Translations under genes and position numbers: made by a program
Origin: Eledone cirrhosa
Taxonomy: Eukaryota
DNA: 64,000 nt
Direction: 5' to 3'
Assembly: GCA_964016885.1 (NCBI GenBank)
Contig: OZ024743.1
Coordinates: 349,680,001-349,744,000, forward strand
Shown: positions 1 through 64,000 of the stretch, in pieces
Layout: each line of letters opens with the position of its first letter
How positions within the stretch are numbered: position 1 is the stretch's first letter
Notes under the pieces: model-generated
The model's database searches: none
Seen by the model: only the letters and a program-made list of their open reading frames with translations
What the model was told of the DNA's origin: nothing

Positions 1-1040
1 CCTTAGCACGTCGATACAATGTTTTCCCCACCGTTCAACGTTGGCGTTTCCTTAGGAAAGAGATAGAAATCACACGGAGCTGGATCTGGGCTGTATAGAA
101 CTTCTCTACTTGAAAGTGTTATGTGAGCAGGCGCGTTATAGTGGTATAGTGCTCAATCTCCTGCAATGTACTTTCAGACTCACTGAACGCGCCTTCGAAG
201 TAGTTCCAAGACATCTTTTCAGAAGTTGGGATTAACTGCCTATCCTGAGGGTAAACATACTTTTTGAATGATACCACGGCTATCGAAAAAACATGATAAT
301 CATCATTTTCACCCCGGATCTGATCATGCATGATTTCTTCGGACGAAGAGAATTTTTCGTGTGCCACTGCTCATTTTGTCGTTTTTACTCAGGATCATAC
401 ATTTCCTGTTATTACTTTATCCAAGAAATTTGACTCAATTTCGAGGCTTTCTAGCAAATCCTGAAAATGTTTCAACTGGTTCGCGTTCTGCTGCACAGAC
501 ATGTGTTTGGGCTCCAGTTTTGCTCAAATGTTTCGCATGGGTAAATAGTCTAGTAAAACTCTGTGAACTATATTTTATCCAACTCCGTTTCTTCTACAAT
601 CATTCTAAAACTTTATGGTGATCTTTCGCTATCACCGCTCGCACCAGTTTCCCATTTTGTTAATTTGTTGACGAGATTGTCCTTCCAGAGAGAGGTTAGT
701 TTTCAACATTTTCTCCACCCTCTTTGAAAGTTTTGTACCACTTAAAACAATCTTACATCTCAATAGATTGGCATTTCCATAAGCTACTGTCAAAGAACTA
801 AATGTTTCGGTGGTAGATTTGTTGAGTTTTACACAAACTTTAATCACAAACATAGCAGACGTTACAGGCATGTCTGTTTACAGCAAAAATTCACCTCTGA
901 CGCAATTGATCATGTTGAAACAAGTATGTACGTGCAGCCATGGTCATAACCAACACACATATGTACACCAACAGGGTGGTGAGTTACAATATCGTACACA
1001 GGAAAATCGGAACCCTTACTTATCGGGAAAAAATCTCGTA
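1..1040 (-). mobile_element. Degenerate Tc1/mariner DNA transposon (transposase pseudogene plus one terminal repeat), running off the window start
   Basis: Minus-strand translation gives an HTH-like N-terminus IKVCVKLNKSTTETFSSLTVAYGNA (ORF 632..871), DPE*KRQNEQWHTKNSSRPKK, and YSPDPAPCDFYLFPK (~50-95), matching the mariner YSPDLAP motif. The terminus TACGAGATTTTTTCCCGATAAGTAAGG abuts TA at ~1040. Several stops and frameshifts. Confidence 0.85.
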
Positions 1041-1049
1041 TATACATAT

Positions 1050-1173
<124 letters not shown>

Positions 1174-1301
1174 CAAAGAGATATTTAATTCTTTGGTTAT
1201 TGAACAAATTTATTTATAACATATTCGAAGCACTCTACAGTTTTTTTTAGTATAATATCAATGAAATTAATAAATGCAAACTATATTTATAAAACCATAT
1301 T

Positions 1302-1360
1302 TATTTTATTATATATATTTCAAGGGTACTAATTTTGGTACGCACTCATCAGATAAAATA
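1302..1360 (-). ncRNA. Minimal type I hammerhead ribozyme motif, copy A (PLE terminal repeat)
   Basis: Minus strand: tattttat-CTGATGA-gtgcgtacc aaaatt agtaccctt-GAAA-tatata-TA-ataaaata. Stem I is a perfect 8 bp, the core is intact, stem III is palindromic, and stem II is partly mismatched. Confidence 0.7.
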
Positions 1361-1469
1361 CAAAATTTGTTTTATAAATTGTGACATACCCAAGAAACCT
1401 GACTTTATCGGTTTAGGTTCAGTTGGGACATTAAATTAAAACATAAGAAAATAGTTATACAAATAGATA

Positions 1470-2042
1470 TTGCTAATTACTACTCCTCAATTACCCCTAA
1501 CTTACTTAATAAGTCACTTGTTTATGCTTCAAAATATACGGAATTATCATTTTAATCGCACGCAATACCCTAATTGAATTTAATAACTATCTCTGGACAA
1601 GGGCTGACATACAGAACAATTTGGACATCAAAATGGGATCATCTGACTCAGCTCAAGTAACAGATCTCGTTGGAATATTTATTCTTAATGTACTACATAG
1701 AAAAATACCAGAGATGGCCGGAGGTTTATATCGCGACGATATGTTACTTATAGTCGAACACCATAGTAATAGTGAAGTTAATAGGAAAAAGAAATCTACC
1801 ATAGAATTTTTCAATAATTACAACTTTAAATTAGAAATTGAGAATAATAATAAAACTGTTTACTTCTTAGATGTAACTTTAAACCTTAGCTCAGTTCTGT
1901 ATCACCCTTTCCATAAGATTAATGAAAACCTAAACTACGCAAGCTTCCATTCTAACCATCCTAGAAATGTAAAAAATACTATTGTCAATAGTGTCCAGCA
2001 ACGAATTTCACGCATTTCAGCTAATAAAAATATTTTTGATAA
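1470..2042 (+). mobile_element. Penelope-like element reverse transcriptase fragment (5'- and 3'-truncated)
   Basis: ORF 1621..2145: DIKMGSSDSAQVTDLVG...GGLYRDDML...VYFLDVTLNL...PFHKINENLNYASFHSNHP. Clearly homologous to the RT at 14798..15799. Homology stops at ~2042, where another repeat begins. Confidence 0.85.
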
Positions 2043-2570
2043 ACTGACAAAGCTCTGTTTTGTGCTTTTTGGTACTTATCAAAGTTCACCACTCCTCCTG
2101 TTTGCTGAAAATTATGTGTGTTGGATTCTTATAAAATTCCAGTAATAATCAGGAACTGATTATACAGAGCGGTCGCCGGTCCAGCAGAAATTGAAAATTA
2201 GAATTGGTGCTCTGAAATAGCGATATATTTATACATGAATGTATATATAGTGTATTTTGCAATACACTGTATGCTTAATAAAAAGCATTTTGAAGACCAC
2301 ACGCTATTGTTTTAAAATAGTGACAATGTCACTTATTTAAATTTTCTGCAAAGAGGGGCAGATAAACTGAAAAAGCTCTGTTTCGTACTTTTTGGTACTT
2401 ATCAAAGGTCACCACTCCTCCTGTTTGCTGAAAATTATGTGTGTTGGATTTTTATAGAATTCCAGTAATAATCAGGAACTGATTATACAGAGCGGTCCCC
2501 GGTCCAGCAGAAATTGAAAATTAGAATTGGTACTCTGAAATAGCGATATATATATAAGAATGTATATATA
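2041..2570. repeat. Partial tandem duplication: ~210 bp repeated with a ~324 bp period
   Basis: aaactga(c/a)aaagctctgttt...ctctgaaatagcgatatat at ~2041-2250 and ~2364-2570. Confidence 0.9.
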
Positions 2571-2705
2571 GAATCCAACACACATAATCCCGTTAAGGGT
2601 GAAAGCAGCGATTCTTTGCTTAAACTTAAATCTGTTATTTATATATATATTTATATATATATATATATATATATATGTACTAAAATTTATATATATATAT
2701 ATATA

Positions 2706-3550
2706 AATTTTAGTACAGCATTAACGAAGCTTTAGATTGCGGCCAAGCTAACGAATGCAAATTCGGTATGTAGCTTTAGCACTCGGATGGGTAAAAAGTA
2801 CCACAGAGTAATAACAATACGTTTAGACAGCTTAGCAAATCAAGTATAGCGATCGGCAGTCCAGCCACATCACCAGAGCAACGAAAATACAGGACTCAGG
2901 AAAAGATTTTAGACTGACCGAGACAAAACGGTGAGACTGAATGCAAAATATATAATGTATATCGTATAGCACACGATATACATCACATACAGCACACAAC
3001 ATCAGCGCTAGGTTTCTGCAAATCCAGGATCGACAAATTCCGCTTGCAGGGGTCTGCAAGTTAATGGTTTTTGACGACAGAACAAAGGATTTCCTTCTTC
3101 AGCAAGTCTTGTGTTATTTAGCCTCTGCGGGTATGTTCTAGCATTAAATTTCGCTATAGACACGTGGTTTTCTCCAAGGGAGGTAACCCCCGCTTTGGCG
3201 GTGAATTCCAATTTGAGACAAAGGAATGAATTCCTTTAGACAAACCGAATTAAGCACTCAACCAGAAGTTATCAAAGAAACATAAACAATTAATCAATCA
3301 ATAGAATCGTCTAATTAAATTAATCAGTTAATCGTTATCTAGGAGTAAAATACAAATTTTAGTATAGCATTAACGAAGCTTTAGATTGCGGCCAAGCTAA
3401 CGAATGCAAAATCGGTATGTAGCTTTAGCACTCGGATGGGTAAAAGTACCCCAGAGTAATAACAATACGTTTAGACAGCTTAGCAAATCAAATATAGCGA
3501 TCGGCAATCCAGCTGCATCACCAGAGCAACGAAAATGCAGGACTCAGGAA
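2706..3550. repeat. (TA)n-flanked element with ~200 bp terminal direct repeats (1.3-mer of a ~650 bp unit)
   Basis: aaattttagta(c/t)agcattaacgaagctttagattgcggcc...caggactcaggaaa at ~2706-2903 and ~3354-3551. TA tracts on both sides. Confidence 0.85.
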
Positions 3551-3844
3551 ATATATATATATGAACAGACCTAGCTCTCAAAACGGCCGGAGTTCAGCCG
3601 TCAGGGTCCTGACTCTTTTCCTATTACCCACTATACTACCCAGTATCGAGTATTTTGGTGCGTTATGGTCGACCAGATTGAGCCTCGAACTGATCAATAA
3701 ATTTAATGAAGATTTAGCACCTAGTCCATTTATTATTTGTAGTACACTCTTCTTAGTACAACACAAATATACCCACTGGAAACTACGCATCGAGTATCCA
3801 CTTTGATGAACCTACAGTAACTGGACGTAACAATCCCTAAATAC

Positions 3845-3882
<38 letters not shown>

Positions 3883-3923
3883 CGATATTAAACAAATGGA
3901 AACTATATTTATAAAACCGGATT

Positions 3924-3989
3924 TATTTCGTTATATATATTTCTAGGATATCATATTAAAAATATGGTATGCCTTCCTCAGACAAAATA
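3924..3989 (-). ncRNA. Minimal type I hammerhead ribozyme motif, copy B
   Basis: Minus strand: tattttgt-CTGAGGA-aggcataccatat tttta atatgatatccta-GAAA-tatata-TA-acgaaata. Stem I shows a compensatory change relative to copy A. The first stem II pair is A.A, so this copy is probably impaired. Confidence 0.62.
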
Positions 3990-4167
3990 CAATACATAAG
4001 CTGTTTCATAAATAATTTTGACATACCTGTTGAGTGCTTTTATATCAGTTATAAAATATTTACTCGTTGTAACCCAACAATTTTAAATATAACTTTTGCA
4101 TATATATATATATATATATATATTAATTCAAAATATTAACAAAAATAGACATTCGTGTGATCAAGTA

Positions 4168-4234
4168 TATTTTACTATGCATATTTCAGAGGTACTGAGC
4201 TATCTTCAACAGTACGTCCTCATCAGATAAAATA
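4168..4234 (-). ncRNA. Minimal type I hammerhead ribozyme motif, copy C (best preserved)
   Basis: Minus strand: tattttat-CTGATGA-ggacgtactg ttgaagatagct cagtacctct-GAAA-tatgca-TA-gtaaaata. Stem I is 8 bp, stem II is 9 of 10 paired with one C.C mismatch, and stem III is palindromic. Lies just downstream of a PLE 3' coding remnant. Confidence 0.78.
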
Positions 4235-4239
4235 AGATG

Positions 4240-6100
4240 ATGCATGACATACCCTGACTAAGTAGATGGTTAAAATTCAGTCATGGCAGTGAATAAGATA
4301 TGACAAAACTCAATATTTATATACCTTAAGATTGAGACATGAACAAATTACATATAATACAGAGGGTGCGTGTGAGAAAGCTTATAAAGATACATAATTA
4401 TAAACAACTACTAATATAATATAAACTTACATAACTGTTAGAGATTCAAATAATTAAAATTATTGATGAAAGAAGTGAAAGACAGAGAGAGAAACAGATG
4501 AGGAAAAAGAGAGTTACTAGAAGTATAAAAATATCTTATGCACGACAGCAAAAGAAATTTGATTAAGGATAGAGAGACGAGGATAAAATAATTTTTTTAG
4601 TATAAAGCATAGGAGGGAGATTTGTATTGTCGTGGATAAATAGCGTATAATTAGATGATGCAAAAATATATATATAAATAAATATATATGTGGGCATAGC
4701 TTTGTGAATGAATAATTTCGAATCGTTAAATTATCTAGAAATAATCAATCAATCAAAATATCAAATATATCTGGGGTTTATATATGAGGGTTTATTTTCG
4801 AGTCCTTAAGTTAATTAGAAATAGACTATTAATCAATTATATATATCCCAACGCATCCGGATGACCGTTAAATTTCGAATCTTTATGTTAGTTCAAAATA
4901 GTGAATTAATCTAAAGGCATATTATTTCAGGCTATACAATTTATAAGTATTTATATTATAGTATAATATCATATTTAAAGTATTTGCAAACAAGAGAAAG
5001 AAGAGACTTAATATTTTCTTCATCCCGAAGGTAATCCAAATTAAATTATATTAAACAAATGTTATATTAAAGAGATTTCATATTAAAAAATAATCATTAT
5101 ATAATTTAGAAAGTAATTACAATTATAACTTTAAAAATTTATAATTAAAAATTAGAATGCCCTTAAGTATCCAAAGGCCTTATAATTATACTTAAAAAGG
5201 ATATTATAAAACTAGATATAGGCATTTGTCTAAATTTATACAAAGAGTACATTGTTTAAAGTTTAAGACGATATTAGTCAGTTATATAATAAATAATTTA
5301 CTGTTAATAGTGTTAAAAATAAGGTTTTACGTCAATTATTATATTTAAAAAAATTATTCAACTAGGATCATGTAATACAAATCAAACTTCATGAATCATA
5401 AAGCATAAAACACAGATTCAAAATAAATAAATGATTGGTTTGCGATCCTATAAGTGTCAATATATAAGCTATATAATTTAAAAATACAAGAAAATGTTTA
5501 AGGATCTATATTATAGTATAATATCTTATTTAAAGTGTCTGTATACATGAGAAAGAAAAGACTTAAGATTTTCATCAACCCGAAGGTAATCCAAATTTAA
5601 TTATATTAAAAAAAAGTTAAATTAAAAGATAATCATTATATAATTTAGAAAATATTTAACAATTATAACACTAGAATGTCCTTAAGTATCCAAGGCACTT
5701 ATAAATGTACCTAAACGGATGTTATTAAACTAGATATACACATTTGTCTAAATACATACAGAATTTAAAGCTTAAGACGATATTAGTGAATTATATACAT
5801 ATAATAAATAATAAATACAATTATGTTAATAATGTTATAATTGAAGTTTTACATAAAGTTAAGTGGAAAAAGTTTGTCGACGAGGATCGTGTACGACACA
5901 TATACCATAAATATATAAATCAAACATCTTGAATCTTAAATAAATGAATAGTTTACGATTCCTTATAATTGTCAAACATATAAGCTATATATTTTAAAAA
6001 ATACAATAAACCCCGAAAAAATTAAATGTATTTAAACAATCAAATGATATGCATACTCATCAAAAGATCATGTTAACAGACTATATGTTTATATATAACC
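4240..6100 (-). mobile_element. Highly decayed Penelope-like element 3' region with an internal ~540 bp tandem duplication
   Basis: Minus-strand remnants NII*FGLPSG (cf. PLE NIIWFNPPF) at ~5050 and ~5605, and LCFILKKL / CCRA-HK-like remnants of the PLE C-terminus at ~4535-4610. Duplicated blocks at ~4930-5490 and ~5460-6000. Confidence 0.5.
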
Positions 6101-6312
6101 CTTAATCCAACATTAATCATATCGTAAATAAATAAAAATTATTAGAAGGTTTTATAATCTGTTATAGTATCGTTTTACGCACTCAGTTGATAAGAAACGT
6201 CAAAAATTAAAACTTATTTATTCAATGTTTTTTCCTGACTTTTTTTGTGAGGTTTGGAATGTAGAAGAAGCTTTATGCAGGCAATTTGAGAATAATCCAC
6301 TTTTTTTGTTGC

Positions 6313-7530
6313 CATGGTGGCTGCCAACTCGTTTTCGAGTACGGCCACTACTTTATATCCATGTAGGAGAACCCATACCGATGCGCTGAACGAGTGTGAC
6401 TTTTTGGTCCAGCCAGCGACTTGAAAATTCTCGTTGGTACAAACACTACACTTGTGACAATTATTGACACATAGTGCTGGGCCCATGGTGCCATGTGACG
6501 ACAAGTGCAGAGAGATCTCCAGATATAAAGCAATGCCTGTGCCGTGAAGCTTTTATAGTGAGCAAAGGCACTGCACAAAGCCAGTCCCACTCTCTTAACC
6601 AAGATGATATTTATCAAAAAGAAGAACAAGTCAACATCATTGGATACCATCAGGGTTGCAGGTGTTATATCAGAGTTTTCCTTCTCCTAGAATTCTGCCT
6701 TGACAAAGGCTAAGAGGTCATCTCTCCCGGTGATTTTGGATGGCCATTGGCTCTTAAGAGCTCTTTGCCCTTTGACAGGTTTTGTTTTTAGTCCTGAAGG
6801 ATGTCCAAAGTCACCCTCCTCACCGAGAAACCTTGGTGGGGTTGCCAGTTTAGTCGCCAACGACCCGACCATGGGACATGTTGTACTGGGATACATGTTA
6901 CCAGTAGCACAAACTGGTGACCTGACATACATACATACATACATGGTGGCTGCCAACTCGTTTTCGAGTACGGCCACTACTTTATATCCATGTAGGAGAA
7001 CCCCTACCGATGCGCTGAACGAGTGTACTTCTTAGTCCAGCCAGCGACTTGAAAACTCTGGTACAAACACTACACTTGTGACAATTATTGACACATAGTG
7101 CTGGTACCATGTGAGGACAAGTGCAGAGAGATCTCCAGATATAAAGCAATGCCTGTGCCGTGAAGCTTTTATAGTGAGCAAAGGCACTGCACAAAGCCAG
7201 TCCCACTCTCTTAACCAAGATGATATTTACCAAAAAGAAGAACAAGTCAACATCATTGGATACCATCAGGGTTGCAGGTGTTATATCAGAGTTTTCCTTC
7301 TCCTAGAATTCTGCCTTGACAAAGGCTAAGGGGTCATCTCTCCCGGTGATTTTGGATGGCCATTGACTCTTAAGAGCTCCTTTGCCCTTTGACAGGTTTT
7401 GTTTTTAGTCCTGCAGGATGTCCAAAGTAACCCTCCTCACCAAGAAACCTTGGTGGGGTTGCCAGTTTAGTCGCCAACGTCCCGACCATGAGACAGGTTG
7501 TACTGGGATACATGTTACCAGTAGCACCAA
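6313..7530. repeat. Near-complete tandem duplication of a ~630 bp unit ending at a (CATA)n/(TA)n tract; probably retroelement-derived
   Basis: catggtggctgccaactcgttttcgagtacggcc...gttaccagtagcac at ~6313-6911 and ~6942-7528, with (CATA)n between and after the copies. The duplicated ORFs 6348..6650 and 6982..7266 confirm it. Confidence 0.85.
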
Positions 7531-7558
7531 CACATACATACATACATACATACATACA

Positions 7559-7654
<96 letters not shown>

Positions 7655-7899
7655 GTTGAAAAGGTAACACACCAGAGAGAGATATACAGTGCGTTATCAA
7701 TAAAACAGGGGAAAAAACCCACCAGTGTATGGAATCTATAAGCTAGGAAAGGCAGACTATAGACACGATAATTAAAAATATAAATTAAAGCGTAAATAAA
7801 TACCTCTATAACTATATAACACACGTACAAATCCAAAGACACTAATCCAAAGATATGTTTCACCAATAATTTGTTGAAAGAAATGGGTTAGCCTCAGTT

Positions 7900-8360
7900 C
7901 ATCAGCGTGTGTTTCTCTCACCTTCTTTCGCCCCCTCTGTCAGTTACACTTTCTCTCGACTGACCGTTTCCTCGCACTTCCAGTCACTCACTCTCTGTTT
8001 CTCCCCTTCTCACTTCCTCCCGTTTGGCTAACAGTGGGTCTCTTCTTGCTTACATCCCACTCACGCTGGACGTGTCTGTACATTTCGCTCATGAAATCCA
8101 CCCAGTTTATGCTGACCAGGATTACCATGATGCTTGTTTATTTCCTTTCTTTGGTTTGCTTTTATCCTTCTATGTTGTTCACTTGTCCTCCTCGCTTTAC
8201 GCGATTTACTGGTCCCAATAACTTATTTTAGTTATTGCTCGCACCAACCTGAGGTATATTTAATGCGATGAAATACCAATGATGGTTGGAAAATCACTGA
8301 CGAAGGACTATTTTTATCATATGTAACCTATGTGCAACCACGCAGTATTCTTCTTTCTTC
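7900..8360 (+). repeat. Diverged copy of the repeat family at 45718-46814 (opposite strand)
   Basis: ...gtcccaataacttattttagttattgctcgcaccaacctgagg...ggttggaaaatcactgacgaaggact aligns by eye with the reverse complement of 45740-46050. Confidence 0.7.
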
Positions 8361-8486
8361 TCATGTTTTATATTTATATATATATATATATATATATGTA
8401 GGAGGTGAGTTTTATTGTAGTACAATAAAGCAATGCAGATATCGGATAAGAAGCACTCTACAGTTTGTAGGACTGTTCTTATATAT

Positions 8487-8527
<41 letters not shown>

Positions 8528-8534
8528 ATGTATA

Positions 8535-8583
<49 letters not shown>

Positions 8584-8805
8584 GTAGTGACAGACGGAGA
8601 GATAGAGAGGGGGATAGAGATTCATATTAGGAGATATACGTTTATGCATACATGCATACATACATATTCGAGTGTGTGTTTGTGTGTGTGTGTGTATTAT
8701 TTTGTGTTACTTTGTTCTCTATACACGTTTTTCTACGTGCAGCAATTGTCGAAGTTAATGCTATTGGACATTGTTTACTGCCCTTCGAGGTTACTTTATT
8801 CATTG

Positions 8806-8864
8806 GTTGTTGTTGTTGTTGTCGTTGTTGTTGTTGTGGTTGTTGTTGTTGTTTATTGTTGTCG

Positions 8865-8899
<35 letters not shown>

Positions 8900-8936
8900 C
8901 TTCTTCTTCTTCTTCTTCTTCTTCTTCTTCTTCTTG
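8806..8936. repeat. Compound (GTT)n-(CTT)n trinucleotide microsatellite
   Basis: Seen directly. Confidence 0.95.
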
Positions 8937-9239
8937 CATCTCCTCGCTTCACCATTTCCACATCTCTGAGTTTGCACGTAACTATCTTTCGACCTTATCT
9001 TTTGTCATACAATGCATTTTATTGCAACACATGCATTTTCTGATAGCGGCTGAACCAAGGACAACCTTTTCAATTTTCCTTTTCAAAGTCAAAACTTTAT
9101 CAAACATTCAGTATTTGCATGTTCAGAATTTATGTTTATAGACTGCCCACCGAACCTGTATAATCGATAAACTACTTTTAAAGCTATATAGATAGACGAA
9201 TATGTGTGTTCATGTGTACACTCTCTCTCAAACAGACAC

Positions 9240-9298
<59 letters not shown>

Positions 9299-9334
9299 AG
9301 TGTGGTGGAAGTATATGTATTTGCATGTATATAA

Positions 9335-9429
<95 letters not shown>

Positions 9430-12400
9430 TGCATATATATATATATGCATGTGTGTGTGTGTGTGTGTTTTCACAGAGAGAGAAGGAGAACTAGATATAT
9501 ACAGATAGAGAGAGCGTGTATGTGAGAGAGACTGCATGTATACATGGTCACAAAAAGCATATTTAAAATACCATTTGGTCCATGAAAGCTTATCCTTGTA
9601 TATAATGAAATTGTAGTGTACTACAGCGTATCGTGCATATGGGCATATAGTTTAGCTTATATTGTTTTCTGTGGTCTATATTTACATACGTAATTCTATA
9701 CATCCATATGCGTATATTTTTATATTTGTTTATGTATATAATGTATATATGTATATATACATACACATACATACACATACATACACATATATATATACAT
9801 ACACATACATACATATAATTCTGATTTGTATAGACATTTTCTAAACGAGATGACACGTGATGCCATTCATTTTCTTTTGCCCTGGTTTGATAAGGAAAGT
9901 TTGCATTCTTACTTTCCTTTGTGTATTATTTCTTGGAGTAAATATTTCAAACTGTAGATGTAAAATCTATGAATGCTAAAGTAAGTTCCTAGAGTTATCT
10001 TTGCAATATTTCGGGACAATATAGCTTCTGAAAATGTCAACTTTTACTGTTCAGAATAGAAATATTCTTGGAATAAAAGATCATTAGATATCAAATGTAA
10101 TCGATGTTATTCCATACTTCCACCCAGAGTTCAATTTAGTGCTGACCATTTATTGAATGTCAAGCATGAAGTTTTAGAATTTCGTGTTCGAATGACCAAA
10201 AAATACAACACATTAGATTTGGTACCGGGGTTTTAATATTTAAAATTGTTCTTCTTATTTCTTCTCATTGACACTTGTAATGGAGGTGAACAGGCATCGT
10301 TGTTATATTTTATTTGCCAATCTTTTTCATATTTTTATTACTGCATGCCCGATCCTTAATTTGTTTGTCTACCTTTTCTTCTGTTCTCTTCCCGTCTTCA
10401 TACTTTCTGGTAGAATTGTTATTGCAAGGTCACTGGATCTGCTTTACATGGCCAATACATCTAATTTGTTTCTATTCGCCATTATTTTATTGGCAGTATC
10501 AGTATAGAGTTACGGCCCTTTATGATCTGAGTTCAAATTCCGCCGAGGTTAACTTTGTAGCAGACATGATTTGGCTGGATGTGACTTTTCAATTGGTAAA
10601 TGTATACCTATTTTATGAAGGCGATTACAGACTTATATAATGTAGAACAACAAATAACGTTGATAATGTTGATAACGATAAATATTGTTGAATTCAAGAC
10701 TGAGATTGAGGAATATCAATTATGTAAAGCGTTTAGGCCCTACTCTCAGCACTACTTCCACATCTAGAATGGTGCAGCTACTAGACATACAACATTCATT
10801 GACCATATCCAATTAAAGTCATGATTGACACGATGCTGCTCACTGATACACTCCAACCTTTGGTCCATTGGTCTGCTGTTTCACCACTATAACTTTTCTA
10901 CGGCTACTGCAGTAGTTATTACGCTTCCGATCTGGATCGTCACATGCTATTTCAACTTACTTTTATCATCTCGCACTATTCACTACATTTAATACATCCT
11001 ATACAGGATTCCTCGCTGGCCATTTTCCCCTGCATCCGTTAAGTTTATATTGTTCAAGAACAGCATTAACTTTGTCTATCTAAACGTCATGATAGGAGAA
11101 CAATTCATTCTTCCAGACACAGTCGAACCCTCTTTTCCCAAACTTCTCCACAATCAGTTTCTTTGTTTCTTTCTTTACTCTACCTATGATTACCAATAAA
11201 ATTCATAACAACAGCAGTAGTATTAATTCAAAACTACTGACATCAACCTCTGCTGTTACTTGACTCAATAAAATTGAATCTTACTCTAAATGAATTCTCT
11301 AAAACCATGCTGTACATTTCTTTAAATATCTCAACCTAATGTATAAGACTAAACCTCCTGGGCAATTCTCCAAATCTTTCTCTAATATTCCAGTCTAGCA
11401 GAGTTCATTCAAAATTATTTCCATCTAACCCTTAAATCAAACATCATGTACAATTGCGAGACATAAATCCAACATGACGTGACTCATATAATCTGTTCCA
11501 GCTACACTCATTACTGTTATCCACCTGCCATATGCTTCTGTCAGTTGATAATTTGCATAAGACCGTCGCAGCAATATGGAATAATTTGCGGTCTGAATGT
11601 ATTTTGTGTGTAAAGAAGACTAAACATTTTATTTTGGTCGTATACGCGGTGTTGACCGAGAAAGTTAATATCTTTTGAATCATGCATAATCTGAACTTAC
11701 TATCACGGCTATTGAGCTGTTTTTCCTTTGCAGCTATGACCTTTTCTATTGTCGTGTTGCTTTCACCTCTGTCATTTAGGTCCGAAATACATATTGTTAA
11801 TAAAAGGAAATTGATCATGCTTCTATGAACAAGGAATGGGAAGGATGTGTATATTATGTTTTAAAAAAAAGGTTTTTAATTAACTAGAAATGAGGTTTCC
11901 GCGCTCACCACTGATTGTATGTCGCTTTTATGTGCTAGCTTTTTTAGCGGGATTTTCTGCTAAGCGTGCAATTAGTTAAATTTCTGCAAAATCATTCAGC
12001 TTCAGCATGGAGTTAATTGCCTGTGAGTTTTGTTTATCATGCTAGGAGATTTGAGATCGTAAATTTCTCAAAGAACTGTAGATGGTTTTAAAAAAATTTC
12101 TATTAAAACTTTTAGAGTATCTATGTGAATGTAGGCTATCATGGGCATATCAATATTAGGAAATTCCTTGCTATATTTTTAGTTACCTTAAGAAGAATTA
12201 TACTAAATATTCCCATTATTATGCTTAGCAATAAGAAAATTTGTTTGCATGTTTATCGCTAATAAGACTAAATAAAATTGGTAATAATTAAGTTTTTTCG
12301 TATGTTTTAAGCTAATATTACCCCCAACATGCTTGCAATCAACGGTATAGGGTGATGCTCGAATTTTCCCAGCCTCGGATATTTTTTCTGTTGGAGGTAT

Positions 12401-12964
12401 TTCTTTTTTAGGACTTTTCATTTGTTTTCGATCGATCTGATCCCCGATTCACTCACCAACCTTTCATTTTCCAGAAAACATGGAGGCATGGAGTGAGGGA
12501 GACACTCGGAGTTATAGATAACCTCTTCTTAACTGTTTAAATTTATAGAAAAACGCCCGGTGAGGAACGTGGAGAAATTTTGTTTTCCTAGATTTGTTTG
12601 TGTTTTCAATTAATCTGACCTCTGCAATCGCATTATTTTCCAAAAAAAATGGAATGGGTTGGGGGTAACCGTCGAATTCTCGCAGCCTTGGAGATTTCTA
12701 CTGTGAGAACAACAAAGGAGGAAGGCAGAGGGACACACGGAATTATGGATAAGCAACTCTCAGTCGTTTATAGTTATAAAATAGCAAACCCTTTGATACT
12801 GAAGGATTTGTTTATCCTTCATCGTTAGTAATGTGGTAAGCGTTGTAAGCTTATTTAATTAAGTTTTCCCCAATTTTCAAATCCACCATTCCAATGAGGA
12901 GAGGCTGTGTGAAAGAGCATTCATTGCCTCACAAAATATTTCTCTCATATGATCCCTGAAGGTA

Positions 12965-13390
12965 GCCAGACCTATAAATCTATGGAAGAAATTGTTCGAC
13001 GTGAACGATGCTATCCATTATCCCGTTGAATTTCTCAAGAATCTGGATCTGTCCGCTACCACATAATTTTGAATTGAAAAAAGCCATTCAACATGCTTCT
13101 CAGAAATCTGGATCAGTCAAAATTGTGAAATGGGACGCCTATGGTTGTGACTGAACTACAGTCTCCCATTATCGAAGCCAAAATCCTCATTGGATGTGAT
13201 AAGGCAGACTTAGCATTTATACCTAGGATACTGCTAATACCAACAGAAGTCACTTTTTGTTTCAAACGATTGCATTTCCTAGTGAGATTCAGTTATGTAA
13301 CGGCCATTAACAATTCCCAAGGTCAAACCTTGTAGGTTGTCGGTCTTCGTCTAAAAAAAGGCTGTTTTTTTACATGGTCCATTGTATTTT
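12965..13390 (+). pseudogene. Helitron RepHel (PIF1-family helicase) C-terminal fragment
   Basis: Translation across frameshifts: HYPVEFLKNLDL...HNFELK...MLLRNLD...NGTP-like...IIEAKIL...FIPRILLIP...FKRLHFLVRFSYVTAINNSQGQTL*VVGL...CFLHGPLY. These are PIF1/Helitron helicase motifs IV-VI. Confidence 0.88.
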
Positions 13391-13606
13391 CATAGAATAT
13401 ATTTTTGTGTTATTTTCTTTATTACTTTCTGTATTTAGATATTCTAGATAACTTTTTAAGAATTGCTATACAATATTTAAATACCTTTTAACATCTTTTA
13501 TTCTAATGAAAATCGACACTAGGACAGACGACAATAGATGCCTTATGAATAGATTTGAGCACAGTACAAGCCGAGAAGCCACTAGTATATATATATATAT
13601 TTCTTC

Positions 13607-14462
<856 letters not shown>

Positions 14463-14639
14463 CAAGAAAATTGCGTCAATAGGGTGTGAGTACTCGATGC
14501 TCGCGCATAAAATTCGCACAAAATCAGAGACCAGCTTATCTGAGGATGTTGCTAGGGATAGTATGATGGTTGTTGTTCCTAATGTTATTGATTTCATTAG
14601 TGTTATTACTATTATTACTATTGCCATTCGGGTTTGTAG

Positions 14640-16120
14640 TTATTATGTTGTTCTGAAAGTTTACCTCCTGCTGTGTTTTAATTTGTTGAAAATAAGTATT
14701 AATCTTTCTTTTATTACTACTAGCTATATGGTATGCTATGTTACGTGTGGTAGAGTAAGAGATTTTAATGTTGTTTTTATTTATAAGATTATGGTACTTA
14801 TGGCCCGATGGGAAGTTTCTTTTCCAGGATTGAGAAGAAAGCCTTAGGTAAGTTGGTAGAGACGTTTAGATTGAAAGGGGGATTGAAAAATGTATTAGTT
14901 CTTCTATTTTTATTTTTTATATCTATTGAGGTATTTCTGTTTATAATATTTTGGTGTCTACTTTGGCGCGAGTTAAGTTTGATACTACCCTTCGTATTAG
15001 AGTAAGGATGGCTATTATTCTTATTATTATTTTTCCTCATGGCCATATTGTGAGAAATAATACTGTAACTATGTGATTTTATAGGTAGGAATTCAATCCC
15101 ATTATTATGACCTGATTTAGCTAATGCCTGATTATAGTATTGTGAATAATTGTTAAATATGGTTTCGTTATAAGATAGATTAGAGATTCTATTAGATATT
15201 CCTTTAGTGATTGAGTTTAATATGGATGTATGGTGGTTAGACTTGGGATCTACATAAATTAGTCTTTCGTTAGGTTTATGAAAGGGTGTATATATTTTAG
15301 AGTCTAGGTAAAGGGTAGCATCCAGGAAGTTAACATGTTTAGTGCTTTTGTCTATGGTGATACTTAAGTTGAAGTTTTTGAAAATTTTATGTAAGAGTTT
15401 CCTAGTTCTTTCTATATTAAATTTGTTATAGTCTATAAGGAGTAGTGCATCATCGCGGTATAAACCACCGGTGAGGCATTGTAGGTCCTTATGGATTTCA
15501 TTTAGTAGATATAGGCCCACCAAATCAGTGACCGGCGCCGAGTCACTAGATCCCATAGTTATGTCAAAGTTGTTATGCGTATCCTTGCGGGTCCATAATT
15601 GATCTTCAAATGTAATTATGGTTTTACGGGCCGCAAGTATGACATCAATCTGGGATCTAGTCATGTCACTATTGTTCATGGCCATAATACGTGCTTTATT
15701 TAATAGGATAGGGGAAATAGAGGTGCAGTATGAATTGATATCAAACTGTATACATTTTTTATTTTTGTTCTCTTTAATATCCTTAAACCATTCAATCACT
15801 TCACCCGTATTTCCCCACTGGTTAAGATATATTTTGTGCTTAATCTGTGGGATGATTTTATCTAAAATGTTCTTACTGATGATACCAATGTCAGATTTGG
15901 AAGGGCAGATTAGTCTTATCGAAAGGTTAATACTGAAATCTTCCTTATGATCCTTCAGATAGAATCCTGCGGTGTTAGGGGTGTATGGCTATGTATGCCT
16001 CTGAAGTCCAAATTTACACACTATACTACGGCCTTCCATATTAATATCTTCTAGGTTTTTAATGGTAGTTTTCATATAGCTCCTATGTAGTTCTTTATAT
16101 ATAAATTTTCTATATGTATC
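14640..16120 (-). mobile_element. Penelope-like element, RT and thumb region (frameshifted; no GIY-YIG seen)
   Basis: RLICPSKSDIGIISKNILDKI...QWGNTGEVIEWFK...IQFDINSYCTSISP...FDITMGSSDSAPVTDLVG...GLYRDDAL...VNFLDATL...PFHKPNE...SNH...FNPPFNLNVSTN, then after a frameshift HKYHNLINKNNIKISYS. Lies between (TA)n tracts. Confidence 0.9.
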
Positions 16121-16201
16121 ATAATCTATATGTATCATAATATATATATATATATTAATCTATAAATATCATAATATATATATATATATATTCATCTATA
16201 T

Positions 16202-16244
<43 letters not shown>

Positions 16245-16250
16245 ATACAC

Positions 16251-16282
<32 letters not shown>

Positions 16283-16313
16283 GTGTGTGTGTGTATGTGT
16301 GTGCGTATATATG

Positions 16314-16349
<36 letters not shown>

Positions 16350-16374
16350 CATACACACGCACACACACACACAC

Positions 16375-16415
<41 letters not shown>

Positions 16416-16933
16416 AGCAGAGAGAGAGATAGATGGACTCTTTTATCGTAAATGACACAGGAGGGGCCCGGCAACTATTATATGTTATGACTTCTCACGT
16501 GTTTTCGAACCTTTTGCATACTTACAAACTTTCTTACAATGGGAAGAAACTCTCTGGAGAGCTGAATAGCAGAAGTTCTTCAGAGAAGAAATTACCCTCA
16601 CAATCTTCAGCACCAGTTGACAGAAGACGTAACATTTCATGATGTAACAGTCCAGCTTTATGTTGTGCAATGTGATAATCGATATTTGATTGATTTGGAT
16701 TTGAAAAATTATGTGATTGGTTATAATGATGCTGTTCAGTGTTTTCGAAATTTGTGCTCATATTGAAACAAGTTGACCTTTTGTTTGACTATTCACTACT
16801 TACCGTTCCTACTATTCATCAGGTACACCACAAAGTTCCATTGTCATTCACCTGATCTTTAAGTCGGCGGAGGACTTTTCTTATTCGACCAAATAAGAGT
16901 TACTTTGGTAATTGCGTTCTATCCACTTTTACC

Positions 16934-16977
<44 letters not shown>

Positions 16978-16978
16978 G

Positions 16979-17098
<120 letters not shown>

Positions 17099-17171
17099 GT
17101 GTGTATGGGGGGGGGGAGCATGTCAGCTCCGTAATTTTTTTTAGATAAGTTATGGTAACCTTTAATAGGTG

Positions 17172-17450
17172 AAAATTTGGTTGAGTGGTTAAATGTTTAC
17201 CTCACGACCGTTACATTCCGTGTTCGATCCCACTCTGTGATATATTTGGCAAATAAATGTCCCATATCCTCGGATTGTTGAAGTCTTGTGTAAAAAACTG
17301 TGTAGACAGAAATTGTAAGGAAGTCTCTGGAATGGGTTATATCTTTACTTCAAATGTCCAGTCTTGTTACATATTGTGTCACGCGTATTCTAACTGACAA
17401 TTAAATTATGAGTACAGGTGTCTATGGAATGCTAACTTACTTACACATTA
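17172..17450 (+). mobile_element. Decayed tRNA-derived SINE (second family)
   Basis: A-box-like tggttgagtggttaa and B-box-like gttcgatccc, followed by a body resembling the degenerate copies at ~48480-48610 and ~63185-63270. Confidence 0.5.
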
Positions 17451-18935
17451 ATTTCAGAAACCATTTGCTTTGTACATCGACGGAGGGATTCAACGTTTTA
17501 GAATGTCCATGAATGTCGAAAGTCTTATACATTGATTCAGGAGTCAGACGTTCAGTTGACAGAACGACTGAATACTCATCGTTGAGACCACCATTACAGG
17601 ATCCACCTCTAACGTTTGTGCCCATGATAATAAGGTTTTTTTCTTGCAGCTCATGTCATAATTTAAACAGAGGATTTCAGAATTCTCGTACTAAGACTCA
17701 TTAAACAACGCAAGCCATCCAGAGTAATTATAATATCCGGTGTTTTTCCTCCACACAATATCCTTGGTTATATTTCCTACTGTGGAATCAGGCAAAGAGA
17801 GCAGTTTCTTGAACACTATTCATTACATTCGAGATCGTAAGTTACTCTGAAATCAAATTCCTGGCACAATATTTTGCCACAGTGTGCACTCTGCTAAAAG
17901 AACACCCAAAGAGCTGGGTGGTGGTGTTTAACCCAGCCACAAATCAAGTCACGGATCAAGGCTTTGCACTATACTACTATAAAAATCTCAAGCAATTATT
18001 ATCTAACAATAAGCAACACAATCGGTGAAATGTGCAGATCTACAGTTGCACGACAGGAGTATCTTCTCCCAAAAAATTATGTGCCTGGTTCAATTACATG
18101 TAGTGGATAAAATACACGAAAATACATTTTACCCAAGTATTAGAATGCTACCAAAAGAATATTTGAAATGTATTCTGAAGCACATGTATAGTTATTTGTA
18201 GATTATTGTATTTATTGTATCTTCTAATGATTTCGTTTCATTTGGCTTAATATTGAAAGCTAGTATTTATTTTAAAAACAACTTCACTTAATGAAATGTT
18301 CCTTATGAAAACGATGGATTGGCACACTCATTATAATATTAGACACAATGTCTTGCAGTATTTATTTACAACCCTTTACATTTCTGACTTCAAATACCAA
18401 TGAAGCCAAATTTTCCTGTTTCCCAGGATCAATAAAATAAAATAAAATACCATTCAAGGATTGAAATCGATATAATCGGCTGTTCGCCTTCTCTAAACTG
18501 TCTGGCATTCAGCCAAAGTTAAAAGCCATTTATATTGATGTTGCTAATGTTGTTGTTGCAAGTTATTTTTGTATTTGCTGAGTGTTTTTGTTGTTCTCGT
18601 TCTCGTTGTTGCTGTCGTTGTTGTCTTTCCCGCTGTTGACACAGTGACACTTATTTTATTAATGTTGTTAGGGAACGTTCGTAAATTTAAATCAGCTCCA
18701 ATATTAGTTTTATTTCTGACATACATGTTACATAAGTGAATTGTTCGCTTCAGAATCAACAAAAATGGAAGGAAAGGAGAATTGTTCAATTGAGAAAGAA
18801 AGGTACGATCATACACAAACACGCATGCACTCACACACATATACACGCACACAGACATACATGCACGCATGAATAGATATATATGTGTGTATATATATAT
18901 AATCGCACACGTAAAATATGCATTTACAAATGCAC

Positions 18936-18976
<41 letters not shown>

Positions 18977-18977
18977 T

Positions 18978-19017
<40 letters not shown>

Positions 19018-19414
19018 CAAGAAAGTAAATAGTCAAGTAAAACAAAGAGATATGCCGACAATAATCCGAGCTCAATGTAAACATACGATCATCAAAATAT
19101 ACGAATCTCCTTATCAGTAGTATAATGTGTAAAATTGGTTAGGAATCAGTCTTTATGCAAGTAAATTCGACAAGCTCTACAAATGTTGTGATACAGAGCC
19201 GAAAAGGTATAATGTAATAAATAACAAAGATGACATTAAACCATTTAATTTATGACACTTTTTTCTTTTGTTTTCTTTAATCTTTCACAAATGTGTCAGG
19301 AATATAATGATTTAATTTCATCTTTGCTATTTTTTGCATTATATATACATATACGTACATAATGTATACATACATGCATACATAGATATAGATACATACA
19401 TATATATATACATT

Positions 19415-19457
<43 letters not shown>

Positions 19458-19486
19458 TATACATGCATATATAAATACATAAATAC

Positions 19487-19568
<82 letters not shown>

Positions 19569-21573
19569 TAAATATATGAAAATATGTACTGCAATTGTAA
19601 TGATAATAATAATAATTTCTTAATTTGACATTAAGCTATATAAAAATGCGGGTTTCCGATTTATACTTTTCCCAACAGAATATGCATAGTTATTTTTCCG
19701 TCATAGACACCAGAATGGTGTCTCTTTTATCGATTCTAGATGGAGTAAATACAGAGTTGACCATGGCAAGATTATACTGAGAAACTAAAGTGACGTTCGT
19801 AAGAAATTTTGTCTGTTATTCAAACAATTTTTATCAGCGTTCGCCCAAGGTGAGGAACCTCATGGAAGAGATTTTTTGACATTAGCAAACACCTGCCACT
19901 TCTTGAGAAGGGCACAGTGGCCTACTGTAATGCATAATAATGCATAATAATAATAATAATAATAATGCATATTGTATTATGACCTTAATAAACTATATAG
20001 ACGTGTATCGGAATATTTTCACAGCAATGAAAAATGTTTTATAAACAAAACAATCATGTCTACGCAACAAGATGTTATATTAAGTGGACATTGGATATCT
20101 TGATATTATTTTTTTTTCGTATGGCAAATATAGTGTTTGATTTTTGTATCATTCGCGTAAAAATAATTATAATTTTTCAAGGTATAATTTTTTAGGTAAA
20201 TTAGCGCAGTAATTTTCATTGAAATATAATAATTACTTCTATCAATAGAATTAGATAATAAACTATTGTATTAAACAATCAGAGGATGCTAACGTTATGT
20301 CATATGAATGATAGAAAAAAATGGAATACGATTTATATAATCTCATTCTGAATCAGGAATTCAAAGTATAATAAAGTTAAACTCAATTTCTGACTATAAA
20401 CAAATTTCGGTTATTAATCGAAGGTGGGACAGTGCTACGTAGTAGAATTAATCTTCTGCGCAACAGAAGATCGTTTCAGCCTTATGAAGTGAAAAGCCAC
20501 CAGTTGTTGTTGTTATTGTTGGTGTTGGTATTGGTGTTGCTGGTGGTGATGGTTTTGCTATAGTAATAATGGAAGTACTGTTTTCTTATATGTTCAGATA
20601 AAACATCAACAACATCATTTGTATTTCGTACTAACAATTGTTTCTACTTTTAGCACAATGCAAGCAATTATCCCATTGTATTACTGGTACTTTATTTCGT
20701 ACTAACACAGTATACAATACAAGTAGCAAAGAAATACTAGTGGCAATTATACAGACGAAACACTTGCTTGGAATTTAGACTTGTGCCAAATTTAGAAACT
20801 ATTATTATTATTACTGTTAATGCTGTTGTAATTATTTTTTCATTATTATGCCGCTGAGTCGCTTTAACTTGGATATATATTTATTTATTTCTATCTTTTT
20901 TTTTTCAAATGGTCTTTAAATATTTTACGTTTTGTAAGTCAGTGTCAATACCTGCAAAACCTTTTCTTTTCATAAAAAAATAAAAATTAATTACGTGTTT
21001 TAATGGGGAACTGATTGGGGTTAGTGTGTTACAGTTGGGGTGAAATATTTGATTTTGTATATACATATATTTTGTTTCCAATTAGAGTGTACTAGTGTAC
21101 TATATTAGCACTTGAAAGCGCTAGTTATTTTATTTTCAAAAATAAAAATGATTTTCAATTAAAATGCTGTTGCTTCAGTGTACGTTTATTAAGGATGAAA
21201 ATTTAAGTACAAATAGAAACAATTTATATTTATACACTTCAAATGCAAAAATAATATATTTATATACAAAAAAATACTGCAGCCGTAATTGCTGTAACCC
21301 TAATCAGTTTTTAAAAAGTCTATAATTTTTAAAAACTAAAAACAAATATAACAGATTCGGAATTTCTAATATTCAAAACAAAATACGAATTCCGTTTTGA
21401 AAGAAAACGGCCATTATAAAAAAATATATCGTTCAAGTACACGTTAACAGAAATCCACTCTGTATCGTCCTGTATTGTCTTTAATGTGTCCTTAATGTGA
21501 GCCCTGTGTGGCTCATTATTATTATTTAACAATATTATTATTAACAATATAATTATTATTATTGAGCAATAAG

Positions 21574-21785
21574 GGTGGTGGACTGGCAGTATCGGTAGAG
21601 CGTGGCATACTATGCTTCACGGCATAGGGTTACACCCGTTTACCTTCTGAGTTCAAATCCCACCGAGGTTAACTTTGCCTTTTATCTTTACGGGGTCGAT
21701 CAAATAAAGTACTGGGTCGATCAAAAATGCACTGGCGTCGGTGTAATCAACTTTCTCTCAAATTGTGCCGAAATCAGAAACCATT
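21574..21785 (+). mobile_element. tRNA-derived SINE (major family in the window)
   Basis: ggtggtggactggcagtatcggtagag (A box)...ctgagttcaaatccc (B box)-accgaggttaactttgcctt...cggggtcgat...agtac, ending in an (ATT)n tail. Confidence 0.8.
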
Positions 21786-21798
21786 ATTTAACTTATAT

Positions 21799-21957
21799 AG
21801 GCACAAGGCCAGCAATTTTAGGGGAGGGGAACGTCGATTAAATCGACCCCAGTGCGTGACTGGTACTTTATTTTATCGACCCCATAAGGATGAAAGGCAA
21901 AGTTAACCGCAAAGCAACGGCGTCCGACACTCTACCGATACTGCCAATTCACCGCCA
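21799..21957 (-). mobile_element. tRNA-derived SINE (major family), tail-to-tail with the previous copy
   Basis: ggcacaaggccagcaatt...actggtactttattttatcgaccc...gatgaaaggcaaagttaacc...ctctaccgatactgccaattcaccgcc, with an internal deletion. Confidence 0.8.
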
Positions 21958-22214
21958 TTTTATTTAACAATAATAATAATAGCACAAATTTCTTTTAATG
22001 TGTGCTTTTTTAAAACTCCATTTAACTATATATTTTTTATTATGACCGTTTTCTTTTATAAATGTTATTTTACACAAAGAAAAATCCACAATGCATCATT
22101 CTGTATCGTCTTTAATGTTTACTTAATGTGAGCGCTGTGTGGCTAATAAAGAAATTATTATTATTATTGTTAAATTGGCCTTGTGCCTAAATCAGAAATC
22201 ATTATTATTATTGT

Positions 22215-22560
22215 TAAATAGTGGGTGAATGTTGAGAGGATGGCCCAAGTGAATGGGTTGACTCTAAACATTTGCTTGTAGTGTGGAGAGATCAGACAGG
22301 AGAGGAACAACCTCCCGTGGTTCTTCAAATAATTAGGGTGTTCTAGGATCTGAGCGTTCCTAAGTTACCCCTGGGTGGTATTATTACCTATTGGGGAATT
22401 TTACGGTTATCAATTAGCTGTTAATTATCACATGTTACCCTTTTCTCACGTTTCTTAGTCTATTTGTATATCACTACTGTCTGTGTTTTGTTGTTTTTTG
22501 TTTGTTTGTTTTATTTTTGTTTTGTCCCCTATGATGTGGCTCTAGTGGCCAACAAAGAAA

Positions 22561-22605
<45 letters not shown>
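22215..22605 (+). mobile_element. L1/Tx1-type LINE 3' end with (AAT)n tail
   Basis: K*WVNVERMAQVNGLTLNICL* matches KRWANWARMAQVNRPTLSMCL at 28243-28305. The 3' end gtccctatgatgtggctctagtggccaacaaagaaa is followed by (taa)n. Confidence 0.7.
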
Positions 22606-22608
<3 letters not shown>

Positions 22609-22703
22609 TCGCCATCAACAACAACAGCATTCTCATCATCGTTATCGGCTTCCTCCTTGTGTTTTTTTTTTACCTTTTGTTTGTTGAATATACAGATTTG
22701 ATT

Positions 22704-23542
22704 TTACAAAAATATAATTAAAACTGGCAACAAAGACAAAAATATAGAAATAATAGAACAAGCTGATGTCAAACGTGACAGTTTGTTGGGACATAACGTT
22801 GCGTTTGGGTAAGATGGCAAAGAGACAAAATCCTGCCTGGAAGCGCCACGCTTAAACAACGGTGGAACGGTTCTCTCGATGAAATGAGCGTAAAGAAAGT
22901 CTATTTTACTAGAATCGTTTTTTGCAGTTTTGAAAATAATCGGTAAATTCATATCCCAACCATCGGCTTCGCTCATGTATCGTAGGAGTCCCTTGAATCT
23001 CATGCGAAATCTATCAACTTTATTGGTAGCTAGAAGAACAGCTTGTCCAAATTTGCCATGTGTCAAGTAAAGTTGTTGTTTGGACGAGTTTAAATAAATA
23101 GTAATGTTCCCAAAAGCAGGATGTCCATAAATACCGACATACTCCGAAAGGGCCCGCTGGTGCATTTGTGGTTCGGTAAATCTATCTTTCTTCTTGTGTT
23201 GCTTTGACTTCCATCGACCGTAGAAATTCTTGGCGCCATTATCTTCTAGAGAAGATGTTTTCTGTGCCACCACAACGTGTGCAGTTTTTTTCCTACGCTT
23301 CGTTTTATGATAATTGTGTAACCAAGGATCTGGGAATGTACAGGAACTGGATTGATTGAGCCAAGCCTCCTGTCCTAGCAGCAAATCTGCGGCATAATGA
23401 TGAATGACTCTTAATGCATTCTTAGAATGTTTGTTCATAGGACCGTTAACACTGCTGAAAATCGCCACATTATTGTCTGGGAATAACCATATTAGGGAAT
23501 CGTATCCGAATATCCTGCCATTGTGCTGAACGTTATGGAAAC
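22704..23542 (-). CDS. Beta-lactamase-related serine hydrolase (peptidase S12-like), terminal exon: HxG motif, DUF3471-like domain, hydrophobic C-terminal tail
   Basis: Acceptor cttttcag|GT at 23543/23542 is in phase with the preceding exon. Translation GFHNVQHNGRIFGYDSLIWLFPDNNVAIFSSVN...EYVGIYGHPAFGNITI...SACSIISIFLSLLPVLIIFL*. Confidence 0.9.
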
Positions 23543-23616
23543 CTGAAAAGTACAGATACAAAAAATATATGTAGAGAGACAAAAAAAAAGAAAAAAATAG
23601 AGATAGAGATAGGGAG

Positions 23617-23705
<89 letters not shown>

Positions 23706-24618
23706 AATATATAGAGAGATAGATATAGATGGATAGATATAAATATAACCGTTATTTCAGGAACATTTTACTGATATTTCTAGCAGCTCAAACGTTAATG
23801 TAAGAAGCTTCCTGCCTGGTTCGTATATGAACATTTATATTGCTCTGGTATATTTTTCCAGATATCAAAGATCAGTACGTTCTGTCAATTGCAAATATAT
23901 TTAATCACTAATAATACGAATGAATGTTATATACAAGAAACAAAATTATACGGCAGGTTTATTTCCCTTAACTGTAATCAGATTTTGATTGCAAAAATAT
24001 TACATTTCTTTGAAATTTCTCCACTTAACATCCTAGGAAATCTTTCCCGTTGCAATTTAACAATGTATATTTAACATTTTCTCGATGGAAATAGATCAAA
24101 TACAGGCATGAGACATCGTATCAACGAGGTCGCTAAGATCTCTGACTCACTACTGAAAAATGATTATAAAAGCAGCATGCTGAAAGAAGTAGGAAAGAAC
24201 ATTAAAATACGGATACAACACACATTCTTGAAAGAGAAGCACAAAAATCAGTTTCCGCAAAGCAAATATTGATATCTGCTTCAATCATATTTCTTTAGAC
24301 ACTTTCCATGATCAGATAATTAACGATTTTGAAAAACATGGAATTGAAATAAACGAATCAAGAAAGCTGAATGCGAAATGTTCTAAATGTGGTATTCGGG
24401 TGGTTTAAAGAGAGTTTCTTTGTGAGCTACCATAGAAGTCCCCCATTCAATTTGTGTTGAGATAATGGACAGGTGGTACTAACACATCCTGAACCTCAAG
24501 AACTAATTAACTTGAACTATTAATTACTGAACTATTAATTACTTGAACTATTAATTACTGTCAAATTTGGATTCCATATGATATTTACATCACAACCCAG
24601 CTTTAGATAGTCAGATAT

Positions 24619-25209
<591 letters not shown>

Positions 25210-27439
25210 AAGAATTAATTTTATTAGACTTAAATGTTGGAGAGAAAAGGAAAATATTTTTACTTCAATCTTACATGATTAGCCTCCACCCTCTCGGTGG
25301 GCTTTTAAGCATGAATGTGTTACGAATGTTTCAATTATAAAATATATCTTAAGCAAATTATATAATTTGGAAGAAACTTGTCAATACAAAATAAAAGCTT
25401 CTCCGACGGTTTCGAGGTTGTTCCTTAAACTTACTTGTTCGTGACAGAGAATTCCACAGACGTGTGTATTTTTAACACTGTGTGACAAAGCCAGCCCTTT
25501 ACAGGTAGCGTTTGTCCGGCGGATTTCCATAGAGTTTCCATCTACCCAATTTCACTGATAAGATCTATGGAAAAAAAACTTATCCAATTCGTCCCGGAGC
25601 AATGTTTCGAATCCGAATTTTCATGACTGAGAAGCGAACCTAACTTTCTGTCAATATACTCACGGATATTTGAGCTCAAGAAAAAGTATGAAGTCTCAAG
25701 AGATAAATAGATTAGGCACACTTCTTATCGATATACACAAATCTTAGTTGATAGCAGTTGATTGAAGGTCATTGTAAGGAAGACTAACACATTTTGAAGT
25801 TTCCCCCTTATTACATATGTAAAGTATGTAATATTGGAAGGATAGAGTAAAATGAAATATATTTTCGCTGTTTGAAGCTCACTTTGATTTCAAATGCCCC
25901 AATAGCGGTTGCAGACAATTCTATATGAAAATAAATATACATTTTCAGGCCCACTCAAACTGGTGAGAGCCTTGCGTTTTCATGTGCCGTATTTGTCATA
26001 TCTCTACGAAATGTTACCATCGTTTACTCTGCTGTAAGTTTCAGATGCTCAGCTTTACATTTCCCATTGGTCATTTATCTTGAGCTCTCATATACAGCAT
26101 CGCTAAAGCTGTTTCACGAATACCAGACTTTGGATTGCCGATCAGTAAATATTTCAGCTTAGTTCGTTTCATTTTATCTGCAATCCTTGAGCTACAGATA
26201 TTTAAACTGGACAACAGTGGCATTGTTCTCAATTTTTTTGAGACGGCATCTATAGCGAACCCTTATTAAATGATGAAAATACTTTTACTCTAACTTTCAC
26301 TACACTGTTTTCCTTCATTTATTTATCCATACTTCAAGCAAATACTTTGTTATACACAAGATCAGTCAGTTTTTGTGCCATTGGCATTTGTGTTAGAGAT
26401 GCTAGTTGATAATTCATTGACGAATTATCTTTCACGTGATGAGAGGAACCGTACGTAAGAGAATAGTCTTCATCTCTTAGCACAGCTAAGGGAAATGGAT
26501 TGATAGTGATCCTGAACAAATGTGCAGCTTCACCTACATAGCTTAGACAATACGCTATTAGATCAACTATTCAAATGGAAATTATTTCATTATTATTTGT
26601 ACTATGAATTTGGAACTATTATTTACACTATCAACTTTTGTAATTACACTAGGAGATGTATATATTGGTTTGGTTTGTATAGGCTTTCTAAACCAGAATG
26701 TGCCAATAGATGTAAACAAGAAAGGAATAGCTAACAGTAAAATATGTAAGAGTAAATTTTCAGTGTTTCTTTGTCATAAGGTACGCAATATGCAGCGTGT
26801 GTTATATTCTCAGGGCTAGCTAAAGTGGGCTAACAAAACCAGGATGTTTTAACTATGGACTGCGCTCAGTATTGTTACTAATCTGCAAAACAATGACCCT
26901 ATAGATTATTTTTCACTAAACTACTTATTTGACTTCTGTACCTCTTTGACTCAGTATTACAATACAACATAAGGACACACTGATCATGTCTTGCAGGAAC
27001 AGCTGCATCAACAACGGGTCTACAAAGATTCCTTTCTATATATATTCCGCTTTGAAACAGCAACTTATCTGACCTCCGAGCGTCTTGAAAATAGAAGAGC
27101 ATACTGGAGTTTATAATTCTAAATGCACAATGTTCGAAAAAAAGTCGTAATGATCATGGCTGAATACTATTAATCATAGGCATGCTAGATCAAGGCATAT
27201 CTGCAGCTAAACAAGATTAATATCAACAATATTCGCAACAACAACAATATTTACATTTACAACAATAGCAACAATTATTACAATAATAACATCAACAAAA
27301 ACAACAACAAAATCTGCAGTGGCACCAACAGCAATCACAACAACAATAAATACTGCCAGAAGAACCACAAAAGCCACAGCAACGTGGTTGATAATATGTT
27401 GAGTGTGGTGTGGATTATTGTTACGTTCATAATATTCAC

Positions 27440-27699
27440 CTCTGTATATTCCAGAGCTCCAGCCTAAATCATAAGCGAACCGTCCTTCAGATATAGGAAA
27501 TGCTGGTTGCTTCAATAATTTCAAACCTAAAGGCATGGGTGTTGGTATTTGAGGTGTATGTAGTTCCTGGAACTCATTTTGACTCACAAGTCGATAGCCT
27601 CGCGTGTCCAGACCACCATTTAACTGAAACTGGAGCCATTTCTGCATATCTATTGAATTGGAGCATATGGTACCGGAAGGCCCTGCAGGTCCGAGCGAT
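27440..27699 (-). CDS. Beta-lactamase-related serine hydrolase, internal exon
   Basis: Acceptor tactttcag|A and donor G|GTGAAT; phases 2 and 1 match the neighbouring exons. Translation SLGPAGPSGTICSNSIDMQKWLQFQL...AYDLGWSSGIYRG, typical of the PAG(G/S)IxS..DMAKW segment. Confidence 0.92.
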
Positions 27700-27703
27700 C
27701 TGA

Positions 27704-27750
<47 letters not shown>

Positions 27751-27829
27751 TTGTCTTCTGAATATTTAATAATTGTTTCTAGCAAAATAACAGAACAAAG
27801 GGTAAGAATTTCAGGCAAGAATTAGTCGA

Positions 27830-27957
27830 TTAAACCAAGACAAGTACTGGATTGAGGAAGGATGAAAGTGAAAATATCAGCTCAAAGGGATTTGAATTCC
27901 GAACATAAACACCCGGAAAATACTGCATTTTGACTTCGGTCCAATGATTCTGCCAAT
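27830..27957 (-). mobile_element. Decayed SINE (major family)
   Basis: gtactgg...aaggatgaaag...gggatttgaattccgaac...gattctgccaatt. Confidence 0.55.
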
Positions 27958-28239
27958 TGGAATAATAATGACAATAAAAAAATAATAATAATGGTTTCAT
28001 ATATTGGCCCAATGGCCGATATATAAGGGGAATCACAAAGACAGACAGTGGGAATTTAAAATGAAATCGAGTGAAAATCGAAAATAACGATAACAAGAAA
28101 CAAGAAAAATACAATTAAAAAATTCCACAATAGAGGGTAAACAACCCATGGGCGATTCAAGTACACCACCACCAATCCTGAACCACCCGACGCTTCGAGG
28201 GTACACAGGAAAGGTACGCCTCTCCCTAACAAATAAACC

Positions 28240-28856
28240 AGCCTAGAGGCACATGCTCAAAGTAGGCCTATTCACCTGGGCCATTCTCGCCCAATTTGCC
28301 CACCTTTTAGCAAATATATAGGGGACACCACTTCTCTCTCCACCCATATCTTCCTTTCCAAGTGGAACTTGAAAAAGTTGACGTGGGCTTGGCCGAAGAG
28401 GAAAGTGTCTGTCTTCAAACCTTTCAGTCGCGTCCACCATACAATATCTTTTGTTACAGCTATGAGACAAAGGAAAACTGTCTGCTATTCCCGGCTAAAA
28501 GAAGGGAGCGGGGCGATCTCAACTCTGGACTCGGTCGATAGTCGGATCCGTCTCACAGGCGATAACAGCTATTCGACATAACTCCATAAGTCAGCTATAC
28601 ACGGGCAATGGACTTGTGTGTGCAAAACGGTTTCGTCGTTCTGCACGCATCTCAGACAGCTCCGTCTAACAGCACTACAGTGGCTATAGAGATTTTCACG
28701 ATCCGGCAGGGCTTCCCGATAGCACCGACAAGCGAGGGATTTCTGGAAATTTTCCATAGTCCACGGCTCAAAGGTTCTCCGGAAAAGACTGGCTAGATCG
28801 TTCTAATCAAAGCCTAGAATCTCTCCGAGAGCATCGTCGCACCTACCCACCACTAA
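28240..28856 (-). pseudogene. L1/Tx1 ORF2 C-terminal zinc-binding (zf-RVT) region
   Basis: NFQKSLACRCYREALP...SCLRCVQNDETVLHTQVHCPCIADLWSYVE (CxxC...HxxxxC). Confidence 0.8.
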
Positions 28857-30128
28857 TCTGTATATCTATAAAATTTACGCGTGTGTGTGTGTGTCTATGT
28901 GTCTGTGTGTTACTTATAGGGGCCTACATCTTACGACCGATTTTCATGAAACTTTACAGGCTCATAGATTAGTCATCGGGAAGTGTTTTCTATATATCAG
29001 CGTATTGTTTTTTTTATTCCGGGGTCATTCTGCAGATAAAAATCGATAGGGGGGGGTTACCTTTTTTTAGGTATCGAAAAATAAGAATTTTGGCTCTAAC
29101 TCTCACACTTTGCGATCGATTTCGTTCAAGTTTTAAATCAGAATAGAATTTATCATTGCACATCCTGTAATGGCTTTATATTTTGAATTTGTTGTTCCGG
29201 GACGGCGTGGCAGCCGCTTAAATATTCGAAAATACCACTTTTAGACTCAAATTTCCACTTTTTCGGCTCTAGCTCCCACATTAATCGCTAGATTCGATTA
29301 TTTCCCGTCTTAAAGTGGCTTTACATTTTGGATTTTGTGATCGGGAACGGCGTGGCAGCCGCTTAAATATTCGAAAATACCTCCTTTTCGCTCAAATTTC
29401 CCCCTTTTCGGCTCTAGGTCCCATATTTTTCAACCGATTTCGTTCAAATTCGAAACTTCGGCTCCACCTCACACATAAATCAATTTATTTGGTTCAACTG
29501 TTATACTACGATAGAACCTATCATTAGCTCCCACATTTTTCAACCGATTACGTTCAAATTCGAAACTTCGGCTCCACCTCACACATAAATCAATTTATTT
29601 GGTTCAAATTTTATACTACGATAGAACCTATCATTGCGCATCTTATAGTAGCTTTACACTTTGCATTTTTTGTTGAGAGACGGCGACTTATCATTAGCTC
29701 CCACATTTTTCAACCGATTTCGTTCAAATTCGAAACTTTGGCTCCACCTCACACATAAATCAATTTATTTCGTTCAACTTTTATACTACGATAGACCCTA
29801 TCATTGCACATTTTATAGATGGTCAAAGGCAAAAAGATGGCCACTGACGTCGTCTGAGCTTTTAGTTGTGTATTTGAGAATTCATCTGTTTCCAATCAAG
29901 TAGCGTGAGGAAATTTGGCTTAGTGTTAGATGACATTACCTCCCTCCCCAGCATGCCCCTTCGTCAGTCACCCGCATTTCTCAGTGATAGAGGTCATCAC
30001 CACCCTCCCCCACATGGCCTGTATGTGGCCATAGATGAGTCATCGAGAAGCAGTCGCTAAGATCAACATCTTTTCATCAAAGCAGATATTATTTTACCTA
30101 CCCAGGCAACGCTGGGTACTGCTGCTAG
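28857..30128 (+). mobile_element. Non-autonomous Helitron
   Basis: Canonical ends: A|TCTGTATATCTATAAAA at 5', and hairpin ACCCAGGCAACGCTGGGT then CTAG|T at 3'. Inserted between A and T with no TSD. Removing it rejoins the Tx1 sequence (...ELYRGLVGG.CDDAL-like). Internal ~120 bp subrepeats at ~29400-29815. Confidence 0.9.
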
Positions 30129-30129
30129 T

Positions 30130-32334
30130 CCTCTATAACTCTGTAGAGTGGACGTTCCACTGACCGCAATCCCCGCCTGGTAGAGGGCAACATTCGAGAT
30201 GCCAGGCGCCCAGTTTCGGTCCTATTTTGACTCAGGACTGCAGCTCAGTCAACGAGACGAACCGTGGAAAGACCCGTCTAAAAAATGGTGACCTCACCAG
30301 TTCACCTTTTAGGCAGGATATCTGGAGATGCCGCAGCCTGAGCGCATGTTTGTGCATCATTAGCCACGACATTCCCAGCCCTCTACGTAGAGGGAGCTGG
30401 CAGCAGATGGACCGCCTCACCAACAGCACCTGTCCCTCCACAAAATTTGAAGAGGAGCCGTTCCAATTTGGCGAGGCGGGAACGGAGGCAAGGCGCCACG
30501 TTCTGGCAGTAATAGATGACGGATGTGATGTACGCAGTCGCTACTCCCGCTTGACCTTTCTGGGACAGTTTCCTTTCGGCCCATTTCTGGGTGAGAGTGG
30601 CTAACCTGATCGTAACCTCGTCCCAATTCTTAACCACCTAGATATCTAGTCCGAACCAGATCCCGAGCAACTTTACCAGTGCGTCCGTCCATCACCCTAC
30701 GACGCAGTTGAACGGCATAGGCCTGCCTCTCCAGGTGCCAAGCTGCAAGTCCTCCGACTATTCTAGGTTCAGTTTCGCTGCCATCAACCTTTCATATTCC
30801 TACAAGCAGGTGCCGACAATCTCGACTTCCGAGGTGTACGACACCATTAAGCTGATGTCGTTCGCATACGCCGACACTGCCCTTTCATGTCCCGGTTCGA
30901 ACAGGGTGCTCTCCAGCAGCTCCAGCTACCGCAGAAAAGACTCAAGAATCAAAAGATACACGAGAGAGGAGAAAAGGCGTCCTTGTCGGACCGATCGGGA
31001 GATCTGAAATGGTTCCGAAAGATGGCCATTAACTTTGATCAACGAGAAGATGTTGCAGATCCAGCCTCTGAAGGTGCGACCGAAGCCAACTGCCTTGAGG
31101 TCTGCGCCAGGTATCGATGGTCGACTCTATCGAAAGCTTCCAATTTATCTAAATTGATCAGAGCTCCAGCGAAGCGAAGTTTACACCAGACCCTCTCTAT
31201 GATGTATCACATGAGGTGGAGGTTATCGTTTATGGATCTGGTTAGGATTGTGCAAGTTTGCGCCTCCACTACTGAATCCTCAAATACAAGTGTCAACCTC
31301 TTCGCTAACACCTTGGCAAAATCTTAAACTCTATGTTTACCAGAGTTATGGGGCTGAAGTTGTCTAATATATCGCTCTTGTTCCCGGTTTTCCTTCTTAG
31401 TGTCACTACGCCCGATTCCGCTCCCCCGAACAGTTGAATAAAGTGCTTACAAAAGGCCTCACACATCTGCCTGGAATCGTTCAGCTTGCATTCGTCTCGG
31501 TCAGTAAAATACCAAATTGTGGTTTTATTACCACGCTGCGCCCATCGAACGGCTGTCGTTCCCTCCTTTCTTAGAGCATGCGCTTTAGCTATGTCAATGC
31601 AGTTTTCGTGATTCGCATTAAAGAAATGGTCTAGTGCCGTTCTCGCAGCTAGCACGCTGGTTGCAATGCCACTTCTAATCGCCTCATCAACCCCCCCCCC
31701 TCCGTTTTATTTTTTCCTATTGCTATTTCTTTGCTGAATACTTTGTATTCTACTCTAATCGCTTTCGAGAGACAGCCCCACCACCTGATGTTGACGATGC
31801 CTTCTGTCAGCTGCTGCTTAACTAATTTGCTAATCCGGTCACTGGAGGCTTTACGCACCAGGAACGACACGTTAAGCTTCCAGTAACCGAGTCCCGGTCT
31901 GTGTGTTCTATCTAGGTTGACCTTGCAGATCACAAACTTGTGGTCTGAATAGGTGACCCTATGTAATTGTGGACATACTATACTATCTTCATCAACTAAC
32001 TTAATTAGAAACCTATCTAAGTACGATCTAGATGTCCCTAAGCATTTAATCCAGGTCCACACTGGCGCATTAGTGAAGTCTATTTGATAACTGTCAGATA
32101 TTTGAAACTGGCTGAGCAGGGCTTTGAGGTTTTTGCACCCTCCGCTTCTATCGGCTACTCCCACACAGTCCCAGCGTGTGTCCAAGATGCCGTTCCAGTT
32201 CCCCGCTAACACTAAAGGGCGAGACAATCCCAGAAAAGCTTCTAGGTGCCTAAATAAATCTGGCTGTCCTGCCCCACTCTGGGCGTAGACGGCCACCGGT
32301 CTAAAGGCACCACCAACTTACTATCCGCGTCTAG
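30130..32334 (-). pseudogene. L1/Tx1 ORF2 endonuclease and RT remnants
   Basis: AVYAQSG...LVLAGNWNGILD...WTW...SYLDRFLI...YSDHKFV...YWKLNVS (APE); FSPITLVNIEFKIL, INLDKLEAFDRVDHRYL, SAYANDIS, KLLGIW (RT). Many frameshifts. Confidence 0.88.
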
Positions 32335-32479
32335 GAATTCAATTCAATATATTTGGCAGAAAATAAAACATAGATGCTTCAGATGCCATGTAAGGAGGGG
32401 AGGGGGGCAACATTTACACAGTCTGAAACACAGTGTCTAACACCGGTCCAATTTCGCCTTGAATTGTTGCGTGGTTGAC

Positions 32480-35235
32480 GCGTTGACTACTTCTTCTGGA
32501 ACCCGATTCTAGAGTCCAGAGATGCGGATCGAGAAAGCAGCTTTCCGTCTATTTAGGCGAAATCGGCGGTGAAACAGCTTTTGGCCATGTCCACGTAGAC
32601 CCCTTTCAAGTGCCAGAGTGAATAGCAGATCTTAATGGCCATTGAGGGAGATCGTAATGACCATTGAAGAGATTATAAGCCAAAATGAGATCGCCTCTTA
32701 GCCGTCTACGCTCCAAGGAGAAGAGGTTCAGCTTCTGCAGCCGGCTTTCGTAGGGCAGCTCATGAAGACCCTGTACCATTCGAGTCGTTAGTTGTTGAAC
32801 TCTCTCCAAGTGATGGATATCCCGGATGAGATATGGGTTTGATGCTTGGATGCCATATTCTAGGTGCGGTCTCACGAGAGCGACATAGATAGGCCTGAAA
32901 ATTTCTGGAGTGAGTTTGGCAAAGGAGCGTCAAATAAGAAAAAGAGAGCTCCTTCCCTTTTGAATGCAATGTTTTGATGGTTTGAAGGACGAGTCGACCA
33001 GCATACCAAGATCTTTAGTCTCCTCAACCTCCTTCAAAGGAGCAGAGCCATCGTTGAAGGTAAGAGCTGAGTTATAAGGTGTATCTACTGCCATATGGCA
33101 ACACTTATCGACATTGAGGTATAAATCCCAGTCAATGGACCAACTCTATGCGCGCTGGAGTCTGGACTTGAGATTATCGATCTCGCCCCTACGGGCTACC
33201 ATTTTCACATCATCTGCAAATAGAAGTACGTTTCCAACAATCACGTCCGGCATGTCGTTGATGTATAGAAGGAAGAGAATTGGGCCCAACACAGAGCTCT
33301 GGGGAATGCGGCTGCCTACACCCACCCCCAATGATAGACTGCCATTGATCCGAACTCTGCAAGTACGACCCTCAAGAAATTATCCAATCCACTTTATAAT
33401 CGAATCATGGAGACCATAGTAGCTGACCTTATGCAGGATCAGGCGGTGGTTGACAGAGTCAAAGGCTTTTGCGAAGTCGAGAAAGATAATATCGGCCGCA
33501 TCTCCATCGTCTATTATCCTCGTCACCCATTCTTCTATCACGAGTAGGTTTGTAAGACAGGAACGTTTCGAGATGAAACCGTGATGAGATGGAGAGATGG
33601 CAGTGAAAGACGCAAGATGAGCCATAATTGCCCGCTTGATTAGAGATTCCAAGGCCTTACAGACAATTGAGGTGAGGCTCACGGGTCTGTAGTTCCTCGC
33701 ATCTTCTTTGTCGTCTTTTTTAAAGATAGGGCAAATTGTAGCTACTTTCCAGTCGGCAGGAACAACTCCGGTAGCCAATGATAGGTTGAATAGTGTGGCT
33801 AGAGGTTTAGCAAGGTTGGGTGCAACTGCACCCAAAATCGTTGGATGTAGACCGTCTGGAGCATGCCCCTTATTCACATCTAAGGACAAAAGCAACTTTT
33901 CCACCTCCTCCGGTCTGACGGTGGTTGACTGCATTGGTGGGGCGATCATGTTTAGATTTGGAGGTTCTCTGCCATCGTCCTCCTTGAAGATATTTGCGAA
34001 AACATCGGCAAAAAGAGAAGCTTGTTGGTCAGCGGGTTCAATAACTGCACCTTCGGGGTTTCGGAGAGTGACAATTTGGTTATTCAGTTTTTGATTTCTC
34101 TGCACGTGAGCATAAAAGCACTTTGGATTACGACCGGCATCATTTGCAAGTTCCCTTTCAAAATTTTGCCTTCCAATTCTGGAAATATGCTCGACATGAT
34201 TTCGCTGGTTTCTGTAGACTTCAAATGCCGCCGCAGACATGGTCTCCAAGCAGCGTTTCTTAACTTCCGTTCGCGGATAATTGTCTTTGTTATCCAGTGT
34301 TTGTGTTTCTTGCGTTTTGGCGTTCTCAGCGGCACTGCCATTTCTGTTAGCCCAAGTAGAATTTCCTTTATTTCTCGCCACAAAGTTTCAACAGACTGAT
34401 TTTCAGTTAGGCTGCGCCAATTTATCTCGTTGGAGGCCATTTTGATAAGATCATGATTCATAGCAGCAAATATTCTTCTCGGCTGATTCGAAACGGGAGG
34501 CGGTGCAGGCGAAGTATGCATGCTAAAGCTCAGTACTGCATGATCGCTTTTCCCAAGTAGAGACAGAACTTGCAGAGACGATACGGATCTAGGATAACAG
34601 GAGAAGATAAGGTCTAGTAACGACGGTCGTTGACCACTTCGAGCCCTTGTCGGTTTTGTAACATGCTGGCAGATGAAACATTCTTCCGTCGTATCGAGCA
34701 ATAGTTGGTCGAAGTTATTGTTGGACATGCACACATTTGAGTTCCAGTCTATAGTCGGGGTATTAAAATCCCCGAGTATAAAACAGTTATTTGGACACCT
34801 TGAGACAGCTTTCATTGCATTAATGAGACTCTGATCTTCATCTGTTGTAGAACCAGGACTGCGATAGATGGAAATAACGGGAATAGTTTCTCCACCCACA
34901 TTAAGACTGCAAAGAACAGCATCAAAGTTCTCCGAAAGTACGGTGTTCGGTGCTAGAGGTTGACGGGATGGTTTGAGCGATGATCTTGCATAATCGATAA
35001 CTCCCCCACCTTTTCTTTGAGATCTGTCACATCGGAATGTAGTAAAGTCAGGAATGTGAATCTCTGCATCTTTGACTTCTGAATCTAACCAGGTTTTGTA
35101 TATGACTATGAGGTCTGCCTTCTCGTCTTCAATAACGGAATGGAGATCATCAAGTTTGGACAGAAGAGAGCAAGCGTTGGTTAAAATAACTTTGAATGAG
35201 TGATCAAGGGACGGCGATTTAGGCTTTAATCGCTT
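32480..35235 (-). pseudogene. CR1-like ORF2 (APE endonuclease + reverse transcriptase), frameshifted
   Basis: LTNACSLLSK...KTWL...GGGV...IYRSP...ILGDFN...LLDLIF...SDH; PDGLHP...WKVATICPIFKK...NYRPVSLTS...HGF...FLDFAKAFDSVNH; PQSSVLGPILFLLYINDM...FADDVK; RPHLEY...LFSLERRRLRGDLI. Confidence 0.93.
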
Positions 35236-35354
35236 TTTGGGGATCTTCGGGAGGAAGTTGGAGGGCTTCTTGCACACCTTCTCATCTGAGATGGCTGTTT
35301 CTTCTGCCAGGGAAGCTTGGAGTGTTTGGATATCGTTATTGGTGCCGCCCAAAA

Positions 35355-36318
35355 GTAAGAGTGTACTATCTTTCCGTTTCTTATCCGCAGACCAGTCTCT
35401 CCGGCAGCTATGCGAGACCTGAGTTCTGTTTTCAAAGTTCTACAGCGGATTCTTTCTTTTAAGGAGAACTCCTTCCGAAAATCCAATTTACTACCCCGGT
35501 AACACTTTCTGGCTTTGGCGAGGAAGTCCTCTGCTTGCTGAGAAGTAGAGAATTTGACTTTGATGGGTCGGGGTCTTGAGTTGAGATTTCGTTCTTCAGA
35601 TTTTTGGCCAATTCTCACGGCTCGGACTTGTGTCTTGTCATCTGAATCGCCAATAGTGACTTTGATAATGTTCGTGATAAACTCAAAGTCTTGGTGGTAC
35701 CTCTCCTTTTCAGTATTTGCTCAGCTTTCGGAAACTCCGTATGCATAGACAGATTTGTTACACTGTTGTTCTTCAGCGCTGGCAGCTGTCTTGAGGGTAC
35801 CACATTTACCTGTAACATAATGGCGACCGTTTACTGAGTTGACCCGATCCGCTTCATCTTCAAGCGGACTTGTATTTGACGTAACAAAATTATCTGCTGA
35901 GCTGATAGGGAGACAAGGTTTGTTTTGATCATCAACCGTGTCGGAGTGGCGGTGTCGTCTTTTGGACGACCGCCAAACCCTGGCAGGGGGATTTACAGTG
36001 TCTTCATCAGAGATTAAACCTGCATCATTCATCGTGGTAGATGCACCTGCGGGAATTTGATGAGTAGATGAGACCAATGTGCAGCATCTGCCATCTTCTT
36101 GCTTTGCTTCTTTTGGCGCTTCGGTTTTGCATTAACGTCTTCGTCTGGGAAGATGCAGATTTAGACGGTCTGGAAGTCGCATCATTAGGAGGTTGAAGTG
36201 ATAATATCGTTTCTACCATAATCAACATCTTTGACATGAGGTCATTAAGCTGAGTTTGCAAATTAGCGTTTTTCAGTTCGATTTGGGTAAGGTTCAATTT
36301 CAACCGCTTAAATTGCAA
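35355..36318 (-). pseudogene. CR1-like ORF1 (coiled coil + RRM-like region), frameshifted
   Basis: Coiled coil LNLTQIELKNANLQTQLNDL; SVYAYGVSES; VRIGQK...RPRPIKVKF...LDFRKEFS...LRIRNGKIV. Confidence 0.7.
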
Positions 36319-37271
36319 TTATAGATCGGTGGCATAACATTACGAGAAGTTTGGACAGCCGAGCGAGCTCTTGTAGTTGCATGCATTATTGTGCTTAGAA
36401 AATGTACACACGTTGACGGTTGGAGTTGAAGAAAAAGAGAGTATAATCCACAAATTCGTAGAACAATCCAAAAACAGGGGGGAAAAACAGCAGCAATAAA
36501 CCTCTTTGGATGAGTAGTCGAATCAATTTGAACCGTTAAGCACCAAAATTGGTGTGTAGTTTATCCGTCTTGTATAGAACCTGCACGTCAACAGTTTAAC
36601 ATCAGTCTAGAGTTCTTGGTTTGTCGTTGTTATTGCTGCCGTTTTCCTCACTCGTTTCATTGTTGTTGGTGGTGGTGTTGCTAAATTCGTTGTTGCATGT
36701 TGTGTTTGTAATTACGTTTTGCTGGTCCATAATTTTGCTTCTAATTATGTGACCCCCCTCTCAACCTTTAAGTCGCTATCACAAGACGGCAGACTTAGTA
36801 TTGGGGGCGTGTCTCGTCCATACTTTTAAAAATAGGCAAGAAATATACAGTTAAGAAGGAAAGGGAAGTAAAATAGAAGCTGGAAGAGATAGAAATATAC
36901 AAACGTTGATAAAAATATTTTCCGTTTGGACGTTAAGTCAACGACGAGTTGAGCTAATGAGATAAAAATATGTATACGGATGTTTTGTACATAACGTGTG
37001 AAGCGGGTTACACTACCAAATAATTCAAGGCAATTTTGAAATTAGGCGTGCCATTCGGAAAGCCAAACAGACCGCAATTTCCAGTTAGTGTTTGTAAAAT
37101 GAATTCTACTAGCGATGCTGATGGTGATTTATAATATAACATAAAATGTTTCTATTTACAAAAATGCGTCGAAAACAAAATCATTAATAGTTCGTGGGAG
37201 TTAAAACTGGTAAACATTTCACTGGTATTCGGACAATTGTTTATCCCACCTCAAAACGACAAACGTATGCA

Positions 37272-37540
37272 GATGAACCAGTCCTTTCCAATGCTGGAAG
37301 ATTGACTTTACTTCGAGATCCAGGCCTTTCCTAAGCAGCACTGCCATCCAACCTCCCATTCCTGGCCGAGTAAGAGATGCAAAGATCTGATAGTCGTCGA
37401 AAATGCGTGTCGTAAATCGTGGTCTCGCTGATGGTAGTCACATCCATATCTAGTGATCTGAGTTCGTTCAGCAAGTGACCCTGCATCCAGGGTAACCACA
37501 GGCCACGAACATTTAGACATCATCCTCTTAATATGGACAT
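37272..37540 (-). pseudogene. L1/Tx1 ORF2 N-terminus (start of APE endonuclease)
   Basis: MSILRG*CLNVRGL...DVTTISET...GGWMAVLLRKGL...GLVH, which continues as LDAD...AFRPVAVYA at 32334. Confidence 0.82.
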
Positions 37541-37974
37541 GCTGGCAGGCTAAAAAAAAGAGGAAAGATCTACTTACCTCCCTGGGGCTTGTGGAGGTCT
37601 AATGTTTCTATATGTGTTCACTGGCATCCGCACTATCAGCAGTGTGTTGGGCACTTTGAAGTTGCAGGTGCCAAAGATCTCCCTATTTTTCTCAATATCT
37701 TGCCTTCGTAATACAAAGGTCATAAATTTTTTGTTTGCCCTTCTTAGTAACACGAAGTTGGGGGTTTCTGTTGTTGTTAGTGCCTGAATGTATTTCCATT
37801 TGTGGGGCTTGAGATGCAGCTGTGTCTCCGTTGTTGTTGGTGGTTGTGTTTTTGTTGACGGTTGTGGCGTTGTTTCTGTTGTGGATGTGTCTGTATTTGC
37901 CGTGTGTATGTTTTGTGTGCTCGTAGGTGTGTGTGTTTATTTTTCTTCTTGTGTTTCCTTCTCACCAGCAACAA

Positions 37975-39130
37975 CAACATGAACAACAACAACAAAATAG
38001 ACAATGACACAGCCAGCAACAATAGCAACACTTTTGATGTTGCCGCTGCTAAGAAAAGGCTATGTTTCCACATGGACTTAACTCGTAGGGAACAACTTTT
38101 GGCCCAGATATGTAAAATAATAAAACGAGAAAAACCTGGGCCAAAGTAAACGTTCTCTCTAAAGTGATGGACCCGGTGGAGCGCAGAAGAATCACGTACA
38201 TATGCAATTCAGTACGGACTCGCAAAACGAAGGTAACCCCTCGAGCTGAAGTTGAGGCCGCACTGAAGTACATCCAAGTAGACATCAAGTACAAGACAAG
38301 AGGCAGGCATTTTGGCCCCATTTAAGTGCTGTGTAAGTCCGAAGCATTCATTGGCTCCCTCTAGGACGGATCAAGTGGTGATGTATCCATCCCACATGGG
38401 CAGAGGGCCAGACAGGGTCCGCATTCCAGGAATTCCATCAGGACTGGACTTTTGGTGACTCCTGGGATGCGTGATCGAGCAGGCATGGATGTGTTGCTCA
38501 TTGATGTCACTAAAACAGCTAGTTCTGGGGTGGATTTTGAATTCCATCAGGACTGGACTTTTGGTGACTCCTGGGATGTGTGATCGAGCAGGCATGGATG
38601 TGTTGCTCATTGATGTCACTAAAACAGCTGTTCTGGGGTGGATTTTGAGATCCTTCTCCAAATCAAACCAGAAAACATAAGACGCATCCCGGATCACTTC
38701 CGCCTACAGGATGGGACGGCCATACAAATGCTCACTGAGGGCAAAAGACCACATTGTTTCGTCTGTAATAAAACCACACACCGGCGAGCCTATTGCCCCC
38801 ACCTAAAAAACGCAAAGCACCGCAAAACTTTATTGCTTCCAACACAGGGGCGTAGACAACCAACCCCACAACCATTAACTCCAGCACTAACACCAGCACC
38901 GGCACCAACACCAGCACCAGCACCGACAGAAACATCAGCATCAAAACCCACCAAGGAAGAGAACGAGGAAAGCTATCCCCACTCCCGAAACAAAAACATA
39001 CATAAACACACAAACATCCCCACATCGGTAAACACACTGCCAGCCCCGAATGACAGAGAGTCCCCAGACATTAGTCCCCCTTCATCCTCAAAATGAAGAT
39101 GGGGGGAATCTCAAAAACCCTAGAAAATAC
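37975..39130 (+). pseudogene. L1/Tx1-type ORF1 with CCHC zinc knuckle; internal ~110 bp tandem duplication
   Basis: EGKRPHCFVCNKTTHRRAYCP (CX2CX4HX4C) followed by a Pro/Thr-rich tail. Duplicated block at ~38430-38539 and ~38540-38648. Confidence 0.75.
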
Positions 39131-39399
39131 AACAAAAATAATAATTTAGGCTCTGGTTCAGCTATTTGGATGCAGAGAACAATTGATTCAATCGACCTCA
39201 GTATTTAACCAGTATTTTATTTTAACGACCCCGAATGCAAATTCAATGTAAACTAGATTTGAATTCTGACTGTAAACTACTATAACTAAATAGATCAACG
39301 TATTTAGTAGTAGTGTTATATATTTATTCCATCTTTATTGCTCCTTGCTTGAGCATAATAATCTGTTCCCTTTGTTTTACATAAATATGAATATATTTT

Positions 39400-42160
39400 A
39401 GAAAACCTGTGAAAACATTGTTTGAGGTTACCAAATTACGAGTGAGAATACGCAACCAGCAAAGAAGAGTTTGTAGCAATGTTGCCAAATTAAAATTCGG
39501 TTTTATAGCGTCTTATAGTTAGATTTGAATACACGAGTACATATTTCGTTTTCCTTATGAGTTAACATCAATGTATATCAATGATTGAAGTAGTACGGCC
39601 TGGCTCACTAATATTTCCGATTTTAAGGCATATTTCTTTATTTGTATCAATATAAGCTGACATTCTTTCTGATGCTTATAGCAATAAAGTTGTGTTAGAG
39701 TTCATAACTGCTGCAATATTCCTTACGAGATATTAAACCAAATTTTACACATAAATAATATAGAGAATCTTCAGTTCCATTTCATAACTTTGGTTTAGCA
39801 TTATTCATGCAGCGAGTGAGGATGTATACAATTTGAAATAGCACACTATGTGTAGCCTTTACAGGAATTGTGCTCACATATTTCATTATATTTATAAATT
39901 TCACTCAAAAACGGTTTAGTATCGTTTTTCCTCTATTGTAGCCCAGCAATTGGACATTTTGTTAAAAATCTGTATTCAGCTAGAGATATGAAATATTTTA
40001 ATGAACTAAAATATTCCATCAATTGGAAAAGTTGGCCTGGGGGATAGCATTTCTTGATGAAAACAGTGATACTTTCATTGAACTTCAAAAACCACTGAAA
40101 TCAAAATAAAAGAAATGTGTACCATCACTTTCTTGTGCACACTTTTCTATTGTTTTTAATTTTAGCTTTATCCTTTACTTCTTCAATTTTATGTTCAAAC
40201 AAATTAAGGTTATGATATATTTTTCAATATTATAAGTCAATATTTCAACTTTCGGGGAAAGTAGCTTATATTTATACCCATATAATTTTACAAATAATAT
40301 CAATCATGTAATAATCTGCTTTTATCAATAGGATTCGTTTCAAATAATTTATTCCCGTGTTGTATTTCATCAGAAATGGTTTACATAAGTAACAAATATG
40401 TCACGTTATTTTCATTATTAATGATGGCATTAGTATAGAATTTTCTCATATTTTCAAATTGGGTTTTATATCCTTATCATGTCTCGTTCAATACTTACCC
40501 ACTTAGTTTTGTAGCCGTAAGAATTTATTATGGGTTTTATCCAACATTAATTGCCTAGTTCAGGTATATGTAAATTAACTGTCTAAATCATGAACAAACC
40601 ATTTGTGTATTTCTTATATAAACATTCCAAGTTTCTTGGAAGGGAGCCATCAGAAGCATGACCAGAAGGAATTTCGGTTTTACATGTTTGATAATTCCAA
40701 CTATGACACTATATACACCGATAGCAACAAGTTTCTTTATATATAATATAAATTCGTCCAAATTCATACAGAGTTTGAGATTTTACATTGCAGATAGCAT
40801 ATTTATCTAATTGTAACAGACCACGATATTTAGATATACCGTTATATTTGTCACTAATATATTAGGTTTATAGAGCCATTTCAAGATAGTGATATCATTT
40901 TAAGATAGTGTTATCATTTGATTTATTTCGTAATAAAACTAAATGTCCATCTCCGATATCGTCAAAATGAAACTGATCACGTTTTATCCCCATTCAAGTA
41001 GTGCATTCTTGATTTGTTATAATTTAATTATCATTAATATTAGCTTTACAAATACGATTATTGGTTATTATTGAATAATGACTGTATATAAACATGGTCA
41101 TATTTCTTTCTAGCCTAGTAATTTCCTTACAATTAATATATTAAGGCAGCGATGCTCTTTTCAGGAAATTGGTACGAGTGTGTGCTTCTAAAGATTTCTT
41201 ATGTTAATATTGGAATATTTTGGTGGAATGTAACACTTGTAAACTTTTCAACGAGTCAAACAAGTATTTCTTTCAATAATAACTAAAGATATTTAGAAAA
41301 AGATATATTCCTAAGCCTTTCGCATGAAAGTATTTCTTTATATCGCGCTATTCTACATTTATATGTTGAAAGCTGCAATTATCAAACAATTCTCTGTTGG
41401 GCTAGTTTTGTCGTTGCCCACACCTAAAGTAAAATTGAAATAATTTCCGGTGTACAGTGCTAAAATGTGACATTGAGAAAGGTGTAAGTTCAATAGTTAA
41501 TCGTAACAAATTGAGAGCTTAGTGTGATTTTCAGTCTATTGTATTTATATCAGAAGTATTAGATATATTTCATAAATACTCCAAATTAAAATAAATAAAG
41601 CCGCTATGTTGAAAATGATATATATTAAATAAAACTTTGAAGAAAACATTCTTTTTAAACGATATATATTGAAAACAATAATACATTTGTTCGTTAAATC
41701 ATCGGTGTATTTTATTTTAAAAGATTTAATTATGAAAACAAAGTCTACTAATAATAATAATGCTCTTTTTATAGTTCAAGTTGGGGTTATTTAGAAAGAC
41801 TTCTTGGGCTATTTCGAGTACGAGATTACTTACCTGGAAGAGCCACTTATTCTTCATTTCTGTTGTATAATTATCACTGTTTAGAAAGCTAATTGTGTGG
41901 TCTCATTATCAATTTCATTAGGTACTAAGAGATATTTTAATCTATTTACTATCCTTACTCATTTGGTTGGGTCTTGCTATTATTATATTGAAAGATCTGA
42001 AGTTATCCCAATTGTCCTTTATAGCAACTACGATTGTTGCATACATCAGTTTATCCTTATAATATTGATATTCGCATGTATTTTCGTTAAGTCTACAATA
42101 ACTAGTTTTGTCTTTTATATTGTTTCAGATTTATCAATGTTTTATCCAGAGGAAGGTCTT
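39400..42160 (+). mobile_element. Possible very old Penelope-like relic
   Basis: Only faint motifs: FYMFDNSNY...IAT-like (~40680-40730), and ttttatccagaggaaggtc (~42140) resembling the start of hammerhead copy B. Confidence 0.25.
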
Positions 42161-42854
42161 CAATAACTTACACATTTAAAATTATCTTCCGCTTTAGATT
42201 ATTATCGTATCCTCAATTCTTAATTTTATATTTTCTTTTGAGTAGATTTGATTTGACTTTTGTTTGCCAGTATTGAAGATCTTCAAATATATAGGTTATT
42301 TTAATCGTGTGTCGTTTTCTTGTTGATGGTCAGTTGGTGGAATACATGGCTGTTTGGGAATTGTTATCCAGGTAGTGAGAGAGAATATGTCGCCACATAT
42401 GTTTTACAGCAATATTATATTTCGTTGCCTAGCGAGATTTTATGTGGTTGCTATTTTCGCTTAGCATTTACATTCCTTTTTAGTATCGACTAAGTAATAG
42501 TGTTTTGCACTGTACTCTGCAGCTCTATTAAAGTTGATGAGGTGTAATTGGTAAATAATACGCTAATCCTTTTGCTAATGATGATTGGTATAAACTTGAT
42601 GAGATTCTCTGAATGGTTGGACTCAGTTTGGATGTACGATTAATGATATTTACGTTGCGTGATGTATTTTTAGGATATCGAGTTTCATTGAACTTGCCTA
42701 AGTTGGGGTGACTTTAGGAAAAGCATCTTCGAAACCATATGTACCGATCAATGTGTTAAGACATCAACACAGTAAATAATGTTTTTTCTGTGGTGTAATG
42801 ACCTAATTTTCGGCAATTTTATGCTGGTTCTCTTCGCTGAGAGTATGGTTGCAT

Positions 42855-43034
42855 TATTGGCAGTATTGGTAGTGGGTCGGACGCCATGCATGGCAGCATA
42901 GAGTTACGGCCCTTTATGATCTGAGTTAAAATCACGCAGAGATTAACTTTGCCTTTAATCCCTAGCAGGTCGATAAAATAAAGCACCAGAAATAAACTGA
43001 GATAATTGCTGGCCTTGTACCAACAATTAGAAAC

Positions 43035-43035
<1 letters not shown>
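42855..43035 (+). mobile_element. tRNA-derived SINE (major family)
   Basis: ttggcagtattggtag...gtcggacgccatgc...ctgagttaaaatc...aactttgccttt...gtcgataaaataaagcacc...gctggccttgtacc...tagaaacaatt. Confidence 0.75.
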
Positions 43036-43092
<57 letters not shown>

Positions 43093-43243
43093 GGGGGTGG
43101 AGGCATAATATATTTGTTCACAAGAACATATAACTGAACTGAGATACATATAATAATATCATGTTTATAATGAAATAGTAACAAAAGCTATTATATCTCT
43201 ACTACACACCATCAAAGGTGGGCAATTAAAGAAAAATACTTAC

Positions 43244-43501
43244 TTGAGTAATGTAGTGTTTAAAGGAATAAGTTCATTATTTATGGAAACATAAGGTAGG
43301 GCGAAGTTTTTCCAATCTAAAACATCGTCAGCAAATACAGATGAAGCCATAGCAAGCGGCTTAAATATTCGCTGCTGAACCAGTTCTTTCCAGCTTTGGC
43401 CACTTATTTTTTCAGCTATGTAACCAGCAAGGATATACATGTAATTGTTATACACATAGGCAGAATGAAACTTCTTATAAGGTTTCAAATAGCGAAGCCG
43501 C
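43244..43501 (-). CDS. Beta-lactamase-related serine hydrolase, internal exon carrying the YxN motif
   Basis: Acceptor ctttttcag|G and donor AA|GTAAGT. Translation RLRYLKPYKKFHSAYVYNNYMYILAGYIAEKISGQSWKELVQQRIFKPLAM...ALPY. Confidence 0.93.
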
Positions 43502-44559
43502 CTGAAAAAGGAAAAAATTTAATGGATGAAAATTGATTTTTCTTTTCATAAATAAATTGTGTTCAAATATACAGCAACACATACACAAACACACACAAAC
43601 ACACACCCACGCGCACACACACACACATACACACACACACACATACACTCGTCAAGCATACTCACACATGCGTTTACATCGGTTTCTTAAGAAATTAGAA
43701 AAAGTACAAAATGTATAATAACAATGATATATGCATGCATATATGTATATATACATATATATATAAATATATATATGTGTGTGTGCATTCATTTATGTAT
43801 GCATATGTGTATGTACGTATGTATGTGGTATGCATACGTGCAGTTATGTATCGTATTCCTGTATGTTTGAGGCATGCATGTAAAGTTTGTGTGTTCGTGA
43901 GCACTGTTGGTAACATGTAGCTGTAAAACCTGTTAGTTCCTATCACTGGTGACTAAATTGGGAAACCAGAGAGTGAATTTTGGACATTCCATGTAGTACG
44001 TATTTAGCCAAATAGCAGACAAACTCATCAGAATTAATGACGCACTAATTGTATGTACATATGTTTGTGGATATATGTATATGTGTAGAAATATTCTTAT
44101 GTGAATGCATATGATAAAATGATTATCTACTTAAAGCTGGTTTTGCTTTTTGCTAGCTTCGCTGCATCGAAGATTATAGTGTGTCTCTTGAATTGAGCAA
44201 AAGGTTTGTCGCAATATAATTGGATGTGTCGACACAAGTCTTTCCTTACCGCAAGCAAAGACTGACATTCTTCGAGACGCAAGAAGGCAGTGAATACTTC
44301 GTTGTGATTGCTCCAACAATGAAATATTGGAAGATGTATTATAAGTTGTATCGGTCTCAGTTCTCTGGTCGCTTCTGCTGTTGTGTCTGACGTTGAAGTG
44401 CTGTCGATATCGGCTATGTGTGGTCTTATTATCGTCAAAGTAGTGTATGAAGGAAAGGGGGAAATCGATTAAATCGACCCTAATACGTGAATGGAACTTT
44501 ATAATGGACACAAACACGTTAAGGAAATACGACGAAGGGCTATAATACAGTAGGATTTG

Positions 44560-45130
44560 CGATGCAATATGTGAAATGAAAATAACTATAACGTATAATA
44601 AAACTAACGAGAAGGAAAATCCCCAAATGATGGACACAACTACTTAGAACTTAGCAAGGAGCACCAGTGATCAAGGATTACTTTATTCAAAGGTCCTCCC
44701 TCACCTCTTTATTTTTTTGCCTAGAGGTGCAGGCTGAGAGAGGCACATTCATTCGGTGTATGATCACTGAGGGCAACAGTTCTCTCTCCCTCTTGATCTT
44801 CTCGATACAAAGCTTGGGTAAAAAGAAAGGTTTGCCATTACTCGTTTCAGTCCTTGCAACATAGCCACCAGACAGATGAATACTCTCTGCTATTCTATGT
44901 CGAAAATGTAGTAGTGCGACATTTTTGGTGGATTCGAACAATACTCTGATCCATTTTACACGGGACAACAGCTGTTCAAGAAATCTCCACAAAGCAGCAC
45001 ATCTTGAAACACGAACATACAGAACGGTTTCGTCGCTTTGCACGACTACCCGGCTGACGGTGCTTCCGTTCCTGTAATGTTTAATTCGAAACGGCAATGT
45101 CATCAGTAATGGCGCCAAGTCAAATACTTA
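44560..45130 (-). mobile_element. Decayed L1/Tx1 3' fragment
   Basis: ORF 44687..45118, VQSDETVLY...CAALWRFLEQLLSRV...EKIKRERELL, resembles the zf-RVT region at 28240-28760. Confidence 0.6.
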
Positions 45131-45681
45131 TGAAATTATCAGCAATTTTCAGATTGAAAAGTCTGCTGAAAAGTCTAGCCAGGTGACTGTTTTCGACGCT
45201 CAGTATCTTAAATAATACCCTAAATCTTCAAAAATATTACTTAATTGCGTGGTTATAGGGCCGTTTCAGCGACTAAATCTGTTTGCTTAAATCGTGAGAA
45301 ACAAAGGCAATATATTTCAGTGAAATGGTATATTGAATAGTGCAGTACTGTGTATAAAATAAAATAGGATGGTAACCATTGGTAAGCCTTCGATCATAGA
45401 ACAAACATGTTGCAAAACAGCAATAGGAATAATTATATGTACATGCATCATGGTCTACGCAATCGCTATTCAATAAATTAACGCCAACACATATTCAACA
45501 TACTCTATATAATTACAATGCAACTCACTCAACGTATCTTCTATATAGCTGATGAGCCGTTTCAAAACTAGTCTCCCATCTAACGCCAGGACAAATTGTA
45601 CAGTCGTGGACATTACTGAACCCCAAAACCTAAGGTCACGCATACATGTTAAGTGTATGGGATTTTAATTACAGCACATAT

Positions 45682-45717
<36 letters not shown>

Positions 45718-45721
<4 letters not shown>

Positions 45722-46814
45722 AATAATGATGGCTGCGCGTTGCAAATGGTGGTGCATATGAAAAAGTAAGTCCTTCATCAGTGACCCTCCAACCGTCCCA
45801 GGCATTTCATCGCTTTAATGCCATATGCCTCAGGTTGGTGCGAACAACGGCTAAAAAAAGTCGTTGGGACACATAAATAAAGGGGACGCCAGGGTAACAA
45901 ACAAAAAGGTTTAAGCAACGGAAAGTGAGAAGAAATAGACAAGTCCCAGATCTCTATAAATATAAACTCGGTGAAATCGTGAACAAGAGACAAAAGACCA
46001 TCAAACCTGGTTGAAATGTGAGCAAGGAAAGAATTTCGCACAGGTCTAACGGGGGGGGGGAGGAAGAAGAAGAAGAAGAAGAAGAAGAAGAAGAAGAAGA
46101 AGAAGAAGAAGAAGAAGAAGAAGAAGAAGAAGAAGAAGAAGAAGAAGATAATGGGGTCTGGTCTACGAATTCGGTAAACATAAGTTTTGTGAAGTCGCAG
46201 ACGAAAGAGAGAGAGAGAAAAAAAATTCCATACCAGCTTGGCCAAGACCGCGCGAGAAAAGAATTATACACAGGTCAAACTTGAAGGAGGAGGAGGAAAG
46301 AGGAGGAGGAGATGTAGTGACAGAGAATGAGTGAGTGAAAGTTGAGGAGGAGGCTAACAGAGAGAGAGACTGCTAGAAAGGGTAAAAGGTACAAAGAACG
46401 AGAAAGGTTAAAAGGTACAAAGAACGAAACAGACGAGTGGCAGCAGAAGAAAAATTATGTGTAAATATGATAATAATGATGGCTGCGCGTTGCAAATGGT
46501 GGTGCATATGAAAAAGTAAGTCCTTCATCAGTGACCCTCCAACCGTCCCAGGCATTTCATCGCTTTAAGGGCCATATGCCTCAGGTTGGTGCGAACAACG
46601 GCTAAAAAAAGTCGTTGGGACACGTAAACAAAGGGGACGCCGGGTAACAAACATAAAGGTTTAAGCAACGGAAAGTGAGAAATAATAGACAAGTCCCAGA
46701 TCTCTATGAATATAAACTCGGTGAAATCGTGAACAAGAGACAACAGAACATCAAACCTGGTTGAAATGTGAGCAAGGAAAGAATTTCGCACAGGTCTAAC
46801 GGGGGGGGGGGGGA
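45718..46814 (-). repeat. (TA)n-inserted element: 1.45-mer of a 750 bp unit (~345 bp direct repeats) containing (GAA)n
   Basis: tgataataatgatggctgcgc...cgcacaggtctaacgggggg at 45718-46061 and 46468-46814. (TA)n on both flanks. Confidence 0.9.
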
Positions 46815-46941
46815 GATATATATATATATATATATATAAACGTGTGTGCGCTTGAAAATCTTATGATTTGTAGCCGGAAGTTACGCCTGAGATAAAATTG
46901 TTAGCGCCCCTGAATCGTAGAAGATATAACCAGTGCAAAGG

Positions 46942-46986
<45 letters not shown>

Positions 46987-46988
46987 AT

Positions 46989-47451
46989 TGTTATATTTTC
47001 AGAGGGTTATGTTGCCAATAAAAACACCCGCACCCGTTGGTTTTCACTCAAATTTATTATAGATTTCCGGTTGGTTGGTTCGATATACGGGAAGTTGTTT
47101 ATATATTGTCAAAGCTCTTTCGTCACACATTATGTGACATCCTCAGTGACTATATTTTTATTTTGTGTGTCTCTCCTTTGTTCTGTGGTACATCATCTTC
47201 TTTTTGCGTGTTGTGTCACACAAAAAAACAAGATGGCGTAGGACAGAACGAAGGAGATGCACACAAAATAAAAATATAGTTACTAAGGAGGTCACAGAAT
47301 GTGTGACGGAAGAGTTTTGACAATATATAAACAACCTTCGGGATATCGAACCAACCGACCAACCACCCAACCGGAAATTTATAATAAATTAAAGTGAAAC
47401 TAATATGTGCGTGTGTTTTTATTGGCAACATGACCCTCCCAAAGTATAACA
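46989..47451. repeat. Foldback/MITE-like inverted repeat with ~210 bp imperfect arms
   Basis: tgttatattttcagagggttatgttgccaataaaaacac...ttccggttggttggttcgatat mirrored by atatcgaaccaacc...ccggaaa...gtgtttttattggcaacatgaccctcccaaagtataaca. Confidence 0.85.
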
Positions 47452-47510
47452 GTATCTGTTTCAACACACGTTTTCAGAAGAAATCTCGCAAAACAAATTC
47501 AAAAACGAAT

Positions 47511-47552
<42 letters not shown>

Positions 47553-47579
47553 CGTGTGTGTGTGTGTGTATATATAATA

Positions 47580-48460
47580 TACATTTAAAATTATAAATAT
47601 CATGTGTGAGATAACCTCGAACCTGCGCCTTATCGTCTAAGTATATATCTCAAAGAATAAATCTGAGCTGTTAATCATTACAAAAAAGTGAATGACATAT
47701 ATACATATATATATCTAATGGTATATACGTACAATAGAATATGAACTTTAACGGAAGACAATTTGCATTGCATATAAGAACACATGGTTCATTACGGTAT
47801 CATATTAACATTTAACAAAAAATGTTTAATATAGATACCTGATAAAAATAATATATACTTTTCCTTTAAACATATCCTTCAGAAATCAGGAATAGGTTTC
47901 ACCAAAATATCAGTGCAGTTAGATGATCGATCTGGCTCGTCAGTAAAAGAAAATCGATCCATCTGAACGTACACATGTTAAAATACAGAACTGAGAATAG
48001 CGAAAGAAGCATATGGTGTTATAAAAAAAAGCCACTGTACACTGTTACTGTCCGTGTGACGTGAAAGGATTTTAGGACAACTAGAATTAGCAGCCTAATC
48101 TCTCAAGATAGTAAAGCTCAAACAAGTAAATATATTACATTTAAAATTACATATGACGCCTTATCATCTAAGAATAAACTCAAAGAATAAATCTGAGCAG
48201 TTAATCATTACAAAAGAGTGAATGACATATATGCATGCACATATATCGAATGATACAACAGAACATATAAACTTTAACAGGAGACATTCTGCATTGAATG
48301 TAAGAGTACATGGTTCATTACAGTAGTATATTAACATTTAACAACAATTTTAAATATATATATTTTTCCTTTATATGCCACCTGTTAAAGTTTATATGTT
48401 CTATTGTACGTATATATATATCATTAGATATATATGTATATATGTCATTCACTATTTTCC
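47580..48460. repeat. Direct repeat (~550 bp period) followed by an inverted copy of part of the unit
   Basis: cgccttatc.tctaag...aaagaataaatctgagc...catggttcattac at ~47625-47870 and ~48157-48372. 48382-48455 is the reverse complement of ~47685-47752. Confidence 0.75.
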
Positions 48461-49452
48461 AATGATATATATATATAAGGATTTTGCTTCACTAACATAC
48501 GGTATCGTGTGCATTGCCACTTAATGGAAACCTGTGCAAATATCTTTTACCATATCACCGGTTCGATCCAGGCTTTCTGACTGATAGTTGTTAGTTGGAA
48601 GCCCTTGAAATATATTGCACAAGCTGTTTAATGGTATTTCCTGGTAATACACTTTATCACACGATTGCGACATGACAATAACGTTTAAGATATACGCACC
48701 TTTGGCATACGCATGGCTGATACGTTAATTTACTGTTCAGCATTCAATGAACTGAAAGCTCCTTAATAAAGAGGCGGATTATCCATCTAACATACAAAAA
48801 ATATAGTCGAAAAGAAAGATGCTAGCATCATCTTCACAATGCACCTATGGTTTGGGCCCCGTGCTCTCCGCCTACCACAAATATCGATCTCATATCTCAT
48901 AAGAACAATATGGCACAATTATTTAACCTCAACCGTCCCTCTCTCTTTAACATCACAACAAAACACATAAAAACAGAAACAGATTCCCTCGAATTCAAAA
49001 GAACTTTGTACAAATTCCTCCAATAAATTCCGCATAAACCCGCTACCACCGTATATGTCCCAGAAATCAATAACTCTCTACTTGAGTGGGCCATGGTGTT
49101 CGTGCTTCTATTATGTTAGAGATGGCCAGGGCCAGTATTGGTCAAAACCTATCAAAGGTACATAAGAATAACTTTATTCGCCTAGAAAACACATTGGTGT
49201 TATGAGGATTTTCGCTTGAAAAAAAAAAGAAATATATATATATATATACATCGATATGTCCTCATTAGTTTCTTCGTTGTTTTTGGTATAGTGTGGCCAT
49301 GTCTGCCTGCATCAATTTTCAATTTGTCAAGCTGTCTAAACGTATGTTATTACTCTTAGGCCTCACCTTATTGAGTGCTTTTCTGCTCATTCCTAATTGT
49401 AGGTCGTTTTGCTTGGCCACACCCAAAGCTTCGATTTTACTAAACTTCGACT

Positions 49453-49509
<57 letters not shown>

Positions 49510-49619
49510 TAAAATAATGAATAAACAAAGAAACAGTTCCTTATATTAAAAAAATTCATCATTTTACGATCGTTTCTAGGATATATATATACACACACAT
49601 ATATATATATATATATACA

Positions 49620-49657
<38 letters not shown>

Positions 49658-49971
49658 TATACACATACACACACACACATACACACATATATATATGCAC
49701 ATATATATATATATACACACATATATACATACATATATACATATATATATACACACATACATGCACACATACATACACATATATATATACACACACATAC
49801 ACACTTATATATACATATAATTATTGGGGGGGGGGATTAAATTTATTAGTGAGAAATAGTAAATATATATAGTTTTCAAGGAACATAGAGTCATAACCTG
49901 AAGTTAAAGCATTATATATGTTTACTTAATGGTATCAGTTTTAGGAAATTATATTTGTAGGAAGGAAAGCA

Positions 49972-50193
49972 AAATTATGTAGTTCATCAGTAGTAGAATA
50001 TTAATTATAGGTTAACTAAATTAAAAATAGTTTATATATTAATTTCTAAAGTGTATATTAATTAGGTTTATAATATTTAAAGCAGAATTATGTAGTTCAT
50101 CAGTAGTAGAATATTAATTACAGGTTAACTAAATTAAAAATAATTTATATATTAATTTCTAAAGTGTATATTAATTAGGTTTATAATATTTAA
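49972..50193. repeat. ~113 bp tandem duplication
   Basis: aattatgtagttcatcagtagtagaatattaatta...ggtttataatatttaaa occurs twice. Confidence 0.9.
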
Positions 50194-50255
50194 ATGTTTT
50201 TCTCAGTTTATGATTACACGATATTATTAATTCCTGTCGCCTATATATATATAGG

Positions 50256-50363
50256 AAAAAGTATGACCCTGACGACAGAGCTCAAGCCGTTTCGACGGGT
50301 ATTTCTGAGTCCAGAAATAGCCGTCGAAATGTCTTGAGCTCTGCGGTCGGAGTCATACTTTTT
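50256..50363. repeat. ~108 bp imperfect hairpin
   Basis: aaaaagtatgaccctgacgacagagctcaagccgtttcgacgggtatttctg-agtc-cagaaatagccgtcgaaatgtcttgagctctgcggtcggagtcatacttttt. Confidence 0.85.
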
Positions 50364-50420
50364 TATTTATAGCAGTAAATAAAGGATTATGAGTTCATGC
50401 AATTGACTTATGTTTCGTCA

Positions 50421-50482
<62 letters not shown>

Positions 50483-50534
50483 AAAAGAATGAAATGAAAT
50501 GAAATTTCTCACTCTTAGTACGGCTGATACTTAA

Positions 50535-50989
50535 ATATGAGTATGTATACGTACATACATATATGTATACAGACGTACAGTAGTATGTATATATATACAT
50601 ACATGCACACATATATATATATACGTATGGGTCTACCGAACATTTATTATAATTGTTTCTACTTTAGGCACAAGGCCAGCAATTACCAGTACATTACTGG
50701 TACTTTATTTTATCGACCCCGTAAGGATGAAAGGCAAAGTTAACCTCGGCGAGTTTTGAACTCAGACTGTAAAGGGACGTAACTATGATAGAAAGCATGG
50801 CGTCCAACCCTCTACCGATACTGCCAATTAACCGCCCTATGTTCGCTCTTTGGTTACAAACAAACCGAACATTATAATAAATGTTCGGTAAACCCATACG
50901 TACATATATATATGTGTGCATGTATGTATATATATACATACTACTGTACGTCTGTATACATATATATATGTACGTATACATACTTATAT
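50535..50989. repeat. ~115 bp inverted repeats bracketing a SINE
   Basis: Left arm 50535-50653 and right arm 50871-50989 are reverse complements; a major-family SINE (-) occupies ~50654-50837. Confidence 0.85.
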
Positions 50990-51999
50990 ATATATAACTA
51001 CCAAAATGTTAACGCTCTACATGACTGAATACAATAAATGTAATCTGAGTTTTTCGAATATTAGTAATAATATTCAATTCGTTTGCAATTATGCAAACAG
51101 CCTCTTTTAAGCCATCTCAGTAGAATGAGACCCTCATTCTTGCTCTTGTGTTGGTATGTAAACAGAAGTGCAGGCACTGACGTTTCTGGATCATTACTCT
51201 TCATAAGTGAAGTTTACTTTTCACCACCCATCTCTCAGGCTAGTGAAAATATATATTTTCTAAAATATACAGTGACTGAACAGCCTGATTTGCATATTAC
51301 CAGACTTGTTGATCAGTCAGCTCTGCATATTAGCAGATCCACTGATCATCCAGATTTGCATATAAGCAGATAGGCCAGACAGTATCATGTATATTCAGTC
51401 GCTTCACCCCATGAAACTGGGCTAAACACCGGCCAAATACGACTTCTGGCTTAAGATACAAATATTTAAATTATATCTTTTAATTTATTTTAAAAAAATT
51501 GTTTGAATCTTGCTTGCTCCGCTTATCTCAGTTTTATAGTTCTAGTATGTCAAATTAATACTATAGAACAACCACTGTATCATAGACACCCTATATATTT
51601 CCAGGGATGCTTAGTACATCTGGAGATATTGATCTCCTTTTATATATTCTCCGTTATGTAGAGAACAATTCCGTTGTTTTATTTAGCTGTTATTTTAGTG
51701 GCGCGATAGACAACATGTCTATGTTTACCTCCGCTTCTACTAAGGCCTGGCTCATGCACAGGTCAAATTTACGGCCTCATTCGCCCCTGTGTTAGCTGGC
51801 AGGTGGCAATATATTTTGCCGTTCCTGGGACTTTTGTCCTAGGTAGAGAAAATGCTTTCTGAAGATCTTTACATTTCCATTGGAAATCCATAGGATTTCC
51901 AATCTTTTGTTCAGTGAAAATGTATGTATGTATGTATATATATATATATATATATATGTATGTAAGTATTTGTGTATGTATGTATATATATTATTCTTT

Positions 52000-52076
<77 letters not shown>

Positions 52077-52399
52077 TAATAGGTATGCAAACCTACAAAT
52101 AAAATAACTTTCAAATGCCGGGATCGATTAAATCAAAAATGTATACCATTGGGCCTCTATAAGTAATTATTATTACAATTTATATTTTCCGGACTACTAA
52201 CATTGTTTTTAAATTCGCTTAAATACATTTTCATTATGTTTTAATCAATTTTCATTTCCAGTCGTCTTCTCATGTCTCATAAATTTCTGGATTACATGTA
52301 TTTCTATATTACATTCAGGAATATATAGAAAACGTGACGCCTACCTTCTATAAAATATGTGGAGTGTATGAGCAATGATAGCCTGGAAATGATTCTGAA

Positions 52400-53900
52400 T
52401 ATCTGAGCAGCATTTTCTTGAGCACTGTCATATTATGGATACTTTTCCAACGTTATTAGCCTGACAGTGCTACAGGAATGGAGAGGCATTGCCAGTCGAG
52501 GATAAACTCTAAGAAAACGTATCAGTGTTTTAGCGGCCTGCAAGAGAAACGGTCTAAGATGTGAGCAGGGTTAAGACGTCATCCGTCAATCCCTCCGTCA
52601 ATTTATGGGCATTGCTGATGCGCAGGTTTATACTGAACAGCTGTTATCAGGTGCTGCAAGATCCAGCTGTCAGCTGAGTCTATTGTGATTATTAAACCAT
52701 CGCCTTCTTTTCACAAAGAAGAACGACTAGTCCTCCAATGTATTATGGCTATCAGGATGGAATTTTAAAGATGAACGTGGTTGATAGAATTGAGATATAT
52801 ATATTAGTCTATACGAGTAAAGAAAACTATGTGCAATACTAGCTATTGTATTAATGATATTAGTGAAAAGCTGAAAGTGTTGTTCTGCGTTATACTTCAT
52901 GTAATACGACGTCTTTCTTTACAAAATGTATTTTCGAGACTGGAAATAAATGTTTTACGACATGAAACTACTTTCTACTCGGTTGTCATTCATTACGATA
53001 TAGAAGGTTGCTTTAATTCCATTGATTGTTTAGACAGTCATGCTTTTGATTTGATTTTTATTTTGCTGTGAGAATCGTACTTTGATGTTATGCGTTCTTA
53101 GGTTACCTTTCTGTCATGGTAATTTTATTGTCTTGAGAAATTGTCGAGCATGCTGGCTTTTCAATACAAAGCATATTCTTCTACAAAGAATATTATCACA
53201 ATAGACTGACACAGATATTGTGATAGATTATTTGTTTCTTCATTCTGTTTCATTCCATAATTTCTTGCGACCTCTCCATTCATGATACCCCGTGTCACTC
53301 TCTTTTTTCATTTCGTCAGAAATATTTTGTCTCCATTAAACTTCACTATGAGAAACTTACCATGTACGTGTCTATTTTCCTTCTATCAACTAGCATTTGT
53401 TCAATAGGAATAACAATCGCTTTGTTAATACTGGCCTCAAATGATCTACAAAGATTTTAACTGCTTGGCTAGGCATCAGTTTCTTAGATATGCGGCAATG
53501 AATCAAAATCTAATGAAACATACACGCTGGTTAATTAATGCAGATAATTTTTATTGGTGGTAATATAATTCAGCAACTCTATTATTGTCAATGGATGGGG
53601 AGATTTATCGGTTTTCATTGCTAAGAAGAGATATCCATTCGATGATTCGAAAATGAGTGTTCCAGGGTTTAATCAACAAAAGCGATTGCTCCTGAAATTA
53701 ACATGTATGAGGCTGAGCATCTCATAGACACGCGTGTCTTATCAAGATTCACAGGTAGTTTCAGTATGACAGTGTCCAACATGGCTGGCTATTTGTATTA
53801 CAAATACAGGCCATTCTACAGGCTTCCAAAGATTGATCTTCTGTTCAATATTATTCACAATGCTTTGGTCGACCCGAGGCCATGATAAATGAGGTTTACC
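52400..53900 (-). mobile_element. Possible decayed non-LTR retrotransposon RT (R2/R4-like)
   Basis: Minus-strand remnants DFDSLPH (~53490-53512, cf. KAFDSVPH) and VTRGIMNG (~53275-53298, cf. RGIxQG) in the expected order. No intact frame. Confidence 0.3.
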
Positions 53901-54088
53901 AAAGAGGCCACTGTGGGCTCGAACATGGCAAATTATGATGGTCAAGCGATCTTTATAACCTACTGCCCATCATGCGTCCACAACACGTTCGACGACCTAC
54001 ATGAAGGTATAACAGTTGGCTAATGCATTTCTATGACATGTATCTTTCCCTAAGTAATGACCTATACATATATATATACAGTGTATAC

Positions 54089-54139
<51 letters not shown>

Positions 54140-54260
54140 CCTATCCTCAAATTCGACAGCTGTTTGTAAACAAAGCCTGCTTTGTCCCTCCCTGCATATA
54201 TAGAAAAAAAATACATGCTACGGTTATAGAGATTCTAATTGGAGGGAATAAGGTATGGGT

Positions 54261-54330
54261 GGCGTGTTGGTGTAATGGTATACATTGGTCCAGCAAACCT
54301 AAGATGTGGGTACGTGCCCCATGTACGTCA
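54261..54330 (+). pseudogene. tRNA-like cloverleaf with anticodon AGC (Ala); probably a pseudo-tRNA or SINE head
   Basis: Acceptor ggcgtgt/gtacgtc, D stem gtgt/atac, anticodon stem ttggt/accta (1 mismatch) with loop ccAGCaa, T stem gtggg/cccat. The T loop is tacgtgc rather than TTCRA and position 33 is C. A T8 run lies 10 nt downstream. Confidence 0.6.
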
Positions 54331-54546
54331 ATACTCATCCTTTTTTTTCCATTCAGAGAGTATTTTAAAACCTCAACTAGCAGACTAATTGTATTTAGTC
54401 AAATACGTCGTAAGCACATGTTACAACTTATTTTCCAATTCACTACCTGCTTGTAAATAAAGCCAACTTTGCGTCTCCCTTTATATATATATATAGGGAG
54501 ACGCAAAGCATATATATATATATATAAATATCAAAGATATTGATAT

Positions 54547-54605
<59 letters not shown>

Positions 54606-54627
54606 TAGTTATATATCAGTATCTTCC

Positions 54628-55385
54628 ATATTTGTTGTATTAATTCTATTGATCACTCTAATTGATTTGTTCATTGATTGACACCACACTACTAAATCTG
54701 TATAAGTATACTCTGTTACAGAAATTTATTTTAGTTAACATTGATTAATAAAGTGTGTAGCACGTGATTGCACGAAACATCTTATGGTAGTGTGATTCCG
54801 TAAATATATTACTATATTGTACTCCCAGTAGAAATTCTAGTCGGGTGCTTATTTTAAAGACACGCGTGGAGTTTTCTGTTAACTTGCCGCCTATTTTATA
54901 CAAAACAGCAGGTACATAACCTTGATATTTAGTCGCTGGTCAGACGGCAATATCAGAGCTAACCACTATAAGCAGGCCAACTACTTGTAAATATATTCCA
55001 TTCTCGCTACGCTATTTACTAAACAAACTCTCTGAAGATCCATATGCCAACTCCTTGTGTTTCTACAACTGACTGTTGGAATATGCATTTATTTACATTA
55101 TGGCGACTAACAGTTTGGCATTGGTGAAATCAGCTCTCATTTGCGTATATATCAATATTTTTGATATTTTTTAATAAATTGGTTTCTTAGTTGGTTAATA
55201 TTTGGTGTATTAATTTTATTTATTACCCGAATTGATTTGTTCAATTATTAAACCACACAACTAAATCTGTATGACTATATTCTGTTTCTGAAATTTATTT
55301 TAGTTAATATTGAGTAAGATGAGTGACACGTGATTGCTTAACGCATCTTGTGATAATCTGAATTCTTAAATCTATTAATATATAA
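54628..55385. repeat. Diverged ~180 bp direct repeats with a ~570 bp period, next to (TA)n
   Basis: atatttg.tgtattaatt...aattgatttgttca...actaaatctgtat...gaaatttattttagttaa...cacgtgattgc at ~54628-54810 and ~55198-55380. Confidence 0.7.
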
Positions 55386-55459
55386 ATATTTTTCTTTAGC
55401 AGTGTGTCTACCCATAAGTTTATTGCATATAAAAGTATTGCATATGTGTATATGACTTC

Positions 55460-55525
<66 letters not shown>

Positions 55526-55704
55526 TTCTCTCTCTCTCCCTCTCCCTCCCTCTCCCCCCACACACACATATATTTTTGGCTAAGTACTTGGTAAAATACA
55601 GTGTATGTATTGTAAATAGTAATATTCCGTTTCGAAACGGCGTGAGCTCAGCCGTCAATCAGAAACTATTTACAATATATATAAAATAATTACAATATTA
55701 ATAA

Positions 55705-56301
55705 CTAGCAGTGGTACCCGGCGTTGCACGAGATAAGGTATTTTGGAACGTGGGCTGCCAACAGACCTAATCGTGGAAAAACTGCATGCCTGGGCAATAT
55801 GTAAAGAAAATAAACGGAATACTCTGATGGCTGGATAATCTTTAACATTTTCCTCGATGAAGCAGGAAAAATGCAGGTTTTCACCTAATGCCGGCCCTAG
55901 GGGGATCAAGAAAATGAATTTTTTATGTGCATAATATGCCATTAAATTTCGGGAAAATCGGCTAGACGTAACACCTCCAAAAAGCCTTAAGAAGCTGAAA
56001 AAATGAAGTTTTTCACCTAATGCGGGCCCTAGGCCATAAGAAAGTTGGATTGTCTTTGCTTATGGTATGAAGAAGAGACTGACTAATACATAGTTACAAT
56101 TTCAAGGAAATCGGTCTGACGTAACGCCTCAAAAAACCCCTAAAAATCTTAAAAAACGCAGTTTTTCACCTAATGCAAGCCCTAGGAGATAAAAAAATTG
56201 TTTATGTGCATAACACTCTCTGAAACATGCGTATTACACAGGTAAAGTTTGAAAAAAATCGGTTGGTTACTTCTCGAGTTTTAGGGATTCAAACTCACAA
56301 A

Positions 56302-56388
<87 letters not shown>

Positions 56389-56651
56389 CCTCAGAGAAGT
56401 GACGTAAGGCAGACAACCAGACATACAGACAGTTATATGTATGTATCTATCTAAAAAGAGAAAGACTAAGAATTATAGAGCGAGATCGCTAAATCGCATT
56501 GAAAATTTGAAATTTTTTTCCACAGAACACTCCCTGAAACATAAGTATTGCATGTGTAAAGTTTGAAAACAGTCGGTTGGGTGGATCTCGAATTTTAGGG
56601 ATTCGAACTCACACACACACAGAAATACATTCCCAGTTTTATATATAGAGA
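55705..56651 (-). mobile_element. Non-autonomous Helitron
   Basis: Minus strand: A|TCTCTATATATAAAAC at 5' and hairpin (c)tcgtgcaacgccggg-taccactg-CTAG|T at 3'. Internal subrepeats (tttcacctaatgc...ccctagg) x3 and a (CA)n tract. Confidence 0.85.
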
Positions 56652-57769
56652 TAATACTGAAACAAAGTCATCGGATAGGACGGAAACATCTTCGATCGTT
56701 TTCCCACTGATTCAATGCGATAATTAAGATACCAACCTCCCAAAAAGCACACTAAGTTAAATAGTGAGAAATAAGCTAAATAGCGATTTCATGTGGGTAG
56801 AGAATTAGATTCTCTCGTCCCGGAATACAGTCCATATGGAGCTGGCGTGCACAGAATATTGGGTAATGCTATTAAGTATTACGTAACCGGTTAAGAGTGG
56901 CTCCATCAACGAGAAAAATCGGTGGAGAGAGAGAGATACAGAGAGAGAGAGAGAGTTTGTGAAAGAGAGAGGGAGAGAGAGAGAGAAAGAGAGAGAAGGA
57001 GAGAGAGAGTGAGAGGAGTATGAAGACATATACATATATACATAGGCGAGACAGCTCGAAGCATAGGAGAAAGGATAGACCAACACTGGGGGGGGGGGAT
57101 TAAAAGGACGAAAAAACGGTTCAGTACTATACGAACACGCCAGACAACAACATGACGGAAACATAGACAACATAGAAATGATCCAGCAGATAGGCAAATG
57201 AGAGAGGCCAGTGAAATAGAACTTAGAAGGCCAAAGCTAAACAGAAAAAATGAATGGAATAACAACACCCAAACAAACAATACTGACCTAAGTGAAATAT
57301 AAATAAATAAATAAATAAATAAATAAACAAATATATACACAAGCACATATAAACACACACTAGTAAACTAAGATAGAATACAATAACCAAAACGCAGTCA
57401 CCCAAACGCGAACACACACCAAACACACACGCAAACGCATGCGCAGAGAAGAAGACAAAAACAAATAAATAAATAAACAGATAAAATAAAAATGGCGTAG
57501 ACATACAATACAACAGGAGGAATATAATAGTACCACTGATGATGTTGCAGATGTGCAACGAAAGAAGTTTGTTAGACTATATATATGTGTTTGTATCTAT
57601 ATTATATCTGTATTTTTGACCGTTGGTCAGTCAATGATAAACATTGAGGACCAAATGAATTAACTGTGGAGATATAAAAGATACAGAAGTAAAAACCAGC
57701 CAAAGAGTGAGTGTGCTCTGTTATTATTTCTGGCAATATTATTACAACAATATGATCGTCCCCAAGTAT

Positions 57770-57841
<72 letters not shown>

Positions 57842-57964
57842 ACAGCACACACATGCACACACACCCACACACCCACACATATATATATTTACATATATAT
57901 ATTTACATATATATATATATATATATATATAGTTAAAAGAATAGAGGTGTAACACACAAGTTAT

Positions 57965-58358
57965 TATATATTGGTAAACGGAATAGAAAATGCTGACAAA
58001 TTGTTCACAGTTGAAAAATGGTTTAATTAGGAATAAAAGAGTATTAGTGATTGTATGGGTTAGTATTCAGTTGTGGTTTTAAGTTTTTAAGTTTTTACCG
58101 GTTGCGCATTTCTAAATGCTTTTCAAAAATAATTTTGAGATAGAGTGTCCGTGCTGTTTGCTCTGATCAGAGCAAACAGCACGGACACTCTATCTCAAAA
58201 TTATTTTTGAAAAGCATTTAGAAATGCGCAACCGGTAAAAACTTAAAAACTTAAAACCACAACTGAATACTAACCCATACAATCACTAATACTCTTTTAT
58301 TCCTAATTAAACCATTTTTCAACTGTGAACAATTTGTCAGCATTTTCTATTCCGTTTA

Positions 58359-58368
<10 letters not shown>
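57965..58368. repeat. ~404 bp spacerless palindrome, perfect by eye
   Basis: Centre ...gtttgctctga|tcagagcaaac... at 58166/58167. The right arm runs into (TA)n. Confidence 0.95.
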
Positions 58369-58398
<30 letters not shown>

Positions 58399-58404
<6 letters not shown>

Positions 58405-58540
58405 AAAAGAAGGAAAAGAATGACTTCACTTAAATTTATGATTTAATGTTATATAATATTATAATATTATATTATAACATTAAATCATAAATTTTTTTAA
58501 ACTACAAGTGAAGTCATTATTTTCCATTTTTTCAAATATA
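58399..58540. repeat. Imperfect AT-rich palindrome between (TA)n tracts
   Basis: tttgaaaa...aatgacttcactt-aaatttatgatttaatgttata mirrored by tataacattaaatcataaattt...aagtgaagtcatt...ttttcaaa. Confidence 0.8.
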
Positions 58541-58569
58541 CCTAACTATACCAAGGATCTCACACATCT

Positions 58570-58617
<48 letters not shown>

Positions 58618-58696
58618 AGCTGTTTTAACATAGTAAAGAGGGAAACACATATTACTACATGTGCTTGTTTAGTCTTCTAATGAATTTTAGTAGTGA

Positions 58697-58935
58697 CTAG
58701 CAGAATGACCCGGCGTTGCTCAGGATTCTAATAATAGATTGGCATGTTTATCCCTCCTTTCTGAAACAGTACAGAGAAGTACGAAATATCTCGGCCTCAG
58801 GATGGTGTCTACATTTTGTGCTTATAAAAAAATTCGTCGTAGATTACCAGGGTTTTTTTCCGTGCGAAGGAAATCAATACTTTATCGCGAAATAAATACT
58901 TTTGTTCATATTTTGTTTTTGTGAATGCAAAAACA

Positions 58936-58990
<55 letters not shown>

Positions 58991-59442
58991 ATAACAGATT
59001 AAAGTTTAAGCAAAGAATCGCTGCAATCACCCTTAACGGGATCTTCTGAGACTAAAAAAAATCAATCTGTGAACGCAGAAGTTCGAAAAACGTTACACAC
59101 TATATATATATATACCCACTATATATATATACATATATACACACACAGATAGCGACGTCATAATGTCGTAATGCAGACGGTCAGACATACGGACAGATAT
59201 TATATGGGCGCAACGTTATATCTATGTATCTATCTAAAAAGAAAGACAAAGATGTATAGAGAGAGATCGCTAAATCGCCTAATGCGGCCCCTAAGGTATT
59301 GGCAATTCGAAATGTTGTTTGCTCAAAACACTCACAGGACCATAAGTATTACATGTGTAAAGTTTGAAAACAATCGGTTGGGTGGTTCTAGAGTTTTAGG
59401 GAGTCAGACAGACAGACTGACAGACATTCTCTGTTTTAGAGA
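58697..59442 (-). mobile_element. Non-autonomous Helitron related to 55705-56651, with a TA-flanked internal insert
   Basis: 3' end (+ strand A|CTAGcagaatgacccggcgttgctcagg). Shared body tatctatctaaaa...gagatcgctaaatcgc...gtaaagtttgaaaac..tcggttgggtgg. 5' TC inferred at ~59442. Confidence 0.75.
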
Positions 59443-59679
59443 TGAGTCTATTGATATGGACATCCATTGATAAACAATACCAGGCCTATATATCTCATTA
59501 CTGAATTGCAAAGTTCGACTTTGAAACTGTCTGGATGTTAATAGTTATTAAATGTATCCTTTTGAGTTCTGACAACCGTACTATCTTTAGTTAATATATT
59601 CGTCACCCTGGCCGTTTTGTATCCCTTGTGATTTGAACACATATATATGTATTTATGTGTGTTTCTCTCTTTACTGTTT

Positions 59680-59720
<41 letters not shown>

Positions 59721-59751
59721 AGATGAAGACATATCAGCAAGCACATATACT

Positions 59752-60371
59752 GGTTTCTAACATTGGCTCAATGCTAGCAATTTACAGAAAGGTGACGAAT
59801 GATTATTTCGACCCCTGTACTCAACTAGTACTTATCTTATAAACCCCTGGTAGGATGAAAGTCAAAAATGACCTCGTCGGGATTTAATCAAATAACGTAG
59901 AGCTGTAATTAAATGCCACAAATCATTTCTTCCGACTCTCTAAAGATTCTGTCAACTCACCACTCCTGTACGCATATATAATAATTGTTTCTACATTTGG
60001 CACAAGGCCAGCAATTATCCAGTGTAATACTGGTACTTTATTTCATCGACCCCGTAAGGATGAAAAGCAAACTTAACCTCGGCGAGATTTGAACTCAGAA
60101 TGGAAAGGGGCGTAACTCTATGTGTCAAAGCATGGCCTCCGACCCTCTACCGATACTGCAAATCCACCGCCCTTTATATAATAATTGTTTCTACTTTAGG
60201 CACAAGGCCAGCAATTACCCAGTGCATTACTGGTACTTTATTTTATCGACCCCGTAAGGATGAAAGGCAAAGTCAACCTCGGCGGGATTTGAACTCAGAT
60301 CGTAAAGGGACGTAACTATGCTGGAAAGCATGGCGTCCGACCCTCTACCGATACTGCCAATCCTCCGCCCT
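59752..60371 (-). mobile_element. Head-to-tail array of three major-family SINEs
   Basis: Copies at ~59752-59963 (old), ~59984-60173 and ~60184-60371, each running tgtttcta...ggcacaaggccagcaatt...gatttgaactcag...ctctaccgatactgc...cgcc. Confidence 0.85.
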
Positions 60372-60463
60372 TTATATAATAATGCTTACATATTTGGGCT
60401 TCTGTTTAGGAGGATGTAGTGTGGGTGAAAAATACACATAAACACACACACATAAACGAGAGA

Positions 60464-60495
<32 letters not shown>

Positions 60496-60979
60496 AGGAG
60501 GGGGGGAAGTATGAGATAGAGTGAAAGAAAGAGAGAGAGAGAAAGTATGAGATAGAGTGAAAGAAAGAGTGAGAGAGAGAAATAACAGAGATGATCTTAT
60601 ATAAAACCAAACTAAAAGAAAAGTTAAAAACCAGCCACCCGAGGACTTCTTCTGTTAAGAGGTTGTAATAATGCATTAAGTGAAAATCTCTTGATATGAA
60701 CAACTCTTTAAAGTTTTTTCATGTTGGAAAGGTTAGAAAAGTTGCTAAGATAATGGATATAGCTCTCTGCTCATTAGTTTGGAACTGATTGTCTAATGGC
60801 ATCATTTAACCTACTCTTATGCAACAGTATTACATTATCCAGCCAAAACTGTTTCTTCTAGTAACTGAATTTGCACAAGTCATTACCAATGTGGTCAATT
60901 ATTTATAAACTGTTGAGCAAGCTAAATCCTCCAACCGGCACACCTTGCGGTGTGTTGCTATTCCACTTCATTAAACTAT

Positions 60980-61262
60980 GTATGGGGATAAGGAGATAGA
61001 CCTCAAAGACAAACTGTTTCAGTGTAAGTTTTACTAATGAAATAGTTCAATTCGATAAACTTGTAAAATCTAGCTTGAATTTGATTTTACTTACAAATGG
61101 TACTACGTTAAACGTTATTTTCATCCACGTTTAACGTAGTACCATTTGTAAGTAAAATCAAATTCAAGCTAGATTTTACAAGTTTATCGAATTGAACTAT
61201 TTCATTAGTAAAACTTACACTGAAACAGTTTGTCTTTGAGGTCTATCTCCTTATCCCCATAC
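60980..61262. repeat. Inverted repeat with 136 bp arms (perfect by eye) and an 11 bp spacer
   Basis: Arm 60980-61115, spacer tattttcatcc, arm 61127-61262. Confidence 0.95.
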
Positions 61263-61529
61263 TTTTTATAAACATGCACAGTCTTTTTTAAACTATTCCC
61301 TCCTATTTTCCAAAACAGTGTTGGCAATATATATATGTTTTTATAAGTTCCTGCAGTTTAATGCACATATATACATATGATAGATAATGTATTCCTGGTT
61401 TGTAAAGAAAAAAGAACGGGATTGTGACAATTCGAATCATAATATAATAAAGGGAGAAGTGCAGGACTGCATCCTATATATAATTTTTTATCCCGTTAGT
61501 AAAATAAGTTAGATTACTTTGAATAAATA

Positions 61530-61719
61530 ATTGTTTCTACTTTTGGCACAAGGCCAGCAAATTACTCAGTGCATTACTGGTACTTTATTTTATCGACCCC
61601 GTAAGTGTGAAAGGCAAAGTTAACCTCGGCAGGATTTGAACTCAGAATGGCAAGGGCCGTAACTCTATACGTCAAAGCATGGCGTCCGACCCTCTACCGA
61701 TACTGCCAATCCACCGCCC
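61530..61719 (-). mobile_element. Young major-family SINE with target-site duplication
   Basis: Full-length copy flanked by actttgaataaataat at ~61516-61531 and ~61720-61735. Confidence 0.88.
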
Positions 61720-61805
61720 ACTTTGAATAAATAATGAATGAATATTACATAATTTATGTACAAAATTTCGTAGCTGTTAATTAGATATAAATATTCTTAT
61801 ATATA

Positions 61806-61988
61806 ATTGTTTCTATTTTTGGCACAAGGCCAGCAATTACCCAGTACATTACTGGTACTTTATTTTATCGACCCTGTAAGGATGAAAGGTAAAGTTAACC
61901 TCGGCGGGATTTGAACTCAGATCATAAAGGGACGTAACTCTATGCTTCAAAGCATGGTGTCCGACTCTCTACCGATACTGCCAATCCA
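61806..61988 (-). mobile_element. Major-family SINE
   Basis: Same consensus as 61530-61719. Confidence 0.85.
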
Positions 61989-62549
61989 TGATTGCTTATT
62001 TTAAGATTCAATTCTTTTAAAATGTTCAAATATCTACACTTCCGGTTAGCGTCCGCTATATCATAACACTTATTACATCTCTTATGTAAACGTTTATATA
62101 TTTGCATTGTTGTATAAGGTTTATATTTAGGTGGCTAATTTTCTTCTTTTTCGTTTTCATAAAATTTTGCCGTAATGCAGTTTATATATAATATCGTCTT
62201 TTTTAAATATATCATGGATTACTTTACTGATTACAGAAGAGAGTGTAACACAGTCTCTCTTCAATTTCTGTGCATATTGTCAATTACGATTTTATTTGAC
62301 GTATCATATCTACATGCATATATATTTGCGTATAATATCAATATACACACTACACAAGCGAGCAGAAAACCACCCGAAGGGTGATCATTCTGCTAGTACA
62401 TTTAATAATGCGTTTGTTCGATAAGCGTGGGCTTGTGCTAAAGAAAAACAACAACATCACAAACAACACAAATAACAACTATTCAACAGCAACAATTACT
62501 CACATTAAACTTTACTAAATGATGTAAGCGTATATAAAATTGATATTAC

Positions 62550-62723
62550 CGCACTATATCTTCAGTGTTTGCATCAATTCCTGTGGCAAGGGCGCCGAAA
62601 TAGCCAGGTATTCCAGTTTTGTGCGCAAGGAGGTCTCGGATATTGACATATTTGCTCCGGTGTTCATCACATAGTTGGAAATTTTTTCCTAATATCTCTT
62701 GTACAGGTGTATCCCAAGTCAAA
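62550..62723 (-). CDS. Beta-lactamase-related serine hydrolase, first exon visible in the window (upstream exons lie beyond 64000)
   Basis: Acceptor ttattacag|T and donor CG|GTAATA. Translation LTWDTPVQEILG.NFQL.D...VNIRDLLAHKTGIP (LLxHxxG motif). The phase-2 junction restores R-RLRYL with the next exon. Confidence 0.92.
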
Positions 62724-63396
62724 CTGTAATAAGTAAAAATCAACAACATAATTGTGCATCACCTGAACAATGTTATTATACATAATTTGTAATAAAATAA
62801 TTTATTGTGGATTTGTAGATTCCGAGAGCGCAAGGCAAAATAATTTGCACCATTTGTTCCAGCTCTTTAGAATTGGAGTTACAAATTCACCGAGGTCCAA
62901 CTTTGGCTTTCATCTTTCCAGAATTGATGAAATAATAGTTAAGTACAGTGTGGATTTACTCAATTAACCCTAGCCCCTACATTTTTGGCTGAGTGTCTAA
63001 ATGAGAAACCACTGAGTTAAAAGGGAATAGCCAAAGAAACTACTGATGTAGTCTATCAAGAGTAAGTAAAATAAAAATCTCACAAAGTGGAATATGTTTT
63101 GTATGATGAGGAAGGGAATTTTAACGTTTCAGACATTTGTCTGTCATCAGCGAGAGTGAAAAGACCTTAATAATTGGAGCTGGGATGGCTGTGGAGTTAG
63201 GCATTTCGCTCTGCAGCCACAACGTTTCGAATTCGGATCACCTGCGTGTCTCATTGGGAAAGTGTCTCCTATTACAGGTTTAGATTAATGAATGGTTTTG
63301 TTGATGACAAACGCGCGCAGGCCTATCCTACACACACACACACACATACACACACACACAAATACTCACACATTCATAAACACACAGACACATATG

Positions 63397-63468
<72 letters not shown>

Positions 63469-63544
63469 CGTGTAAATGTAGATGTAGGAACAGACGCGCA
63501 TGCACACACACACACACACATGTATATGTGTGTGTGTGTGTGTC

Positions 63545-63577
<33 letters not shown>

Positions 63578-64000
63578 GTGCGTGAATGACTACATCTACA
63601 CCACTTAACAAACGGTTTGCTTCTATATGACCTTAACTGAGCATCTCGATAATTGGAGAGCGATTAATTAAGTACTGACTTAAATATTCATGACTATATG
63701 ATCGACTAAATCCTTGAATGCAGAGCCCCAGCATAGCTCTAGTCCAATGACTCATATCAGGTCTCAAATTTTAAAAGAATTATAGTAATATTGTGCTAGA
63801 CACACTATATATATATACATTTTATATTTTATTAAGCGTGAGGGAGGGTAGAATCAGCAGGAATACGATACTTTCGGATCTAATTTTCTGAAGTATATGG
63901 TTAAGTCTTCATTTTAATATATATTGGTCTCGGTCACAACATATACAGAACTTATTTCAATTTAGTACTTTTTATATCCATCTGTCTTTAACAAATTGTT

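What the first reader, a model, noticed from the sequence alone, without database searches (positions are those of the whole stretch)
1302..4234. Three covarying minimal hammerhead ribozymes marking Penelope-like element ends
Seen: three minus-strand motifs (1302-1360, 3924-3989, 4168-4234) keep CUGANGA, GAAA and a UA cleavage site while the stems covary. Stem I is tattttat/ataaaata, tattttgt/acgaaata or tattttat/gtaaaata. Stem II changes G-C to A-U at position 5, and all three retain a C.C mismatch at position 4. Stem III is a short palindrome (TATATA or TATGCATA). Each copy is preceded by a conserved (G/A)GGTATGTCA motif about 20-35 nt upstream. Known: minimal type I hammerheads with palindromic stem III occur in PLE pseudo-LTRs and are thought to cleave as dimers. 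Inference: this is a lineage-specific PLE or retrozyme ribozyme family with a distinctive stem II, and copy C could still be active.
Basis: partly seen in the sequence, partly recalled or inferred. Interest (0 to 1): 0.75.

Follow-up and report, generated by a model that had tools for sequence, protein, structure and literature searches.

The report
Penelope leader hammerheads, copied uncut
The three motifs are real hammerhead-ribozyme folds at the ends of three ordinary, very abundant Penelope-like jumping genes of a known group, and the copy ends across the genome likely mark where their RNA starts and suggest it is copied back into DNA without being cut, possibly with the ribozyme inside an untested intron.

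Summary
The three motifs are real. They belong to three different families of Hydra-clade Penelope-like elements, not one tandem retrozyme. Intact relatives encode about 742 aa (RWR, DKT, C-terminal endonuclease), with a sense hammerhead in both pseudo-LTRs. Two disjoint core patterns give 82,827 exact matches. Stem II covaries around an unpaired position 4 (260 of 263). Helix III is self-complementary in the dimer register.

Earlier scan notes on other DNA already reported the Hydra assignment and tail hairpin. Added here:
- 39 of 120 truncated 5' ends fall within 3 nt of an initiator-like CACTRYC, the likely transcription start.
- GGTAYGTC lies 38-45 nt below it, where D. virilis Penelope has its splice donor.
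- 5' ends show no excess at the cleavage site.

Templates are thus likely linear and uncut. Splicing and cleavage are untested; no unambiguous intron-less copy was found.

The parts
1302..1360 (-). Hammerhead copy A (family A); predicted cleavage 1310/1309; U·U at stem II position 2
1170..1428 (-). Inverted pLTR arm holding copy A: starts about 4 nt below the inferred transcription start and ends at the long 3' end in (TA)n, i.e. a near-complete uncut copy of the RNA leader down to the long end
1382..1390 (-). GGTATGTCA motif of copy A (candidate 5' splice donor)
1427..2043 (+). 5'-truncated Hydra-type reverse transcriptase fragment joined head-to-head to arm A; 77% DNA identity to family A ORF in L076; its own 3' part is missing
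3924..3989 (-). Hammerhead copy B (family B); predicted cleavage 3932/3931; A·A at 10.1/11.1, shared by a small subfamily (4 copies in the sample)
3881..4028 (-). Sense arm of mini-insertion B, from GGTATGTCA (4027-4019) to the short 3' end
4027..4123 (+). Inverted arm of mini-insertion B (tail-hairpin region to the long 3' end), ending in the (TA)n tract shared with element C
4168..4234 (-). Hammerhead copy C (family C); predicted cleavage 4176/4175; rare loop III change and G at 1.1 compared with its family
4245..4253 (-). GGTATGTCA motif of copy C, 38 nt below the inferred start
4285..4291 (-). Initiator-like CACTGCC; A at 4290 is the inferred transcription start of the pLTR promoter
4120..6310 (-). 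3' end of a family C element: last ORF codons (about 6230-6310), about 1.9 kb 3' UTR, pLTR with copy C, short 3' end at about 4120

Best explanation
The three motifs are the type I hammerheads in the pseudo-LTR/5' leader of three related Hydra-clade Penelope-like retrotransposon families, left in (TA)n tracts as truncated, partly inverted insertion ends, and they likely act as weak, pair- or protein-assisted ribozymes that do not cut the RNA used for copying. SHOWN in sequence: sense position in both pLTRs, about 237 nt above the ATG; stem covariation; two fixed 3' ends, one per arm of inverted pairs; a pile-up of 5' ends at an initiator-like motif; no 5'-end excess at the cleavage site. INFERRED steps: (1) Pol II starts at the A of YCACTRYC. 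(2) The protein binds the RCTCC..GAGYGCTT hairpin, present twice, and primes both nicked target strands just upstream of the two copies. (3) Reverse transcription runs through the uncut hammerhead to the RNA 5' end. Most events stop there or earlier and give short inverted stubs like A and B; some jump to the identical 3' pLTR and continue into the ORF. (4) GGTAYGTC is likely the leader's splice donor as in D. virilis Penelope (about 50%), so spliced mRNA would lose the ribozyme. (5) Cleavage would need two hammerheads pairing through helix III, as in two-pLTR transcripts, and would trim or silence RNA rather than make the template.
For: Element link: 14 of 20 long-ORF loci have a sense hammerhead 235-243 nt above the ATG and 18 of 20 have one 1.4-2.1 kb after the frame. 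Family C hammerheads follow a Hydra ORF in 15 of 20 loci. Fold: N7 varies (U 194, A 30, G 18, C 15) while 6 of 263 differ elsewhere in CUGANGA. Stem II positions 2, 3, 5, 6 are Watson-Crick in 24, 28, 25, 29 of 29 haplotypes against shuffle means of 14-18 (0 of 2000 reach; relatedness not controlled). In-register helix III is ATATGTAT in 128 and ATATATAT in 116 of 263, and ATGCGCAT in family D (22,220 matches for the D-type pattern), a double compensatory change including the two central positions that can pair only between molecules. 3' ends: 260 of 316 at two sites; all 28 inverted pairs with both ends classed have one short and one long. 5' ends: 39 of 120 within 3 nt of the initiator A; 26-33 of 94 with one arm per locus, p about 6e-13 against uniform. 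Initiator-to-GT spacing is 38 (51 of 52, family C), 41-45 (49 of 52, B) and 42-45 (33 of 38, A). D. virilis has its intron 46 bp below the start (PMC2377424). Cleavage-site junctions: at most 2 of 30 inspected among 533, versus 4 of 30 among 332 at a control site. Uncut template and protein-assisted cleavage were shown in vitro for an Anolis element (PMC11167929).
Against: Nothing here shows transcription, splicing or cleavage. Against the donor step: +1 G is the least conserved motif letter (0.86 versus 0.93-0.98 at +2, +3, +5, +6 in 149 contexts); one subfamily reads GGCTAYGTC, though it has AAG|GTATG just upstream; family D has no good donor; no acceptor is shared by all families; no intron-less family B copies for two acceptor windows (0 and 0); 0 unambiguous among 57 family C exon-end variants. 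Against activity: G10.1-C11.1 in only 5 of 263, and the hammerhead fold is not the predicted equilibrium fold in extended context. The cleavage-site test cannot see junctions preceded by A, including (TA)n. Stem I and III pairing counts are partly built into the search pattern. Clade placement rests on motifs, not a tree.
Confidence: 0.7

Rival explanations
1. Circle model: the two pLTR hammerheads cut out a unit-length RNA that is ligated into a circle and copied round, giving partial tandems.
For: 22 of 60 ORF-bearing arms end at the long site, whose hairpin exists only in the 5' leader, so the template must have been circular, tandem or jumped. Several 5' pLTRs run upstream of the inferred start. 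Proposed in PMC4209133.
Against: A circle has no 5' end, yet 39 of 120 truncated copies stop at the initiator. There is no junction excess at H17. Circles could still supply the minority of long copies.
Confidence: 0.2
2. GGTAYGTC is an RNA latch, not a donor: it pairs with the 5' strand of stem II (its G with the otherwise unpaired C4) and keeps the ribozyme off until protein refolds it.
For: The motif's span matches stem II positions 2-9: 8 of 8 pairs in family C and 6-8 of 8 in B. The latch hairpin is the predicted minimum-energy fold for family C. Family D has GTGTTTT complementary to its own AAAACAC.
Against: No covariation: 121 of 144 cells paired versus 123 in shuffles. Family A breaks 1-3 pairs, and GTACGTC variants add an A·C mismatch. 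The D stretch also fits a local hairpin and is not clearly homologous.
Confidence: 0.25
3. GGTAYGTC is a DNA promoter element of the internal pLTR promoter.
For: It sits at a near-fixed distance below the inferred start, inside the zone that is the internal promoter in D. virilis. The conserved +7 C is not a splice-site position. Its reverse complement resembles a bZIP half-site (recalled).
Against: Spacing varies from 38 to 45 nt, unlike a strictly spaced downstream element (recalled), and the -1G/GTA-GT pattern fits U1 pairing.
Confidence: 0.2
4. Non-autonomous tandem retrozyme family.
For: Copies B and C are 244 nt apart on one strand, within the retrozyme unit range (PMC7229834). Most genomic copies are short and ORF-less.
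Against: B and C belong to different families and are separated by an inverted arm and (TA)n. Each family has ORF-bearing members. Listed neighbouring copies are largely inverted pairs or kilobases apart.
Confidence: 0.03

Closest known systems
Hydra clade of C-terminal-endonuclease Penelope-like elements, incl. Hydra-1_Obim of Octopus bimaculoides (Craig et al. 2021, PMC8557442; read: section 11, part 2 of the text, passages, supplement part 2 and excerpts)
   Same: RW(K/R) and DKT motifs, C-terminal endonuclease with CxCX5C, CxxC and CxH, sense hammerhead near the 3' end, (TA)n targets, inverted 5'-truncated arm and tail.
   Different: Units are 3.85-4.1 kb pLTR to pLTR with a long 3' UTR (published ones generally under 3 kb). 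The tail is about 95 nt (published 30-40 bp). The Hydra-1_Obim hammerhead differs in sequence, and no hammerhead in File S2 is drawn with an internal stem II mismatch or a GAAAUAU core junction. Compared by eye only.
[quoted passage not shown]
   Same: Type I topology in pLTRs, long helix II, palindromic helix III, many families, mostly single truncated copies, dimer proposal.
   Different: Here helix I is 8 bp or more, a short helix III is present, G10.1-C11.1 is nearly absent, and a pyrimidine mismatch at stem II position 4 is kept across four families.
Drosophila virilis Penelope leader (Schostak et al. 2008, PMC2377424; read section 15 and passages)
   Same: Internal TATA-less promoter with initiator; donor 46 bp below the start versus 38-45 nt here.
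   Different: There the intron is shown and ends at the 5' end of helix I (PMC4209133). Here splicing is unshown and any intron would remove all or part of the hammerhead.
Poseidon PAc of Anolis (Frangieh et al. 2024, PMC11167929; read parts 1-2 of 4)
   Same: Two internal RT start sites explaining the tail, both strands primed, uncut RNA as template, protein-assisted hammerhead.
   Different: PAc start sites and hammerhead overlap the ORF start. Here both lie in the 5' leader, each start site just above a duplicated hairpin.
Metazoan non-LTR retrozymes (PMC7229834, passages; bioRxiv 10.64898/2026.07.22.740005, part 1 of 5)
   Same: Type I hammerheads with short palindromic helix III and very high copy number (axolotl 126,247).
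   Different: Not tandem same-unit arrays; autonomous ORF-bearing parents exist.

Membership tests
Type I hammerhead ribozyme | Core CUGANGA, GAAA, UH | tested here: met
   All three copies; family-wide only N7 varies
Type I hammerhead ribozyme | Helices I and II around the core, with covariation | tested here: met
   Stem I counts are partly by construction; shuffles ignore relatedness
Type I hammerhead ribozyme | Helix III able to form (monomer or dimer) | tested here: met
   Met for the families and for copies A and B (in-register self-complementary). Copy C has two A·C mismatches as a homodimer
Type I hammerhead ribozyme | Loop 1-loop 2 tertiary contact | not testable with these tools
   No canonical loop motifs recognised; the conserved C·C might serve (inference)
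Type I hammerhead ribozyme | Self-cleavage at H17 | not testable with these tools
   No RNA data; needs an assay
min-HHR of PLEs (Cervera 2014, strict sense) | No helix III/loop 3, helix I of 4-5 bp, G10.1-C11.1 | tested here: not met
   2-bp helix III plus 4-nt loop, 8-bp helix I, G-C at 10.1/11.1 in 5 of 263
Hydra-clade PLE | RWK motif near the N terminus, no N-terminal endonuclease | tested here: met
   RWR (conservative variant) about 35 aa after the first Met
Hydra-clade PLE | DKT in place of DKG | tested here: met
   KSDKTNN in families A, B and C
Hydra-clade PLE | C-terminal endonuclease with CxCX5C linker, CxxC and CxH | tested here: met
   L092 and L093; single copies have decayed letters. 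Pfam found no family
Hydra-clade PLE | No insertion in the fingers domain | tested here: met
   Motif A to motif B spacing about equal to published Hydra-1_Obim, counted by eye
Hydra-clade PLE | Sense hammerhead in the pLTR and (TA)n targeting | tested here: met
   TA-rich sequence follows 227 of 260 ends
Hydra-clade PLE | Phylogenetic placement with named Hydra elements | not tested
   No named Hydra reference was among fetched proteins; best named hits are Argonauta hians hypothetical proteins at 39-41%
Non-LTR retrozyme | Head-to-tail 150-450 bp units of one family, each with a hammerhead, no ORF | tested here: not met

The most novel reading that the evidence does not exclude
The hammerhead lies in a leader intron whose donor GGTAYGTC also latches stem II, so one short strand chooses among three fates: spliced, ribozyme-free mRNA; latched, uncut template; or self-cleaved RNA. 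Reverse transcription makes a strong-stop copy of the leader up to the transcription start and must jump to the 3' pLTR to copy the gene, which would explain tens of thousands of start-anchored stubs and give PLE hammerheads a regulatory rather than replicative role.
Probability: 0.25. Interest if true: 0.7.

Novelty: new member of a known kind. Interest (0 to 1): 0.4.

Why it matters
The window motifs are decayed ends of a known kind of element. The families are still useful. What PLE hammerheads do is stated as unclear in PMC8557442. Here 82,827 exact core matches in 3.0 Gb, intact ORFs and four covarying families let one read a likely RNA start, both RT start sites and the lack of cleavage scars from DNA alone. 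That favours linear uncut templates over the proposed circle, and gives exact positions for 5' RACE, splicing and cleavage tests. Searches found no paper on these octopus-type hammerhead families, their C·C stem II or a donor above the hammerhead. The library lacks most subscription papers and Repbase/Dfam were not searchable. An Octopus vulgaris repeat annotation lists Penelope-like families but mentions no ribozyme (PMC13282606, passages).

Tried and rejected
- Naiad assignment: first suspected from the RT motif, rejected because the endonuclease is C-terminal and the motif is DKT.
- An early idea of an ATACCC microhomology junction in copy A: dropped; the arm extends to about 1428.
- Rfam scans: no hammerhead match. 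Pfam: no relevant family for the PLE proteins.
- Sequencing runs: no RNA holder listed. Contigs of 5 runs laid on family C and B leaders gave no joint at the donor; these are contigs of unknown library type and no evidence either way.
- Intron-less copies: 0 and 0 for family B; acceptors inside the hammerhead or at ATATAG were not tested for B.
- Of 57 family C exon-end variants, most were point changes, small indels or internal deletions. L330 lacks a GT..AG stretch but has CAAG microhomology and that AG is not conserved. L333 joins exon 1 to an acceptor-like site of another repeat but is one G short if both arms share a parent, and has AGG microhomology. L351 joins unrelated flank. None counted as support.
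- Rows dropped: loci L051-L155 (picked by ORF or long-DNA searches) were left out of the 5'-end count, as were 99 of 219 copies that ran on or lay 90 nt or more above the start. In one search, L226-L285 were left out and only haplotypes seen twice or more were used (29, covering 206 of 263).
- The fourth descriptor hit at 47943 has no relative among fetched loci and is treated as probable chance.
- No tree, covariance model or structure prediction was run. bioRxiv supplements were not asked for; alignments in the Craig supplement were seen only in excerpts.

Full report
OBSERVATION. The minus strand holds three hammerhead motifs at the stated places. A descriptor (CUGANGA, GAAA, UH, at least 7 of 8 pairs in stem I and 4 of 6 in stem II) found them plus one looser hit in 64 kb; 200 dinucleotide shuffles gave a mean of 0.005. 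The C·C at stem II position 4 and the G-C/A-U change at position 5 are there. Rfam does not recognise them. The helix that must form runs from A15.1 to U16.1 and reads ATATATAT in A and B but ATATGCAT in C.

ABUNDANCE AND PARENT ELEMENTS. The core with family flanks has 60,607 (control 0), and a sister family D with loop ATGCGCAT has 22,220 (control 0). The genome is likely a cephalopod: the best named protein hits are Argonauta hians, 39-41%. Twenty loci chosen for long frames gave ORFs of up to 742 aa from the first Met; 14 of 20 have a sense hammerhead 235-243 nt above the ATG and 18 of 20 have one 1.4-2.1 kb after the frame. Family C hammerheads follow a related ORF in 15 of 20 loci, and family D is also ORF-linked. 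The proteins have RWR, DKT, YRDD and a C-terminal domain with CxCX5C, CxxC and CxH. These are the Hydra-clade features in Craig et al. 2021 (PMC8557442), whose supplement lists Hydra-1_Obim with a different hammerhead.

WINDOW ANATOMY. Copy A lies in an inverted arm (1170-1428) joined head-to-head to a plus-strand RT fragment (1427-2043). Copy B is a two-armed stub of about 240 nt (3881-4123). Copy C ends a 2.2 kb 3' piece of a third family (4120-6310). B and C share a (TA)n tract, so their 244-nt spacing is not a repeat unit.

RIBOZYME FOLD. Among 263 distinct copies, N7 is U/A/G/C (194/30/18/15) and 6 differ elsewhere in CUGANGA (the finder allowed one mismatch). Stem II positions 2, 3, 5 and 6 covary over 29 haplotypes, and position 4 is unpaired in 260 of 263 (C·C 232). 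The first pair is A-U (144) or G·U (91), G-C in only 5. In-register helix III is ATATGTAT (128), ATATATAT (116) or ATGCGCAT (5 here, the norm in family D). The central two bases stay complementary, which makes sense only between two molecules and fits the dimer proposal of PMC4209133. Computed duplex energies are -3.2, -2.2 and -10.5 kcal/mol, +7.0 for copy C with itself and +1.4 for C with B. ATATGCAT occurs in 4 of 263, and C's nearest relatives lack it. PMC7229834 (passages) reports efficient cleavage by many invertebrate hammerheads with a 2-bp helix III, so monomer activity is not excluded.

3' ENDS. Of 316 copies, 151 end at a short site and 109 at a long site, each a few nt above an RCTCC..GAGYGCTT hairpin that occurs twice in the leader; 35 run to the ATG and 21 end elsewhere. 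Of 38 inverted pairs, 28 have both ends classed and all 28 are one short plus one long. This matches two-site internal initiation in PMC11167929. Earlier scan notes report the same hairpin and fixed ends; they are not independent support. 22 of 60 ORF-bearing arms end at the long site, whose hairpin exists only in the 5' leader. A circle, a tandem RNA or a template jump is therefore needed for those.

5' ENDS AND THE UPSTREAM MOTIF. GGTAYGTC is a conserved island in otherwise divergent context. An initiator-like CACTRYC (consensus name recalled) lies 38 nt above its GT in 51 of 52 family C copies that retain it, 41-45 nt in 49 of 52 B copies and 42-45 nt in 33 of 38 A copies. Of 120 truncated copies, 39 begin within 3 nt of that A: 30 of 86 at 93% or higher identity to the reference, and 25 of 61 with an inverted or TA junction. 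With one arm per locus the count is 26-33 of 94. Window arm A begins about 4 nt below it. I infer this is the transcription start. In D. virilis the intron begins 46 bp below the start (PMC2377424), which makes the motif a candidate donor. Evidence against: weaker conservation of +1 G, a GGCTAYGTC subfamily, no donor in family D, no shared acceptor, and no unambiguous intron-less DNA copy. Since PLEs retain introns when they transpose (PMC2377424), the last result is weak. The motif can also pair with the 5' strand of stem II, and that is the predicted fold in family C, but it does not covary.

CLEAVAGE SCARS. Among 533 copies with a non-A base before the cleavage site, at most 2 of 30 inspected begin there. 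At a control site 13 nt downstream, 4 of 30 among 332 do. There is no excess, though junctions after A are invisible to this test. With the pile-up at the start site, this points to linear, uncut RNA as the usual template.

MECHANISM. Shown: position, covariation, end classes. Inferred: start site, hairpin-directed double priming, run-off at the RNA 5' end with occasional jump to the 3' pLTR, probable splicing of the leader (about 50%), and weak dimer- or protein-assisted cleavage acting on RNA that is not the template. No usable RNA data were available.

VERDICT. A real feature and a new member of a known kind: Hydra-clade PLE hammerheads with a distinctive stem II. The window copies are decayed insertion ends, and copy C is the poorest candidate for activity. 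Interest 0.4, mainly because the families give precise, testable positions for the open question of what PLE hammerheads do.

Noticed in passing
window 14801-16129 (-): A second, more distant Hydra-type PLE RT fragment (396-aa open frame, 43% to L084); no hammerhead of these families was found near it.
   Followed up: partly
window 8366-8505 (-): Tail piece (long end) of family D without its hammerhead, about 92% to L306/L307.
   Followed up: partly
window 47874-47951 (-): Looser hammerhead-like match (CUGACGA, 36-nt stem II region, long loop III); no relative among fetched loci.
   Followed up: partly
window 6313-7559: Head-to-tail dimer of an about 630-bp repeat (94% between units), found in 25 fetched loci; it abuts the truncated 5' end of element C.
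   Followed up: no
window 2038-2571 and 2701-3551: Two further repeats, each with an internal duplicate (94-95% alike), between the RT fragment and copy B; the second carries GAGTGCT motifs like the tail hairpin.
   Followed up: no
L333 (G000:C4:39615938-39618961), also L111, L258, L269: Family C first 38 nt joined at AG|GT to an about 690-bp repeat at a site preceded by a pyrimidine tract and AG: a spliced chimera or a template switch at a 3-nt microhomology.
   Followed up: partly
L092 and L139: The leader from inferred start to ATG is 327 nt in both a family B and a family C element despite different internal spacings; may be chance.
   Followed up: no
window 54261-54330 (+): tRNA-like match above the Rfam gathering score (31 versus 29 bits).
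   Followed up: no
window 58126-58207 and 61052-61190: Near-perfect palindromes, possibly small inverted-repeat elements.
   Followed up: no
window 33380-35439 (-) and 31649-32317 (-): Broken LINE fragments with endonuclease and RT domains (Pfam Exo_endo_phos_2 and RVT_1 for the first).
   Followed up: partly
window 22704-23756 and 27207-27821 (-): Open frames that look like exons of a host gene, so copies further right may be intronic; not checked.
   Followed up: no
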